This document shows positions 1-64,000 of a DNA stretch of 64,000 nucleotides, in pieces. Below the pieces are notes generated by a model, which worked only from the letters and a program-made list of their open reading frames with translations, ran no database searches and was not told the origin of the DNA. How positions within the stretch are numbered: position 1 is the first letter of the stretch; every line of letters begins with the position of its first letter. The stretch is from a virus (lineage: Duplodnaviria; Caudoviricetes), in the IMG/VR virus record IMGVR_UViG_3300017766_003924, positions 1-64,000 of that record; one strand, written 5' to 3'. The translations under genes and the position numbers were made by a program.

Positions 1-102
1 TCAACCTTTGGTAAATCATTTAACCTTATAGAGGTTAAAGGTAGTATTGATGAACGCTTTGAAATTGTCACAAAACATATAGATAATCTTTTTTATGAAT
101 GA
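1..102 (+). CDS. 3' end of a gene entering the window (possibly a nucleotide-kinase-like protein)
   Basis: Frame 1 is open from base 1 to TGA 100-102 (STFGKSFNLIEVKGSIDERFEIVTKHIDNLFYE*) and overlaps the queF start; 'VKGSIDER' resembles C-termini of small P-loop kinases. Not in the ORF track. Confidence 0.5.
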   Translation, partial: STFGKSFNLIEVKGSIDERFEIVTKHIDNLFYE

Positions 103-1021
103 AATAAATACACATCTAGGTAAAACATCACAGTATAAAACGCAATATGATCCCACACTCTTAGTCGGAGAGCCGCGTCAACGTAATCGTGATCATCTTA
201 ACATTGTAGGTACACGATGTATTGACGGTGACACTTCTCGTCATATGTATGGGTTTGATACGTGGAATGGATATGAATTTTCATGTTTGATGAATAGTGG
301 ATTACCTGTAACAGGTCAAGTTAAATTTGAATATTCTGCAAATACAAAAAATATTGTTGAATCAAAGAGTGTTAAGCTCTACTTCAATTCATTCAATGGC
401 ACTAAGATGGGTGATACTGTCAAAGAGTGCTTCGCTAATGTAGAAAAGAGAGCTATTGAAGATCTTTCTAAGACAGTTGGTGGTGAAGTAAAGGTTAAAA
501 TCTTTCCTGCAGAGACATCTACATATTATGATAATGATATTAGAATTTTAAGATCAGGAGCTATTACGCTTGAAAAGTCTTTTAATCCTACTTGTACCAA
601 ATATCAGAGGAGTCCAGATATTTTAAAGAGACGGCCAGTTCCAGTATATGGTCAGTTGAGAGAGTTGCATAGTTCTCTTCTTAAGTCGAACTGTAAGGTA
701 ACTAGTCAACCTGATTTCGGTGATGTATTTATTATCTATGAAGCTGATAAATGGGACATCAATTTTGAATCTCTTCTAGAGTATATTGTCTCATATAGAG
801 ATGAATGTCATTTTCATGAAGAGATTTGTGAGTCTATCTTCTCTGATCTGTTAAAAATTATCGAGCCAAAGATGCTCTTTGTTGAATGTTTCTATACTCG
901 ACGTGGAGGTTGGGATATTAATCCTTGTAGGTTGTATTCTATAGAAACAGAGGATATTAAAAACTTAGTGGAGCGGACTTCATCGGTTACTGAAAACCAC
1001 TTTAAGACATCAAGACAATAA
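95..1021 (+). CDS. queF: NADPH-dependent 7-cyano-7-deazaguanine reductase QueF (bimodular, E. coli type)
   Basis: QueF motif ESKSVKLYF, catalytic LKSNCKVTSQPD, FHEEICE and YTRRGGWDINP. Confidence 0.95.
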   Translation: MNEINTHLGKTSQYKTQYDPTLLVGEPRQRNRDHLNIVGTRCIDGDTSRHMYGFDTWNGYEFSCLMNSGLPVTGQVKFEYSANTKNIVESKSVKLYFNSFNGTKMGDTVKECFANVEKRAIEDLSKTVGGEVKVKIFPAETSTYYDNDIRILRSGAITLEKSFNPTCTKYQRSPDILKRRPVPVYGQLRELHSSLLKSNCKVTSQPDFGDVFIIYEADKWDINFESLLEYIVSYRDECHFHEEICESIFSDLLKIIEPKMLFVECFYTRRGGWDINPCRLYSIETEDIKNLVERTSSVTENHFKTSRQ

Positions 1022-1022
1022 G

Positions 1023-1598
1023 TTAATCTAAATTTATTGTAGACTTATCACCGTTAGCAGACTTTAAAATGAGTTTGTTAACGGTGAATTCTTTTCCGTC
1101 AAAAGTGTCATTTCCATCTAAATCTTTACATTCACCCGGCTCAACATATGCTAAGGTAATGTGACCCTTCCAGGTAGGGTATTCATTCTCAATATCGTCT
1201 GCAAACTCTTTTCGGAGCTTTTTATAGAGTGATTTAAGCTCTGCACACTCTACTTCTATTTTAATAACATGAAAGCCTTTGTGGTCATTTTCGAAGCGAG
1301 ATACCTTTTTAAGAGTTAGAGTTAATGGTTCAGTCACTTCCTGCTTAATAAAAGCTTTAACCTTATCCATATCTGTCTTAGGCTTAAATCCATAGAGGCA
1401 GGTTACATGGGGTTCATCTTCTCTTCCATCATTTGTAAGAACCTCATCAGGTATGTGTTTCTTTCCGAATTGTATAAATTGTTTATTGTCTGACTTATCT
1501 AGGTAGAGCATTAAGATACCATAATCATAAGTCTTTCCTTTTTTCTCTAGAACAATGAAATTTGACAGATATTGACTAACTTTTTCTTCGAAGAGCAT
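1023..1598 (-). CDS. 2H phosphoesterase (T4 gp57B/Acb1-like or LigT-like)
   Basis: Two HxT motifs, EPHVTCLYG and GHITLAYV, about 80 aa apart. Confidence 0.85.
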   Translation of the reverse strand: MLFEEKVSQYLSNFIVLEKKGKTYDYGILMLYLDKSDNKQFIQFGKKHIPDEVLTNDGREDEPHVTCLYGFKPKTDMDKVKAFIKQEVTEPLTLTLKKVSRFENDHKGFHVIKIEVECAELKSLYKKLRKEFADDIENEYPTWKGHITLAYVEPGECKDLDGNDTFDGKEFTVNKLILKSANGDKSTINLD

Positions 1599-1630
1599 AT
1601 ATTATTATTTAATGAGTTCGATTAAATTAT

Positions 1631-1673
1631 AAACCCCTTTAGAACATGTGTAGCTTTTGTTCTAAAGGGGTTT
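1631..1673 (-). terminator. Intrinsic terminator hairpin after the 1692-2186 gene
   Basis: Perfect 16-bp inverted repeat aaacccctttagaaca (1631-1646) / tgttctaaaggggttt (1658-1673). Confidence 0.8.
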
Positions 1674-1691
1674 GATTTGATTTATATGATT

Positions 1692-2186
1692 TTATATATA
1701 ACCAAGGGCATAAAGCTTTCGAACACGTTCTGAGCATGGTTGATTACCCACTGGAACATTAACTGCAGTAATATTGTAGTTGAATGTCCAAGTACGTGCA
1801 GAAGAATCTAATGAGAATGTAGAACCATTAGAGCCGGAAAGGAACTGAGATGAAAGAGTTACAGTAATTGCAACATTCTGTACCCCTACATAGCAGCTGG
1901 CAACCTTTGCAGACAATCCATATGCAGTAGAAGTCTTGAGGTAATATGGCGTAGTAAAGGTACTAAAGTCAAACAAGAACGGTGCTGCTAAATCATCAGA
2001 TACTGGATATGTACCAATAGTAATATCAGTAATAATTGCAGTAACTCCCGTAACAGATGTAGAGAACGAAGAAGAAGAAAACTTCCCAGTCACGTTAGGT
2101 CCGAATGCAGATAATGCACGCACATTAGATCCTGACGGAGCATGTGTCACAGTAGTGTGTGAAGATTGTAATGTCAATGTTGCCAT
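1692..2186 (-). CDS. Ser/Thr-rich hypothetical protein, probable virion surface/decoration protein
   Basis: 48 of 164 residues are S/T, beta-strand-like composition; has its own TAAATA motif upstream and a terminator downstream; lies near the capsid genes. Confidence 0.6.
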   Translation of the reverse strand: MATLTLQSSHTTVTHAPSGSNVRALSAFGPNVTGKFSSSSFSTSVTGVTAIITDITIGTYPVSDDLAAPFLFDFSTFTTPYYLKTSTAYGLSAKVASCYVGVQNVAITVTLSSQFLSGSNGSTFSLDSSARTWTFNYNITAVNVPVGNQPCSERVRKLYALGYI

Positions 2187-2241
2187 ATATTATTATTTAT
2201 TTCCTTTTGTATCTAAACTCTCAGATTGCATCATACGATAA

Positions 2242-3129
2242 TTATCCGCAAGAGATCTCTGTTTCAATTTTGGTTAAATCTTCAACACTTTCAGACTGCA
2301 TAGATTTAAATCTATCTGCAAGAGTCTGCATTGCTTTAGGGTTAAGGGGCTTTTGTACTGAGCCGGTTTTATCCCACTCATTGACATATCCATGAGTATA
2401 TTCTTCACCACTTATTTCATCTATCATGTCTTTATGTCGAGGTAAATTGCTTGAAATCTTTAAATTTAATACATGATTGTTTACATATGGTGTTAAGAGT
2501 TTACGGTATGGGTGACTGAATTCCCACCAAAATACCGTGTTTGTATATGGGTCATACCTAAAGGGTAAACGTTCCCCAAGGTTTATACCACCTAAATTAG
2601 CATGCGTTTTACCTTTAGGTCCTTTCTTAGTCCACAGTCCGTTTACTCTTCCGGACTTATAAACAGCACCAATATATATATCGTCGACAGTGTATTGAGT
2701 GTTTTCTGAATGAAGTGCCTGGAGTCGTGTCTTTAAATCAATAGGAGTCTTATACCCATGAGTATAATCAGCATATTCCATATTAGGCTTAACTACATTA
2801 TACTTATTCTTCTCCTTCATACCTACATGTTTTGGAGACTGATCATATCTTTTTCTAATGTATAGATTTACGGATATTTTCCATTCAGGATTAATATCTT
2901 CTTGAAGAAGCCACCAGAATACTATATTAGTATGAGGGTCATATCTAAAGCGCTTAAGCTCATGATAATTAAGATGCTGTGGGATTTTATCTTCAAGAAT
3001 TTTATGAGTCTTTTTTGAAGATTTAGTTACTTCTTCACTATATATCTCATGAGAGTTTATATCAATCGTACCTATAAGAATTATATCTTCAGAATACTCT
3101 TCTATAAAATATTGCTTAAATGATTTCAT
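2242..3129 (-). CDS. Hypothetical protein with capsid-targeting-like leader and a tandemly duplicated domain
   Basis: N-terminus MKSFKQYFIEE; internal repeats FRYDPHTNIVFWW / FRYDPYTNTVFWW and DYTHGY / EYTHGY. Confidence 0.75.
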   Translation of the reverse strand: MKSFKQYFIEEYSEDIILIGTIDINSHEIYSEEVTKSSKKTHKILEDKIPQHLNYHELKRFRYDPHTNIVFWWLLQEDINPEWKISVNLYIRKRYDQSPKHVGMKEKNKYNVVKPNMEYADYTHGYKTPIDLKTRLQALHSENTQYTVDDIYIGAVYKSGRVNGLWTKKGPKGKTHANLGGINLGERLPFRYDPYTNTVFWWEFSHPYRKLLTPYVNNHVLNLKISSNLPRHKDMIDEISGEEYTHGYVNEWDKTGSVQKPLNPKAMQTLADRFKSMQSESVEDLTKIETEISCG

Positions 3130-3930
3130 TTATTGATAGGTACGTGGAGAATCATCGACTTGTGATCCTGTTTTCTTCTCAAGAATAATCCAGGGCTGAC
3201 CATCCAAATCACCTCGATGAGATTTATTGTAAAGGTATTTAGCAATCTTTTCTGCATGTGGATAATTATTTGCAGAATGGGAGTCTATAACTTCATAGTA
3301 ATCATAATACCATCCACCCTCTTCGTGACCACCCATGCGCCGCGTTCTATCGTAGAGAGTTACAAAAACGGGATAGTTCTTAGGATTCTCAACACTATCA
3401 GGAGAGCTCTGATAGGTGAGAGATATAAAGTCATTATATTCGTTCCACCTCTCTTGAAGATCAGGATACTGCTGAGCAATCTTTAATGCATTATCCTTTT
3501 CTTCTTTTCTCCAACCTTCTAAATATTGAGTTTTATCTTCTATCCAATAAAGTATACCGGTAACAGAACGAGAGATACTGTCCCATATATAATGTAAATT
3601 AGTTGAATCTGTAGGTATAGTTATCCAAGGAAATAGTTGTTTAGCCTTCTTTGTAACATTAAGAGCTTCATGAGCTGACCATGCTTCATATGCACGTTCA
3701 TCTGTGCCATATATAACCTCTATAGAGACTACCTTCTCATAGTCTTTATCAACATTAGGGTATCCATTGCCATGAGGGAAGTTAGTTTCACCCTTGTTAA
3801 AATCTGCATCCATATCAGAACCAGTAGGCTCTTCTGAATTATCATCACCTAATGGGTCTTCAGGTGGTATGTTATGATTCTCAAATATTACCTTATAAAG
3901 ATTTTGAAGATTTTTGACATCGCGGCTCAT
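3130..3930 (-). CDS. Hypothetical late protein with leader and acidic N-terminal region
   Basis: Long clean ORF; TATAAATA 5 nt before the ATG; leader LQNLYKVIFE; C-terminal RRMGGHEEGGWYYD motif. Confidence 0.7.
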   Translation of the reverse strand: MSRDVKNLQNLYKVIFENHNIPPEDPLGDDNSEEPTGSDMDADFNKGETNFPHGNGYPNVDKDYEKVVSIEVIYGTDERAYEAWSAHEALNVTKKAKQLFPWITIPTDSTNLHYIWDSISRSVTGILYWIEDKTQYLEGWRKEEKDNALKIAQQYPDLQERWNEYNDFISLTYQSSPDSVENPKNYPVFVTLYDRTRRMGGHEEGGWYYDYYEVIDSHSANNYPHAEKIAKYLYNKSHRGDLDGQPWIILEKKTGSQVDDSPRTYQ

Positions 3931-3935
3931 ACTAT

Positions 3936-3943
3936 TATTTATA
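3936..3943 (-). promoter_or_regulatory. T4-type late promoter TATAAATA
   Basis: Exact T4 late consensus on the minus strand, 5 nt before ATG at 3930; gp55 is encoded in the window. Confidence 0.75.
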
Positions 3944-3982
3944 AAATAAAAAACCCTACTAGAAAAAATCTAGTAGGGTTTT
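3944..3982 (-). terminator. Intrinsic terminator after the major capsid gene
   Basis: 14-bp inverted repeat aaaaccctactaga (3950-3963) / tctagtagggtttt (3969-3982), followed by a T-run on the minus strand. Confidence 0.85.
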
Positions 3983-3999
3983 GAATATTACTTGTAAGA

Positions 4000-5415
4000 T
4001 TACATGTAAACGTTAGCCTGTGCCGGAGCAAATGCAGTACCAAGACCACGTATAATCACTAAGTGATAATAGAGGTTAGCACCGAAGATGTTATCAACAA
4101 CACCGTAACGGGTCAACATACCCACGCGAGGTGAGAAGTCGTTAGGTCCGATAGTTCTCTGAACCATAATAGGGATATATGGGCAGTAGATGATACCAGA
4201 GTCATAGTACTCAGGGCCTTTGTAACCGAGTAATGCATACTCGATTGCATCAGCTGCAGAACGGTCACCGTTCATGCTCTGAGCTTCCGTACGAGTGTCA
4301 CGATACACATTGAATCGTCCACCGAGGTTACCAACCTTCGCAATACCGACTGGCTGAGTATTAACGTTACCGTTAACAGGCATCCACTGGAACTCGTTTA
4401 ACATTTCGAGAATTGCGCACACCTTAGGTGTAGCAATAATGAAGTTAGCGGAACCACGGCGGTTACGAATTGCGATCTTGTTAGCTTCAACAATGATCTT
4501 CTGGTAGAAGTCACGATTACGCTCAGCGAGCCAACGTGCATCTGCAGCAGATGGAGACCAGAATGAATAACCAGTATCTCTACCAGCATTCAAGCAGACT
4601 TGAATCATGCGAATGATCATTTCACGGTCGATTTCGGCCTGTAACTCATATGACATTGCATTTGTGAGTTCATTATCGATATCGATACCGTTCATGTTCT
4701 TGAGATCTTGCTCAAGTTCAACGCTCCAACGAGCAGCTAATCTACGAGTACCAGCTTCAACAGCAGTCTTCTCGAAAGAGATAACCATTTGTGGGATACG
4801 TCCAGTTAATTCATACTGACCGAGAAGTGCCGCAACACCCTTATCACTGTCAATAAAGGCAAAGTCACCACCTGTAAGAACAGATGAAGACGTACCAGTA
4901 AATCTTGTGTCGAGGTATTGATAGCCTAATTCCTTGCCGTCAGCAGGAACTGCTGCACCATGTGCAGTAACAGTGCCGGAACCAATTCCGTCAACACCAT
5001 TACCAAGTGCATCTGCTTCGTACTTATAACGGAGTGCGAATGCAAGACCAACTGGTCCAGTCATTGGCTGAACGCCGACAACTTCATTTGCAATCAACTC
5101 AGGGAAAGTACGACGAATCATTGGGATGAGTACCTTAGGCAAGCGGCTATCGCCGGCTGCGTAATTATCAGAGTTAGTTAACCCAGCGGTGCTAGCACCA
5201 CCGAATACACCAAGACTGCCTGCAACACCAGACTGGTTAGTTGCCTCATTGCACCATACTTCTTGATTCTCTAAGAGAATAGCAGTGGTACGACGGGTGT
5301 GATCATCCTCAATTGGACGAACATTCTTAGATGCGAAATCCAAGATTGGACTCCACTTTTCTACAAGCATTTTTGCTTTTCTTTCATCTATGTAAGATGA
5401 GTGATTTGTGTTCAT
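4000..5415 (-). CDS. gp23: Major capsid protein, T4 gp23 family
   Basis: EKWSPIL, TAILLENQ, LIPMIRRTFP, GVQPMTGPVGLAFALR, AELQAEIDRE-like segment, YCPYIP, TRYG. Confidence 0.97.
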   Translation of the reverse strand: MNTNHSSYIDERKAKMLVEKWSPILDFASKNVRPIEDDHTRRTTAILLENQEVWCNEATNQSGVAGSLGVFGGASTAGLTNSDNYAAGDSRLPKVLIPMIRRTFPELIANEVVGVQPMTGPVGLAFALRYKYEADALGNGVDGIGSGTVTAHGAAVPADGKELGYQYLDTRFTGTSSSVLTGGDFAFIDSDKGVAALLGQYELTGRIPQMVISFEKTAVEAGTRRLAARWSVELEQDLKNMNGIDIDNELTNAMSYELQAEIDREMIIRMIQVCLNAGRDTGYSFWSPSAADARWLAERNRDFYQKIIVEANKIAIRNRRGSANFIIATPKVCAILEMLNEFQWMPVNGNVNTQPVGIAKVGNLGGRFNVYRDTRTEAQSMNGDRSAADAIEYALLGYKGPEYYDSGIIYCPYIPIMVQRTIGPNDFSPRVGMLTRYGVVDNIFGANLYYHLVIIRGLGTAFAPAQANVYM

Positions 5416-5477
5416 AATTTTTCGTTTCCTTAATTTCTATCAATCAGGTATTCTTTAGTGTTATACCTCAACAAAAA

Positions 5478-6389
5478 TTATTTATTCTTTTTCAGCTCAT
5501 TTAAGTAAACTGAAACAGGATTATTTTTATTTTCTACTTCTTGAGTGTCGTTCTTGGTTTCATTGACACTTTCGTTGATGGTCTCATTCTTAACATCGAA
5601 TGATGCAGTATTTTTCATTGCATCGTTCTTCAATTCGACGAGACGCTTCTCTTCAGACTTATCAAATAAGCTGACTGAATATTCAAAATTCTCAGTAATA
5701 AACTTAGGAGACTTATCGCTCAACATCTTGACAATATACTTCTTCTTGTCATCAGGCATTGATGCAGTCTTCTCTAAGAGAATGTTTTGAGTCTGTACGC
5801 GCTCGAACTTCTTTGCAAGTTCATCACGTTCCTTAAGAAGTGCTTTGTTAGACTCAGTAAGAGTATCGATTTGCTTCTTACCATCTTCAATTGCAGGCTT
5901 AACTGCTTCGAGAGATACTGCCTCGTTGATTGCAAGCACTCCACGGAATTTGGTTAAGAGATCGTATGCTCTCTTATTTTTGACAGCCTCGTTAATGGTC
6001 TCAACGGGAATGACGCTATCAATATATGTATCGAGATAGTTTGAAATAGATTCAACAATAGTGTTCTTAAACGTTGTTGCATCTTCATTAAGAGTCTTCT
6101 TTGACATCTCAACAACTTGCTTAAGCTTAGTTGTGTGGTTTTCGGTAATTGCTGCAACAACCTTATCGAGCTTTGCAGAATGATCCTTGTCGATAGCCTC
6201 AAGAAGGGTAGTTACCTTACCGGTAAGCTCTACATCCATTTCAGCTAATGCCTTTTCAACATGAAGCTGAACCCTTGTGTTTACTTCGTTTTCAAATGCT
6301 TCTTGTATTTCAGTACGCACTTGCTCTGTTAAAACATCCTTAGTGCTTTCTTCAAGAATCTTTTTGATATCAGTGGTTGGTGATGACAT
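5478..6389 (-). CDS. gp22: Prohead scaffolding/core protein, gp22-like
   Basis: Coiled-coil, E/K-rich; ISNYLDTYI motif; lies between gp21 and gp23. Confidence 0.85.
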   Translation of the reverse strand: MSSPTTDIKKILEESTKDVLTEQVRTEIQEAFENEVNTRVQLHVEKALAEMDVELTGKVTTLLEAIDKDHSAKLDKVVAAITENHTTKLKQVVEMSKKTLNEDATTFKNTIVESISNYLDTYIDSVIPVETINEAVKNKRAYDLLTKFRGVLAINEAVSLEAVKPAIEDGKKQIDTLTESNKALLKERDELAKKFERVQTQNILLEKTASMPDDKKKYIVKMLSDKSPKFITENFEYSVSLFDKSEEKRLVELKNDAMKNTASFDVKNETINESVNETKNDTQEVENKNNPVSVYLNELKKNK

Positions 6390-6391
6390 AA

Positions 6392-6544
6392 TTAAAATAG
6401 TTTTTGTTTCTGCGCAAGAGCGATACGCTTTTTAAGTTTACTCTCAACAGCTAACTGTAAATATTTATGTGCATCAGAATAGTTTTCTTCTGAGACGCAT
6501 TTAATAAAGTTAGTAATTGCCTTTTTTTCGGAAATTTTACTCAT
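6392..6544 (-). CDS. Small prohead-core-type protein (gp67/gp68-like by position), missing from the ORF track
   Basis: Hand-translated 50 aa: MSKISEKKAITNFIKCVSEENYSDAHKYLQLAVESKLKKRIALAQKQKLF*; fills the gp21-gp22 gap exactly; TAAATA 5 nt upstream. Confidence 0.75.
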   Translation of the reverse strand: MSKISEKKAITNFIKCVSEENYSDAHKYLQLAVESKLKKRIALAQKQKLF

Positions 6545-6548
6545 AATA

Positions 6549-7232
6549 TTATTTATGGCTATTTAAAGATTTAATAAAGTTGCAAATAGCTTCCTTAATA
6601 TATGCTTCTTTATCTTTACGGGGTAAGGAAATTATTGAAGAACTAAACTTATCATAGCACTCTTCAAGTTCTCCATTATCTCTTAAAACGTATTGCTTGC
6701 TTTCTAAGATACCATCAACAAATGCTCTGTGAGCGCTCGGGTCTGCAACACAGTCAACTGCAACCAAGCGTACCTTGCGTACGAGATTAACTGCATCTGC
6801 TTCTTCAATCAATTGACCCAATGCACGAGAAGACATCCCAAGTTTAATTCCTTCATTAATCAACCCTCTTACAATCATACCCATAGGAGTTGAAGTGAGG
6901 ATTTTTGACTTACCGATGAAGACATTACCATCTTGTTTGAGCTCGGTAATAACGTGGCATGCTCTTTCAGGATTTACTTCTGGAGAGGTAGGATGGTTAA
7001 GTTCTCCCATTGCTCTGTTAGTCTTAATCATCTCAGTATCATAACGTGATACTTCAGTGATTAATTCATCGAGAGGGTAACGACGTTTATTTCTGTTGAT
7101 TTCTTCTGCAACTAAATAAGGCCCTCTTACATATAAGGTTGCAGGTGCATTATTGCTCTTCTCTTCAACAATATATTCAAATGATTGAGGATCGAAACCT
7201 TCTATTAAGAGTTTATGAGGATTAAAAAGCAT
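6549..7232 (-). CDS. gp21: Prohead protease, T4 gp21 family
   Basis: NRNKRRYP, AMGELNHP, LGMSSRALG, DCVADPSAHRAFVDGILE. Confidence 0.95.
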   Translation of the reverse strand: MLFNPHKLLIEGFDPQSFEYIVEEKSNNAPATLYVRGPYLVAEEINRNKRRYPLDELITEVSRYDTEMIKTNRAMGELNHPTSPEVNPERACHVITELKQDGNVFIGKSKILTSTPMGMIVRGLINEGIKLGMSSRALGQLIEEADAVNLVRKVRLVAVDCVADPSAHRAFVDGILESKQYVLRDNGELEECYDKFSSSIISLPRKDKEAYIKEAICNFIKSLNSHK

Positions 7233-7244
7233 ATTACTTTAAAA

Positions 7245-7252
7245 TATTTATA
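7245..7252 (-). promoter_or_regulatory. T4-type late promoter TATAAATA for gp21
   Basis: Exact consensus on the minus strand, 12 nt before the gp21 ATG. Confidence 0.7.
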
Positions 7253-7276
7253 GATTTAGTGTTATAAATCTAGATA

Positions 7277-7726
7277 TTAAAATTTAACGCCCTGTCCCTT
7301 TTGATTGGCCCATGCGCGTGGAGCAGCCTTTTTAACAGTGCTTAAAAGGTTTGTCTTTAATTGGTTACCTGCAGCATCATCAAGCGCACCGATTTTTACC
7401 ATGTCAGCAACATAATCTTCAATACTCTTCTGAAGTTTAGCATTATGAGAATCAATAACAGCTTTATTCTTTCTAAATGTTGCTGTAGTTCCTACTTGCT
7501 TAAATTGCTGAGATGCCTTTTGTACTCCGGGCATATCATTCTTTGCAAATGATTTAGCACCCGCAACTGCAGCTTGACCACGTTGCTTTAAACCTGCAAC
7601 ATTTGAAGTAAGCCATTCCTTATGACCTTTAATGCGGTCTAAGAGCCCTTCATTGACAACATTACGTTGTTCCTGAGAAATGGGTCTTACGTGCTCGTTG
7701 TAGAGCTGTTCAAGTGATTGTGACAT
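7277..7726 (-). CDS. Hypothetical late protein with leader (probable head-internal protein)
   Basis: MSQSLEQLYNE ... VVNEGLLDRIK; Ala/Lys-rich; TAAATA 6 nt upstream. Confidence 0.65.
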   Translation of the reverse strand: MSQSLEQLYNEHVRPISQEQRNVVNEGLLDRIKGHKEWLTSNVAGLKQRGQAAVAGAKSFAKNDMPGVQKASQQFKQVGTTATFRKNKAVIDSHNAKLQKSIEDYVADMVKIGALDDAAGNQLKTNLLSTVKKAAPRAWANQKGQGVKF

Positions 7727-7731
7727 ATTAA

Positions 7732-8187
7732 TTATTTAGAGGTTTGAAATAAATGTTCTTCAGTAAGTATTAAGAACTTATACCCATGCTTGGAGCACCA
7801 CTCTTTTGCAGCCTTCCATTTAGCTTGATTCTTTGTCCAGGTAAGAGACTCATAGATTATAGTTTCTTTCTTCTTTTTCTTCGATACTGTTGGTGGCTCT
7901 GTTTGCTTTTTAGGCTTTACTTCAATAATATATTTGGTATGGGTAGTAGGGCCCTCTTTAATTACGACTGCGCAATCAGTATAATATCTATGAAGCTTTC
8001 CATCAGTAGGGCACATATAAGGAATCACTACTCCTTCAGAACACCATTCTAATACATTGATGTTTTGATCTAACCAAAGAAAGAGTTTTAGCTCCCATGA
8101 AGAGCGATATTTTGGTAATTCTTTACCTATATACTTCTTTGGGTTAATGGGCTTATAGGTTCCTTGTTTAAAATAATCGTTTGACAT
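7732..8187 (-). CDS. gp4: Head completion nuclease, T4 gp4 family
   Basis: YKPINPKKY, YRSSWELK, EWCSEGVVIPY, RYYTD, IEVKPKKQT, KWKAAKEWC. Confidence 0.92.
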   Translation of the reverse strand: MSNDYFKQGTYKPINPKKYIGKELPKYRSSWELKLFLWLDQNINVLEWCSEGVVIPYMCPTDGKLHRYYTDCAVVIKEGPTTHTKYIIEVKPKKQTEPPTVSKKKKKETIIYESLTWTKNQAKWKAAKEWCSKHGYKFLILTEEHLFQTSK

Positions 8188-8837
8188 TAAAATTTAAATT
8201 CATCTGGGAATGTATAATCAGGATACATTTCTATAATTTTATCATACACCTGCTGCATTACTTCACCGAGATTAACAGTTACAATTCCTAATCCTGAATC
8301 GAGATATATATTTTGTTTAGTAATACGCTTGTTAATAAACTCTTTATCTAATGTATATCTTCCATACCCTAAATTAATCGCTGGTCTCATATCTTCTAAT
8401 CCAAATATAGAGACATCATTGGTATAAAGCTTACCTTCTTTGCTTTTGTATTGTAATGCTTTCGGTAATGTGAAGTCTGGAGTTGGCTTTACTGGTGCTT
8501 GTACATACTGTGATATTTTGTCATGTAGAAAGTAATATATAGATTGTGCTTCTTTTGATGCTTTGTCATCTACAAAATCTCCTAATCTCCATCGAATATC
8601 AGATGAAAGCTTTGCAAGTGTTTTTGCAACGCTTGTAGGATCAGTCTCATCAATTAAACCAATTGCTTTATTGATTAAAAATATATCAGTACTGACTACC
8701 TTTTCATGATATATACTCCGAAGATGGTTTATATATCCCTTGAGAGCCTCTTTTAACTCATCCTTTTCTATAGATGTATATTGCTCCCATCCGCTCCATT
8801 CACTATTTTCTGTAAAGAATTGTTTAAAGCTTTTCAT
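8187..8837 (-). CDS. Hypothetical protein with capsid-targeting-like leader
   Basis: N-terminus MKSFKQFFTEN is near-identical to the leader of 2242-3129; the remainder is unrelated. Confidence 0.7.
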   Translation of the reverse strand: MKSFKQFFTENSEWSGWEQYTSIEKDELKEALKGYINHLRSIYHEKVVSTDIFLINKAIGLIDETDPTSVAKTLAKLSSDIRWRLGDFVDDKASKEAQSIYYFLHDKISQYVQAPVKPTPDFTLPKALQYKSKEGKLYTNDVSIFGLEDMRPAINLGYGRYTLDKEFINKRITKQNIYLDSGLGIVTVNLGEVMQQVYDKIIEMYPDYTFPDEFKF

Positions 8838-8838
8838 G

Positions 8839-9735
8839 TTAACCTACAAAGAACATTGAACTTGGAGAGTCGCCAAATCCAGGGGTACTGGTATAAAGCT
8901 TCTCTTCTAACTCTCTCTTCTCTTGAAGCCCTTGTGAAAGTAAATCATTGTAGTTAATAGTAGAGCCTCCTAAAAGCTGAGTATTAAATTTGCCTCTTAC
9001 ATTACCTACAGAAATCTTTGAAAGAGCTAATGCATATTGATACACCCAAGGCTCTTTAAGGATATCAGATAGTGGTCTCTCAAGATAGCAGCATACAACT
9101 CCATAGAAGCGAGTATTCTGATTTGGCTGTGGAAAGAGTTGTAAGTATTGTGTTCTATTATTAAACGTATAAGAATAGCGCTGAGATAAGAGTTTCTCTC
9201 TTAATTCGAGCCATTCTTTCAATACATACCAGCTAATTAAATCGAACCCATAGTTACCCATTGAGGTACTAAAATATGTTTGCTGTGCAAGTGTTTGTTC
9301 AACTGTAAAGAGGGTATTGATACCGGTTGAAGTTCCTTCTTCAAAATTAAACACATCAATTACTTTACGGGGTGCTCTTAAATCTGGATCATGACCGCCA
9401 GATGCACCTGCATTTTCTGTAAAGGTAGAGCAAAGAGTTGGAGTATAGAGAAACAATGTATCTAGTTTGATACCTTTATATGTATCATATAATGCAGAAT
9501 CAAATACGAGATATTCTTCAGTATAGCCTGCAAACTTGGTAAACATCTCACAAGCAATGTTAATATTGTCATACAGCTGATCTCGGTGAATTTCAACACT
9601 GATTAAAGGATACCCTAGAGATCTAGAAATACGATCACCCAGCTTTTCAAAGGTGTCTATTCTATTGTTAAGATAGGTACCTTGAAACGCGGTCAGATTT
9701 TGTAATGTACTTACTGCTGGATCATTGCATGCCAT
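8839..9735 (-). CDS. gp13: Neck protein, gp13-like
   Basis: LGYPLISVEI, WVYQYALALSK, RGKF..QLLGG..IN..DLLSQG. Confidence 0.88.
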   Translation of the reverse strand: MACNDPAVSTLQNLTAFQGTYLNNRIDTFEKLGDRISRSLGYPLISVEIHRDQLYDNINIACEMFTKFAGYTEEYLVFDSALYDTYKGIKLDTLFLYTPTLCSTFTENAGASGGHDPDLRAPRKVIDVFNFEEGTSTGINTLFTVEQTLAQQTYFSTSMGNYGFDLISWYVLKEWLELREKLLSQRYSYTFNNRTQYLQLFPQPNQNTRFYGVVCCYLERPLSDILKEPWVYQYALALSKISVGNVRGKFNTQLLGGSTINYNDLLSQGLQEKRELEEKLYTSTPGFGDSPSSMFFVG

Positions 9736-9742
9736 ATATCAT

Positions 9743-9750
9743 TATTTATA
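9743..9750 (-). promoter_or_regulatory. T4-type late promoter TATAAATA for gp13
   Basis: Exact consensus, 7 nt before ATG at 9735. Confidence 0.75.
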
Positions 9751-11287
9751 GTATTGTAATTTGGTTATTATCTAGATGTTTTATATCAAATATATAGTTT
9801 AGTATAAATCTTGTAATATTAAAATGATTGTGAAAGTTAAGAGAAACCTTTTTTAGTTCATCAATGGATGTTGATGGATATGTTTCTTGTAATTCTTTCA
9901 TTAATTCCGCTCTTGTCTGTCCAGGTCTTGTTGGGGTGTACCATGAACAAGACTTTATTGTAAGGTCTCCAGTAATTGACATTCTGTGCTTCTTTAAATC
10001 CTCGAGTGCTTCATTTTCGATAGTCGCATGTTCAAGCGCTAATGAAACAACCCTTTTAGGTAGTACTTCGACTCTTTCTATAGATTGAGATACTATATAA
10101 AGTGAACTTATAAATTCTGTAGGTATATTAAAGTGACGAAGATGATTACATTCTCCGATCCAGAGCTGTTCAATATATTTTGCTGGAAGACCTTCAAGTG
10201 ATGTTAGCTTACTACATTTAGCTATTGATAGCGACCCTCCGATTTGTTGAGGACATCCTTTAAGATTGGTTATAGGTATCCATCTAAGTTTACAATTTGC
10301 TTCAACAATTTTAGGGAGACCTTCAAGCGATTCACATGAGATAGACTCTAAGAATATATTAAACACTTTATCAGGTAGACCTTTGAAGGAAGTTATAGCG
10401 CTATTATGAATGGAGATATTTTTAACTCTTTTAGGTGCATCAATACAATTATCTAGTTTACAGTAACTAATTTCATATGTGCCAGTAACTTCTTTAGGTG
10501 AACCCTTTAATGTTTGTAAGCCTGATGCTTTAAAATCTCCATATATTGTATCGAATGTAAAGGGTAGTTTCTTAATAGCATCGTGAAACTGAACTGACTC
10601 CTGTACTGTTACACTACCATCAGAATTTATTGTATGCTTATACTGATTAAGCCACTTATTCCAATCAGTAGGGTTAGTAAAGAGGGATATTGGTATATTG
10701 TTTTCAGTTAAAATGCTTTGAGTATCCTGTGTAGATATATTGCTGTCTATAGCATTATACACTTCATATAGTGGGCTCTCATCTTCATTATGACTATATA
10801 CTGCGATTGCAAGTTTATAAAACGGGTCAGATTGTGGTTTACCTTTGAAGATTATAAAGTAAAACTTTATACCTTGAGAGATATAAGAATCCCAATGTTC
10901 ATCAGTATTTCCTGAAATACACCACTTTGTACCAGCACCGTACTTACATGATGCTTCGTAAGATTTTATCCACAGAACTAAAGCCTTACCATTCTCAAAA
11001 ATTTTTTCAACTCCTTGTGAGAGTTTCTTTTGCTCTTCAAGGCGAGCTTTCATCATCTTTTCATCTTGAGTAGATAATTCGTCTATAAATTTCTTAAAGG
11101 GTGCGAACTCTCCCTTTGTCCATACTATGATATCATCTTTACCTTTAGGTATACGTCTTTTTTGTTTTAGTACTTTGAATTTATCAATATACAGTTCAAT
11201 AGTATTTTCATCAGTTTGATTTTCCCATGCTTTATATGCAAGGTCCCACTTTTCAAATAAAATTATATGTTCTAAGAATGTGTTCAT
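9746..11287 (-). CDS. Multidomain protein: leader, WCIS-motif (PcfJ-like, uncertain) domain and leucine-rich-repeat-like solenoid
   Basis: SYEASCKYGAGTKWCISG; repeats of about 21-22 aa: LQTLKGSP, ITSFKGLP, CESLEGLP, ITNLKGCP, LTSLEGLP. Confidence 0.7.
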   Translation of the reverse strand: MNTFLEHIILFEKWDLAYKAWENQTDENTIELYIDKFKVLKQKRRIPKGKDDIIVWTKGEFAPFKKFIDELSTQDEKMMKARLEEQKKLSQGVEKIFENGKALVLWIKSYEASCKYGAGTKWCISGNTDEHWDSYISQGIKFYFIIFKGKPQSDPFYKLAIAVYSHNEDESPLYEVYNAIDSNISTQDTQSILTENNIPISLFTNPTDWNKWLNQYKHTINSDGSVTVQESVQFHDAIKKLPFTFDTIYGDFKASGLQTLKGSPKEVTGTYEISYCKLDNCIDAPKRVKNISIHNSAITSFKGLPDKVFNIFLESISCESLEGLPKIVEANCKLRWIPITNLKGCPQQIGGSLSIAKCSKLTSLEGLPAKYIEQLWIGECNHLRHFNIPTEFISSLYIVSQSIERVEVLPKRVVSLALEHATIENEALEDLKKHRMSITGDLTIKSCSWYTPTRPGQTRAELMKELQETYPSTSIDELKKVSLNFHNHFNITRFILNYIFDIKHLDNNQITIL

Positions 11288-11896
11288 TTACTTTAATGTA
11301 GGATGTATCTGCCAGAAGCTAAACGTGAAGTAACAATCTATTTCTTGAGTTGTCTTATAATCGTAGGAAACACTTCCTAGGTTTGTAGGTAAGCATGATT
11401 TATAAACAAACTCAATTACATTACTCTTATATTCATTCTGAACAAAGAGTGAAAAGTCTGCAGTATATTTGTTTAAAATACCAGCATCATGTTGATCTTG
11501 TATATTAGATAAGTTTAATACATCATACCCAGATTTCTTTGCATCATTGAGAATATTTAACCACTTCCAGATAACCCAATAATTGTAAAATTTATTATCA
11601 ATGTTGAAGTTAACGGTGATTTCAGGATACGCAGGTCGTGCATGAGAGCTGATAGCAATATTTTGACCACCATAAGGGACAGTAACTGAAGGTACTGAGA
11701 TATTAGGGAGAACTGTTCCCCATACAGAGAACTGAAGCCTATCAAAGTTTACATTCTCATCTGCCCGCTGCTCCATAGTATTCTTATCAATACTGCGCAT
11801 ACAGGTAGGTAAGTTCATAATAAGGAGAAATTTATCCTTACGTGACTTATTTAAAATTGATTGGTCAATTACATCCGTATCTTGACTATTACTCAT
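11288..11896 (-). CDS. gp3: Tail completion / tail-tube terminator, gp3-like (tube-protein fold)
   Basis: VLPNISVPSVTVPY, YPEITVNFNIDNKFYNYWVIWKWL. Confidence 0.7.
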   Translation of the reverse strand: MSNSQDTDVIDQSILNKSRKDKFLLIMNLPTCMRSIDKNTMEQRADENVNFDRLQFSVWGTVLPNISVPSVTVPYGGQNIAISSHARPAYPEITVNFNIDNKFYNYWVIWKWLNILNDAKKSGYDVLNLSNIQDQHDAGILNKYTADFSLFVQNEYKSNVIEFVYKSCLPTNLGSVSYDYKTTQEIDCYFTFSFWQIHPTLK

Positions 11897-11902
11897 ATAT
11901 CT

Positions 11903-13588
11903 TTATTTATAAAATTGTTCCCAGCCCAGGGTAGCTAACTGATCACCGAACCCATCTTCATCAATATGGTCACCAGGTAACATGATAGGTAGGTAATTAT
12001 TTTGTGGGTCAGATTTATATGTTGGTAGTTTTCCAATTTGACTACCCTCTTCCCATTCGAGAGGTTTAATGTGAGTAGGTCTGTTGTTACTATCGACTTT
12101 AATAATTTCGAAATACTTTGAAACGATAGTACTTTCAAGAATACACAAAGCCCAAACGGTACTCATAACTCTATCATCTTGATCTTGATCAGTCTGTGCA
12201 GACCAGGTACCATTATCATGTCTTACAAAAGTACTGAATTCATGAACTGTCATTCTATCATTAAAGCGTACCACTCGCTTTTCATTGACCCAATAGCGCA
12301 TATTAACAATACCCATATACTTGGTATTAGTGTGTGCAATAACACCTCTGCGTTCTGAGTTTAGCTTAACACCGCGCGGTGCAATATCTACTAATCTAGG
12401 GTAATTATATTGATTAACTAAAAGGTCTACTACTTCTGCACCGCAATTATTACGCTCAATTAATGCATAAGGTTTACCCCACTGTTCAAGAATTTCATTT
12501 ACCTTTGTAGCAAATGAATAAGGGCTGATTGATTTATTATTGTATACTGCAACTTGTTCTATATTAGTTAAATCAGTAATATCGAATATCTGAATACAAC
12601 TTGCATTCTTGTTAACACCTTCCCCTGTATCAACACCTGCAACATATACTCTACTCTTTTGTGGTTCTTTCCAGATAAAGTATTTACCATCTTCAAGAAT
12701 ATATGTTGGGTCAGTACATACAGAACGCATTTGATCAAACGTTTCCTTATCAAGAGAGCTTTCACCTGTTTCAAGGAATGAGTTGCCGAACTCTTGATCA
12801 AATGCTTCTTGAGAACCTATAGTTTTAATAGTTTCTTGTTTCCACTTTTCATCTCTTCCAGGAATTTCATGCCAATCAATCCTACATGCTGCCCAACCTG
12901 TATCACCTTTAAGTGCTTCATGATAGAGAGTATAAAAGAGATTCTTAGTACCATTAGGAGTACTTGCGATAAAGATTTTTGCTTTCTTTGATGATGAAAT
13001 TACCGGATATACAGAATTCCAGAACTCATCCATAATATGACGATCAATGAATGCCATCTCATCAAGAAGAATACAATTTGCAGAACTACCACGAGCAGCA
13101 TCAGAAGATGTAGTGGTAATACCAATGCTTGAACCATTTCCTAGTTCCATTGAAGTTTTACCATACGTTGCAGCACCAGGCTTTAGATAATTAGGTAGTT
13201 GTTCATATGCAATACGAATCTTTTTAAAGATGTTAATTGCTGTTGCTTCTTTGTTTGCAACAATAATAATGTTCTGATGCTCGTTGAAACACACTAAATG
13301 AAGAGCGAATATAGTCATTAGAGTAGTTTTACCTACTTGCCTGCTTGCTAAAAGAACTACGAAGCGATTATCTCTCATCTTTCTAAGTATCTTCTTTTGG
13401 CATTTATGAAGCTTAATCTTCTGCTTACCTGAATCAAGATTAATGATATAGAAAAACTCTTCTGCAAAGTAAAGAATGTCCTCTTTGCACTTTTTCATAT
13501 TCCGTAGCATCTCTTCAGTCCACTGAAATTCTGCATTGGGGCGTGGTAGGTTTGGATTACCTAGGTAATATTCATTGTTATGAGACAT
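11903..13588 (-). CDS. gp17: Terminase large subunit, T4 gp17 family
   Basis: YLGNPNL, Walker A SRQVGKTT, Walker B ILLDEMAF, STPNG, QEFGNSF, RNase H-like GVDTGEG and DDRVMS. Confidence 0.97.
   Translation of the reverse strand: MSHNNEYYLGNPNLPRPNAEFQWTEEMLRNMKKCKEDILYFAEEFFYIINLDSGKQKIKLHKCQKKILRKMRDNRFVVLLASRQVGKTTLMTIFALHLVCFNEHQNIIIVANKEATAINIFKKIRIAYEQLPNYLKPGAATYGKTSMELGNGSSIGITTTSSDAARGSSANCILLDEMAFIDRHIMDEFWNSVYPVISSSKKAKIFIASTPNGTKNLFYTLYHEALKGDTGWAACRIDWHEIPGRDEKWKQETIKTIGSQEAFDQEFGNSFLETGESSLDKETFDQMRSVCTDPTYILEDGKYFIWKEPQKSRVYVAGVDTGEGVNKNASCIQIFDITDLTNIEQVAVYNNKSISPYSFATKVNEILEQWGKPYALIERNNCGAEVVDLLVNQYNYPRLVDIAPRGVKLNSERRGVIAHTNTKYMGIVNMRYWVNEKRVVRFNDRMTVHEFSTFVRHDNGTWSAQTDQDQDDRVMSTVWALCILESTIVSKYFEIIKVDSNNRPTHIKPLEWEEGSQIGKLPTYKSDPQNNYLPIMLPGDHIDEDGFGDQLATLGWEQFYK
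11904..11911 (-). promoter_or_regulatory. T4-type late promoter TATAAATA for the gp3-like gene
   Basis: Exact consensus, 7 nt before ATG at 11896. Confidence 0.75.
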
Positions 13589-13597
13589 AGAAAAAAA

Positions 13598-13615
13598 TAC
13601 TTATATACCTAAATA
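13598..13615. promoter_or_regulatory. Divergent late-promoter-like pair
   Basis: TAAGTA on minus (13598-13603, 9 nt before gp17 ATG) and TAAATA on plus (13610-13615, 7 nt before ATG 13623). Confidence 0.55.
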
Positions 13616-13622
13616 TTTAATA

Positions 13623-14510
13623 ATGAATACTAAAGTATCAAACGAACTCTCCCAACTCTACGTTGATAAGGTGCGCAACCATCAATCAAACTCTGTAGTT
13701 GAAGAGAAATTTAAACCAAAGCCATTCGAGAAGGCAGGAACTAAGACTAAGGCAGAATTTATCAAAAATTCAGGTCCTGATGCCGCAGAAGGTAAAAAGA
13801 AGGATAACGTTGATTCTGCTGATGAAAAGTCAGATAAGAGTCACTTTGAACCTAAGAAATTTTCTCAACCTACGAAGAAAAGCAAAAAAGGTAAGATAAA
13901 TAATTCAAACAAGAAGAAAATTATGGAAAGCAAAACTACTAGCAAAAAGTCTTCATTCGATTTACTCTACGAAAACGTTATGAGTGGCGATGAGAACATT
14001 AACGATCTTAATGAGCTCGATGTCGATGCAGGCGCAGACGGTGCTATTGAAGATATTGATACTGAGACTGATGTTGTCGAAGATCCTAAAGAAGTTCTTC
14101 AAGCAGCAATTGAACACCTCCAGAAGGCGCTTGATGTATTAAGTGCAGAAGCAGGTACTGGTGAAGAGGGTGATGAAGCGTTTGGTGAAGAGCTTCCACC
14201 AGTTGAAGGTGAAGGCGAAGATGATCTCGAGGGAGATGGGCTTAACAAAGAGTCTATCGAAGCAGAAGATCTCGGTACTCCATTAGTAAATCAGAAGAAG
14301 GGTAAACCTGATGCTACTTCTGGTAAGGCGAATGTAGTAAATTCCCACAACTCTAAAGTCTCTAAGGGTTCTGCATCAACTGATGTAACCGCAGGTGACG
14401 GTAAGTTGCAGAAGGCGCCAGATGGTGTTCCTTCATTGACTAAGACTAAGGGATCTGGAAATGTTCCTACCTCTAACGTCAAGGCTGGTCGCAACGTCAT
14501 TGGTGACTAA
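13623..14510 (+). CDS. Hypothetical late protein with highly acidic central region (prohead core/scaffold-like)
   Basis: Low-complexity K-rich, then D/E-rich, then G/S/K-rich segments; repeated 'LSQLY' / 'FDLLYE' leader-like motifs; late motif upstream and terminator downstream. Confidence 0.65.
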   Translation: MNTKVSNELSQLYVDKVRNHQSNSVVEEKFKPKPFEKAGTKTKAEFIKNSGPDAAEGKKKDNVDSADEKSDKSHFEPKKFSQPTKKSKKGKINNSNKKKIMESKTTSKKSSFDLLYENVMSGDENINDLNELDVDAGADGAIEDIDTETDVVEDPKEVLQAAIEHLQKALDVLSAEAGTGEEGDEAFGEELPPVEGEGEDDLEGDGLNKESIEAEDLGTPLVNQKKGKPDATSGKANVVNSHNSKVSKGSASTDVTAGDGKLQKAPDGVPSLTKTKGSGNVPTSNVKAGRNVIGD

Positions 14511-14533
14511 GCTGTTATAAATTTAGATTCATT

Positions 14534-14566
14534 AAATGCTAAGGATTAACTTCCTTAGCATTTTTT
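14534..14566 (+). terminator. Intrinsic terminator
   Basis: 12-bp stem aaatgctaagga / tccttagcattt followed by a T-run. Confidence 0.85.
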
Positions 14567-14593
14567 ATTGTTTTTGAATAAATAATTATACAT

Positions 14594-14833
14594 ATGGAAC
14601 AAGTAATAGTATGGATTAAGGAAAACGGTATGACCGTTGTAAACATCGCAACTGCAGTTGTCGCATTGGCATCTGCTATCTCTGCGGTTACCCCAACTAC
14701 TAAGGATGACTCTATCGTAAATAAGATTAAGTCTATTGTCGATAAGCTCGCTCTTAATGTTGGTAAGGCAAAGGCTAAGACCCCTGATGAGGTTAAGGCT
14801 GATGCGGCTGCTGTCGAAGCACCTAAGAGTTAA
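14594..14833 (+). CDS. Small single-pass membrane protein (holin-like, unproven)
   Basis: Hydrophobic VVNIATAVVALASAISAV followed by TPTTKDD and a basic tail; monocistronic with late motif and terminator. Confidence 0.55.
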   Translation: MEQVIVWIKENGMTVVNIATAVVALASAISAVTPTTKDDSIVNKIKSIVDKLALNVGKAKAKTPDEVKADAAAVEAPKS

Positions 14834-14852
14834 TCACTTTTAAAATATCATT

Positions 14853-14889
14853 GAACGCGCTAGAATATACTCTAGCGCGTTCTTCCTTT
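14853..14889 (+). terminator. Intrinsic terminator
   Basis: 12-bp stem gaacgcgctaga / tctagcgcgttc followed by a pyrimidine run. Confidence 0.75.
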
Positions 14890-14915
14890 GGTTCTAATCG
14901 ATTAAATATAATAAG

Positions 14916-15266
14916 ATGTACAAAGATGTATTTTTAAAAATTATCACTGAGGATCTTAAATCCGACATTATGTCTCCTTCACCCTTTGTTAAAACGCGCC
15001 AACAAAAGGGCACGACTGGTGGAGGGAGAGTACATCAGAACCTTCTTCCTGATATGCATAAGGCTGATCCTACTGAGAACAAGCGTATTAGAGAGCTTTT
15101 AGATAGACCCTCAGGTAGGTTAATGCTTTCTCCTCAAGAATTAGAGTACATCAAATCAAAGTACAACATAAGTGATCTCACTCCTAATAATCCACGTAAG
15201 TTAGGTAATACAGGAGTGACCATAATGTTTGATAAGATGTTAAATAATTATACATTAATTAAATGA
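14916..15266 (+). CDS. Hypothetical late protein with leader
   Basis: MYKDVFLKIITE leader; TAAATA 7 nt upstream. Confidence 0.65.
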   Translation: MYKDVFLKIITEDLKSDIMSPSPFVKTRQQKGTTGGGRVHQNLLPDMHKADPTENKRIRELLDRPSGRLMLSPQELEYIKSKYNISDLTPNNPRKLGNTGVTIMFDKMLNNYTLIK

Positions 15267-15964
15267 CTCAACCCTATTATTCAGGCCCTTTAAGATTTTT
15301 AAATAAAGACAATAATTGCTCTGAACGTAAGCTTATTTCTGATTGGTGGAAAGAGCAAATTTGTATGTACGGTACTCAGGCGAACTACTATGTCTACAAT
15401 TATCAGCTATCTGCGCATAATGGATTGTATGGTGAACACACAACTGCTAGTTATCGTGCTCCTATTGAAATCATTGTTGCATTGACCTTGAATGAGAATT
15501 CTGTAATATTAAGTCAATATGGATTGACTACAGAAGATGATGCGACTTTTTACATACACATATCATCTTTCTATACCGCACTTTCTTCACAGACTGCAGA
15601 ACCAAAAGCAGGAGATGTTATTGAATTATCCGAATATGGAGAGACTCGAGTTGGAGGCCGTGGAGGTAAGAAGTTTGAAATAACCTCTCGAGTTGATCAA
15701 GATATTTCTGATATCAACCCACTCATCGGTCATTATGTTTGGAAGGTAAAGACTAAGAGATTCGAATTCTCATATCAACCCGGCATCTCTGCAGAACCAG
15801 TTACTCATCAAGTATATGAAGATACCTTTGCAGGTAGATTGTCTGGTTATGATAATCCTATGACAGAAGTCAAACAGTACCCTGGTGATATTGATACCAC
15901 ATCAGAGACACTGTTTGATTATGAAGATAACGGAAATGGTGATGACGTCTACGGTGGATACTAA
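15263..15964 (+). CDS. gp14: Neck/head-closure protein, gp14-like
   Basis: LYGEH, LSQYGL..EDDATFYI, PKAGDVI, HYVWK.K.KRFEFS. Confidence 0.8.
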   Translation: MTQPYYSGPLRFLNKDNNCSERKLISDWWKEQICMYGTQANYYVYNYQLSAHNGLYGEHTTASYRAPIEIIVALTLNENSVILSQYGLTTEDDATFYIHISSFYTALSSQTAEPKAGDVIELSEYGETRVGGRGGKKFEITSRVDQDISDINPLIGHYVWKVKTKRFEFSYQPGISAEPVTHQVYEDTFAGRLSGYDNPMTEVKQYPGDIDTTSETLFDYEDNGNGDDVYGGY

Positions 15965-16344
15965 TCAATATCAAAAATATTTCCGATTACTTCGCAGTCT
16001 ACATCAACTGCAGCAAGTCCAATATAATTGCAGATAGGCACTGGTTTATTATTATCTACATAACACCAGCATGATCCGTGATATTCTACGGTACAGATAT
16101 CATTACCTGCGCAGCTTGTTGGGTCGGTATTTTCGATGCAGATTTTATCACCTTCGTAGATTTCATGACCGCGACGATCTACAATTCCCGTATATTCTAA
16201 CACTACAATAGAATTTAAATCCTTTATACTAACACCATCAAGAAAGTGTCCTAGTAGGACAACTTCTCCAATAAGGTTTATTTCATTACCTGGTCCATGT
16301 ATCCATCCGTCTGATGCTTTATTAAACACTCTATATTTTTTCAT
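15961..16344 (-). CDS. YopX family protein
   Basis: EYTGIVDRRGHEIYEGD and CEVIGNIF; start moved to MKKYRV (ATG at 16344), just after the thyX stop. Confidence 0.85.
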   Translation of the reverse strand: MKKYRVFNKASDGWIHGPGNEINLIGEVVLLGHFLDGVSIKDLNSIVVLEYTGIVDRRGHEIYEGDKICIENTDPTSCAGNDICTVEYHGSCWCYVDNNKPVPICNYIGLAAVDVDCEVIGNIFDID

Positions 16345-16345
16345 A

Positions 16346-17284
16346 TTACAACTTTTTGATGATACGATCATCCTTTAAGTTTTCATCAGTAAAGAATTTG
16401 CGATACTGCTTCCACCCCTTGAAATTACCAATGAATACTGACTCTGGATAAGCTTGCGCTACATGTTCAGTAGGTGAGAGGTGTTTAGGAGATGAACCAA
16501 AGAGTTTATCACATAATTTAATATCTGCTCTGTAGTCATCTTTACCTTCGTAATTGAAATATGACGTTCTCGCCGCTCTGGCAACTGCTATTTTAATTTT
16601 TGCATCTTGTACAGCTTTAGTCCACTCTTCATGTGACATATGAACAATCCCGCTACCATCATTCCATAAATCATTAAGTTTCGACTGATCAATCTTATCA
16701 CCAAACGGAATATGCCATTCATCAGGTTGCAACCTCTTAGGTTCGGAGTTATTGTATTGATCAAGCATCATATTAGAGAGTGCTTGAATCTCAGGCTGTG
16801 CATCAGGATGCGAACGAAGAGCAAACCAATTTTCAAACTCTGTACCCGTTAAGATAACCCGGATATGGAACCATGGCTCAAGAAGTCGATTTACAATCTG
16901 CTTATGTACTCCGAGATGATTCATTCTCTTAGCAAATTCAATTGCTGAATCTCGTGCTTCGAGCCAAATAATCTTCGCATATTCATAATCAGTAGAATCT
17001 GGTTCACTAGAAGAGCGAACTCTCTTAATAGTATTATCAAGCTCTTCTTTTGCTTGCATACCCGATTGATTCTTACCCCACCATACTGGAAGTGCAGGAT
17101 TGACAGTAATCTGTTCAATAAACTTCTCAATTGGGATAGCTCTACTTGATGCTGAATTCTTAGAAAACACTCGATGAGTCATTAACTCTGCATGAACCAT
17201 TCGCGGGTATTCTAGAATGAATGAAGTAATTCTATCACCAGTTTTTGTGTTGATACTGTCTGCGATTATCTCTGCTTTTATCAT
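16346..17284 (-). CDS. thyX: Flavin-dependent thymidylate synthase ThyX
   Basis: HAELMTHRVFSKNSASSRAIP, KQIVNRLLEP, HPDAQPEI, HLSPTEH. Confidence 0.93.
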   Translation of the reverse strand: MIKAEIIADSINTKTGDRITSFILEYPRMVHAELMTHRVFSKNSASSRAIPIEKFIEQITVNPALPVWWGKNQSGMQAKEELDNTIKRVRSSSEPDSTDYEYAKIIWLEARDSAIEFAKRMNHLGVHKQIVNRLLEPWFHIRVILTGTEFENWFALRSHPDAQPEIQALSNMMLDQYNNSEPKRLQPDEWHIPFGDKIDQSKLNDLWNDGSGIVHMSHEEWTKAVQDAKIKIAVARAARTSYFNYEGKDDYRADIKLCDKLFGSSPKHLSPTEHVAQAYPESVFIGNFKGWKQYRKFFTDENLKDDRIIKKL

Positions 17285-17295
17285 ATAAAATGATT

Positions 17296-17586
17296 TTAAT
17301 TTAAACCTTCAGATTGCAAGGTTTCCATTATTTGAGATGCAGTGATATCGTCCATGAAATGTTGAAGAGCAATCGGAGCAATCCACCTATTATCTTTTGA
17401 GAGGTTTATCTTTGAACGATAAGCATGTTGTTCAATTGTGTTGATACCTCTCATTAATGCTATCCATCTACTTAACTCAAAAACTGTCATCTGATGATGA
17501 GAGTTAGACTCTAGCGGAACTTTAATTTTCTGTGTATTCTTTGGTATTTTTGATAACTTTTTTAGCTCATTTGTCTTATTAATCAT
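17296..17586 (-). CDS. Hypothetical protein
   Basis: In-operon ORF coupled to its neighbours. Confidence 0.6.
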   Translation of the reverse strand: MINKTNELKKLSKIPKNTQKIKVPLESNSHHQMTVFELSRWIALMRGINTIEQHAYRSKINLSKDNRWIAPIALQHFMDDITASQIMETLQSEGLN

Positions 17587-17986
17587 ATTTGTTTCCTAAT
17601 TGCTTTATGAGATAACCCAGTAAAGCAATACAAATATAATCGTTGCTAATGTTAATATCAAGCGTTTTTATAGTCTTTAATTGACTCTCTGATGAATCTT
17701 TTAGGCAGGTTAAAACTGTTAAATTGTTAGGTGTATTACTAGTGGCTGCTTCTACAGTTTGATTCTTATAAATTTCAAAAATTAAACCAACTACATCTAT
17801 AGCTTCGCTTACAGTATTATCTTTGTGACTACTCTTTAATTTGCCAATATTGTAATACTTTGCTAAATCAGGATATTGCTGAATACATCTCTCGAGATCT
17901 ACTAAAGTAGGTTGAATACTTTTGAGCTCTTTATAGATAGCTTCAGGAGGTATTGTTGATGCAGGCTTTAAATTATCTTGATTCAT
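17579..17986 (-). CDS. Hypothetical protein
   Basis: In-operon ORF with short overlaps on both sides. Confidence 0.6.
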   Translation of the reverse strand: MNQDNLKPASTIPPEAIYKELKSIQPTLVDLERCIQQYPDLAKYYNIGKLKSSHKDNTVSEAIDVVGLIFEIYKNQTVEAATSNTPNNLTVLTCLKDSSESQLKTIKTLDINISNDYICIALLGYLIKQLGNKYD

Positions 17987-18416
17987 CTTTTACGTTCTTG
18001 TTAAGGTAGTCTTGAATATTGGTATTTACTAAAGGATCTGTTACTTGTGCGGGTGTGAGTGTTACAATGATTTTAGATTTCTTCTTGCATGAAGTACACT
18101 CAAAGACGTTATCGTCATTGATGATAACAGGAATAGTATTTTCTTTATTGCAATATGCGCAATATACTTTTGTGGTAAACCTACTTAGGAATTCTATTGC
18201 CTTCGCTTCATTTTCACGCGCGATTGATAGATACTTGTAATTGACTGTCTGCTTCCAGAGATTGTATACAATTACTTGAAACATTATTGAGAGGATACCG
18301 AGACTAACTGCAAGTGCTAATTTAGGGTATATAAGGTAACTACATAGGCCGATGAGCCCGCTAACGAACAATGTTATACCTATACTCTTGATAACTTCTT
18401 TTAACTTTAAATCCAT
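17973..18416 (-). CDS. Membrane protein with C-terminal Zn ribbon
   Basis: Two hydrophobic helices; CAYC...CTSC. Confidence 0.7.
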   Translation of the reverse strand: MDLKLKEVIKSIGITLFVSGLIGLCSYLIYPKLALAVSLGILSIMFQVIVYNLWKQTVNYKYLSIARENEAKAIEFLSRFTTKVYCAYCNKENTIPVIINDDNVFECTSCKKKSKIIVTLTPAQVTDPLVNTNIQDYLNKNVKDESR

Positions 18417-18418
18417 AC

Positions 18419-18841
18419 TTACATTATACCATCTTTGTCATGAGTTTCAATTACATTATCTAGCAATTTTACAATCTTTTGTATGTTTTTTAGGGTAGTA
18501 TTTAGAAAGACGAAGACCAGCTGATATTTCATACGCACCACTCTATTCTTCTTTATCTTCTCGATTACTGTAGGGTGAGATATTACTTGTCCTAATTTTC
18601 CTTTAACATTCTGAATAGCTAGATATATGTCTGCAATTTCTTTACTTAAGTTATCTGTTGGATATGGAAGAACATTTTGAGCTTTTGCTTGATCTAGATC
18701 TTGCTTATTTAAATCTCTCAATAAATCTCCATAAGTAATAACTTGCGGCTTTTGTCCTTTATTCTCATTTCCTGCAGCCCATTTATCACTATATCCCACT
18801 TCTTCAGTCAGTTGCTCAAATTTCTCACAGCGTAATTTCAT
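18419..18841 (-). CDS. Hypothetical late protein with leader
   Basis: KFEQLTE leader; TAAATA 5 nt upstream. Confidence 0.6.
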   Translation of the reverse strand: MKLRCEKFEQLTEEVGYSDKWAAGNENKGQKPQVITYGDLLRDLNKQDLDQAKAQNVLPYPTDNLSKEIADIYLAIQNVKGKLGQVISHPTVIEKIKKNRVVRMKYQLVFVFLNTTLKNIQKIVKLLDNVIETHDKDGIM

Positions 18842-18846
18842 ACAAA

Positions 18847-18869
18847 TATTTAAGACTAATGATTAAATA
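18847..18869. promoter_or_regulatory. Back-to-back late-promoter motifs
   Basis: TAAATA on minus (18847-18852) and plus (18864-18869), 5 and 6 nt before the divergent ATGs. Confidence 0.6.
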
Positions 18870-18875
18870 ATTAAT

Positions 18876-19292
18876 ATGAATCCTTACGGTAAGAAATTTC
18901 TACACGTTTTAAATGAAGAGGTTGAAGAAACCGAGGTGCCAGTTTCTCCAGAAGATCAGGATAAGGCTGCCTTTAAAGCATCATTAGATGACGGTACAAA
19001 TCCTCAAAAGTTTGATGATGTTCAGGCTAATCCGGTTATCAAGTATAAAGAGGAGATGACTGCACAGCAACTTCAAGGTGTCCAAGAATGGATCAAGATT
19101 ATTGATAATTTTGCTACAGAGTTAAATGGATTGGGTAATAACTCTATGCAGGAGCAACTTAATACTGCAGAATGTGAAACTCTTTATTCTAAGATTGCAC
19201 GAAGCGAAACTAAGAAAATCTCTCGTGTAGCGCAGGACTTAAGATCTCTTTCAGAGTCATTGAAGGGTTACTTACTCTCAAATGAGATGTAA
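18876..19292 (+). CDS. Hypothetical late protein with leader
   Basis: MNPYGKKFLHVLNEE leader; acidic then helical. Confidence 0.65.
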   Translation: MNPYGKKFLHVLNEEVEETEVPVSPEDQDKAAFKASLDDGTNPQKFDDVQANPVIKYKEEMTAQQLQGVQEWIKIIDNFATELNGLGNNSMQEQLNTAECETLYSKIARSETKKISRVAQDLRSLSESLKGYLLSNEM

Positions 19293-20319
19293 TCTCTTGT
19301 AAAGCTTCTTTAGCTTTTAATCCCTCATAGGTATTTGATAGTAAATAACTTTGAGGGATTTCTTTTATCTTTAACCCCTTAGCTAAATCGTTAAAATCTT
19401 TAAATTTGATACCTGCATTTTTAGGCCATATAAAGACTTTTTGACCAAGATTTACTAATCGAGTACTCTTCAAGAGAGATGCATTATCAATCCACTGTGA
19501 ATCTAAACACCAGATAATATCAAAGAGTTTAAAGCTCTTAAGCTGTTCTTTTTGATATGATGAGAAGAGAGTATCACTATTTTCCTGAATACCTCCAACA
19601 GCAACACCATTCTTAATAAAAGTGCTATTAAAGGGTCCTTCGCATACAAAGATGTTCGGAAGATTATCTCTAATCTGATTAATACCGAATATCGACCTAA
19701 CCCCACCTTCTTTAGAGATATATCTAATTGCATCCGGATCTCCCGTAATATCTCTACTCTGATAATGGATTACTTTATTGTTAACATCATAATACGGTAT
19801 AATGATGCGATTCTTATGGACAAAATCAGTTAAACTTATCCAATACGATTTAGGTCTATTAACTGCGGAACTAAGGAGCCTTTGATCTAAATAGGTTTGA
19901 GCGCTTTGTACTACTTTGTTACTATTATAAAATAAAACCTGCGTAGAATCAAAGAGATTAATGCTATCATGGGGTAAAGAGGGTAGTGTAACATCGTTTT
20001 TCGATGCTTTTAATAAATTATTAACATTCTGACGAGGAATCATGTCATAATCTTTAGCTTCGTCTATAACTTCACTAAACCGCATACCTGTTAAATCACT
20101 AATCCACTTAATAGGTGATTGTCGTAATCCGCAATTAAAGCAGGATATAACATTACACTTCGGAGAATATGTTAATCGCTTCTTCTTTCCCCAGCTACTT
20201 CCCTCTCTACATGTAGGACAACACCCGTAATAAACGTTTTTGTATTGTTTATGTACGGGCATTCCAGCTAACTCCATGAATTTTTGGGCTACATATTCTG
20301 TAGGTAAATTAAAATTCAT
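19210..20319 (-). CDS. gp61: DNA primase, gp61-like
   Basis: Zn finger CPTCREG...CFNC; RIIIPYY; TOPRIM VCEGPFNS, LDSQW, KDFND. Confidence 0.93.
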   Translation of the reverse strand: MNFNLPTEYVAQKFMELAGMPVHKQYKNVYYGCCPTCREGSSWGKKKRLTYSPKCNVISCFNCGLRQSPIKWISDLTGMRFSEVIDEAKDYDMIPRQNVNNLLKASKNDVTLPSLPHDSINLFDSTQVLFYNSNKVVQSAQTYLDQRLLSSAVNRPKSYWISLTDFVHKNRIIIPYYDVNNKVIHYQSRDITGDPDAIRYISKEGGVRSIFGINQIRDNLPNIFVCEGPFNSTFIKNGVAVGGIQENSDTLFSSYQKEQLKSFKLFDIIWCLDSQWIDNASLLKSTRLVNLGQKVFIWPKNAGIKFKDFNDLAKGLKIKEIPQSYLLSNTYEGLKAKEALQEITSHLRVSNPSMTLKEILSPALHERFS

Positions 20320-20353
20320 GTAATTATGATATTTTATTAACTAGAGAAGGCAA

Positions 20354-20545
20354 TTACTTTTCTGTGGTAGGTGCATATGCAGTATACCCTTTATGGAAGT
20401 AATTACCGCAGCGTGGGCAATTCCACTGTGCCATGGTGTTTCCAGTTGCATTTTCTTTGATAATGCGCGGCTTAATGCTACCGGTACCACATGCTGTGCA
20501 TTGCATTGCTAAAGGACGAGAAATAGGTCGTGTATTAGGATTCAT
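20354..20545 (-). CDS. Small Zn-ribbon protein
   Basis: CTACG...CPRCG; TAAATA 6 nt upstream. Confidence 0.7.
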   Translation of the reverse strand: MNPNTRPISRPLAMQCTACGTGSIKPRIIKENATGNTMAQWNCPRCGNYFHKGYTAYAPTTEK

Positions 20546-20557
20546 ATTAAATATTTA

Positions 20558-21478
20558 TTACTGTAACCGACTAATTAAGCTACTGACTGTTTTAGGCATG
20601 TTTACCTTCTTAGTGAAGAGAGCCTTCCAATTGTACATATATTTGACATGATCCATTAAACCATGATTAGTGCAGAGCATCTCAAAATAGGTCCAATCTG
20701 GCTTTAGATCCTTCTTTGCTTCAAATTGCTTCTCATAAACGGGTAACTCTTCTAATTCAATTTCTACTCCCCGGCTGATATTCATCATATCAAAATTTTC
20801 AGATATGACTTGACGCTGTTCATCGGTTAATGATTTGAGATTTTCATCCCAATTTGAAATGAATTTACGAGATTTAACTTCTCCATATCCTTCGAGACCT
20901 TTAATATTATCTGAAGCATCACCTTTAATAACTTTATACTTTAAGAAATCTTCTCGGCGCAACTTGAATTTACTTTCAAATGTCTCAAGGGTTATGAGTT
21001 CCTTTTTGATCGGTAAGAAGACATTTGTATTATGATCAACTAATTGACATAAGTCTTGATCTGCAGTAACTATTGTAACCTTATCATCTTTATGTTTTGT
21101 AGAGAGATAATATATTACATCATCACCTTCAAGGACATTGGGGTAGATGCATTTAATACCTAATGCAGTTAAGAGCTCACTAATTGCTTCTTCATCCTTA
21201 TGAATGTCGTAAACATCAGTCTTGTCTCTGTTTGCCTTATAGGAACCTTCTTTAAGCTTCTTTCTAAAGTTTGTAGAGGGGTAGGTAAGCTTTTTATCCC
21301 ATGCTCCATATATCACATCAGGCGCGAATGTCTTGATGTACGACTTAACACACATTAAAAATACGTTCAGGTTGTTTATATTTTCACCTGCAGAATTTAG
21401 TGTAGGTTCATTGAGCTTTGTGACATGATAAATTCTATATAAAAGATTGTTATTGTCAAGTATTAATACCCTTTTCAT
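20558..21478 (-). CDS. rnh: 5'-3' exonuclease / T4 RNase H (FEN-1 superfamily)
   Basis: ILDNNNLLYR, EGDDVI, TADQDLCQL, GDASDNIKG. Confidence 0.93.
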   Translation of the reverse strand: MKRVLILDNNNLLYRIYHVTKLNEPTLNSAGENINNLNVFLMCVKSYIKTFAPDVIYGAWDKKLTYPSTNFRKKLKEGSYKANRDKTDVYDIHKDEEAISELLTALGIKCIYPNVLEGDDVIYYLSTKHKDDKVTIVTADQDLCQLVDHNTNVFLPIKKELITLETFESKFKLRREDFLKYKVIKGDASDNIKGLEGYGEVKSRKFISNWDENLKSLTDEQRQVISENFDMMNISRGVEIELEELPVYEKQFEAKKDLKPDWTYFEMLCTNHGLMDHVKYMYNWKALFTKKVNMPKTVSSLISRLQ

Positions 21479-21537
21479 ACTTTAATTATAATACATCCTT
21501 TCAGATGTATATGAGAAATCTTGTATATTATTCACTG

Positions 21538-21885
21538 TTAACTCAAATCAGCATCATCATCAGGAATAAATCCTGAATTTCTCAATGATGAGAAGAAATG
21601 ACCTAAGAGGTGAGAAAGAGAATCAAGCTCTTGATCATTGTGCTTGCAGATTAACATAATTCTCTTCCCTTCATTATCATACCCCATAAGAGTAAAGCAC
21701 GTCAACTGCTTCTGAAGATCATTAATAAGATTCTGCGTTGCAGGATCGATATTATCTTGACCACCAGGAATGGTAGATGAAAATGATTCAATAGCATTTA
21801 CCACATCATCTAAGCCTGAGTCTTGCTTAGCAGGTTCAGGAACAGTCGGTGTATTATCTTTTTGTTTTTCTTTTTTATGTGCCAT
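21538..21885 (-). CDS. Hypothetical protein
   Basis: In-operon ORF. Confidence 0.6.
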   Translation of the reverse strand: MAHKKEKQKDNTPTVPEPAKQDSGLDDVVNAIESFSSTIPGGQDNIDPATQNLINDLQKQLTCFTLMGYDNEGKRIMLICKHNDQELDSLSHLLGHFFSSLRNSGFIPDDDADLS

Positions 21886-22204
21886 ATGTATATCTAATAA
21901 TGTTTTGAGGTTTTATACCATATTTTAGAAGATAGCGCAATACTACTTCCATTGAATCGGTATCAAGCTGTAGGTGTCTCGGAAACCATTGACCACCATC
22001 ATTAAACTCAAAACTAACCTGATTAAATTCTGTCTTGTTTTCGTAACAAGTTATAAAGAGTGCATTTACCGTAGGGTTAACGAGTATAGTCCACTTTCTA
22101 GGGTCAACATCTGAATAATCTGCAAATATCTTATTTGCAATGTATCCATTATCTCTAAGCCTCTTTAGAAAGTAGCTTAGTGTTGTGACCTTATTCTTTG
22201 GCAT
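21875..22204 (-). CDS. Hypothetical protein
   Basis: Coupled to the clamp gene; globular composition. Confidence 0.65.
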   Translation of the reverse strand: MPKNKVTTLSYFLKRLRDNGYIANKIFADYSDVDPRKWTILVNPTVNALFITCYENKTEFNQVSFEFNDGGQWFPRHLQLDTDSMEVVLRYLLKYGIKPQNIIRYTYGT

Positions 22205-22935
22205 TACTTTATTAAGCTTGCAGCTATATATAGAAATTTATTATGGTCGTCGGAAATATCAAATAATGTAACTCCTAGTTCACTATTGATTTTAATCTTA
22301 ATATCTTCAGATCGCGTTGCTGCTATGATTCGTATTGTATCAAATGGTAAAATTACTGGATCAGTCAACTCTGTACCAACTAATGTTGTATTAACGGTCA
22401 GAGTAAAGTTATCTACATTATCTCTACTCTTATCGTCTAATTCAATGATAACGGTATCTTGATTACAGGTGATATACACCTTACTGCAATCTTGAATAAC
22501 CGTACTAGCTCTAATCACCTCTACGACATTTCTATATGTGAGACTAAATGAGGTATCCCACTTTAATGCTTTTATTTTCTGAACGTTTACTTGAGGTACT
22601 GATGCAATCCCGCTCTCAAGTAAGTGATATGTAAATCTAATTTTTGAATCTTTATATTTGAGATTATTGTCATCATATATAAAGTCAAATTCATCTGCTT
22701 CAATAAACTTTACCATCTTTATTAACTTACCTACATTTGGTAAATCAATAGTAATTTTGTCAAAATCTTGATCACAATTACAAAGCGTTGATGTGATTAA
22801 AATTAATGTTCCGTCAACATTTTGAGCAATAGATGATATTGCTGTCTTAGTAAGATTGACGGAACAGAGATTTGTAATTCTTGCTATACTGTCTAAAAAG
22901 TCGAGAAATTTAGCTTTGTTTAGAGTAATTTTCAT
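22204..22935 (-). CDS. gp45: Sliding clamp, gp45/PCNA-like
   Basis: About 240 aa, two-domain beta/alpha pattern, DLPNVGKLIKM, in the replication block. Confidence 0.7.
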   Translation of the reverse strand: MKITLNKAKFLDFLDSIARITNLCSVNLTKTAISSIAQNVDGTLILITSTLCNCDQDFDKITIDLPNVGKLIKMVKFIEADEFDFIYDDNNLKYKDSKIRFTYHLLESGIASVPQVNVQKIKALKWDTSFSLTYRNVVEVIRASTVIQDCSKVYITCNQDTVIIELDDKSRDNVDNFTLTVNTTLVGTELTDPVILPFDTIRIIAATRSEDIKIKINSELGVTLFDISDDHNKFLYIAASLIK

Positions 22936-23428
22936 TGTCGTAATTCAATGTTATACTCTTAATGGGCTTTTTCAATGTATCTTCTAATTTCTTATTGATT
23001 TTATTCTGTGTGTCTAATTTATCAGATAATAATAACACAGAGTCAGAGAGAGATTTTAATATGTCGAGAATTTGCTTTTGACCGTCTAGTAGAGAATTAT
23101 ACTGCTCTAGTGAGATATTCGCAATATTAGGTGCGGGCTTTACGACTGTAGCAGGCTGTACTGTGGGTTGTGGTGGTGCTACAGGTTGAGGTACTGGTCT
23201 ACTAATTTCCTGAGCTATATCCGCAACAGGGTCAGGTTTATTTGCGAGTGCTTCTCTAACTGATTTATTTACAAGATCCTTGACAACTGTAGCAGGCTGT
23301 CTGATATCACGCTTAAGTTGGTTCGTAGGGTTCGTAATGGAACTGTTTACATCATTAAGTTGCCGCGTTGTCATAAAAGACAACGCGGCAAGCGCTTGCA
23401 TTTCCTGTATAGTGTCGTTATTACTCAT
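22910..23428 (-). CDS. Hypothetical protein with Pro-rich linker and coiled coil
   Basis: In-operon ORF between gp32 and the clamp. Confidence 0.6.
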   Translation of the reverse strand: MSNNDTIQEMQALAALSFMTTRQLNDVNSSITNPTNQLKRDIRQPATVVKDLVNKSVREALANKPDPVADIAQEISRPVPQPVAPPQPTVQPATVVKPAPNIANISLEQYNSLLDGQKQILDILKSLSDSVLLLSDKLDTQNKINKKLEDTLKKPIKSITLNYDNENYSKQS

Positions 23429-24269
23429 TATCTTTATTTAATCCATCGAGAAGAGAGTCAATACTCACATCTTCATCGATAGATGTCTTCGGATCCGCAT
23501 AAGGAATATCATCATCAGCAGGTTCAGCCTTTGCTTTTGCTGCTTTTGCTGGAGCCTTAGCAGGAGCCTCTTCCTTAACTTCTCCATAGAAGTCTTCAGT
23601 GAAGAGTTTCTTTAAGTCATTATAAGACTTAACTTGAACTAAGCTTGCTAACTCAATTGGATTAGCTAATACTTCCTTAATCTTAGCTTCACTATCTAAT
23701 CCTTCGATAGCTGATGCCTTTGTCTTAAACTTAGAAGATACGAAGGAAGGAAAATCTCCTTGCTTCTCACACTTGATAACTAAGTTGCAACCATTCTTTG
23801 AGAGATCGAAAATCCTCTCACCGAGTTCATCCGCATCTTCCTCCATAGCGCTCATAATGATCTTATGAAGCTGTTTTCCGAATCGGAGAATCTTAACAGA
23901 GCCATTATTTTCAGGCTTAGACTGGTCTTCAATAACCCAAACCTTAACTAACCAGCTCTCTTTGCGAACTACACCTGCAATCTTTTCCTTCTCAATAGCA
24001 GATCCTGACTTGAGAATCTTACCACGAATTTCAGAAATTGGATCAGGCTGCTCGTATGTAGTAGGAGATGTTTCAATAATAAAGTTGTTATTAGTGAAGC
24101 TCTTCCAACCATGAGTGTAATAATGAAAGAATGTACTTTCAGGTTTCTTTACATTAGGAATAAGACGAACGGTGTAGGTCTTACCAACTTCGAGCTTTAA
24201 AATGTCTTTGAAGCTATTAGTTTGAGGCTTTTTGAGGGTGTCCTTGATACTTGTAAATAAGTTATTCAT
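23421..24269 (-). CDS. gp32: Single-stranded DNA-binding protein, gp32-like
   Basis: VRLIPN, FFHYYTHGW, PENNGSVKILRFGKQL, FDLSKNGCNL, acidic C-terminal tail. Confidence 0.92.
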   Translation of the reverse strand: MNNLFTSIKDTLKKPQTNSFKDILKLEVGKTYTVRLIPNVKKPESTFFHYYTHGWKSFTNNNFIIETSPTTYEQPDPISEIRGKILKSGSAIEKEKIAGVVRKESWLVKVWVIEDQSKPENNGSVKILRFGKQLHKIIMSAMEEDADELGERIFDLSKNGCNLVIKCEKQGDFPSFVSSKFKTKASAIEGLDSEAKIKEVLANPIELASLVQVKSYNDLKKLFTEDFYGEVKEEAPAKAPAKAAKAKAEPADDDIPYADPKTSIDEDVSIDSLLDGLNKDNE

Positions 24270-24316
24270 ATATTTGTTTCTTGTTTATTTGTGAATAATT
24301 GTTAATTTATTCATAA

Positions 24317-24979
24317 TTATTTAATACTATTCACATCAGATTTCAACAAGGTTTCTACAATTTTTTTCAGTTTTGTAAAGTTTTGTGAGGTATAAAGCTG
24401 CATCCGGAACCAATCACTTTTGTTGTATCTTTCACCTAATGTAAATTCAAGATAATCTTTATCCTGAAACTTAAAAAATACATCTTCAATATTAAAGAGT
24501 AGGAGAGTATAAATGTTTACACTTCTATTCTTTAAATGGATGATGCAGGAGGGTACATAACTGCTTTCAGTTGTAAAGTTGATGTACTCACCTATACTAA
24601 TTTTATTTTCTTTACAAAACTCAATAATGAACTTTATAGATCTCTTGGTGAGGGCAATTTGTTCTGGAGCATCAGGAGGTAGTAAATCTATATGTTTACA
24701 ATAAGTCGTATAATCCTTGATTGCTTTAGGTGAGGTAAAATAATTTAATGCATAATACCTCTCTTCACACGACTCTCTAATATTAAACGGAGACTTTAAA
24801 AATATGTCTACATCTATATAAGGATGTGATTTAAAGAATATGCAGAGCTTTTTTAAGTGTGGATATACATCACCATCTTCAAATCCTGAGAAGTCTTTTC
24901 TATATTTGAATGGTAGACCCTTCGATGTACGTGTCACTCTTAGAAACACATTATAGATATACTTCTCGTATTCAGTCAT
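24317..24979 (-). CDS. gp59: Helicase loader, gp59-like
   Basis: About 220 aa, aromatic/basic, FKYRKDF motif, directly upstream of gp32 as in T4. Confidence 0.55.
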   Translation of the reverse strand: MTEYEKYIYNVFLRVTRTSKGLPFKYRKDFSGFEDGDVYPHLKKLCIFFKSHPYIDVDIFLKSPFNIRESCEERYYALNYFTSPKAIKDYTTYCKHIDLLPPDAPEQIALTKRSIKFIIEFCKENKISIGEYINFTTESSYVPSCIIHLKNRSVNIYTLLLFNIEDVFFKFQDKDYLEFTLGERYNKSDWFRMQLYTSQNFTKLKKIVETLLKSDVNSIK

Positions 24980-25272
24980 TACTTAAAATTCTTTGTTATA
25001 AACGCTTTATGCGAATTAATGTACTTTTGTATGTATTTACTTTTAAACAGGGTCGGATCAATTTCTAAATAGGTTCTAAACAGTTCTTGATCGCTATCAG
25101 TGTTAATTGCTGCTTTTAATGTTTCCCTATACTCTTTATTTTTTAGAAGGAGAAGGAATACTTGTGCAAAATTAAACTTACGACCGTAGAGGAGAGAGAG
25201 CCAGGTACAAAAGGTGATTATTAACTTCTTTGTTTCTATGTCTTCGATATTTTCTGAATTAAAGTGCTTCAT
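24979..25272 (-). CDS. Hypothetical protein
   Basis: Coupled ORF upstream of the gp59-like gene. Confidence 0.6.
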   Translation of the reverse strand: MKHFNSENIEDIETKKLIITFCTWLSLLYGRKFNFAQVFLLLLKNKEYRETLKAAINTDSDQELFRTYLEIDPTLFKSKYIQKYINSHKAFITKNFK

Positions 25273-25277
25273 TTACT

Positions 25278-26198
25278 TTATTTAACTTGTACAAATGTTT
25301 TTGTAAACTTTGCAAATTCAGCCGTTATCTTTCCACCTGCAGCTTTTTCGTGACCCCCACCATCAATAAGTGATTGAGCTACTGTAGAGAGATTGAGTTT
25401 ACAATTTTTAGATTTACGAATTGATACCTTTTGAGTTGCTAAATCAACATAAAAGACAACATCAAATTTATACTTGTTGTTTATGATGCCGATAAGTTCA
25501 TTAGGGTAATAAGGCTTTAGTGATGGTGTAATTATCGGTTGAATTATACCTACAGAATATTTTTCATCATCAATCTTACAATTATCTTTTTTGTAAATAT
25601 TGCACACCTTTAACTGACTAGCAATTTTACTCTTTTCTGTCTGTATAATATCTTGCTGGTCATAGCTAAATCCATCAAACCCATCCTGGAACAGCTCTAT
25701 AAAGTCAGCTGCTTTTGAATCCCATGGTAGTGAATTATACACAAACATTAAGTTGAGAGTATCCTTATATTTCAACCTATAGCAATCATAATCATCAATA
25801 AGTGATATTAACTTAATTTGCTCTAACGTAAGCTTAATATCAGGATACTTTTTAGAGAATATATTGAACAATAATTTAGTACAGCTTGTATCAACTTTAT
25901 GGTTAATTATTGCAGAACGATATACTGCTGTATTATGTGACTCATGATGGTCATAGATAATGTTTCCGATAGAGTCTATGCACTTGTTTGTTGTTGCAAG
26001 TTGAGATAGATCTAAATCAAAGAACAATACTTCATCATATGACATTCTTTCAGTCTTAAACCAATATTCAATCTTAGAAGAACAAGATGAAAGAGCTGAC
26101 GTCATATACTTGAACTCCTTATCGGGGTGAAACCATTTGTATACTAAGAGACACCCTACACCATCTAGGTCCCAGTCAGAGAAAATAAAAGTTTTCAT
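25278..26198 (-). CDS. DHH/DHHA1 family phosphoesterase
   Basis: DWDLDG, FFDL, YDHHESH, GGGHEKAAGG. Confidence 0.9.
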   Translation of the reverse strand: MKTFIFSDWDLDGVGCLLVYKWFHPDKEFKYMTSALSSCSSKIEYWFKTERMSYDEVLFFDLDLSQLATTNKCIDSIGNIIYDHHESHNTAVYRSAIINHKVDTSCTKLLFNIFSKKYPDIKLTLEQIKLISLIDDYDCYRLKYKDTLNLMFVYNSLPWDSKAADFIELFQDGFDGFSYDQQDIIQTEKSKIASQLKVCNIYKKDNCKIDDEKYSVGIIQPIITPSLKPYYPNELIGIINNKYKFDVVFYVDLATQKVSIRKSKNCKLNLSTVAQSLIDGGGHEKAAGGKITAEFAKFTKTFVQVK

Positions 26199-26210
26199 AT
26201 TTGTATTATA

Positions 26211-27569
26211 TTATTCATCATCAGATTTAAAGAGCTTATTTACGGTATTTAATACTGCTACAGTTTCATCAGTACTAGATATATCTTCATCTTGACTAAG
26301 TGTTAATGTTTCGTAATCGATATTCATACGAAATGCACCGAAGTTAGGACCAAAGCGACTCTTACAGATGCCTAGATTTATAACTCCTAATTCCTTTTCT
26401 TCATCTTGTTGCCAGAGAACACCAATAAAGTCAGGTGTAGTTGCGAGACCGAGACTCTCACCAAGTGTTTCAATACCCGGATTTACTTCTGTTAACCCAT
26501 CACGATTAATTTGAGCTGCCGAAATAATAGGGCATTCAAATACATAAGAAAGAGCTCTTACCTGCTCTACTATATACTTTCCTTTTTCATAAAGAGTAGT
26601 ACCTACAAGGGAGTTAAGGATTGTGAGGTAATCAATAACAATTGCATCGATTTTCTTATACTTCTTAACAATCTTTTTAAAGAATCCTTCAAGCTGCTTT
26701 GGAGTAATGGTACTTGGTGGAAATTCCTTTACAATAATTCTACTGTGTGGATTTTTTGTCTTATATGCATTAACTCTATTTTTAAGTTCAGAAGTATTTT
26801 GAGCAAGAGATCCTATAGGTATTTTTGTGATGCGAGAAGAGAGTCTCTTTGCATACATCAATTCTGACATCTCTAATGAGACAAGAAGTACAGTCTTACC
26901 TTGATCAGCCATGTTACAAACCAGATTACCAAGCATGATTGATTTACCTACATTGGTACCACCTGCAAATAAGTATAGCGCTCTACCAGATTCTATGAAT
27001 CCTCCACCTATCTTCTTATCAAGCCACTCAAAGCCAGTTGAAATATATTTTTCTGTAGCAAGAAGATCTTTTATATGTCGATCTATGTTTCCTAAATAAT
27101 CTAAACCTAAATCATGTATAAGAGTAATACTACATACATCTTCAAATCGTTTAAGTACTTCAGACGTGTTTATATCTCCACTTTCACATTGAGTTGCAGT
27201 ATCAACTAATGCAAAATATAGCTCTTTCTCTTTAATAAATTTTTCAGTATTGTAATACAGTTCATCTTTATTAAACTTTGAATCTATACCTTTAAGACCT
27301 TCTAACAGACTTCTAAAATTTGTTTTTTGCTCTTCTGTTAGAAGGTATGACTTAATTTCTGTAGTATTCGGTAGCGCACCTCTCTTAGTGTAAAAGTCTT
27401 TAATAATCTGAACTACATCACGTGAAGCAGGCTTAGTAAATATTTTTGGTGTTAAATGTTCTATAGTTGATGCAAGAAACTCTTCATTCGTCAATATATT
27501 ATAGATTATAACATCTTCAAAAAAATTCAAATTGATCGCGCTGTTCTGTTGAACGCTTTTTTTCGCCAT
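26211..27569 (-). CDS. gp41: Replicative helicase, gp41/DnaB-like
   Basis: Walker A GGTNVGKS, SLEMSE, VKEFP, IVIDYL, AAQINR, KSRFG. Confidence 0.95.
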   Translation of the reverse strand: MAKKSVQQNSAINLNFFEDVIIYNILTNEEFLASTIEHLTPKIFTKPASRDVVQIIKDFYTKRGALPNTTEIKSYLLTEEQKTNFRSLLEGLKGIDSKFNKDELYYNTEKFIKEKELYFALVDTATQCESGDINTSEVLKRFEDVCSITLIHDLGLDYLGNIDRHIKDLLATEKYISTGFEWLDKKIGGGFIESGRALYLFAGGTNVGKSIMLGNLVCNMADQGKTVLLVSLEMSELMYAKRLSSRITKIPIGSLAQNTSELKNRVNAYKTKNPHSRIIVKEFPPSTITPKQLEGFFKKIVKKYKKIDAIVIDYLTILNSLVGTTLYEKGKYIVEQVRALSYVFECPIISAAQINRDGLTEVNPGIETLGESLGLATTPDFIGVLWQQDEEKELGVINLGICKSRFGPNFGAFRMNIDYETLTLSQDEDISSTDETVAVLNTVNKLFKSDDE

Positions 27570-27602
27570 ATGTATATATTATCAGTATTCTTGATAATAC
27601 AA

Positions 27603-28352
27603 TTAGGTACCCCACTTTTGTAAAAACTTTTCTTGATTAGCTTTGAAGATTGGGTCCTCTAGAGATTTAAGACCAGGAGAAACGTGGAATATATTGTGTA
27701 CTTGTGAAAATACCCCTATCTTTAGACGCTTTTCATTGGCTGCTAAACAGAAGTCTAAATCGTAACAATGAAAAGAGAATTGATTATCAAACTGGAGGTT
27801 ATTATCTTGAAGAGTTTTTAATGTAGTACACATTATGAGACCATCAACAAGAATACACCGCTGTCCTTGAGGTCCAAATGTTGTTACACATTCAACATCT
27901 CCATATGGATGAGATACAGCACCGGCCCATGCTTTACGATCAGACATTATATGCCATAGTGTAGGCTCTGTAATATTTAAGAGACCACCAGAACCTGCTG
28001 CTCCTACAATATCGAACTTCTCAAAATCTTTATAGAGTCCTTGATAAAAGAATGAAAGGCTCGATCTAATAAATACATCATCATGTACAAATACTACAAT
28101 TTGATCTCCCTTGGTATTTTTTGAAAGATGCTTTACTGCATCATTATATACCTTCGAGAGTGAATCAGTATTACTATGCTTTATAAGGTGTGTATATTGA
28201 ACACCTTCAATATTACAATGAAAGGTAGCATACTCAGCGGAAATATCTGAATAAATCCAGGTTTTTTCATCAACATACTTGAATATGTTAGTGCTTATAT
28301 TACCTACTGATTGTTTAGTGGCTGTAACGAATGTAATGTTTAATTTATTCAT
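27603..28352 (-). CDS. GT-A fold glycosyltransferase-like protein
   Basis: VVFVHDDVFI (DxD-type motif), VGAAG, VDGLIM, FHCYDLDFCL. Confidence 0.8.
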   Translation of the reverse strand: MNKLNITFVTATKQSVGNISTNIFKYVDEKTWIYSDISAEYATFHCNIEGVQYTHLIKHSNTDSLSKVYNDAVKHLSKNTKGDQIVVFVHDDVFIRSSLSFFYQGLYKDFEKFDIVGAAGSGGLLNITEPTLWHIMSDRKAWAGAVSHPYGDVECVTTFGPQGQRCILVDGLIMCTTLKTLQDNNLQFDNQFSFHCYDLDFCLAANEKRLKIGVFSQVHNIFHVSPGLKSLEDPIFKANQEKFLQKWGT

Positions 28353-29007
28353 CTATAAAATAAGAAGATTTGATTACTGTTTTTAATAGGATGTTGTTGA
28401 AGATATCGTATGCGCATCCGTTGGGTAGTTCATTGAAGGACGCCGTTTTGACAGATGAAAAGCTTGTATCATTAAAATAGAGAGTTGACCCATTACGAGC
28501 TATATATACCTTCTTTGATTTTTCATCCAGACACCAAATACCTACAGTTCCTTCTAGGAGTTCTAATGTTTTGAGTATACCTATATGAGTATCATAGTCA
28601 CTAAACTCTAAACCAATTAACTTGGGTATTATTTCTGAATCAACAGAAGATTTAAGTAATTCTCGAGCATTATATGTCTTAACTAATTCAGAGTAGTTAG
28701 AAATTACTCCATTATGAGCAACGAGTAAATATCTACTTCTAAAGGGGTGCATATTCGAGCGGGCAGGTTCTCTCTCACAAGTAGTAGGTGCTTGTGTGTG
28801 ACCGAGATAGTAAAAATTATCACCTGGATCAGGCTTTTGAAATAATACAGCATCTATATCAATAGGCATTTTAAAGATGTGTTCTGTTGTACGGCCAAAA
28901 TTTCTTTCAAATTCTATAAATGATACTGCTTTAGAGCCTCGCGTTAAGTTATCTCTATAGAGTTGTTTAAATTCTGTTAAATCGTTTGATCCAAATATTC
29001 CACACAT
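28345..29007 (-). CDS. Class II (Ntn) glutamine amidotransferase, stand-alone Gat
   Basis: N-terminal MCGIFG nucleophile, GHTQAPT, HPF, AHNGVISN, VDSEII. Confidence 0.9.
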   Translation of the reverse strand: MCGIFGSNDLTEFKQLYRDNLTRGSKAVSFIEFERNFGRTTEHIFKMPIDIDAVLFQKPDPGDNFYYLGHTQAPTTCEREPARSNMHPFRSRYLLVAHNGVISNYSELVKTYNARELLKSSVDSEIIPKLIGLEFSDYDTHIGILKTLELLEGTVGIWCLDEKSKKVYIARNGSTLYFNDTSFSSVKTASFNELPNGCAYDIFNNILLKTVIKSSYFIDE

Positions 29008-29012
29008 ATATT

Positions 29013-30038
29013 TTAATTATTGTTTAATTGAACGGTAAAATCAACATGTTTTATAGCTGATAAATCCTTACCACCTGCATAACTTATAGATGATTGAAGT
29101 GCTTCTTTAATATTTTGAGTAACCTCTCTAATAGTACATCCTGCAGCAATCTCTAATTCTCTACCTTCAATGTGTTTATTTGTTTTCTTTGCTTGAAATG
29201 ATGTAGACCCATAGTAGACCTTTTTACCATCTTTTATCTCAGCCGGTGAATCAATACATTGTGCAAAGAGTCTACCGGTCATAACCATATCAGCACCGAA
29301 CCTTATTGCCTTAGCAATATCACCAATATGTTTAACACCACCGTCTGCTATGAGATATTTTCGTTTAAAGATTCCAGGTGTTGATGCACACTTATATCTC
29401 CATTCACATAATGCATCCCAACACTTATCTATTGCAGTTACCATAGGCATTGAAAACCCTGTTTGAAGGCGGGTAGTACAAATAGACCCTTGTCCTATTC
29501 CGACCTTTACAATGTCAGCACCTGCATCAAAGAGATCCATAGTACCATCATATGTAGTCACGTTACCTGCAATAATAATTACTTCAGGAAATAAGCTCTC
29601 TATCAGTTTAATCCTATCATACACTTTACTATGATGACCATGAGCTACGTCAATGGTGATAAAGTCTACTCTGTGTTTTCCCTTGTGTATGTCTTTAAGT
29701 ACTAATTCCGTATCTTCATTAACACCTGTACTTATACTTACAACATTAAAATCAGCATTGTTTGCATATTCAACAAATTTATAAACGTCTATATTTTCGA
29801 GTCGATGCATTACATAGAAAATATTGAGACTATCATATAGTTGAGCAGTTTCAGTATTTACAACTGTAGCCATATTAGCAGGTATTACAGGTAAATTAAA
29901 TTTAAACAGCTTTTTCTTATGAGGAAATGTTAATGTTACTGATGTATCTCCTACTGACCGTGTAGGAAGTGTAGATGACATGGGTGTTAAGAGTACATTA
30001 TCATAACACAATGCTATTTTATCATTAAAGTCAATCAT
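29013..30038 (-). CDS. guaC: GMP reductase (IMPDH/GMPR family)
   Basis: [42 protein letters not shown]; no CBS domains. Confidence 0.85.
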
Positions 30039-30748
30039 ACTATTGGCTTACAGTTGTATTTCTCCCAGTTAATAGTCTTTGAATATGATACTGGGTCTAT
30101 ATATCCTGCATCTATAAATCCTTTAATACGACTCGAGCATGAAGGACACTCACCACATGAAAGTATATTCTTTGAATAGCAAGTCCGTGTATCTTTAAAG
30201 TCTATTCCACACTTGATACCTAATTCAATTATTTCTTTCTTTGAAAGCTTAATAAGAGGTGCTTCGATAGATATCTGATTTCTACGATTTAGTGAAGTTA
30301 CTTTATTCATCCATAACCAAAACTCTTCACTAGCATCCCAATATCCACTTACCGTATCAATTTCTGCTGCACCATAGAATACCTTCTCTGCACCATAGTT
30401 TTCTGCACATGCACATGCAATAGAAAGCATCATCATGTTTCTAAACGGTACATAAGTCGTAGGTTGTGGATCCCCTAAGATGTCTTTCATTTTAGGAATA
30501 TCTAATTGATCATTTGTCAGAGATGATATTTGTGTTACATCTTTAAGAAATGAAATATCGAGCTGTTTATATGATGCTCCTATTTTAGCAGTTTGTGACT
30601 GAGCATTATTCAATTCGAAAGAGTGTTTCTGTCCATAGTAAAAACCTAGAGTCTGAATTTTATCATACCCTAGGTTTTTGTGTACGTGATGTAATACTAC
30701 TGAAGAGTCGAGCCCTCCACTTAATACTACTAACGCTTTTTTAATCAT
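30035..30748 (-). CDS. queC: 7-cyano-7-deazaguanine synthase QueC
   Basis: SGGLDS, YGQKH, YVPFRN, TRTCY...CGECPSCSSR. Confidence 0.95.
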   Translation of the reverse strand: MIKKALVVLSGGLDSSVVLHHVHKNLGYDKIQTLGFYYGQKHSFELNNAQSQTAKIGASYKQLDISFLKDVTQISSLTNDQLDIPKMKDILGDPQPTTYVPFRNMMMLSIACACAENYGAEKVFYGAAEIDTVSGYWDASEEFWLWMNKVTSLNRRNQISIEAPLIKLSKKEIIELGIKCGIDFKDTRTCYSKNILSCGECPSCSSRIKGFIDAGYIDPVSYSKTINWEKYNCKPIV

Positions 30749-30764
30749 ATATGATTATCATATA

Positions 30765-31892
30765 TTATTCTTCATCGTTTTCAATCGCTTTTTCTTGTAA
30801 TATAACGGCTTCGACTTCTTTTATCGAGTTATAGCGATACTTAGACTGAACAATCTTATCCAATTCTGGAATAAGTTTCTTCCATACCTCTGCATCTTTC
30901 TCGAAATTTTTACGGTAACCTAACTTTTCACCTGTCGCTTTGATGGTAAATGTCTTACCATTTGTCTCGATTATTCCATAGTTAACACACATATCTATTA
31001 ACCCTGAGTATTGATCTAACCCAGTGAGGAAGTTGTTGTACATCGATGCCTTGAGGAAAGGTGGCACAAAGCGGTTTTTTACAGTAAAGGCACCGAGAGT
31101 AACGCCACTAAATCTATGACCTTCTGCAATCATAGTGTCTTGATCATTATTTTCATCCTTCTTCTCATTGCTTACAGTTGTCTGTACTAATACTGACGCA
31201 AGATAAATCGGCCCAGATCCACCTGCTTGATTCTTAACAGTAGAGGCATACATTGCTGCAGGGTCATCATAAGTATGATTAGTGAAAATAATGGTGACAC
31301 CAGCTTTTGCGGCTTTATAAGTTAACACTCTCATCATTGCCTTTAATTGCTTTGCACGGAGACCCATGTCTGATGCATCCTTACCTTCTACTGCATCTTT
31401 AATTTCTTTAGCTGTGGTAAGATTGCCTAGTGAGTCAATACCGATAATAATTTCATTCTTGATTTTAGATTCAATAATCTTATCGAGAAAGTTAACAACC
31501 TGATTCTTACAGTCATTAATTGTCTGGACGGGGTACCACTTTGCACGTTTAACATCAACACCCATTGCAAGTGCAGATGCTCTATCTTGTGCTACTTCAG
31601 AATCCCATATTGCAGCATAAAGATTTTTGTCTCTCTTTTGAGCATTACCGATAATCTTATTGAGAATGCTAGACTTGCCTGACATTGAAGGACCGGAAAA
31701 GCCGGTAATACGAGCCTTAGGAATACCACCTTCAACCAGCTTACCGGATATGATTGCATTTAAAGCGTAGCATCCTGTATCATACCATTTATCTACAGTT
31801 GATAAGGTTACTTTATCAAGCCATTCCCCATCGGGATTAAGTTTATCTACTACAGAAAACAAATCATTTATTTCATCAGAATTTTTACTCAT
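30765..31892 (-). CDS. uvsX: RecA-like recombinase UvsX
   Basis: DTGCYALNAIISG, GPSMSGKS, IDSLGNL, DMGLRAKQ, FTNHTY, KNRF. Confidence 0.93.
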   Translation of the reverse strand: MSKNSDEINDLFSVVDKLNPDGEWLDKVTLSTVDKWYDTGCYALNAIISGKLVEGGIPKARITGFSGPSMSGKSSILNKIIGNAQKRDKNLYAAIWDSEVAQDRASALAMGVDVKRAKWYPVQTINDCKNQVVNFLDKIIESKIKNEIIIGIDSLGNLTTAKEIKDAVEGKDASDMGLRAKQLKAMMRVLTYKAAKAGVTIIFTNHTYDDPAAMYASTVKNQAGGSGPIYLASVLVQTTVSNEKKDENNDQDTMIAEGHRFSGVTLGAFTVKNRFVPPFLKASMYNNFLTGLDQYSGLIDMCVNYGIIETNGKTFTIKATGEKLGYRKNFEKDAEVWKKLIPELDKIVQSKYRYNSIKEVEAVILQEKAIENDEE

Positions 31893-31897
31893 ACACT

Positions 31898-31908
31898 GTA
31901 TTCTATCA
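31898..31908 (-). promoter_or_regulatory. Extended -10-like element TGATAGAAT before uvsX
   Basis: TAGAAT (31900-31905) ends 7 nt before the ATG and is preceded by TG; TTGCTT lies 16 nt further upstream. Confidence 0.45.
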
Positions 31909-31914
31909 TGAAAA

Positions 31915-31949
31915 ATAAAAAAAGCAACGGCGGTTAGCCGTTGCTTTTT
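31915..31949 (-). terminator. Intrinsic terminator (potentially bidirectional)
   Basis: aagcaacggc / gccgttgctt stem with A-run and T-run flanks. Confidence 0.85.
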
Positions 31950-31965
31950 AGATAGTTATAACCTT

Positions 31966-32328
31966 TTACTTGTCGAAAAGATTAACAACTTTTCCCCCTG
32001 GAGGCTTCCCTGGCATCACACCGGGTCCCGGTGTTATAATTGAAGAAAACATGCGTCTATACTGCTCAACTAAGCGATCATCAACTTCTGCTCCTGCGAG
32101 GGTATTGAGACCTGCATTCTTGAAGTTAACAGTAACGTCAGCTCCACCCTTTAAGAGCTCCTTAAAGACATAAGGAATGAGCTGAACGGACATTTGTCCA
32201 TTCTGAGTTGGTGCAATATTGACAACAACTGGGTTTTTAATAGGTGTAACATCTGCCTCTGGCCATTCAGTGCCAGGTTCACCAATGATGAGACGACCGA
32301 GGGTATCTACTACGTTAATAAGTTTCAT
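31966..32328 (-). CDS. Hypothetical protein downstream of the polymerase
   Basis: Clean ORF with phage-like codon use, followed by a terminator. Confidence 0.7.
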   Translation of the reverse strand: MKLINVVDTLGRLIIGEPGTEWPEADVTPIKNPVVVNIAPTQNGQMSVQLIPYVFKELLKGGADVTVNFKNAGLNTLAGAEVDDRLVEQYRRMFSSIITPGPGVMPGKPPGGKVVNLFDK

Positions 32329-32361
32329 ATTCGAGTTAATTATGTATTATATTTTCAGAGT

Positions 32362-34959
32362 TCAAGAGAATAAATCTAGCAAATTTGATTTTACTTGGCG
32401 ATCTGGCCGAGTAATAGGCCATTTTGCTATTTCATAAAAGCTTTCAACGATTGAAAATACGATTTTTGAGAACATGAGCTCATAGTCAACTTTAAGATCT
32501 CGTTTAAATTCTTCTGGAAAGTAATATTTGTATCCGATTGACGATATTCCATACTTATTAGGTGACTGTACATAAAGATACCTTACCTTATCTCCCGTAC
32601 CTATTGGTTCATATTGCTTATCTACTCCATATTTCTTAAGAAGTATGTTATGAAAGTATGCAGCCTTAACATGAATAGGCATCCCTTTATTGGTCTTAAA
32701 GTCTATACACTTTGTTGCATGCTTTTCATAATCAGATATGCCAGAAGTAAATGAAATATCAGTAATGTCTAGAGCTTTGAATATCGTATAAGTTTCAAAT
32801 ACAACTTCATTAGTCTTTTTGATATCCTGTGTGGTAATCATAGTTTCTATGATTTTCTTGATATAAGGCTTGACTGGTTTAGGCAATGTAGTTCGTACTA
32901 CTTCAACACCAACATACTTCCATTTATTGCAGGGTATCTTTTTGTTATCTAATACATGCAGCACATATCTCTTTTTTTCTTTGAAAAATGCAGTATCACA
33001 GATAGCTTCTCGTTTGAATATAAATCTACAATCCATTGAGTTGAGCTCGGTTACACCCCAATTATAAATCTCTTTATTGAGATGATTTTCTATATCATTA
33101 ACTATTTTATGTACTCCGCTTGATACATTACCCGTCTTTGAGTCAATGAACTCGATTTTAAGCTTATCTACAACAGGCTTGAGAGTAATGTAACTTGAAT
33201 CTGTATCGTTATATATAGATACATCACACGTTTCATTAATAAGTTTAGATACGTATGAATTTAAAATTTCGTTAGATTGCTTAATGACTGCTTGACCAGT
33301 TAAAGTAATAGATCTTGCTATATCAGAATCACCCATGGGAGCATATTTGTTACCAAAGTATCCATATGTCCGGTTAATTAAAATCTTAAGTGTAAATTGA
33401 TGAATATCTAACTGTTCATGTTTATACTTAAGCTCTGCAAGTTTATCAGGCTGTTTACCACTTTTTTCCAACTCATAGATTTCTTTTGATAGAGTATCTG
33501 ATCGATTTTGAATTTCTACACGTTTCTTGTAATAGTTATCAACAATCTCAGGGAAAATTCCTTTGGTCTTTTGTGTAAAGCACACTCCTGCTCGAGTGAG
33601 TGATAACTTTTCAATTTCTACTAGTTTCTTAAACTTCTCATCAGGTAATGTTACAGTCTTACCATTTATATGTCTAAATGTAGTAGTTCCGTCTGAGTTT
33701 TTATTCCAATATCCTACTTTAGTCTCTGGTGAGAGATTTAAAGTAATCATAGTATTAGGATATAGACTATTAACGTCAAATGATGCTATATATTTTTGAA
33801 AGCCTTGTTTAGGGGGTGCTACGAACGCACCTTCGTATTTACTATCCTTTTCAAAGCCTGTATCAAATACCGGAGCGATTTTACCTCTCTTTCGAGCTTC
33901 GATAACAGCGGCTCCTGTGATTACTGAGATTGTACCCATTCCGCTTTCGAAAGGTACTAACCCTACATATGAAAGCATTCTTAACAGACCTAAGTACTGA
34001 AGTTTACATTCAAGCTTTTTTAAGAGGTTAACGTCCTGAATGTTATATTCAACAAATTTGTTCCAGTCTTTTTCTGCTAAATCATAGAGACTAATATTAC
34101 CATAGTCAGTCTTTTTTTCACCTAGTTCTCTCTGTGCAATATCATTTAACTTAAATGATTCTTTGGTACCCGGACTGAATATTTTATATGCATCAAGATA
34201 GTCAACACATGATACACCTTGAATATACCACTTATTGACAAACTTACCATATTGTCCTTGAATCTGTCTACAATATACATTCTGTGTTGGTGAAAGCCTT
34301 TTTATTTCCTCATCACCAAAGAGTCTCTTGATTCTATTAATAATGTAAGGTATATCAAAGTATTCTGAATTCCACCCTGAAAGAATATCGTAGTAATCTT
34401 TCTCCATATGGGCTAAGAAGCTTGTAAGAAGTTCTCTTTCTGTATGACACCACTTGTATTCTACTGTAGAGTCAAATGTATTACCAGTGTATTCGCCCAA
34501 TCCCCATACAAAGAATTTATTATGTAAGCTGTCATAAATGGTGATTACATTTATTACTGTATCAGCTTCTTCAAGAGAAGGGAACCCATCTTCTCTAGGG
34601 CACTCAATGTCTACAAATCCAATTTTAAGACGATACTTTGTCATATCGTCAGATTCGTTAACTTTATCAAACATGTCAATGAGAAACTGTTGCTCAGGAT
34701 TTATGTTTTCATAGATCCGTTTAATGTTTGAGTCTTTTGTATACTTATACCTATCGTAACCAGAAGGAAATACTTTTTTCTTGAGTGTAGTATTAAAGAG
34801 ACTTATTAATCCTGTTTTTTCTGCTGTTTCAATGTAGAGATAAGGATTGTAAGAAATATCTACAGAGATGCGTTTACCTTCCTCATCCCAGGTGAATAAC
34901 CTACAGCACCCTAAACGAGGAAGGTAAACGACGTTCCGATAACCGGGAAAATAATTCAT
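32362..34959 (-). CDS. gp43: Family B DNA polymerase, gp43-like
   Basis: Exonuclease DIEC, GWNSEYFDIPY; polymerase SFDVNSLYP, KILINRTYG, YNDTDS, KKRY. Confidence 0.97.
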   Translation of the reverse strand: MNYFPGYRNVVYLPRLGCCRLFTWDEEGKRISVDISYNPYLYIETAEKTGLISLFNTTLKKKVFPSGYDRYKYTKDSNIKRIYENINPEQQFLIDMFDKVNESDDMTKYRLKIGFVDIECPREDGFPSLEEADTVINVITIYDSLHNKFFVWGLGEYTGNTFDSTVEYKWCHTERELLTSFLAHMEKDYYDILSGWNSEYFDIPYIINRIKRLFGDEEIKRLSPTQNVYCRQIQGQYGKFVNKWYIQGVSCVDYLDAYKIFSPGTKESFKLNDIAQRELGEKKTDYGNISLYDLAEKDWNKFVEYNIQDVNLLKKLECKLQYLGLLRMLSYVGLVPFESGMGTISVITGAAVIEARKRGKIAPVFDTGFEKDSKYEGAFVAPPKQGFQKYIASFDVNSLYPNTMITLNLSPETKVGYWNKNSDGTTTFRHINGKTVTLPDEKFKKLVEIEKLSLTRAGVCFTQKTKGIFPEIVDNYYKKRVEIQNRSDTLSKEIYELEKSGKQPDKLAELKYKHEQLDIHQFTLKILINRTYGYFGNKYAPMGDSDIARSITLTGQAVIKQSNEILNSYVSKLINETCDVSIYNDTDSSYITLKPVVDKLKIEFIDSKTGNVSSGVHKIVNDIENHLNKEIYNWGVTELNSMDCRFIFKREAICDTAFFKEKKRYVLHVLDNKKIPCNKWKYVGVEVVRTTLPKPVKPYIKKIIETMITTQDIKKTNEVVFETYTIFKALDITDISFTSGISDYEKHATKCIDFKTNKGMPIHVKAAYFHNILLKKYGVDKQYEPIGTGDKVRYLYVQSPNKYGISSIGYKYYFPEEFKRDLKVDYELMFSKIVFSIVESFYEIAKWPITRPDRQVKSNLLDLFS

Positions 34960-34989
34960 ATTACGCGTTTATAATATGAATATATCTTC

Positions 34990-36177
34990 TTATTTCAAAT
35001 ACTTTCTTAGCGGTGAACCGAAAGGTGTAGTATAGAGCTCGAAATGCTTCGAAAGATTTTCATCATTTTCTAAAAATCTCGTTTCTGCATACTTACGAGC
35101 TGATCGTGAAATATTCATATAGTCTGTTGAATAATTCAAAACCTTTTTAAGTTGATCAATCATTTCGTCTCCAGTCTTAAAGCGATATGGAGCATTTGAA
35201 TAGGTACAAAGATCTTGACAGACAATCGGAATACCATAGCAGCATGCTTCGATATATTTTAAATCGCTCTTTGCTTTATTGAAGGTGTTGTCTTGTAAAG
35301 GTGCAACCATTGCCTGTACATTAAGGTTATCAATCTGTTCAGGGTAATCATAGATAGGCTTCCAGGGATGGAATTCAATTTTACCACTCTTAACAAGATC
35401 TTGCAGAGATAGGGGATATGCACCTAAAAATACCCATTGAAATTGATTTACAGTAGAGCGTACAGCATTAAGAACATGCTCAAAATCATCTCTTTGCTTG
35501 ACTCGGTTATCTACATCAAAATGAGCGCCGGAACCGGGATATAACACACGTGGCTTCTTTTTATTCTTTGAAAAGTTTGTGTAGATCTTTTGTTCATTAT
35601 AAAATCTTCCCATCCAAAACTTAGGTGGGTAATTAGGTATAACTGTAACATTAGGGTTACCTGTCTTTGATTTATAATAATCCTTCATGAAATCGCATGT
35701 AACAGAGATTTCATCACACATGTTCATTATTTCAATTGCAGCCTTTTTAATTTCTGGATCCGCAAATGCAATCTTAAATTTATTATATTCTGGAATATCT
35801 TCATGGAATATAATGTCATCTATCTCGTAGATTAATTTACATTTAGTGTGTTCCTTAAGAAACCGTATAAATTGTAATTGGTGAGGTGCAGCTTGCCGCT
35901 GAATCTTAACTGTCTGAAGGTTCTCGTAATACTTTAAATCGAGAATCATTGTAGAATTACTCGACACATTTAACCGCTGATAACCATTTAGTAGTTGTTC
36001 AGGCCAGAGCATTCTCCAGTATCCACAACCGCTCGTATCTGCGATATAATTATGACACCGCTGAAGGGTTGCTTCCTTCATTTCAATTGGTTGATTTGGA
36101 GCAGCGTGCGGTACTACTGGTGTGAACTGCTTTATGTGTGATAATCCAAAATGTGGTAAATTAGGAATCTGTATCAT
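34990..36177 (-). CDS. GT-B fold glycosyltransferase (GT4-like)
   Basis: DTSGCGYWRM, YEIDDI, VIPNY, PLQDNTFNKAKSDLKYIEA..GIPIV. Confidence 0.85.
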   Translation of the reverse strand: MIQIPNLPHFGLSHIKQFTPVVPHAAPNQPIEMKEATLQRCHNYIADTSGCGYWRMLWPEQLLNGYQRLNVSSNSTMILDLKYYENLQTVKIQRQAAPHQLQFIRFLKEHTKCKLIYEIDDIIFHEDIPEYNKFKIAFADPEIKKAAIEIMNMCDEISVTCDFMKDYYKSKTGNPNVTVIPNYPPKFWMGRFYNEQKIYTNFSKNKKKPRVLYPGSGAHFDVDNRVKQRDDFEHVLNAVRSTVNQFQWVFLGAYPLSLQDLVKSGKIEFHPWKPIYDYPEQIDNLNVQAMVAPLQDNTFNKAKSDLKYIEACCYGIPIVCQDLCTYSNAPYRFKTGDEMIDQLKKVLNYSTDYMNISRSARKYAETRFLENDENLSKHFELYTTPFGSPLRKYLK

Positions 36178-36186
36178 AATTACTTA

Positions 36187-38007
36187 TTATAAGTAATTAA
36201 TCAAAGTCTCTGATATATCAACTCGCGTTGTGATGTCGTTTTCCTTCTGCAAGAAGATGATTTCACCGGTTGCACTCTTAATACTTTCTTTACGGTGACT
36301 GATGAGGTATATGCACTCATTATACTGCTCAACTCGTTCTCTTAAAACATTCAGAATGAGCTCAATACCCCTTTCGTCTAAACTCGTATCAAAGAGTTCA
36401 TCAAATGCACAGAGGTTGTACACGACGTTACCTTGGATACGTCTCATATCCATGAACGCAAATAAGCATGCAAAGTCTATATCTTTTCTCTCAGCACCGC
36501 TTAAGTTAAAATAAGAACAGATCTTATTTTTCGAATTTACAATCTCCTCTTCAAAGTATTCATTAAAGGTACATACAAATCTAGATTCGAGTTTATTAAG
36601 GTAGTACTGTATGCGATTATTAAAGAGTGCTAACAATTTCTTAACTATAAATGATTTAACACCTTCTTCAGATACAATAAATTTGACTGTATCAATTATC
36701 GCGATTTTACTTCTTAATGCTTCTATTTCTTGTTTGATAGTAATAATGCGCTGAACTATATCCTGTAGTTGAATATCATTTTGTTCTGCTTGATTATTAA
36801 GAGACTCGATATCCTTTAAAATAGATTCATTCCAGACGTTTAATTGATCTATTTGACAAGTAAGAGATTCGTTCTCTTTAATTCTGTCATGATAATTATT
36901 GATTAGTAGCTTCTGCTTGTCAAGATTAGTTTGTAATTGTTTTACTATTTGCTCAAGCGACTTTTTCTTTGTTGTAAACTGCGCATCTTTCGCGTCTAGC
37001 TCTTGAATCTCTTTTGTAATATTTGTAATTTCCTGCTCTGCATTACACTTAACGTGTTCAGAAATAGGCTGTAAACATACAGAACAATTACTGTCAGTAA
37101 CATTGATTTTAGTTAAGATATTCTGCTTCACTGTTTTAATTGCCTTAACTTCTGCAATATTATTTCTAAGCGTGTTTATCTTTTCATTACCTTCGACTAT
37201 ACCATTCTTTAATTTAGAGATTATATTTTCAGCTTCAGTTAAGATATTTGCTTCAACCTTTGTAATTCTCTTTGAATTAGATTCTATTATTTCAATATTC
37301 TTTTTATAGGTAGAATTTAGAGATTTAATTTTTTCTAAGCGTGCTTCTTTACTATTATCAAATATTTGCTTTTGTTGACGCTCAAATTTTGTTGCCTCTT
37401 CATGACGTGCAACCGTAACATTGAGACTACCTTGAACCTCATTATATTCTCCTCGAGCTTGTTTAAGCATGTCAGAAAAAATTTCTAGATTGAATATACC
37501 TTCAATAAATTTTCTCTTTTCTACTTTCTTTTGTGCTGAAAACGGAGTCGTTTCATTAACCGTTAATATTACACAGTTTTTAAATATATCGGGAGTGCCT
37601 GATATTAATTTCTGTATATAGAGATTCGTGTTAATTATAGTGTCACGTGTTACATCTTGACCATCTATGAAGATGTAACAAGCACTAGGATTGAGTGTCC
37701 GGACTACTTGAACATTCTTTATAGAATTATTTTCTTCTATAGAAAACCAAATAGACACTTCAGTCGTATTATAGGTAAGGTTATGGATTATTCTTTCTTT
37801 AGGTAAATCTCTTAATGTATTACCAAACAGAGAAAAGAATATACCATCCGCAATTGTTGTCTTACCTACACCATTACGTCTATCAACTTTATCTTTATTG
37901 ATACCCGTAATAATGTTCAAACCTTGCTTAAATTCTATAGTGATTGGAACATCACCTACAGATAGAAAGTTCTTGATTGAAATTTTGCTAAATTTTATAT
38001 ACTTCAT
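36187..38007 (-). CDS. gp46: Recombination ATPase/nuclease subunit gp46 (SbcC/Rad50)
   Basis: KNFLSVG, NGVGKTT, CSVC Zn-hook, LSGAE, FDELFDTSLD, ISH. Confidence 0.95.
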   Translation of the reverse strand: MKYIKFSKISIKNFLSVGDVPITIEFKQGLNIITGINKDKVDRRNGVGKTTIADGIFFSLFGNTLRDLPKERIIHNLTYNTTEVSIWFSIEENNSIKNVQVVRTLNPSACYIFIDGQDVTRDTIINTNLYIQKLISGTPDIFKNCVILTVNETTPFSAQKKVEKRKFIEGIFNLEIFSDMLKQARGEYNEVQGSLNVTVARHEEATKFERQQKQIFDNSKEARLEKIKSLNSTYKKNIEIIESNSKRITKVEANILTEAENIISKLKNGIVEGNEKINTLRNNIAEVKAIKTVKQNILTKINVTDSNCSVCLQPISEHVKCNAEQEITNITKEIQELDAKDAQFTTKKKSLEQIVKQLQTNLDKQKLLINNYHDRIKENESLTCQIDQLNVWNESILKDIESLNNQAEQNDIQLQDIVQRIITIKQEIEALRSKIAIIDTVKFIVSEEGVKSFIVKKLLALFNNRIQYYLNKLESRFVCTFNEYFEEEIVNSKNKICSYFNLSGAERKDIDFACLFAFMDMRRIQGNVVYNLCAFDELFDTSLDERGIELILNVLRERVEQYNECIYLISHRKESIKSATGEIIFLQKENDITTRVDISETLINYL

Positions 38008-38008
38008 A

Positions 38009-39055
38009 TTATTGACTACATTTTAAATATAGTTCTTGGGTATATTTGATTACGTCTTTTTTATTGTTAATATCTAATGCTTCAACAAATTCTTCAATGA
38101 CCTTATTAATGTCTACACACTCTAAGTCTGTATTTACATAGTTGATATCATTATGTGGGTTGTTGAGAGTAATTTCTGTTGTAAATATTGCAGGTTTTAA
38201 GGTTTGTAATGACTTATATAGAATATCAGAATCTTCAGATGATATATTTCTATCAATAATGAGCTTGACAATATTTCCTTCAAAGATGCCGCGAAGCTTA
38301 TCAGTAAGCCCTGGTTCCTTTATCATCTCAGAAAGTCTAATCTTTTTATGGAGAGGAGAAATTTTGTTTTCTATAAACTCATATGAAAGAGTAGTGATAT
38401 CTAGAATATAAATACCCTTTCGATCACTCATATCTCCATAGTCCATCTGAAATGGATTACCTACATATAAAATTGTAGAGTTATCATAAATTCTCTCTTG
38501 TCTTACATGAAGGTGTCCTGAGATTACTAATTTACCTTTATTGCATACATCTTCAGATGTAAAGCCATGAGAGCACACCTTTACATCGTTAAATTTAAAG
38601 TTTTGTATTTCGAAGTGACCTATGACAATGTCTGATTTAGGTATATCTGAAATAGGGGTACCCCAAGGACAGAATGTTATACTCTTTCCAAAGAAGCACT
38701 CAGTATGCATCTGGTTAAATACCGTTACATTACTATATCCATTGAATATAGATAAAGAATTAATTTCAGAGGTATCTTTAAGATATGCATCATGGTTACC
38801 TACAATGAAGTAAAGATTAAAGTCTTTAAACTTTTTAAGTAAATCGGAGCCGAAGTTAATTGTTGATACTTCTATAGAATCCCTATAATGCCACCAATCA
38901 CCACCAAAGAATATGTCTTTGATACCCCGCTCTTTAAATTCTAAAATACACCAATCTGCCCACTCAGAAGCTATCTTATACCATAGCCTTGAATTTTGGT
39001 GAACACCTAAATGTAAATCTGAAAAAATTCCTACTTTAGTATTATTCAGTATCAT
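38009..39055 (-). CDS. gp47: Recombination nuclease subunit gp47 (SbcD/Mre11)
   Basis: SDLHLG, GGDWWH, VGNHD, GHFE, SGHLH, YVGNP. Confidence 0.95.
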   Translation of the reverse strand: MILNNTKVGIFSDLHLGVHQNSRLWYKIASEWADWCILEFKERGIKDIFFGGDWWHYRDSIEVSTINFGSDLLKKFKDFNLYFIVGNHDAYLKDTSEINSLSIFNGYSNVTVFNQMHTECFFGKSITFCPWGTPISDIPKSDIVIGHFEIQNFKFNDVKVCSHGFTSEDVCNKGKLVISGHLHVRQERIYDNSTILYVGNPFQMDYGDMSDRKGIYILDITTLSYEFIENKISPLHKKIRLSEMIKEPGLTDKLRGIFEGNIVKLIIDRNISSEDSDILYKSLQTLKPAIFTTEITLNNPHNDINYVNTDLECVDINKVIEEFVEALDINNKKDVIKYTQELYLKCSQ

Positions 39056-39599
39056 ATTGATCGTAATGACCTTCGTAATTCTGATGGCTTGAAAACTTTG
39101 TATCTACATGCTCACCAGAGTATATTTTATCATTATATACTTGCTCTTGATATTGATTTAATGTTTCGCGGTGCTTCTTCTCTCGCTTGATTCTATTAAT
39201 AAATGCATGAAACGCAATGGTGGTAAAGTATGAGAATACATTTGTATCGGCTTTAACATTACATTTCTTTTTACGTAGCGCATCAACCATCTTAATAATA
39301 GCATCTCCAATCATATCCTCTTTATAGGTATAATTGATAAAGTTAGGTGCATAGCTCAACCCTTCGGCGATATTTTTAATAGAGTTTGCAAGGCTTTCAG
39401 ACAGCTCACCATTTAGGTAGTACTCTGCGATTTCTGCTTTTAGCATGTCTGGGTTAACATAGAACTTTTCTTTATCAACGGATGACGGTTTACGTCCTCT
39501 GTTAGACTTGCGTTCATGTTTCACGGGCGTGGTAACTGTCATATTTGAGATTGTTTTCATTGTATATTTTAATTCGCGATTGCAAGTGTGTTTCACCAT
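39042..39599 (-). CDS. gp55: Late-transcription sigma factor, gp55-like (true start probably 39542 or 39560)
   Basis: YVNP, IAEGLSYAPNFINYTYKEDMIGDA, FSYFTTIAFHAFINRIKREKK. Confidence 0.92.
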   Translation of the reverse strand: MVKHTCNRELKYTMKTISNMTVTTPVKHERKSNRGRKPSSVDKEKFYVNPDMLKAEIAEYYLNGELSESLANSIKNIAEGLSYAPNFINYTYKEDMIGDAIIKMVDALRKKKCNVKADTNVFSYFTTIAFHAFINRIKREKKHRETLNQYQEQVYNDKIYSGEHVDTKFSSHQNYEGHYDQYDTE

Positions 39600-40965
39600 A
39601 TTCTAACATATCCGCAATATCATATACGGATAATTCCTTCTTTAATTCATGGATACGTACACCTCTACCAATTGATTGTAAAATCTTAATTTTAGCTTTT
39701 CCACCACCAGCAAATATAATATTGTGTATGTTATTAATGCTGATACCAGTAGAAAATATTTTTGAGATAGCAACACATATCACATCGTTGTTGCTTTCCA
39801 TTACTTGCTTTACCTTATCTCTATCTTCTACTTCCACCTCTCCCCGGATAAAGTATATTTGTTTATCAGAGTTATGTTTGAGATAATCAGTTAGAAGTTC
39901 ACCGTGTTCTATATGGTCAAGAAGTATCAAAGAATTACCTACTGCTTTATGTGATATTTTTTTAATTAGATTATTACGAAACTCTGATTTTTTAATAAAA
40001 GTGTGTTCTAATCTATATTTGCTCGTAGTATCTGCTTTATCGCAGCTCTTATAATCTGGTGAGGTCTTATAATACACTTTAATTACATGTATACGTGCTG
40101 CGGTAATCGCTTCCTTCTTTATTAACTCAACTCTATCTACATCAAAGATTATAGGTCCAAATTTACCAACAATATTCCAATAATCGTGATTGTCTGGAGG
40201 CATCGTACCAGTGAACCCATACTTATAATTAGTAGGTATACTCTTTAGAATTTTATTTACCTTATTATCTTTTCTAACCTTATGAACCTCATCAACAATA
40301 CATACATCAACATTGCTTATAGTCTTTAACTCATGTTTTCTATTTTGTAAAATACCTAAATTTGAAATAATAATATTGGTGTTAGGTTCTAAATCATAAT
40401 TTCCTGTCCATCTATTAAACTTAAAGTCTACGCAATAGTTTGTAAAGTCTTTAAAAGTCTGATTTACTAGTCCGATGTCAGGTACTATTACTAGTGCTTT
40501 GAAATTAGGTAAAGCATTATAGAGGGTATTAAGGAGACTAGCCATAATGAGAGTCTTTCCTGCACCAGTTTCTGCTCTAATTACACCCCTTCCATACTGA
40601 AGAGCGCTTTTAACTGCAGCTAATTGATAATCTCTAAGTGTGAAGGTACCTAATGTGGGTTGTATATCAGTAAATGAAGTAAATTTTTTAGGGTGAATTA
40701 CATCTAACAGTAGAGGGTCAATTGTGATGACCATATTTGGATTGTATTCCTTTACCCACTTGATTATACTAAATGTTAATCCGGGATCATAATTTCCATT
40801 CATTGAAATCATATGAATTCGATCAGGTATAAAGAAGTAGCCTCTCCGCTTTGCGAATTCCGCACCTTTATTAACAATCGAGAATTTCTCTCGGATGAGG
40901 GGTAATAGGTCCGTCTGAACTACTCCGGTCTGATTTGATGAATTATATGTGAATACAACTTCCAT
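39514..40965 (-). CDS. uvsW: SF2 helicase UvsW
   Basis: LRDYQ, TGAGKT, DEVH, GFTGT, STGISI, LQSIGRGVR. Confidence 0.95.
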   Translation of the reverse strand: MEVVFTYNSSNQTGVVQTDLLPLIREKFSIVNKGAEFAKRRGYFFIPDRIHMISMNGNYDPGLTFSIIKWVKEYNPNMVITIDPLLLDVIHPKKFTSFTDIQPTLGTFTLRDYQLAAVKSALQYGRGVIRAETGAGKTLIMASLLNTLYNALPNFKALVIVPDIGLVNQTFKDFTNYCVDFKFNRWTGNYDLEPNTNIIISNLGILQNRKHELKTISNVDVCIVDEVHKVRKDNKVNKILKSIPTNYKYGFTGTMPPDNHDYWNIVGKFGPIIFDVDRVELIKKEAITAARIHVIKVYYKTSPDYKSCDKADTTSKYRLEHTFIKKSEFRNNLIKKISHKAVGNSLILLDHIEHGELLTDYLKHNSDKQIYFIRGEVEVEDRDKVKQVMESNNDVICVAISKIFSTGISINNIHNIIFAGGGKAKIKILQSIGRGVRIHELKKELSVYDIADMLEYGETHLQSRIKIYNENNLKYDSYHARET

Positions 40966-41360
40966 TATAACGTTTCGAGTTTAATTATTTCTGTAAGGTT
41001 TTTAATATCGTACGTCATATTACCGCAAATCTTTTCAACCTTTTCAAGATATTCAATAATCACCGAAAGATCTTCTATTTTGTTCTGAATATCTTGATAT
41101 TGGTCAGATTTAATTATCATTCCCTCAATAGTGGTAGTTGCGAGCTTTACTGGACTACTTTCATTTACTTTAGTAGTACCTTCACGGAGAAGATGCTTTT
41201 GTCTCCGCTTTAATTCAGATAACTCACCTTTATGTCTCATTAAACGACCAACCCACTTATGCTTAATTCCTGGGAGTCTTAATTGCTTATCCTTTAACGA
41301 AAGCTGATCAAGGGTTACATCCTCTTGAATCTCCTTGATATATTGATTTACTAATTCCAT
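40965..41360 (-). CDS. uvsY: Recombination mediator UvsY
   Basis: LPGIKHKWVGRL, IEYLEKVEKI, YDIKN.TEIIKLE; adjacent to uvsW; start moved to MELVNQY (41360). Confidence 0.8.
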   Translation of the reverse strand: MELVNQYIKEIQEDVTLDQLSLKDKQLRLPGIKHKWVGRLMRHKGELSELKRRQKHLLREGTTKVNESSPVKLATTTIEGMIIKSDQYQDIQNKIEDLSVIIEYLEKVEKICGNMTYDIKNLTEIIKLETL

Positions 41361-41417
41361 ACCTTTATTCTTAAATAATATTATAGATAGCATTATATGC
41401 AATATCTGTAACTATAT

Positions 41418-42236
41418 ATGTTCAATAATAAAGTTCAGGAATTTTTGAGTGAGAGCGATGAGAATAACGATCTCAACAATAAAAACCTCTTTAAATTTCA
41501 CAAAAAGCTGTCAGATCAAGTAAGAACAAAGACAGAAGAAGCAGGTAAAGCCTTTGATGCAGCAGACTTCAAAGTGGGTGATACACTATACACTCAAGCA
41601 GGTAGCGAGGTTCGTGTAATCGGACGAGGTTTAAAGTTTTCTAAGAAATCAGGTAGAGGAATGATTCTAGGTGAAGTCATTAGCTCAAAAAAATATCCTC
41701 ATTCAGTAGGTACAAAGACGTTTATCTATGTAGATATGCTCTCTTATGATGAACCAATTACAGAGAATTTTATTGGAGGCAATACTTCAGGGGTAGTTGG
41801 TTTTGGATCAGGTAACGCAGCATCCTCTTCAACAGATACATACGCACCAGGAGATAATAGACTTCCTTCTGTTATAGGTAAAAAGAAAGGAAAGAAAAAG
41901 ATTCACATTCAGCGTAGACCGCTTATTAAAGAGCGTTGTGAGACATGCGATCTACCTGTTCAAGTATTAGACGACTCAACTGGCGCGTACTTTAACATAA
42001 CATATATTGATAAAGAGGATAAGACTTTTATCGTTATAACTGATATTCACATCCCAGCCGATGCTAAGGGTGCTACTAAGAGATTGTTTGCTGCTCTTAA
42101 AGAGATATCGTCTACAACTCAATACCCTACTATGATACCTGCTGCGGTGGTACAATCCGATAAAAGACGAGAGATATTAAAAAAGTACGGATTCGAAGGT
42201 GATGGTGATATGGTGTGTACCTGTGGATTAGCTTGA
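41418..42236 (+). CDS. Putative packaged polyprotein: leader, small beta domain, capsid N-arm-like motif and GNAT-like domain
   Basis: Leader KVQEFLSE; internal DTYAPGDNRLPSV matches gp23 DNYAAGDSRLPKV; C-terminal KGATKRLFAALKE...LKKYGF. Confidence 0.65.
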   Translation: MFNNKVQEFLSESDENNDLNNKNLFKFHKKLSDQVRTKTEEAGKAFDAADFKVGDTLYTQAGSEVRVIGRGLKFSKKSGRGMILGEVISSKKYPHSVGTKTFIYVDMLSYDEPITENFIGGNTSGVVGFGSGNAASSSTDTYAPGDNRLPSVIGKKKGKKKIHIQRRPLIKERCETCDLPVQVLDDSTGAYFNITYIDKEDKTFIVITDIHIPADAKGATKRLFAALKEISSTTQYPTMIPAAVVQSDKRREILKKYGFEGDGDMVCTCGLA

Positions 42237-42265
42237 AATACACCTAGTAGTATTTAAATAGTGGT

Positions 42266-42805
42266 ATGAGTAACGCGTCTAAGAATAAGGGTAAAGCTTT
42301 TGAGAGAGAGTTCGCAAAGCACCTGACATCAATCTTTGGTCTTAATTTTAATAGGGTACCGAATTCCGGTGCATTTACTGGTGGTTTGAATAGCTTTCGT
42401 AATAACTATCTTACCGAAGAGCAAAAGCTTCTTGCTACTGGAGATATTATTGTACCTAAGGAATTAGGGAGATATGCATTTGAATGTAAGTGGTATAAGG
42501 ATTTCGAGTGGCATCATGTATTAACTCAAAATCTCACACTCGATAAATGGATTGCGCAGGCAAGTGCAACCTCAAAGCAGTGGTTCCTCATCTTTAAGAT
42601 AAACCGTCAAGGATGGTTTGTAGTTTACAGTGATGTGAATGCATCTCTCTATAAGCATGTAGGTAATAAGATTCTGTATGGTAAGAACATTATTGTTTCT
42701 GGTGATCAATTTTTTGAATTGAATAAAGAAACTCTGTTATTACCTATGGTAGATCTTGAACCTGTGAAGAGTGATGTTAATATTACATTGACATGTTCGA
42801 AATAG
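42266..42805 (+). CDS. Holliday-junction resolvase (Hjc-like PD-(D/E)XK)
   Basis: SKNKGKAFERE, RVPNSGA, GDII, FECKWY; TAAATA 5 nt upstream. Confidence 0.85.
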   Translation: MSNASKNKGKAFEREFAKHLTSIFGLNFNRVPNSGAFTGGLNSFRNNYLTEEQKLLATGDIIVPKELGRYAFECKWYKDFEWHHVLTQNLTLDKWIAQASATSKQWFLIFKINRQGWFVVYSDVNASLYKHVGNKILYGKNIIVSGDQFFELNKETLLLPMVDLEPVKSDVNITLTCSK

Positions 42806-43323
42806 TAATACCTCACTTTAATTATAGAGTATTTCATTTTAATTACATATTTCATAATCAGCTTGAAATAGACATATGTAATGAATGGAGTCTTTATGGT
42901 ATCTCTCAGTTCAATAATGATGCCAAGAGACTCGCAAAGCATCATACTCTCCGTACTATAATATCACTTTTAGAAGGAAAGGAAAAGATTTTATTCTACA
43001 TCTGTAAAGATTTAAAGTACACCTCATCTCGTAAGCAATTTCCATTATTTCCAGAGTGGTATACCAATTATCTATTAACTACCTTCAAACAGCACAATAT
43101 TTCATGTCTGATTAATGGTAAGTTTAAATCTGTAGATACATTAAAAGGTGAAATCTTAATAGAGAATGGGTTCTATCAAGAAGTTATTAACACAATACAA
43201 TCTAAGAAGCCAGTAAAGATACAGAAGTTAAAAGATGACTGTAGACGGAATGGTCTCTTATACGTCCAAAAATTCCTTGAACAGCCTAAAAATAACCACT
43301 TGATTTCTTCCACTATGTCATAA
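42793..43323 (+). CDS. Hypothetical protein
   Basis: ORF coupled to the resolvase gene. Confidence 0.55.
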   Translation: MFEIVIPHFNYRVFHFNYIFHNQLEIDICNEWSLYGISQFNNDAKRLAKHHTLRTIISLLEGKEKILFYICKDLKYTSSRKQFPLFPEWYTNYLLTTFKQHNISCLINGKFKSVDTLKGEILIENGFYQEVINTIQSKKPVKIQKLKDDCRRNGLLYVQKFLEQPKNNHLISSTMS

Positions 43324-43409
43324 CTATAATTGAGAGGGGAGAAAAAGGCGTAATCCGATATTGCGCATCGCGCTCAATCGGAGATAATAAATAATTAAAA
43401 CATTATCCT

Positions 43410-43730
43410 ATGAATTTTGATACTAAAATAAATGAATTACTACAAGAATTTGTAGTATCATCGACTGTAAACTCTAATCCTACAACGACTTTAAATAATC
43501 AGAGAACTAAAAATAATCAATTAAATAATAAGTCTCCAGAGAGTGATAATGTTAAAAGTCATCAGACTATGTTAGATATTGAAGATAAGCGTACAAATAA
43601 CATACCTCTATCTCCTGAAGAAATAGAATTCGAAAGAACCTTTAAATCTACTCAACCCATGAGGAATCAAGGGGTAAAGGGTTTAACTCAATATCTCAAG
43701 ACCACATCACAGCAGCAACCACGTAGATAA
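43410..43730 (+). CDS. Hypothetical protein with leader, low complexity
   Basis: MNFDTKINELLQE leader; N/T/Q-rich. Confidence 0.6.
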   Translation: MNFDTKINELLQEFVVSSTVNSNPTTTLNNQRTKNNQLNNKSPESDNVKSHQTMLDIEDKRTNNIPLSPEEIEFERTFKSTQPMRNQGVKGLTQYLKTTSQQQPRR

Positions 43731-43736
43731 TATTTT

Positions 43737-44039
43737 ATGAATTCTTTACCTTTATTAAGTAAGCTCATTCTCGAACAAGAACAACAACTTGATGCTGCAA
43801 TGCCTCAGCCAGGTGCTGATTCAGCCCTTCCCCAAGGTGCACCTTCAGCATCTCCTCAGGCTCCTCAACCTCTTACATCAGAAGGTAAAGTATTTCTAAT
43901 CGACCTCATTAAGAGGGCTCTCGCTATTAGTCCTGATAATATCTCTCAGCAAGACAAGGCTGTATTTAATGAGAAGCTTACTACAGAAAACGCAGATACG
44001 GTATTAAAAAAACTACAAAATATCATTGAACAATTTTAA
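43737..44039 (+). CDS. Hypothetical protein with leader and P/A/Q linker
   Basis: LLSKLILE leader; PQPGADSALPQGAPSASPQAPQP. Confidence 0.65.
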   Translation: MNSLPLLSKLILEQEQQLDAAMPQPGADSALPQGAPSASPQAPQPLTSEGKVFLIDLIKRALAISPDNISQQDKAVFNEKLTTENADTVLKKLQNIIEQF

Positions 44040-44070
44040 GTAAAGCTAATATTTACTTATAGTTCAATAT

Positions 44071-45378
44071 ATGCAATCCTGTGATAAATCGACAGAATGC
44101 TTTACTATCTTTTCAAAACATCCCGATCATCCATTAAGGGTAATTGGTGTTGCTACTCCCGAGACTCACGATAAAGTTTGTAAGATAGTAAAAGCTGAGA
44201 GACCAGAAGGTCTAAAGATATTAGTATCAGAGTTGTTCACACAAAGTAACTGGAAGAATCTACCTCACATTGAAGAACAGGTTCTAAACAGTTTTCATCG
44301 CATATCTACGTTAGACATCATAAAGTTCAAAAGCTTCGTTCGGATCAAGAGCTCGCAAGGGTATCTTGATGATCTCTTCGGTTGTGATATAATAAACTTC
44401 AAAGATTACCTCTATAACAAGCTTAAGACTGATTCTACCGACTTTATATCTGATTATAGTGAATTCGGACAGGTGATATCAGATTTATGGAATATTAAGT
44501 TTGATATTGGTGCCGTATTTGTCGGTCCCGGAGAGTTATGTATCTCTCTTCTTACTGGATGTCAAAAGAGTCGTTTTGGAGATCTGAACTATAAACAGTA
44601 TGAGATAGAACTTAAAAGCAATTATGGGAGATTAGGTAAATCTCTCTTTACTCATAAATTTAGAGAAAATTTATTAAGTTCAGGAATACCGATAGATGTT
44701 GAGAAGGAATATTTAAATTGGAATAATATCAAGCTCGAAATATTGAGATCTAAGATACTCACACAGTTTGCAAAAAAGAAGAGTAATTATCCACTAGAGC
44801 ACAATCTCGAAACATCATCATTTCCAGTTATAATGATTGATTTTCAGCAGATACCAAATTCCAAAACACTACTTCAGAATATCAATCAATATTTTAACTA
44901 TCGTCAGGACATTAAAGATATCAAAGATGGGGTTACTCGAGTCAAATGGCTTGAGTGTGTCTACACCTGCTTAATGTATGAGAATAATTTAACTGAAGAG
45001 CAATTTTTAAAGATACTTTCATTCACTCGTACCGAACAATTAGATGTAGATGAAGAATTAGAGTTATTAAGTGGATTGAGGCTATTAGAAAAGATGTATG
45101 GAATAAAGCAAAAACTTTCAATAGAAAAAGATAGAGAATTATTAGTCTTTTTAATATGGGCTATACAGCTTACTGCTTATAGAGCAGTAACCAAATTCGA
45201 TTTCCTATTCTTAGTAAATCCTAAGACATATGAAATAGCAGTGTTTAATACACATAAGAAATCTATAACAGAATGTCTTATATCTACATTTCAATTTTTA
45301 TACGCTAAAAAAGATAAGTTCTATGCTAAGTTAGATGTTGATGATCGAAATAAAGGAATTAGTATCTCAATGAAATGA
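44071..45378 (+). CDS. PD-(D/E)XK-like nuclease, putative
   Basis: VGPGELCISLL...GDL....EIELK..YGRLG. Confidence 0.5.
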   Translation: MQSCDKSTECFTIFSKHPDHPLRVIGVATPETHDKVCKIVKAERPEGLKILVSELFTQSNWKNLPHIEEQVLNSFHRISTLDIIKFKSFVRIKSSQGYLDDLFGCDIINFKDYLYNKLKTDSTDFISDYSEFGQVISDLWNIKFDIGAVFVGPGELCISLLTGCQKSRFGDLNYKQYEIELKSNYGRLGKSLFTHKFRENLLSSGIPIDVEKEYLNWNNIKLEILRSKILTQFAKKKSNYPLEHNLETSSFPVIMIDFQQIPNSKTLLQNINQYFNYRQDIKDIKDGVTRVKWLECVYTCLMYENNLTEEQFLKILSFTRTEQLDVDEELELLSGLRLLEKMYGIKQKLSIEKDRELLVFLIWAIQLTAYRAVTKFDFLFLVNPKTYEIAVFNTHKKSITECLISTFQFLYAKKDKFYAKLDVDDRNKGISISMK

Positions 45379-46502
45379 GTAATTTCTTTACACATATTGA
45401 ACATTTTGAAGACTATTTTTTAGATTATAGGAACCTACCAAGGCTACAATCCTTTATAGATGATATATCTCTAGGTTTAAATACCACAGTAAATCATAAG
45501 GTTGATGGTAATATTATGATTATATTCGGGATCAACAAATTCAACAGTAAATTCTTCATCGCAACTAAATCAGGAGTCTCTGTATCATCACCTAAATTTA
45601 TCTATAGCGTAGAGGATATATTCAAGCATTATCCCGGTGATGATAGAATAAGTTTGAGGCAAAAGCTTACCTGTATTTTTAAATATCTCAATGAATGGTT
45701 TAAAACCATAGCAGATGATAATGATCTTATCTTTCAATGTGATATTCTTTTCGCACACCCCTATATTAGGAAACATACTTCCGCTGATCAATTTATATTT
45801 CAACCTAATACAGTCGTATATAAGACAACTGATAAAGATTTAAAGGATAGCGTAGTAGGTATATGCATACATTCAGCATATATTAATAGATCAGATAAAG
45901 AGGCACTTCAACTTGAAAAGTATAAAGGCTTATTTGCATGCAACATAGAATCTACCTCAGATGTATTTGTATGTTCTAGTAAAGCAAATACCATATCATC
46001 AACATATAAAGACCTCCACAATCTTTTACCAAGAATAGACACACCTCTATGTAATGAACATATTGAAAAGTCTTCCCGTACCTATATATCAAACAAGATA
46101 AAGGATTATCTCCACCACGGAAATTGTAGCCAATTAGGTGAATATAATATACATTCATATGCAAGGAGTACTTTAAAGCTAGGTGAGGGCTGGTGGGATG
46201 ATGTATTGCTAGAAATGCATGCTAATGAGATAACACGAAGGTTTTCATCAGCATATATAGATAGAGCTAATATACCTCAGAAGGATATGAGAATGTTTGT
46301 TTTGACCGCTATTAACCTCTTGCGTATTAAGTATTACATTTTAAATAAAATTACAAAGATTAACACTCACTTCTTGAAAGATGGAAAGAGCTTTATCAAT
46401 GATAAAGAAACTCAAGGTGAAGGGTGGGTCGTAACACATAACGAACTCGAGTTAAAATTTATTGATAGAGCTGAATTTTCTCAAGCACACTTTTTAAAAT
46501 GA
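45375..46502 (+). CDS. Ligase-fold nucleotidyltransferase-like protein (resembles the family I recall as DUF6267)
   Basis: Motifs in ligase order: KVDG (I), IFQCDI (III), FQPNT, EGWVV (IV), LKFIDR.EFS (V). Confidence 0.6.
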   Translation: MSNFFTHIEHFEDYFLDYRNLPRLQSFIDDISLGLNTTVNHKVDGNIMIIFGINKFNSKFFIATKSGVSVSSPKFIYSVEDIFKHYPGDDRISLRQKLTCIFKYLNEWFKTIADDNDLIFQCDILFAHPYIRKHTSADQFIFQPNTVVYKTTDKDLKDSVVGICIHSAYINRSDKEALQLEKYKGLFACNIESTSDVFVCSSKANTISSTYKDLHNLLPRIDTPLCNEHIEKSSRTYISNKIKDYLHHGNCSQLGEYNIHSYARSTLKLGEGWWDDVLLEMHANEITRRFSSAYIDRANIPQKDMRMFVLTAINLLRIKYYILNKITKINTHFLKDGKSFINDKETQGEGWVVTHNELELKFIDRAEFSQAHFLK

Positions 46503-48151
46503 CATTTGAAATTAATATACCAGTATCCAACATTAATGACTTCAGCCCCTTAATATACTTAGACCTTTATAAAATCAACGGTACCCGCGCATTTGTGAAG
46601 ACCTTTCACACTTCAAAAGTTTTACAATCCTCTAAGGAGTGTTTTAGTTACAAATTTTCCTTTCCAGGTAATAAAGAAGACTTTAAAGCATTAATAGTTA
46701 AACAAGGCGATGAGACAATTTTTAGTGAGTTTTACAATCAACCAGCGCATATTGAAATCAATAACTTTCATATAGTTGTTGCATGTCGCAATGCTGAAAA
46801 GTATATAGGTGAATGTATTAGTAGTATCATACGACAGACCCACTTTAGGTGTAATATTGTAGTGATAGATGATAATTCTATAGATTCAACAAGCTTAGTA
46901 GTACAAGAAATAATAGAGAAATATCCTATTCAAGGAATTCGTATTATTAAGAATGATCAGCATCGCGGTATTGGATATTCTAAGAGGTTAGGATGCTCTT
47001 TAGCGAAGCCTGGTGATATTATCTGCATTTTAGACGGTGACGACTACTTAACTAACAATCAAGCGCTCGAGAAGATAAATGAAGAGTATAATAAAGATAT
47101 ACGGGTAGGTTGTATATACACAAACTTTTATTTCATCAATTCAGATAAGGTTGTTCCTGCGCAATGGATATATCAATTTAATAATAAACAGAGCGGCTAT
47201 AAACAAGATTGCGTATCTCACTTTCTTACCTTTAAGGCTGATGTATACAACCTCTCAAAGGGATATGATGCAAGTAATAAATTCTGTACAGATAAACAAA
47301 TTATAAATGAGTTAGCATGTGTAACAAATCTACGCTATTTACCTCTATATACATATGGTTATAGGCTACATCAAGATAACATTGATAGCCAGTATACCTC
47401 TACTGAAGTTTCAGATAATTTTTTAAGAATAAAGGATATTTATAAAGAGAAGGATAACAATATGTCTATTATTGTTACTCATCACAATAGAGATATATTA
47501 CCCCTCCTTAAATCCATTAATACATCAATAGTTAACAACCTTATTGAACTCATAATTGTTACTACATATAAAGAATTACCTGAGCCTATAACAAGCTATA
47601 TTAATACTGAATTGCAGGTTCCGATTTACATTATTCACTTTAATGAAGAGTTTAATAAGTCTAAGATGATAAATTTAGGTGTATTATCATCTAACTTTAA
47701 TAGGTTACTCTTTTTAGATTGTGATATGAAGTTTGATGAGGGGTTTATTAAAAGTGCAAATATTGCCATTGATTATAGTAATGTATTTTTTCCAATATGT
47801 TTTGATGAAGATACAAATACAGCTCGTAATAAAGGATATGGTAATTGTGGTTTAATGAAGCGGGATTTCTATAGAGTTCAAGGCTTCGACGAAGATTTTA
47901 AAACGTGGGGCGGTGAAGACACTCACTTCTTTCATAAATGTTCACTTGAACCCTTCAATATTCACCGACAAGAATATCCCACATTTATACATCTTCCTCA
48001 TGAATATAAGGACGTATGGCATAAAACTGTTGTTAATAGAGATGTTTTGAAGGAAAGTGTTACAGAGTATAGAGCTCGTGCAGATAAAAATGTTGCATTC
48101 TTTAATAAAAAGATTAATGAATACAAGAAAAAATTCTCCATCCAGAGCTAA
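46499..48151 (+). CDS. Two-domain glycosyltransferase (GT2 plus GT2/GT7-like C-terminal domain)
   Basis: CRNAEKYI..CI.SI, IDDNSID, LDGDD; then FNKSKMINLG, FLDCD, GFDEDFKTWGGED. Confidence 0.88.
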   Translation: MTFEINIPVSNINDFSPLIYLDLYKINGTRAFVKTFHTSKVLQSSKECFSYKFSFPGNKEDFKALIVKQGDETIFSEFYNQPAHIEINNFHIVVACRNAEKYIGECISSIIRQTHFRCNIVVIDDNSIDSTSLVVQEIIEKYPIQGIRIIKNDQHRGIGYSKRLGCSLAKPGDIICILDGDDYLTNNQALEKINEEYNKDIRVGCIYTNFYFINSDKVVPAQWIYQFNNKQSGYKQDCVSHFLTFKADVYNLSKGYDASNKFCTDKQIINELACVTNLRYLPLYTYGYRLHQDNIDSQYTSTEVSDNFLRIKDIYKEKDNNMSIIVTHHNRDILPLLKSINTSIVNNLIELIIVTTYKELPEPITSYINTELQVPIYIIHFNEEFNKSKMINLGVLSSNFNRLLFLDCDMKFDEGFIKSANIAIDYSNVFFPICFDEDTNTARNKGYGNCGLMKRDFYRVQGFDEDFKTWGGEDTHFFHKCSLEPFNIHRQEYPTFIHLPHEYKDVWHKTVVNRDVLKESVTEYRARADKNVAFFNKKINEYKKKFSIQS

Positions 48152-48159
48152 ATACTTAT

Positions 48160-48768
48160 GTGGATACTTTACGATATAAGATAACATCGTTTTTCCTTAA
48201 AAGGTTCGCACACTTTAAGGTCTTTAAGTATCCTTTCTTCGTAGTCTATGATCCCGGGAGCTACCTCATCAAAGGATCGGATTATTATATCGTAAAAGAC
48301 CTCATTAAACCAGGAGATATTCTTTTAAGAGGGTATGACAACTATCTCGATGGCTACTTTATTCCTGGAACCTATAGTCATGCAGCAATGTGTATAGATA
48401 AAGAAAAGATCATACACTCAATGACCCCTAATGTACAGTATATTGATCTCTGTACCTTTATGAGATGTGATAAGATTGCGATTATTAGACCGCTTTTAGA
48501 TGTATATAAGAGAGCTACTGCAGTTAAGAGAGCAGTAAAGCAATTAGGTTCACCATATGATTATGACTTCATATTTGAAGAAGGAGGCAATAATAAGAGG
48601 TACTTTAGTTGTTCTGAACTTATATACCACGCTTATTATCCGTACAGAGAAGAGCTCGATTGGAATCTAAAGCAGAAGGATTACTTCTTTTTTAACAAAA
48701 AAATATTTGCCCCTGATGATTGTTTACCAACCACCAAGAGCAAATCTACGATTATCTGGTCTAAGTAA
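48160..48768 (+). CDS. Permuted papain-like amidase (YaeF/YiiX, NlpC/P60 superfamily)
   Basis: PGDILL, YSHAAM (His), LGSPYDYDF, FSCSELIYHAY (Cys); GTG start. Confidence 0.85.
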   Translation: MDTLRYKITSFFLKRFAHFKVFKYPFFVVYDPGSYLIKGSDYYIVKDLIKPGDILLRGYDNYLDGYFIPGTYSHAAMCIDKEKIIHSMTPNVQYIDLCTFMRCDKIAIIRPLLDVYKRATAVKRAVKQLGSPYDYDFIFEEGGNNKRYFSCSELIYHAYYPYREELDWNLKQKDYFFFNKKIFAPDDCLPTTKSKSTIIWSK

Positions 48769-48769
48769 T

Positions 48770-49414
48770 TTACTTACTCTTCGAGAACTCTACAAATTTG
48801 TAAAACTCTGCTCTCGAATTATCATTATTATCTAAGAACGCACCAGACATGCGAGCTGTTCTCATCGTTGAATCATGTTTAATTCCTCTATTTGAGCAAC
48901 AAGTATGATCACATTCAAGTAATACCGCAACACCCTTGTTACCTTCACACACCTCATCGATATAATTAAAGATCTGCTGAGTGAGTGACTCCTGTACTTG
49001 AGGTCTCCGAGCAAACCAATCTACAATTCGATTAAGTTTGCTTAAACCAATCACTTTACCTTCCTTAGAGGGTATATAAGCTACATGAGCAATACCTGTA
49101 AAGGCTAAATGATGATGAGAACACAGGGATGTTAGTTTGATATTGTTCTGACATACCATACCGTTATAACCTTCGATATTATCGAAGGCTGTTACATTCG
49201 GTGGCTTTGTGTAGCATCCCGATATAATGTCTGTTACGAACGCTTTAGCGACTCTGTGAGGAGTATTGCTAGAATGAGGATCATTTCTCCAGTCGATTGC
49301 GAGAGCATCGAGAAATTGCTCATATGCCACTTCAGCACGACTAACAATTTGTTCGAGCTCCACGGGAGTCCTCTCTTTATTTCCATTTGCATAGGGTATT
49401 TTTTCGAGTTCCAT
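48770..49414 (-). CDS. folE: GTP cyclohydrolase I FolE
   Basis: TPHRVAK, SLCSHHHLAF.G..HVAYIP, GLSKLNR, RRPQVQESLT, C..RG. Confidence 0.96.
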   Translation of the reverse strand: MELEKIPYANGNKERTPVELEQIVSRAEVAYEQFLDALAIDWRNDPHSSNTPHRVAKAFVTDIISGCYTKPPNVTAFDNIEGYNGMVCQNNIKLTSLCSHHHLAFTGIAHVAYIPSKEGKVIGLSKLNRIVDWFARRPQVQESLTQQIFNYIDEVCEGNKGVAVLLECDHTCCSNRGIKHDSTMRTARMSGAFLDNNDNSRAEFYKFVEFSKSK

Positions 49415-49468
49415 ATATTACATTGATTATTATAAATTCATCGCTAAATTAATCAATTAAATAATTAC

Positions 49469-49813
49469 ATGAATATTAATAAATTAATAGCAGAGCAATA
49501 CAGCAAACTTAACCTCAGAAGAGTTAAGCTTAAGTCTGATCCCGCTAACCTAGCTTCGTGCTATGAAGGTTATGTACTTGAAGAGTGTGCGGGTGAGGTT
49601 AAGATCATTATCATAACTAATCCTCCTCCTGCTAGTGCAGTTAATGGTATAGTAACTACCACACCAGATAAGATAGAAGATGTTGAAGCGGGTATAGCTT
49701 CTGATAATCCAGTATTACAGCAAGTTAATAACACCGACAATGATGAATTTAAAACGGAGTATTTGAAAAATGATACTTCAATCCCTAATCTGAAAAAATT
49801 ACTTCAAAAATAA
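49469..49813 (+). CDS. Hypothetical late protein with leader
   Basis: MNINKLIAE leader; TAAATA 5 nt upstream. Confidence 0.65.
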   Translation: MNINKLIAEQYSKLNLRRVKLKSDPANLASCYEGYVLEECAGEVKIIIITNPPPASAVNGIVTTTPDKIEDVEAGIASDNPVLQQVNNTDNDEFKTEYLKNDTSIPNLKKLLQK

Positions 49814-50322
49814 TGAAAGTAGGTATTATACCTGGTGCCTTTAAGCCCCCTCATAAGGGACACTTCTTAGCAGCACAAAAAGCTGCAGATGAGAATGATA
49901 TGGTTTATATTCTTATCTCATCAAAGGAGCGAGATGGTATAACTGGTAAGCAGTCTTACGATGTATGGGATACATATCGTAATGAATTAACTAACATCAT
50001 ACCGATAATTTGTAAAGTAACACCAGTAAGAGATACATATGAAATGATAGAAGAGTGGAATGCAGACTCAAACTATCATCATTATCAGATATCCTTATAT
50101 GCTGATAAAGAGGATCAAGATAGATTTAAGAGCATTTCAAAATATAGTGGTAACCTAAAGTCTGTAATTCTAAAAGAATCAGAACGAGTTCTTTCAGGCA
50201 CTCTAGTTAGAGAGCATCTCTCTCAAGGAATTATTGAAAATCTTCAAAATGATTTTCCACCACAATTTAATCTGAATAATATATTGAAATTGTTAAATGT
50301 GACATGTACAATTAGTGCATGA
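49813..50322 (+). CDS. HxGH-class nucleotidyltransferase (cytidylyltransferase-like)
   Basis: IPGAFKPPHKGH, ISSKERDG, LSGTLVRE. Confidence 0.85.
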   Translation: MKVGIIPGAFKPPHKGHFLAAQKAADENDMVYILISSKERDGITGKQSYDVWDTYRNELTNIIPIICKVTPVRDTYEMIEEWNADSNYHHYQISLYADKEDQDRFKSISKYSGNLKSVILKESERVLSGTLVREHLSQGIIENLQNDFPPQFNLNNILKLLNVTCTISA

Positions 50323-52304
50323 ATTTTAACAAGACAATGTACATCATGAGAGGGGTACCCGGATCAGGTAAATCCACCCTTGCGCATAATATTGCACCTA
50401 AAGAGTGCATCTTCTCTACAGATGACTTTTGGGGGCCTTTGTATGAATTCGACATTACCCGTCTCGGAGAAGCTCATAGGTGGAACGAGCAGCGCGTTAA
50501 AGATGCTGCTCTTGCAAATCTTACACCTATTGTAGTAGATAATACCAATATTCTTAAAAGAGCAGTAGACGTCTACGTTGAAATTGCAAAAGAGAACGGA
50601 TATACAGTAGTAATTGCTGAATCTTTTGATCCATTATGGTCTGAATTTAAAGGTCTTGCACGGAGGTATAATGATCCTACGATACATGGACTAACTCTTG
50701 ATGAGATGGCTCGTATTAATGCCCGCCGTGAATACATAATTGATGTATTTGCTAAACGCAATATTCACAATGTACCAAAAATCACCATTGAGAACATGCT
50801 TGATAGGTATGAAGCTATTGAATTCACCGACATAGTCAGGCCATATTCTGATACAGCTTTTGAGTTTAGAGACTTTTTAAAGGCATACAACAATACTTTA
50901 TTGTCCAATGCTTTTGATTTCTTATTTTCTCTCAAATTCTCATTTCCAAAGCATGATGCATATATCGTAGGTGGATGTGTAAGGGACATCTTATTAGGTC
51001 TTCCTATTAAAGATGTTGATATTTGTACAAATATACCCGTTCAAGATCTCGTACATAAGTTTCATTGTCACGATATCGGTAAATCAAAAGATTTTGGAAT
51101 TGTGACAGTTACTTGGAAGCCTGGTGTAACCTTTGAAGTGTCTCACTTTCGTGAAGAATTTGGTACCTCGAACAATCGGCATCCAGATAATGTACATTTA
51201 ATTGAGAGTTTCAAAGGTGATACTACCCGGAGAGACTTTACTATTAATAGCATGGGTATTAATGTTTATGGTGTTTTAGTTGATTTCAATAATGGATTAA
51301 CTAATTTAAATAACCATATTCTCCGCTGTGTAGGTAACCCAGTAGATCGCTTCACTGAAGATGCATTACGCATCTTGAGATGTATTCGGTTTGCAGCTGT
51401 ATACAATCTGAATATTGACCCTAAGACTTGTGAAGGTATCTGGCAAACAAAACATTTATTGCGTAACATATCTCAAGAGAGGATTACTGATGAATTGTTT
51501 AAGGTTGCAGAATCAGGACCTGCTCTTGCTACGTTTATTACTCAGCTTGATGTATTTGGTATACTCGACATTCTATTTCCTGAAGTAGCAAATTTTAAGG
51601 GATACATGCATAATGGAATTCACCATCCTGAAGGTGGTCAAACTCTTTATGGTGCATTCTCGGTAATGGGTCACGTTATTGAAGTATTAAAAGCAAGTAA
51701 GACTAATAACCCCCTTTATAACGTTGCAGCATTATTCCATGACATTGGTAAGCCCTCTGCATATAGATTAAAAGATGGTAAGCATACGTATTACGGTCAC
51801 GAGACTCGCGGAGAGCAGATGTTTGCAGAAATTGGAACAAGATTAAAGCTGGCTAACACCCAGATTAATTTAATTCAGTTTTGCTGCGGGAAGCACATGT
51901 TAGTGCATAATCTTGATACCCTTTCACTCAAGACGCTAATTCCTTTAATTCAGTCTGAGTTTTGGCCTGCATTAAAAGAAGTGTCATATATGGATGAAGC
52001 ATCGCGCGGATCAACACACTTTGATATAAATGAGTTCAACAAGCGAATCTCTGATGCAGAAGAAAAGGTAAGATTTGCATCTGCAGGTCAGGATTTCAAT
52101 AAGACTTTAAGAGAGTACGTTACTGGAGAAAGAGTCCTTCAAGTAGTACCCGAAATTAGTATTACTAAGAAGTATATCGGGTTAGTACTCCAGAAAGTTA
52201 AAGATGTTATAATCTCAAAAATTGAGAAGAAAGAAGAGATAACTAAAGAATTTGTTGATGAACAAATTAAAATAGCATATACTTCCATTTGTAATGAACA
52301 GTGA
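50319..52304 (+). CDS. cca: Fusion of P-loop polynucleotide-kinase-like domain, class II CCA-adding/poly(A) nucleotidyltransferase and HD domain
   Basis: MRGVPGSGKST, STDDF, VDNTN; YIVGGCVRD..LG..IKDVDI, RRDFTINSM, EDALRILRCIRF; FHDIGKP, YYGHE. Confidence 0.9.
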   Translation: MNFNKTMYIMRGVPGSGKSTLAHNIAPKECIFSTDDFWGPLYEFDITRLGEAHRWNEQRVKDAALANLTPIVVDNTNILKRAVDVYVEIAKENGYTVVIAESFDPLWSEFKGLARRYNDPTIHGLTLDEMARINARREYIIDVFAKRNIHNVPKITIENMLDRYEAIEFTDIVRPYSDTAFEFRDFLKAYNNTLLSNAFDFLFSLKFSFPKHDAYIVGGCVRDILLGLPIKDVDICTNIPVQDLVHKFHCHDIGKSKDFGIVTVTWKPGVTFEVSHFREEFGTSNNRHPDNVHLIESFKGDTTRRDFTINSMGINVYGVLVDFNNGLTNLNNHILRCVGNPVDRFTEDALRILRCIRFAAVYNLNIDPKTCEGIWQTKHLLRNISQERITDELFKVAESGPALATFITQLDVFGILDILFPEVANFKGYMHNGIHHPEGGQTLYGAFSVMGHVIEVLKASKTNNPLYNVAALFHDIGKPSAYRLKDGKHTYYGHETRGEQMFAEIGTRLKLANTQINLIQFCCGKHMLVHNLDTLSLKTLIPLIQSEFWPALKEVSYMDEASRGSTHFDINEFNKRISDAEEKVRFASAGQDFNKTLREYVTGERVLQVVPEISITKKYIGLVLQKVKDVIISKIEKKEEITKEFVDEQIKIAYTSICNEQ

Positions 52305-53313
52305 AAGTCTAAATGAAAAGGGTGCCTTTAAGCATCTACCTAGAGAGCGTCAACCTGAGAGAATTCCTACACCTTTAATACGCAGTGTAATTAAGGATGT
52401 AGACAATGAATTCACTTCAGTGGGAACATGCTACTTTATTGATGAAGAAAAGAAAGCGCGCGCATGCGGAAAGTCTACGATTGGAGACTTAGATGTTTTG
52501 TTTGTTCCCTTTAATACAGATTGGAGACAGCAAATAACTAACTCTCAAAAGGTAAGCGATTTTGTATCTAATGGTCATCAATTAATGACTGTTTATAATG
52601 TATTTGGTGAAAAATACATGGTAGACTTCATTAGTATTTCGCATACCAAGTTAGAGTTTAACCTATTTTACTTCTCATATGGAACCACCCTCTCTGCCTG
52701 CTTAGGTTCATTTGCTCGCTCTATCGGATATAAATGGACGAATGAAGGCCTTTTTAAAAGAGTGAAGGATAAGAAGGGAAATTGGCATAATATCTTTTTA
52801 ACTGATAAAGTTATTACAGCACTTAACATTTTAGGTTTAAGTCTACCATACCCTAATGTTGATGACCTCTTTACATGGCAAGGTGTTGCCAACTTTATTA
52901 CTTCATCGACCCGGTTTAATCACAAATTATGGTCAAATGGTAATCGAGAAGTAACAAATGCAGTTATACCTCTAAATAAGAACGCACGTGAAGCAATTGA
53001 GAAAAAGCCCGAGACTCTTAATGCAGTCATTCAAATTGCTTTTACATGCAAGGCTGTAGAACCACCTTTAGATATGTGGCATTTTGAGAGGATTATACTT
53101 TCTGAGGATAAAATTGACGAGATTTTAGAAGATATCAACTTTATTGAAAAGATCGACAGAGCTATAACCGGTCACGATGTAATAGAGACATTGAAAATTT
53201 CTCACGGGCCAACGATTGGTAAAATTCTCAAGGATGTAAACGAAAAATTCACAGAAAACCAAAAAGAAGAAGCAATCCAGTGGCTTTTAAATAATCGACA
53301 CTTATATTCTTAA
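52294..53313 (+). CDS. Pol-beta/PolX-like nucleotidyltransferase with a CCA-enzyme-like C-terminal tail
   Basis: GDLDVL catalytic motif, VDFI, ARSIGYKW.NEGL; C-terminal ITGHDVI..LKISHGPTIGKIL. Confidence 0.65.
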   Translation: MNSESLNEKGAFKHLPRERQPERIPTPLIRSVIKDVDNEFTSVGTCYFIDEEKKARACGKSTIGDLDVLFVPFNTDWRQQITNSQKVSDFVSNGHQLMTVYNVFGEKYMVDFISISHTKLEFNLFYFSYGTTLSACLGSFARSIGYKWTNEGLFKRVKDKKGNWHNIFLTDKVITALNILGLSLPYPNVDDLFTWQGVANFITSSTRFNHKLWSNGNREVTNAVIPLNKNAREAIEKKPETLNAVIQIAFTCKAVEPPLDMWHFERIILSEDKIDEILEDINFIEKIDRAITGHDVIETLKISHGPTIGKILKDVNEKFTENQKEEAIQWLLNNRHLYS

Positions 53314-53322
53314 TTATACGAT

Positions 53323-54078
53323 ATGAAAGAAGACTTTTTGTTACTCGCAGGTGTTAACAATGAACCAGAGATTTTTTATACTCTAGAGGGAGAAGGCAAA
53401 TATGTCGGCAAACCTTCTGTTTTCATGAGACTCTTCGGATGTAATCTAACATGTAAGGGATTTGCATCTCCCGGTTCACCACACGGATGTGACAGTTATA
53501 TCTCATGGTCGGTAAAGAATAGAGTAAGCTTCGATCAGCTCTTTGAAATCTTCGAAAAGCAAGGCTTTGTTCAGAACTTTATTGATGACCATGCAATATT
53601 TAAAATCACTGGTGGTGAACCTTTTATTAGAGAGAAGCCATTGATAGAATTTGTCAAAGCATTTAGAGAAAAATATGGATTTTTACCTCATATTGACTTT
53701 GAAACTAACGGAACTATAGTACCTAATGAATTCTGGGATAGAGAAGCAATGGCAACATTTACTGTCTCACCTAAGTTAGCATCTAATGGTGATCCCTATA
53801 TAAAGAGATACAATGAAAAGGCATTAGAGTTTCACTCTTTAGCAAATTCTTGCTTCAAATTTGTAGTAAAGTCTGAAGCAGACATTCAAGAAATTGAAGA
53901 TAATTACATCACACCTTTTAATTTGATGAGGAGTAAAGTGTATTTGATGCCCTGCTGCGGTAGTCGTGAAGAATTGATTCAAAACTGCACGCAAACTGCA
54001 GAATGGTGTAAGAAGTATGGCTATAGCTTTAGTTCACGATTACACTTAATGTTGTGGGATAAAGCTCTTAGAGTATAA
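53323..54078 (+). CDS. queE: 7-carboxy-7-deazaguanine synthase QueE (radical SAM)
   Basis: EIFYTLEGEG..VG.PSVFMRLFGCNLTC...CDS (insert in the Cys motif), ITGGEP, ETNGT, VSPKL. Confidence 0.93.
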   Translation: MKEDFLLLAGVNNEPEIFYTLEGEGKYVGKPSVFMRLFGCNLTCKGFASPGSPHGCDSYISWSVKNRVSFDQLFEIFEKQGFVQNFIDDHAIFKITGGEPFIREKPLIEFVKAFREKYGFLPHIDFETNGTIVPNEFWDREAMATFTVSPKLASNGDPYIKRYNEKALEFHSLANSCFKFVVKSEADIQEIEDNYITPFNLMRSKVYLMPCCGSREELIQNCTQTAEWCKKYGYSFSSRLHLMLWDKALRV

Positions 54079-54084
54079 AATAAT

Positions 54085-54348
54085 ATGTTGGAACAAACCC
54101 TTGGCCTTTTAATGACAGCAGGATTCTTTGTATCCTTTTTACCACAAATAATAAAGAGTGTACAGACAAAAAGTACTGAAGATATAAGTTACTTATTTTT
54201 AATCCTATACACCTTTTCTAACTTTTGCGGTATTGCATATACAGCATGTCAAAAGGAGCTCTTTTTATGGTGGATGATAAGTTATATTAGCGGAGCCTTT
54301 ATGGGAATGTTTTTAGTACTTTTAAAATTTTTCAACGACGATAAATAG
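54085..54348 (+). CDS. SemiSWEET / PQ-loop transporter
   Basis: 87 aa, three hydrophobic helices, FLPQIIKSVQTKSTEDIS. Confidence 0.85.
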   Translation: MLEQTLGLLMTAGFFVSFLPQIIKSVQTKSTEDISYLFLILYTFSNFCGIAYTACQKELFLWWMISYISGAFMGMFLVLLKFFNDDK

Positions 54349-54352
54349 AATT

Positions 54353-55024
54353 ATGATTATATCAGCAACTGGAACTCAATGTATAGGTAAAACTACTTTC
54401 ATTACCGACTTCAAAAATACCTGGAAGAACTATAAGTCTCCAGAAAAGTCTTACCGAGACTTCTTAAAAGCAAAAGACATCGCTCATTCTGAGAATGCGA
54501 CTAAAGAAACTCAAGAAGCAATTCTTGACTCTATTGTAGAGTGCTACAGTCAGTATGATCGAAGAGTAGATAATGTTATTATTGATCGATGCCCGATTGA
54601 CAATCTTGCATATACTCTTTGGCTCTATGAAAATGGTAAGGGTGGTATCGATGATAAGTTTATTGAACAATCCTTAGCTAAGTGCCAAGAATGTCTGCGC
54701 AAGATTGATGTTATATTTTTCTTCCCTATAACCGGAGTAGCCCCTGTTGAATTGGTTTCCGATGGATTTAGAAGTATTGATCCAGTTTTTCGTAGCGATA
54801 TAGATATGATTCTTAAAGCTATTGGCCGTGAATGGCAAAAGGAAAATTCTAAGTTTTACGTACCTGATGATAAGCCTGCATGGATTGAAATATTTGGAAA
54901 ACCATTCGAAAGAATTGAAATGGTTAAGCTCTATCTCGATGCAGATGGGGATGTTCATGAATCTTCCGGTATTTTAGATCCTTACGAGACTCAAAACCTC
55001 GAAAGAGAGTTAGTTTCTAAATAA
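54353..55024 (+). CDS. Nucleoside/nucleotide monophosphate kinase-like P-loop protein
   Basis: GTQCIGKTT, IIDRCPIDNLAYT, DGFR. Confidence 0.8.
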   Translation: MIISATGTQCIGKTTFITDFKNTWKNYKSPEKSYRDFLKAKDIAHSENATKETQEAILDSIVECYSQYDRRVDNVIIDRCPIDNLAYTLWLYENGKGGIDDKFIEQSLAKCQECLRKIDVIFFFPITGVAPVELVSDGFRSIDPVFRSDIDMILKAIGREWQKENSKFYVPDDKPAWIEIFGKPFERIEMVKLYLDADGDVHESSGILDPYETQNLERELVSK

Positions 55025-55036
55025 ATATAGGTAGAT

Positions 55037-55240
55037 ATGAATGAATTTAATCAGAAGGCATCTAAAGTTCTAAATGAGCAGTTTAAGTCTATAAAGCATA
55101 CAAAGCGTGTGTTTTATCCTCGTAACTTTAATGTTTCTGATGAGTTCATCAATGCCCTCAAGAAGGAATTCGTTAAGCACAAGACTACTAAAGCAGAATT
55201 CCTCGTAAGATTAAAAAAGGCGTTAGACTTTCACATCTAA
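55037..55240 (+). CDS. Small hypothetical late protein with leader
   Basis: MNEFNQKASKVLNE leader; TAAATA 9 nt upstream. Confidence 0.6.
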   Translation: MNEFNQKASKVLNEQFKSIKHTKRVFYPRNFNVSDEFINALKKEFVKHKTTKAEFLVRLKKALDFHI

Positions 55241-55264
55241 CGCCTCCCTAGTCTGATCTTAGGG

Positions 55265-55936
55265 TTATTTCTTAATTGTTTTTAGAACAGTAATGATATG
55301 CTTGAGAATTTCACTTCTCTTGATATCTTCTTCAGTAAATCTGAATACATGTATACCTTTCTCAACATTCTCAGGGGTATCGAATGCATCTAATACCTTC
55401 TTAAAGCCAGAGTGAGAACCGATATCTGCTTGCATCGTGTCACCAATTACAAACACTTTGCTATTTTCACCAATTCGTGTCAATACAGTTTGAAGTTCAT
55501 CAAAATAATTATTTTGAGCTTCATCAACAATAACTACATTATTAGTAAAGGTACTCCCTCTCAAGTAGTTTACGGGCATACACTTTACCTTCTCATCAAT
55601 AAACAGCTTTGCAGCAATTTCTTTATTGACTAATTCATCCATCTTATCCAAGAGAGGGATAGTCCAAGGTTTAAATTTATCAGTTTCTGCACCTGGTAAT
55701 ATACCAAATTGTTTGTGTGCACTTTCTACTATAGATCGTATATAAAGTAAATGATCATAGCGTTTTTCAGAGAGATACTTTAGTGCAACATATACCGCTA
55801 AGAATGTTTTTGCTGCTCCTGCAGGTCCATCTATGAAGATAAGTTTAGTAGATTCATCCATTGCCACCCTCAGAAATGCATTCTGAGTGTCCGTAAATTT
55901 ATAAGGTTTTTTAACCTCAAATTTTGGTTTTGACAT
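55265..55936 (-). CDS. phoH: PhoH family protein
   Basis: GPAGAAKT (variant Walker A), G.LPG, YLRGSTF, DEAQN, TRIGENSK..IGD..QAD. Confidence 0.93.
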   Translation of the reverse strand: MSKPKFEVKKPYKFTDTQNAFLRVAMDESTKLIFIDGPAGAAKTFLAVYVALKYLSEKRYDHLLYIRSIVESAHKQFGILPGAETDKFKPWTIPLLDKMDELVNKEIAAKLFIDEKVKCMPVNYLRGSTFTNNVVIVDEAQNNYFDELQTVLTRIGENSKVFVIGDTMQADIGSHSGFKKVLDAFDTPENVEKGIHVFRFTEEDIKRSEILKHIITVLKTIKK

Positions 55937-56030
55937 CTACAAATATTTAATGTAACTCTCTCCAGGCTTAATGTAAATATGTAAAATAATTTTCATAGCA
56001 TTATTTGGAAATTTGTATATAATAATTGAT

Positions 56031-56873
56031 ATGAACGTCGGATTAGTAATAGTGACATACAATCGTCCTGAGTATTTCAGACAAGTCTTAAGATCAATAA
56101 TTGACACAGATTGTGGAGATGTCCTTAACAACATCGTAATTGTAAATGATGGTACACCTTACCCTCATTGTAAAGAATTATTTGAGATAGGAGAGTGGAA
56201 AGATGATATGGCTAATAGCTTCTGTAAAACTACTACTCTTAATCACAAACGCAATTTTGGCGTTGCTACTGCAAAAAATAATGGATTGAGAGAACTTTAC
56301 CATAAGACAGATGTAGAACACTTTTTTGTTATTGAGGATGACATATTAATTAAGAATAAAGATGTGTTTACTGCATATATTGAAGCAAGTGATATTTCAG
56401 GATTAAAGCACTTCTGTTATGCATTACACGGACCAGCCAATAAGTTAAATAAGAAAGCAAACCCAAAGCTCACACTGAACTATAAAGATGGTGTTAGTGT
56501 TAGCCTCTATGAACATTGTGTAGGTGCATTCTGCTATTATCATAGGTCTGTATTTGATAAAGTAGGGTTTATGGACGAGAAACTTGTCAATGCCTGGGAA
56601 CATTGCCTTCATACCTATGAAATTTATAAAGAAGGTTTATGTACACCCTTTTGGTGGATTCCTGATATAACCGATTCTGAAAAATATCTCTCTGAAATTG
56701 CATGTTCAGAAGATAGCTCAGTAATTAGACCTCGTGAAGATTGGCGTACTAATATTTCAAAAGGCGCAGAGAGAGTTAAAGGACTCATAGGCTATTATCC
56801 CTGGGAAATTCCTGTTGAAAGAGAAGAAATAGTAATCGGTCAACTCAAGAATATGAAATTAAATGAAAAGTAA
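56031..56873 (+). CDS. GT2-like glycosyltransferase
   Basis: IVTYNRPEYF, VIVNDG, GVATAKNNG, VIEDD, GFMDE; ATG at 56031 preferred over TTG 56013. Confidence 0.85.
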   Translation: MNVGLVIVTYNRPEYFRQVLRSIIDTDCGDVLNNIVIVNDGTPYPHCKELFEIGEWKDDMANSFCKTTTLNHKRNFGVATAKNNGLRELYHKTDVEHFFVIEDDILIKNKDVFTAYIEASDISGLKHFCYALHGPANKLNKKANPKLTLNYKDGVSVSLYEHCVGAFCYYHRSVFDKVGFMDEKLVNAWEHCLHTYEIYKEGLCTPFWWIPDITDSEKYLSEIACSEDSSVIRPREDWRTNISKGAERVKGLIGYYPWEIPVEREEIVIGQLKNMKLNEK

Positions 56874-57696
56874 TATTACTCACATATTTCATGTAAGACT
56901 TGATACGGAAGAAAGACGTCAAAACCTTATCAACATTATTGTCTTCTTTAGTAAGTATTCTAAAGAAAATGACATACCCTTTATCTTTATTGAAGATGAT
57001 ACAGAACCGAGATTTAAAGAAGTATATGATACATACTGTCATTATCTCTCTCCTAATAGTGACTATAGATTTCGTCTAAATGAAGGTATTTGGCAGAAGT
57101 GTAAATCATTTAATTATGGTCTCTCACTCGTTAAGACAGACTATGCTGTCTTTCATGATGTAGATGCAATTTTAAATCCTCAACAAATTTTCGATTCTGT
57201 TACTGAATTACAATCAGACTCTGAAGCTTGTTTATGCTATCCGTATAATGGATATTTTATATGCTTATCATTTAAGCTTAAGCGAGAGTTTGAAAATGAA
57301 GGTTATCAAATATCAACTCTTTTGAGTCATTATAAACCAGGAATGCCAGTAAATTGGCAAGATGAAAACATCTTAGTAGGTCACTATAATTCTGTGGGTG
57401 GATGTGTTGTAGCAAAAGTAGATCTTTTCCGTAAGTGTGGAGGCTATAATGAAAACTTTATTGGTTGGGGATATGAAGATAATGAAATCGGTCATAGGGT
57501 GTATGGTCTCGGATATAAGGTTGTAAGGCTTTCAGATCTTAATTCACCACTCTTTCATATGCCCCATAGCGGTGAAGGTGCATCTCCTCGAGAACATAAT
57601 CCTTATTACGAACACAATCGTGCAGAATGCACTAAGATTGAGAAAATGGGATTTTCAGAATTAAAAGAATATATACAAACTTGGAAAAATGAATAA
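56863..57696 (+). CDS. Glycosyltransferase with GT7-like (galactosyltransferase) C-terminal motif
   Basis: KSFNYG, FHDVD, GGYNENFIGWGYED. Confidence 0.88.
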   Translation: MKSNITHIFHVRLDTEERRQNLINIIVFFSKYSKENDIPFIFIEDDTEPRFKEVYDTYCHYLSPNSDYRFRLNEGIWQKCKSFNYGLSLVKTDYAVFHDVDAILNPQQIFDSVTELQSDSEACLCYPYNGYFICLSFKLKREFENEGYQISTLLSHYKPGMPVNWQDENILVGHYNSVGGCVVAKVDLFRKCGGYNENFIGWGYEDNEIGHRVYGLGYKVVRLSDLNSPLFHMPHSGEGASPREHNPYYEHNRAECTKIEKMGFSELKEYIQTWKNE

Positions 57697-58528
57697 AATT
57701 GTAATACCCAACCTTAAAGGCGGTCTCGGTAATCAGATGTTTCAGATTGCAACAACCTATGCATATGCGCAAAAGCATGGATTAGATTGGGGCGTTAACT
57801 ACAATCTGCAGCATTATTGTATACAGGGACATAATCCGAATCGCTACAAAGATACCCTCTTTAAAAACATTCCTGAAAAGAGAGTGAATATGGAGAACTT
57901 TAAGACTTATAGTGAACCTAAGTTCTCATATACCGAGATTCCCCTATTAGACACGACGCATAATATTGTTCTAGATGGGTATTTTCAATCAGAGAAGTAC
58001 TTTAGTGATGAATCAGTGCGAGCATATATACAGAACACGTTATTCTCTGTTCCGAATGATGTTTATTCAAAAGTAGTATCAAGTATTCAAAAGATAAAAG
58101 AACGACTCGGATACGATTCTCTCATTGGTATTCATGTTCGTCGCGGTGACTATAAAGTTTATTCGTCTACCCATCCACTTTGCCCACCATCTTACTACAA
58201 GGATGCTATTAGAATTATTCGGAGTAAAATTAAAGATCAGAAGATGGGAATACTTCTCTTTACTGATGACCCTAATTCAGTATTTAGTGAGTTTAATTTT
58301 GAGGAAAATGATAACGTTATATTCTTCAATGGCTCATCTGAGTTAGAAGATCTCTGTGGATTATCTCTTTGTGATAATTTAGTAATCTGCAACAGCTCAT
58401 TCTCTTGGTGGGGTTCATATTTAGGTAACCCGAGATATGTAGTTGCACCTACAAAATGGTTCGGGGTAGATGGACCGAAAGATTTCCACGATGTTTTTAG
58501 AAAAGATTGGATTAAACTCAATTATTAA
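57689..58528 (+). CDS. GT11 alpha-1,2-fucosyltransferase-like
   Basis: GGLGNQMFQ, GYFQSEKYF, IHVRRGDY, NSSFSWWG. Confidence 0.93.
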   Translation: MNKIVIPNLKGGLGNQMFQIATTYAYAQKHGLDWGVNYNLQHYCIQGHNPNRYKDTLFKNIPEKRVNMENFKTYSEPKFSYTEIPLLDTTHNIVLDGYFQSEKYFSDESVRAYIQNTLFSVPNDVYSKVVSSIQKIKERLGYDSLIGIHVRRGDYKVYSSTHPLCPPSYYKDAIRIIRSKIKDQKMGILLFTDDPNSVFSEFNFEENDNVIFFNGSSELEDLCGLSLCDNLVICNSSFSWWGSYLGNPRYVVAPTKWFGVDGPKDFHDVFRKDWIKLNY

Positions 58529-58533
58529 ATTTT

Positions 58534-59178
58534 ATGTTACTAGATTTAAATCACTGTATTAAAAAGTATGAGATGAACCTTAAGGGTGTTATCCATATTG
58601 GCGCACACTTTGGAGAAGAAATAGAAGCATATCTTCAAATACCTACCATTACATCAGTATTGATGTTTGAACCTCATCCGGATACCTTTGAGACTCTTAA
58701 ACAAAAGGTTGAAGCACATAATTATAAAGAGAAGTTTGAAAACTTTTTTATTGTTAATAAAGGTCTTGGACCCTTTAGCTGCAAAATTGATATGTTTACT
58801 GAAACTGCTAATCAAGGTCAAAGTAATTCAGTATTAAAGCCTAAAGTTCATGCAGTTCAATATCCTAATATTAAGTTTGAAGGTAAGATTGAAATACAAT
58901 TAGACCCTCTTGATAGATATGAGCCTTCAGAAGTCTTTAACTTTATCAATATTGATGTACAGGGGTTTGAGATGGAGGTCTTTAGAGGTGCACGAAAAAC
59001 TCTAAAAAACATTGATTACATCATGACTGAAGTAAATCGTGATGAACTCTATGAGGGTTGTGCACAAGTAGAAGAATTAGATGAATTTTTATCTAAACAT
59101 CACTTTAAACGTGTTGAAACATCATGGGCTGGAGCAACTTGGGGTGATGCGCTCTACATAAAATCTGATTGGTATTAA
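58534..59178 (+). CDS. FkbM family SAM-dependent methyltransferase
   Basis: IHIGAHFGEE, FEPHP, IDVQGFE.EV.RGA, WGDALY. Confidence 0.92.
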   Translation: MLLDLNHCIKKYEMNLKGVIHIGAHFGEEIEAYLQIPTITSVLMFEPHPDTFETLKQKVEAHNYKEKFENFFIVNKGLGPFSCKIDMFTETANQGQSNSVLKPKVHAVQYPNIKFEGKIEIQLDPLDRYEPSEVFNFINIDVQGFEMEVFRGARKTLKNIDYIMTEVNRDELYEGCAQVEELDEFLSKHHFKRVETSWAGATWGDALYIKSDWY

Positions 59179-59179
59179 G

Positions 59180-59347
59180 ATGATTACCTTGTTAAGCATC
59201 TTAGGCATACATTTATATAATATTCACTCTCTCGATTCTTCATATAGAAAAAGAATTAGAGAGGAGTGTGATAGAGTATTAAATCAACCTAAGTATACTC
59301 CAACATACCCAACGTTTAAGCGTACCTTTCCTGACGTAAAATTATGA
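59180..59347 (+). CDS. Small hypothetical protein (55 aa), missing from the ORF track
   Basis: Hand-translated MITLLSILGIHLYNIHSLDSSYRKRIREECDRVLNQPKYTPTYPTFKRTFPDVKL*; fills the gap exactly and has an ATGA overlap with the next gene. Confidence 0.6.
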   Translation: MITLLSILGIHLYNIHSLDSSYRKRIREECDRVLNQPKYTPTYPTFKRTFPDVKL

Positions 59348-60153
59348 TTTTAGATTTAATAGGCGGTGGATTTCAGCATGCTTATAGTAGCACAGAGTGG
59401 AAAAAGCCTAAGCACTTTTCATGGTCATATAACACAGATACTCATCCAGTTCAAGTGTTTGTTGATGATGGTATATGGAATAACGTAAGATATGATAAAA
59501 AAGGTACGCTCTGGATTGGATGGCTTTTAGAATCTAGATTTATATCTAAAAAATATGAGAATTATATCCTCGAAAATATCAATTTTATTAAAGAACGGTT
59601 TGATTTCATTCTTACCCATAACGATCGGTTGATAGAGAGGGATCCAGCATTCTTTAAATGGTGTCCTGCATATGGTACGTATATTAAAGACATACAAATA
59701 TATCCAAAGTCAAAGCCTATATCGATGATTGCATCCGATAAACAAATGACAGAACAGCAAGTTTTAAGATATAATATAGCTAAGAAGCTTCAACCACACT
59801 TAGATCTCTATGGTAGAGGATTTAAAGAAATAAAGGAAAAGGAAGAGGGATTAAAGGATTATATGTTCTCTATATGTATTGAGAATGATACCTACCCTAC
59901 TTATTTTACTGAAAAGATTCTTGACTGCTTTGCAACAGGTACAGTCCCGATTTATATGGGACACACTAATGTGTGTAAACACTTTAACGAAAAAGGAATA
60001 TTATTTCTTGAAAAAAGAATTGATTTATCACAATTTACATACGATTATTATGTATCGATGATGCCTTATATAGAAGATAATCTTCAGAGAGTTAAACAGT
60101 TTGACGTTCTCGATGATTGGATCTATCTAACATACATTAAACCATTGCTATAA
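59344..60153 (+). CDS. GT10-like (alpha-1,3-fucosyltransferase-like) glycosyltransferase
   Basis: LDLYGRG, YMFSICIEN....YFTEKILDCF.TGTVPIY.G. Confidence 0.88.
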   Translation: MILDLIGGGFQHAYSSTEWKKPKHFSWSYNTDTHPVQVFVDDGIWNNVRYDKKGTLWIGWLLESRFISKKYENYILENINFIKERFDFILTHNDRLIERDPAFFKWCPAYGTYIKDIQIYPKSKPISMIASDKQMTEQQVLRYNIAKKLQPHLDLYGRGFKEIKEKEEGLKDYMFSICIENDTYPTYFTEKILDCFATGTVPIYMGHTNVCKHFNEKGILFLEKRIDLSQFTYDYYVSMMPYIEDNLQRVKQFDVLDDWIYLTYIKPLL

Positions 60154-60539
60154 TGAGTAAAGAATTAAAAGTTCGAGTTTTCGATAGATACAGTAAAGCG
60201 TATCTAACATCTCGCGGTAAAGAATATGGAGAGTCACCATTTGTTTATTACAATTTGGGTGTACCTTACAATTTGAGTGAGATCCTCGCATATAAAGAGG
60301 AACATGGTTATGATAGATTTAAAGTAGAAGAATTTACCGGATTACGAGACAAAGATGGAATAGATATATATGACGGAGATATCTTACAAAATGAACTTAC
60401 AAAACGTACATATGAAGTATGTTGGGATAGTGGTGGAGAATGGGTAAAGTGTGATTTACAAGATGGACGACTTGACGAGGAACTATATAAAAGTTTAGTA
60501 AAGTGTACAATAATTGGTAATGTTTCAGAAAATGAATAG
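60153..60539 (+). CDS. YopX family protein
   Basis: KVRVFD, FTGLRDKDGIDIYDGDIL, CTIIGNVSE. Confidence 0.88.
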   Translation: MSKELKVRVFDRYSKAYLTSRGKEYGESPFVYYNLGVPYNLSEILAYKEEHGYDRFKVEEFTGLRDKDGIDIYDGDILQNELTKRTYEVCWDSGGEWVKCDLQDGRLDEELYKSLVKCTIIGNVSENE

Positions 60540-61272
60540 ATTTTGTATTATAAATCAACCTGCTGGATTAGGTGATATTTGCTTTTGTCAAAAAATCGCA
60601 GTAGAAATATGTCAAAAGTACGGATGCGAAGTAATATGGCCAGTTATTAATGAGTTTCTCTGGATACAAAACTACATTAAAACACCTGGTGTAACATTTA
60701 CATCTAAAGTAGACTTACATAGTGAGATTTTACCTCGTTTAGCAAATAAACACAATAAAATAGAATGGCTCGACCTTCAAACTGCTGATCAGCACTACCC
60801 TAATGAATCAGTAATGCTTGCAAAATATAAGTATGCAGGTATAGATTGGTCAAATTGGTCTGAATATTTTAAGTTTGAGCGCAATCATCAAAAAGAAGAT
60901 GAACTATATAAGAAGTTAGTAGGAGATACTCAAGACTACATCTTCGTCAATCGTAATTATGGTTCTCCACCTAATTATGTTCAATGTAAGTATATCGATA
61001 TGGATTACTTACGTGAAATATACCCTCACTACAAGATTATAGAAATGAATTTCTTAGAGGGATATACTCTGTTTGATTGGTCTAAAATTCTTGAGAATGC
61101 AGGAGCTATACATACAGCTGAAACTTCTCTGAACTATATAATGGAAAAACTAGACATACGAATTCAAAAGTATATCTATTCAAAACATACACCACCATCA
61201 TTCAACCATGTTGATATGCTTTTTACGGGCTGCTATTATATGGATGAAAGCGCATTACCTACTAAAAAATGA
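60532..61272 (+). CDS. Glycosyltransferase-like hypothetical protein
   Basis: QPAGLGDI N-terminal motif, FDWSKILENA..IHT.ETS (GT9/GT-B-like); start moved to MNRF (60532). Confidence 0.5.
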   Translation: MNRFCIINQPAGLGDICFCQKIAVEICQKYGCEVIWPVINEFLWIQNYIKTPGVTFTSKVDLHSEILPRLANKHNKIEWLDLQTADQHYPNESVMLAKYKYAGIDWSNWSEYFKFERNHQKEDELYKKLVGDTQDYIFVNRNYGSPPNYVQCKYIDMDYLREIYPHYKIIEMNFLEGYTLFDWSKILENAGAIHTAETSLNYIMEKLDIRIQKYIYSKHTPPSFNHVDMLFTGCYYMDESALPTKK

Positions 61273-61778
61273 AAATTAAGTACTATCCAGTTACACGAGC
61301 TGGTACAATCGCAAAGACACCGGATTATTACAATTCCTTTGATAAACCTCTATGTTGTGATTTAGTAGGAATGACTGATTCTTTAATATACCGTCAATCA
61401 TCTCTCTATGATATGTATACCAGAATTTGTGGAGAAGATGTACCATTTATACATCCTGGTAGATTGACTATCGAAAATAAAGAAGTCTCATCGAACGAGA
61501 TTGTACAATTAATTTACCCTCATTGGAAGGCGTATAGGGAAACAGTAATCTTACCTAAAATACAAGAACTTAAGGAATTAATACAAAAGCTTAAAGATGA
61601 CTATAAAAATAGCTGTCAATCTCTTTATTTTATTGCATTTGAATCTAGTTACACTATCACACAGTATAAAAACAATATACGTATGCTAGAGGCTTTACAG
61701 ATAGGTAAAATATATACCCTCGATGATAGTGAAGATTCCATTAAGATTGTAGATGACATTAAACCAGTAACAATATGA
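61269..61778 (+). CDS. Hypothetical protein
   Basis: ATGA-coupled ORF. Confidence 0.6.
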   Translation: MKIKYYPVTRAGTIAKTPDYYNSFDKPLCCDLVGMTDSLIYRQSSLYDMYTRICGEDVPFIHPGRLTIENKEVSSNEIVQLIYPHWKAYRETVILPKIQELKELIQKLKDDYKNSCQSLYFIAFESSYTITQYKNNIRMLEALQIGKIYTLDDSEDSIKIVDDIKPVTI

Positions 61779-62128
61779 TAGATAGACAACGCTTTAAACA
61801 CTTTAAATTTTCTGAATCCGACTTTCAAATGCTTGATAAGTATGAAAAAAAGGGTTGGAAATTTGATATCGAAGAGAGCTTCGATCCTCATACACGTGAA
61901 GATGATGAATATTTTAATTTTCAGAGCCCCCGAATGAAGTCTCCAACTACATTGTGGATAACTCCATTTACAGAGCAAGAATTGATACAAATGGAGTTAA
62001 ATAAAGTTCTCTATGAATTCATGGATAGACATGAACATACACTAACAGATGCTATTAGTAAAAAGATTCTTAGTATGTTCGAAGGAGATAAAGTTCCAGA
62101 TATTAAAGATGTATTAAAGGTTATATGA
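61775..62128 (+). CDS. Hypothetical protein
   Basis: ATGA-coupled ORF. Confidence 0.6.
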   Translation: MIDRQRFKHFKFSESDFQMLDKYEKKGWKFDIEESFDPHTREDDEYFNFQSPRMKSPTTLWITPFTEQELIQMELNKVLYEFMDRHEHTLTDAISKKILSMFEGDKVPDIKDVLKVI

Positions 62129-62442
62129 AAAAACGTGAAAAAGATTGGATTATCGAAGTAACTGCAGATGAAAATGATGCAGATTATGTTACAGAGATTT
62201 CTACAATTAGTAATGAGTGGCTTGAAAAAATAAAGCCAGTTATTGCAGCTATTAAGAAGAATCATGGGGATTACCCAAGAGGTGAAATAGTAGGAAAGAA
62301 TGAAAAATCTGCAGAGGATATTTACGGTCACCTTCCAGGATTTCAAGGATTTGATGCTCTAGTACCCTATGGTGAATACGGCATTCATTCAATTGACAAG
62401 ATTGTCATTTATCCATACATTGAAAAGACCCGATTGTTATGA
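62125..62442 (+). CDS. Hypothetical protein
   Basis: ATGA-coupled ORF; DADY..EI and PYGEYGIH.I motifs. Confidence 0.65.
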   Translation: MKKREKDWIIEVTADENDADYVTEISTISNEWLEKIKPVIAAIKKNHGDYPRGEIVGKNEKSAEDIYGHLPGFQGFDALVPYGEYGIHSIDKIVIYPYIEKTRLL

Positions 62443-62719
62443 ACATTACTCTTCATAAACCGAGAAGATACTCTCAGTGCACTAAGAGATGGGTAAGGCC
62501 CTCTTATCTTACAGAATATTCACGACGAAATCCTTACAATAGCGGATATTGTGAAGATCAAAAGCTCATTCAGCGGCTCATAGAAACCACAACATATACT
62601 ATTTTCATTTTAAATTTCATTGGTTTGCAGAGCTTCAAGAAATGTTACTCGAGAATAACAAGTGTGATGTACAGGTTATTGGAAATATATTTGAAACACC
62701 CTATATATTAAAAAAATGA
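62439..62719 (+). pseudogene. Frameshifted YopX-like gene (pseudogene, programmed frameshift or sequence error)
   Basis: The frame from ATG 62439 stops at 62711; the -1 frame encodes CDVQVIGNIFETPYILKK* ending at TGA 62717-62719, which overlaps the next ATG (62716). Confidence 0.5.
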
Positions 62720-62898
62720 TAAAGTTACTTGAAAAGGATTATAGTTGGGAATCTTTATATGATGCTGAACGAGATGTTTCAGAAGCCATAAGTGAAGATG
62801 AGATCCCTAAAGAGTTAAAGAAGGTATATAAAGAATTTTGGAGTGGTAAAGGTACTGGTGGAGTTATAAAGATTAAAATCGAATGGCATCCAGATTAA
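62716..62898 (+). CDS. Small hypothetical protein
   Basis: In-operon ORF. Confidence 0.6.
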   Translation: MIKLLEKDYSWESLYDAERDVSEAISEDEIPKELKKVYKEFWSGKGTGGVIKIKIEWHPD

Positions 62899-62902
62899 AT
62901 TT

Positions 62903-63202
62903 ATGGATACTATAAACATTATAAAGACAGAACATGGATTTAGGTTTGAAGATACTGGTCCATCCTTTCAAGAGTTAGTTAGAAGTGATGAATGGCAAGC
63001 AGCATTAATAGTATATGATAAGTACAGAAGAAAGTATAATCTTGAAGATAAGCATTTATTAGCACTACGAGATTATGTAGTTGAGTTTTCTTCAAATAAA
63101 AAATCTTCTGGTAAAGCTGTCAATAAAGATCATTTAATTCAAATAGCAGTATCACACATAAAAAATATGATACAAAATTCACAAAGTGAAACATATGAGT
63201 AA
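62903..63202 (+). CDS. Hypothetical protein
   Basis: In-operon ORF. Confidence 0.55.
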   Translation: MDTINIIKTEHGFRFEDTGPSFQELVRSDEWQAALIVYDKYRRKYNLEDKHLLALRDYVVEFSSNKKSSGKAVNKDHLIQIAVSHIKNMIQNSQSETYE

Positions 63203-64000
63203 ACTAACAGCAGTTATAGTCGGAAGAAATGATAATTATGGTGGTGATCTTGTTAAGAGAGCAGCATTTTGCTTTGAACAATTACTAGCATATACAGTTG
63301 ATGAAATTATATATGTAGATTGGAACACTATAAATGGTGTTAGTCTTCTTGATAAAGTAAAATCCTCGTGTATAGGTATTATAAGTTGTGATAAGATAAA
63401 AGAGTACCGGGTTACTCCAGACATTATTGCTCAGTATTTACCTCATTGTAAAGATATTTCTATTGTTGAAACGGTAGCTCGAAATGTGGGTATTCAGAGA
63501 GCATCAGAAGATTCATGGGTTCTCTCAACTAATGTTGATATCCTTCTTGATCAGAATATAAAGCATATTCTTCCATATCTTTCAAAGAGGTGTATGTATA
63601 CTGCACGTCGTAGAGATGTACCTAAAGACTACTATTTAAAATACGACAACGGCATCGATCTATTTCATGATTTACATGCAGTATATAATAAATTTCCTGC
63701 AAAGCCTCATGCAGATCAGCATTGTGATTCGGGAGATATATGGTCATTAGCAGTGTGTTGTGGAGACTTTCAACTCGCTCATAAGAGCCATTGGAATAAT
63801 ATTCGAGGATTTGAAGAAGAGATGGTAGGTAGATGTTATGCAGATACCAATCTCATGAAGAAGTCGTATATGGTAGGAGAGATTAATTGTCTTGAAATAG
63901 ATAACTTCTTTCACCTAAATCATGACAATAGTAAGATTACACTACCTGGTGAATATCTTCCTATAAATGATAGGTTAAAATATACAGTAAACTTTCAAAA
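63195..64000 (+). CDS. Glycosyltransferase-like protein (GT-A), truncated by the window end
   Basis: Hand-translated, open to the edge: MSKLTAVIVGRNDNYGGD, VDWN, ARNVGIQRA, STNVDIL, GDFQL, IRGFEEEM, FHLNH. Confidence 0.8.
   Translation, partial: MSKLTAVIVGRNDNYGGDLVKRAAFCFEQLLAYTVDEIIYVDWNTINGVSLLDKVKSSCIGIISCDKIKEYRVTPDIIAQYLPHCKDISIVETVARNVGIQRASEDSWVLSTNVDILLDQNIKHILPYLSKRCMYTARRRDVPKDYYLKYDNGIDLFHDLHAVYNKFPAKPHADQHCDSGDIWSLAVCCGDFQLAHKSHWNNIRGFEEEMVGRCYADTNLMKKSYMVGEINCLEIDNFFHLNHDNSKITLPGEYLPINDRLKYTVNFQ

Follow-up and report, generated by a model that had tools for sequence, protein, structure and literature searches.

A copy of the mature capsid protein N terminus in a gene family at the uvsY/uvsW locus of uncultured aquatic T4-like phages

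The scaffolding protein of the helper phage binds the capsid through one of its ends, and the SaPI1 protein CpmB shares this end. In phage T4, a targeting leader alone suffices for packaging of a protein into the head. The T4 internal proteins enter the core via propeptides of 10 to 19 aa, and the protease gp21 cleaves after Glu (PMC9026906; PMC3012670). The N terminus of the T4 major capsid protein (MCP), gp23, is disordered up to L106 in the unexpanded head, where it lies inside and probably touches the scaffolding core, and capsid-length mutations map to the same N-terminal region (PMC9546572). After expansion, this N terminus consists of an arm and an N-fist (residues 66 to 91 of gp23*), which make intercapsomer contacts and form part of the Soc site; in the mature T4 head, the N-fist is on the outer surface (PMC9546572). 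The N-fists that face the portal are disordered (PMC7136217).

A T4 gene itself encodes a copy of this segment. The product of gene 61.1 (54 aa, a hypothetical protein in the T4 record) has a 10-aa leader ending in I-K-E, plus a Lys run, and it matches residues 57 to 93 of T4 gp23, which span the maturation site between E65 and A66, with an E value of 6e-9. In PHROGs, gp61.1 is phrog_1823, and a longer fused form is phrog_2086. Relatives of 61.1 were found in 1,389 phage records. No late promoter was detected directly upstream of T4 61.1.

The gene described here was found in an 84,477-bp contig from IMG/VR, whose first 64,000 nucleotides are called the window. The features of the window that matter for the following analysis are listed here with their coordinates and strands.

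41418 to 42236, plus strand: ORF of 272 aa (stop codon included in the coordinates), made up of a leader, an N-domain, a capsid-arm mimic module and a C-domain; the locus is divergent from uvsY/uvsW.
41418 to 41453, plus strand: putative leader of the capsid-targeting type, residues 1 to 12, ending in L-S-E; by eye it resembles the leaders of T4 gp61.1 and of two head-module ORFs.
41454 to 41768, plus strand: N-domain, residues 13 to 117, a helix and then a beta-rich part (AF2 model, low confidence), ending in I-T-E; homologue of the stand-alone protein P0126.
41769 to 41933, plus strand: copy of the mature gp23 N terminus, residues 118 to 172, ending in I-K-E; a Gly-rich start, a linker, the core motif, a Lys run and QRRP (BLASTP and profile).
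41835 to 41873, plus strand: the 13-residue core common to the ORF and gp23, 9/13 identical.
41880 to 41900, plus strand: Lys run (residues 155 to 161, six of the seven being Lys), inserted after the core and ahead of QRRP; a K/R-rich tail is a trait of the family.
41934 to 42233, plus strand: C-domain, residues 173 to 272, predicted GNAT-like fold of mini-GNAT size (AF2 model, Foldseek, VIA-align).
5110 to 5241, minus strand: gp23 residues 59 to 102, the predicted mature N terminus (N-fist and start of the arm) copied by the ORF (alignment).
4000 to 5415, minus strand: gene for the gp23-type MCP, 471 aa (PF07068, E 1.4e-86).
6549 to 7232, minus strand: gene for a gp21-type prohead protease, the presumed processing enzyme (PF03420, E 5.7e-30).
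40965 to 41361, minus strand: uvsY, the divergent neighbor that marks the conserved locus (PF11056, phrog_231).
41372 to 41377, plus strand: TAAATA, a late-promoter-like hexamer 46 nt before the start codon (motif).

The initial annotation had described the ORF and gp23 as sharing cores with 9 of 13 identical residues, and these cores were found where it had placed them (41835 to 41873 in the ORF, 5131 to 5169 in gp23). When the two proteins were compared by BLASTP, residues 122 to 153 of the ORF aligned with residues 60 to 96 of the MCP (E 5e-5, 16/37 identical). A regular expression for the core was found in only two of the 601 stop-to-stop frames of the whole contig, namely, the ORF and the MCP. 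A profile was then made without the window, on the basis of 26 peptides that belong to other phages; it matched the ORF with an E value of 7.7e-13 and the MCP with an E value of 1.6e-10, and the next match in the contig had an E value of 2. Inspection of both proteins confirmed that each core follows a Gly-rich segment that starts just past a hydrophobic-x-E site and is itself followed by RR. The claim that this part of the ORF is a copy of the mature gp23 N terminus is thus well founded. When aligned with T4 gp23, the window's core falls where the N-fist ends and the arm begins. By the T4 rule, and judging by what the relatives conserve, the window gp23 is predicted to be cleaved after E58; in the ORF, I-T-E117, also a hydrophobic-x-E sequence, directly precedes the copy, and a domain of 105 aa stands between it and the leader. 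At the DNA level, the two segments differ in their codons, so the copy is not a recent duplication. The same uninterrupted ORF was present with 99% identity in an independent IMG/VR contig. The Gp23 profile PF07068 did not match the ORF and hit a single gene in the contig; tblastn with the ORF found no match among 50,697 cultured-phage records; and word-index protein searches returned only the ORF itself. The single-sequence AF2 model of the full-length ORF (pLDDT 42) was too poor for use.

How does this protein compare with the known ones? The window ORF and T4 61.1 are akin by design, each resembling the MCP of its own phage, and they have no detectable sequence similarity to each other. Neither the window ORF nor P0123 matched any PHROG at an E value of <=0.1, phrog_1823 and phrog_2086 included. 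Both designs combine a leader of the targeting type, a copy of the phage's own gp23 across the maturation site and the N-fist, and a Lys run. They differ in that 61.1 lies beside the primase gene 61, whereas the window ORF is at the uvsY/uvsW locus, and the window protein is five times longer, with two extra domains. The initial annotation had recognized no described system of this kind. For the literature searched, this holds, as mimic peptides of this kind are without description there, but T4 has a gene of this design, the unstudied 61.1. As for the T4 internal proteins IPI, IPII, IPIII and Alt, the window protein shares with them a short leader with a hydrophobic-x-E end, a basic character and a gp21-type protease encoded in the same genome; its leader of 12 residues falls, by inspection, within the rule of 10 to 19 aa. 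Some of these systems also have enzymatic cargo, Alt in T4 and mini-GNAT, ParB-like and DUF5661 domains here (PMC9026906, PMC3012670). Unlike the window protein, the T4 internal proteins are without a capsid copy, and no homology was found between them; the T4 proteins are proven to be packaged and cleaved, whereas packaging and cleavage of the window protein are predicted. The gp23* N-fist and N-arm (66 to about 106) align with the copied segment, but in the window protein this segment is detached from the HK97-type body and is followed by a Lys run or cargo. CpmB of SaPI1 is a precedent: it, too, is small and reproduces a contact element of capsid assembly, by which it enters or redirects assembly; however, it copies the scaffold element of another genome, which it parasitizes, whereas the window phage copies its own capsid protein.

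Next, relatives of the copied segment were examined. An exhaustive HMMER search showed that small stand-alone proteins of 57 to 83 aa match residues 113 to 171 of the ORF. In these peptides (57 to 90 aa over the whole family), a short leader is followed by a Gly-rich start, by the core and by a Lys run with Q-R-R-P. Their genes are divergent from uvsY and uvsW, at the same place as the window ORF. In one relative contig, the next conserved gene encodes a PDDEXK_15 nuclease, as in the window. Three HMMER matches (P0122, P0124 and P0127) were set aside as matches of composition or repeats, P0127 being an HYR-repeat surface protein. A scan of IMG/VR gave 56 loci, with about 45 peptide genes and 9 MCP genes. 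According to the synteny table, the peptide gene lies within a few hundred bases of uvsW, on the opposite strand, at 38 of 40 other loci, and two loci are too short to include uvsW; apart from the near-identical contig, UvsW in this table is only 33 to 47% identical to that of the window. All five complete relatives (about 207 to 230 kb) have one peptide gene at the locus, although in one of them the core of the peptide is degenerate and the gene was found by synteny alone. Pairwise dN/dS values of the peptide genes ranged from 0.06 to 0.42, with about 0.1 to 0.25 as the summary figure for the family; by this measure, the stand-alone genes are under purifying selection and are real genes. The idea of a remnant of a second capsid gene was rejected, since the genes are under purifying selection, keep their basic tail and occupy a fixed locus.

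A T4-type late-promoter hexamer, TAAATA or TATAAATA, occurs <=80 nt upstream of 34/42 peptide genes, mostly at positions -11 to -21; the late-type hexamer of the window, at -46, is farther upstream than usual in the relatives. The leaders of the relatives are mostly 13 to 17 aa long and have L/V/I-x-E at their ends. The 45 residues past the core in the stand-alone forms contain 8 to 17 Lys/Arg and zero D/E, and the window ORF has its Lys run followed by QRRP, as in these members. With 272 aa, it is above the small size range (about 50 to 90 aa); other fused forms have 112 to 222 aa. The phages concerned are uncultured aquatic T4-like phages. Their MCP is at most 37% identical to that of any of the 50,697 phage records, yet in metagenome assemblies its relatives number in the thousands, and the best 120 are 69 to 75% identical to it. 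Taken together, the window ORF is very probably a member of the mimic family at its conserved locus. We regard it as the ortholog, in this phage, of a small late gene that is otherwise conserved, enlarged here by additional domains.

Two further observations concern this locus. Two syntenic family members (loci L183 and L194, records G027 and G028) have lost the core but still show a leader, a Gly-rich start, a Lys run and the R-R element. In several relatives, a gene for a GIY-YIG (SegE-type) homing endonuclease or a PDDEXK_15 nuclease lies beside the peptide gene (L005, 4830 to 5243; L006, 289 to 744; L007, 1687 to 2532; L194, 3589 to 4029, by eye only; window, 42266 to 42805), and the locus looks like an insertion hot spot for homing endonucleases.

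The initial annotation had also proposed that the protein is modular, with protease-type x-E sites. This was borne out, as other phages encode two of the three modules as separate genes and the hydrophobic-x-E sites of the window protein fall exactly at the module junctions. On the N-terminal side, the N-domain is homologous to P0126, a stand-alone protein of 121 aa (BLASTP E 9e-11; HMMER E 3.8e-4 library-wide). P0126 starts with a leader of its own, and its end lies five residues beyond the junction. On the C-terminal side, the stand-alone peptides stop a few residues past Q-R-R-P, where the C-domain of the window protein starts. The N-domain has no family in Pfam or PHROGs, and an Atlas search gave nothing above noise. 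In an unrelated contig (L008, 4422 to 5407), the gene that follows the N-domain homologue has an almost identical 13-residue leader, which suggests an array of leader-bearing genes for internal-protein-like products.

The C-domain has no sequence homologue according to Pfam (E <= 1), HMMER and a word-index search. Its AF2 model has a low confidence (pLDDT 59.8). With this low-confidence model, nearly all of the matches listed by Foldseek were of the GNAT type (best E 4.5e-3). In VIA-align, an independent all-against-all comparison of structures, all 50 rows listed were of the acetyltransferase type, with Z scores of 6.4 to 8.0 over 80 to 93 residues, where a Z score below 8 may reflect a common arrangement. 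Among minimal GNATs, the 92-aa anti-CRISPR protein AcrVA5 is similar in size, and the model superposes on it with a Z score of 7.6 and an rmsd of 2.7 over 80 residues; the C-domain differs from these proteins in having no sequence similarity to them, and the acetyl-CoA motif is not clearly present. By inspection, the motif Q/R-x-x-G-x-G/A is matched in part by K-G-A-T after the fourth strand. A weak lead from the Atlas is a cluster with PF00583 in 14% of its members. A GNAT-like fold of the C-domain is thus supported, not proven: of the GNAT-like domain initially proposed, the fold-level resemblance stood, with matches almost wholly to GNAT folds, but Pfam gave no GNAT match and the model is of low confidence.

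Relatives fuse the mimic module to other domains, at its N- or C-terminal side. The following kinds of cargo were found.

DUF5661 (E 3.5e-16).
A ParB-like domain (phrog_17560, E 3.7e-12; phrog_33277, E 2.9e-4).
A Cys-containing basic domain, which is the C-terminal part of the peptide gene product in L031 and L051.
A conserved domain of ~130 aa without a family, after the mimic and the Lys run (L032, 807 to 1418; L059, 2977 to 3570; L165, 1459 to 2067).

The Cys-containing basic domain is a separate gene just upstream of the peptide gene in L017, L029 and L036; since it is fused to the peptide in L031 and L051, gene fusion or fission has occurred at the locus. In the ~130-aa domain of L032, L059 and L165, an R / S-x-S / E pattern like that of ADP-ribosyltransferases such as T4 Alt can be seen by eye. 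An assignment as ADP-ribosyltransferase was not supported by Pfam, PHROGs or a sequence search of the PDB.

Leaders of the same type are also present elsewhere in the window. Two ORFs of the head module, at 2242 to 3129 (minus strand, 295 aa) and 8187 to 8837 (minus strand, 216 aa), have near-identical 10-residue leaders with a hydrophobic-x-E end, which are very like that of T4 gp61.1, and neither ORF has a PHROG family. Their products are candidates for packaged, protease-processed head proteins. Between the protease and MCP genes, the ORF at 5478 to 6389 would be the scaffold by position only; it is without a PHROG match.

Covariation of the copy with the cognate gp23 had been set by the initial annotation as the test on which its reading could fail. 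In the MCPs of this clade, the core and the following arm are almost invariant, and the Gly-rich linker, which leads from the cleavage site to the core, varies in sequence and length. Fourteen records hold both genes, and the linker of each peptide was compared with all 14 MCP linkers. The cognate MCP ranked first or second of 14 for 10 of the 14 peptide linkers, and not one of 100,000 permutations attained the summed score of the cognate pairs (p <= 1e-5), with the same result when the core was included. In some peptide/MCP pairs, long lineage-specific strings are common to both proteins. Over these 14 pairs, the copy thus does covary with the cognate MCP. Where the aligned residues are identical, the codon was shared in 38% of cases in cognate pairs and in 37% in noncognate pairs, compared with the 41% expected from codon usage. 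Because codon sharing is no higher in cognate than in noncognate pairs, recent gene conversion was rejected as the source of the covariation, and the likeness is kept at the protein level; old gene conversion followed by purifying selection may have contributed. For the window's own pair, there was no special match of the linkers, with the cognate MCP ranking 8 of 14, or 3 when the core was included. An exact match to the MCP is not obligatory either, since the core was lost in 2 of 15 relatives, even though their MCP retains the motif.

We propose, with a probability of roughly 0.5, that the window ORF encodes a late internal head polyprotein that is incorporated into the prohead and processed by the prohead protease. 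The sequences show the family, its synteny, the selection on it, its covariation with the cognate MCP and its modularity, whereas packaging, cleavage, the binding partner and the enzymatic activity of the ORF product are all inferred. In favor of the proposal are the family and its locus, the late-type hexamers, the leaders here and in the head module, the gp21-type protease gene, the covariation, the portability of the module, the T4 counterpart 61.1 and the T4 literature on internal proteins and the gp23 N terminus. The protein would be made late and taken into the assembling prohead via its targeting-type leader and its capsid-like segment. This segment would show the same surface as the gp23 N terminus and engage the prohead partner of the latter, either the scaffold core or the inner shell; it would therefore have to track the cognate MCP. 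The gp21-type protease would cut after L-S-E12, after I-T-E117, which corresponds by homology to the place where gp23 is matured, and after I-K-E172. These cuts would free the N-domain of 105 aa, a basic arm peptide of 55 aa and the mini-GNAT domain of 100 aa. The arm peptide would remain with the DNA or the inner wall, and the N- and C-domains would be cargo, of which the mini-GNAT domain may enter the host with the DNA. Several points fit this proposal less well. Among them are the unremarkable linker match of the window's own pair, the loss of the core in 2 of 15 relatives, the missing late promoter directly upstream of T4 61.1 and the more distant hexamer of the window. Since the leader alone suffices in T4, packaging itself does not explain why the capsid copy is kept. 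In addition, because the mature N-fist of T4 is external, a peptide inside the head is a poor fit, unless the shared partner is a component of the prohead.

Less probable than such a processed polyprotein, but the best of the alternatives, is a direct role of the copy on the shell. The arm copy might fill sites on the gp23 shell that otherwise take up the N-fist or arm of a neighbor, for example, empty ones around the portal; it might cement the shell or tune its nucleation, size or expansion, and the fused domains would be tethered rather than released. Direct contact with the MCP body would be expected to give covariation with the cognate MCP at the protein level, as found. The N-fist and arm of T4 make intercapsomer contacts, and length mutations map there (PMC9546572); the portal vertex is special in that N-fists turned toward it are disordered (PMC7136217). 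The copy of some members reaches the arm proper, through RR-x-F-P-E-L, and the five complete relatives are without a gp24 paralog. On the other hand, the pentons are presumably made of gp23, which leaves no obvious empty N-fist sites except at the portal. The mature N-fist of T4 is external, yet the leader and cleavage sites indicate the prohead interior. Loss of the core is tolerated in two relatives, and hydrophobic-x-E at both junctions suggests release rather than tethering. A complex prediction for two mature gp23 chains with the 55-aa module, run without controls, gave a score of 0.00, which speaks neither for nor against binding.

The vertex proteins of the clade were also surveyed. The five complete relatives (L046, L057, L078, L093 and L122) have one Gp23 Pfam gene each, whereas the T4 control has two, gp23 and gp24, and the aquatic T4-like clade seems to be without a separate vertex protein. 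With a single PF07068 gene in the complete relatives, the peptide would not be standing in for the missing arm of a gp24-type vertex protein.

It is quite unlikely that the free copy acts as a decoy that titrates a recognizer of the gp23 N terminus, be it the prohead protease, with an effect on the timing of maturation, a folding chaperone or a host defense sensor of capsid protein. The start of the copy does coincide with the maturation site, the residues behind this site are retained, and tracking of the cognate MCP would fit a sequence-specific recognizer. However, we found no candidate recognizer, and a decoy leaves the polybasic tail and the variety of the cargo unexplained. An abortive-infection sensor would also be expected to be triggered, not blocked, by a decoy.

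A weapon against coinfecting relatives, in which the mimic poisons the capsid assembly of competitors, is highly improbable. An arm mimic could in principle disturb assembly, and nothing more direct points this way; yet the best match of the copy is the phage's own MCP, so that its own assembly would be poisoned first, and, unlike typical exclusion genes, the gene belongs to the syntenic core of the clade, where it is present in single copy and evolves under purifying selection. Finally, a fortuitous chimeric ORF without function, due to low-complexity resemblance or to an assembly artifact joining unrelated pieces, is scarcely credible: the fused form is confined to this lineage (the window and one 99% identical contig) and its C-domain has no sequence relatives, but the profile singled out the ORF and the MCP (E 7.7e-13 and 1.6e-10) and nothing else in the contig, the locus is conserved, two assemblies agree, and the homologues that stand alone end where the junctions lie.

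Beyond the window, copying of the capsid N terminus might be a general and so far overlooked address-and-anchor principle of T4-like phages, in which one free, coevolving copy would enter the prohead through the assembly contacts of the capsid protein itself and act as a carrier; enzymes would have been attached to it repeatedly in different lineages (a mini-GNAT here, ParB-like and DUF5661 domains elsewhere) and would pass into the host together with the DNA. We regard this generalization as tentative and rather doubtful.

The assembly of the T4 head is among the best-studied pathways of its kind, and yet a conserved gene that copies the capsid maturation site and the N-fist is without an assigned role. 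The tracking of the MCP, the fixed locus and the repeated fusions to enzyme-like domains make it a concrete, testable case of an overlooked head component or assembly factor. What is new here is the three-part fused form with a GNAT-like cargo domain, together with covariation that is quantified and controlled at the codon level. Should the copy act as a carrier, nature would have a lineage-specific tag for packaging beside the classical targeting leader, and the window version would be a candidate for an acetyltransferase delivered by the virion. The family can be tested directly in T4.
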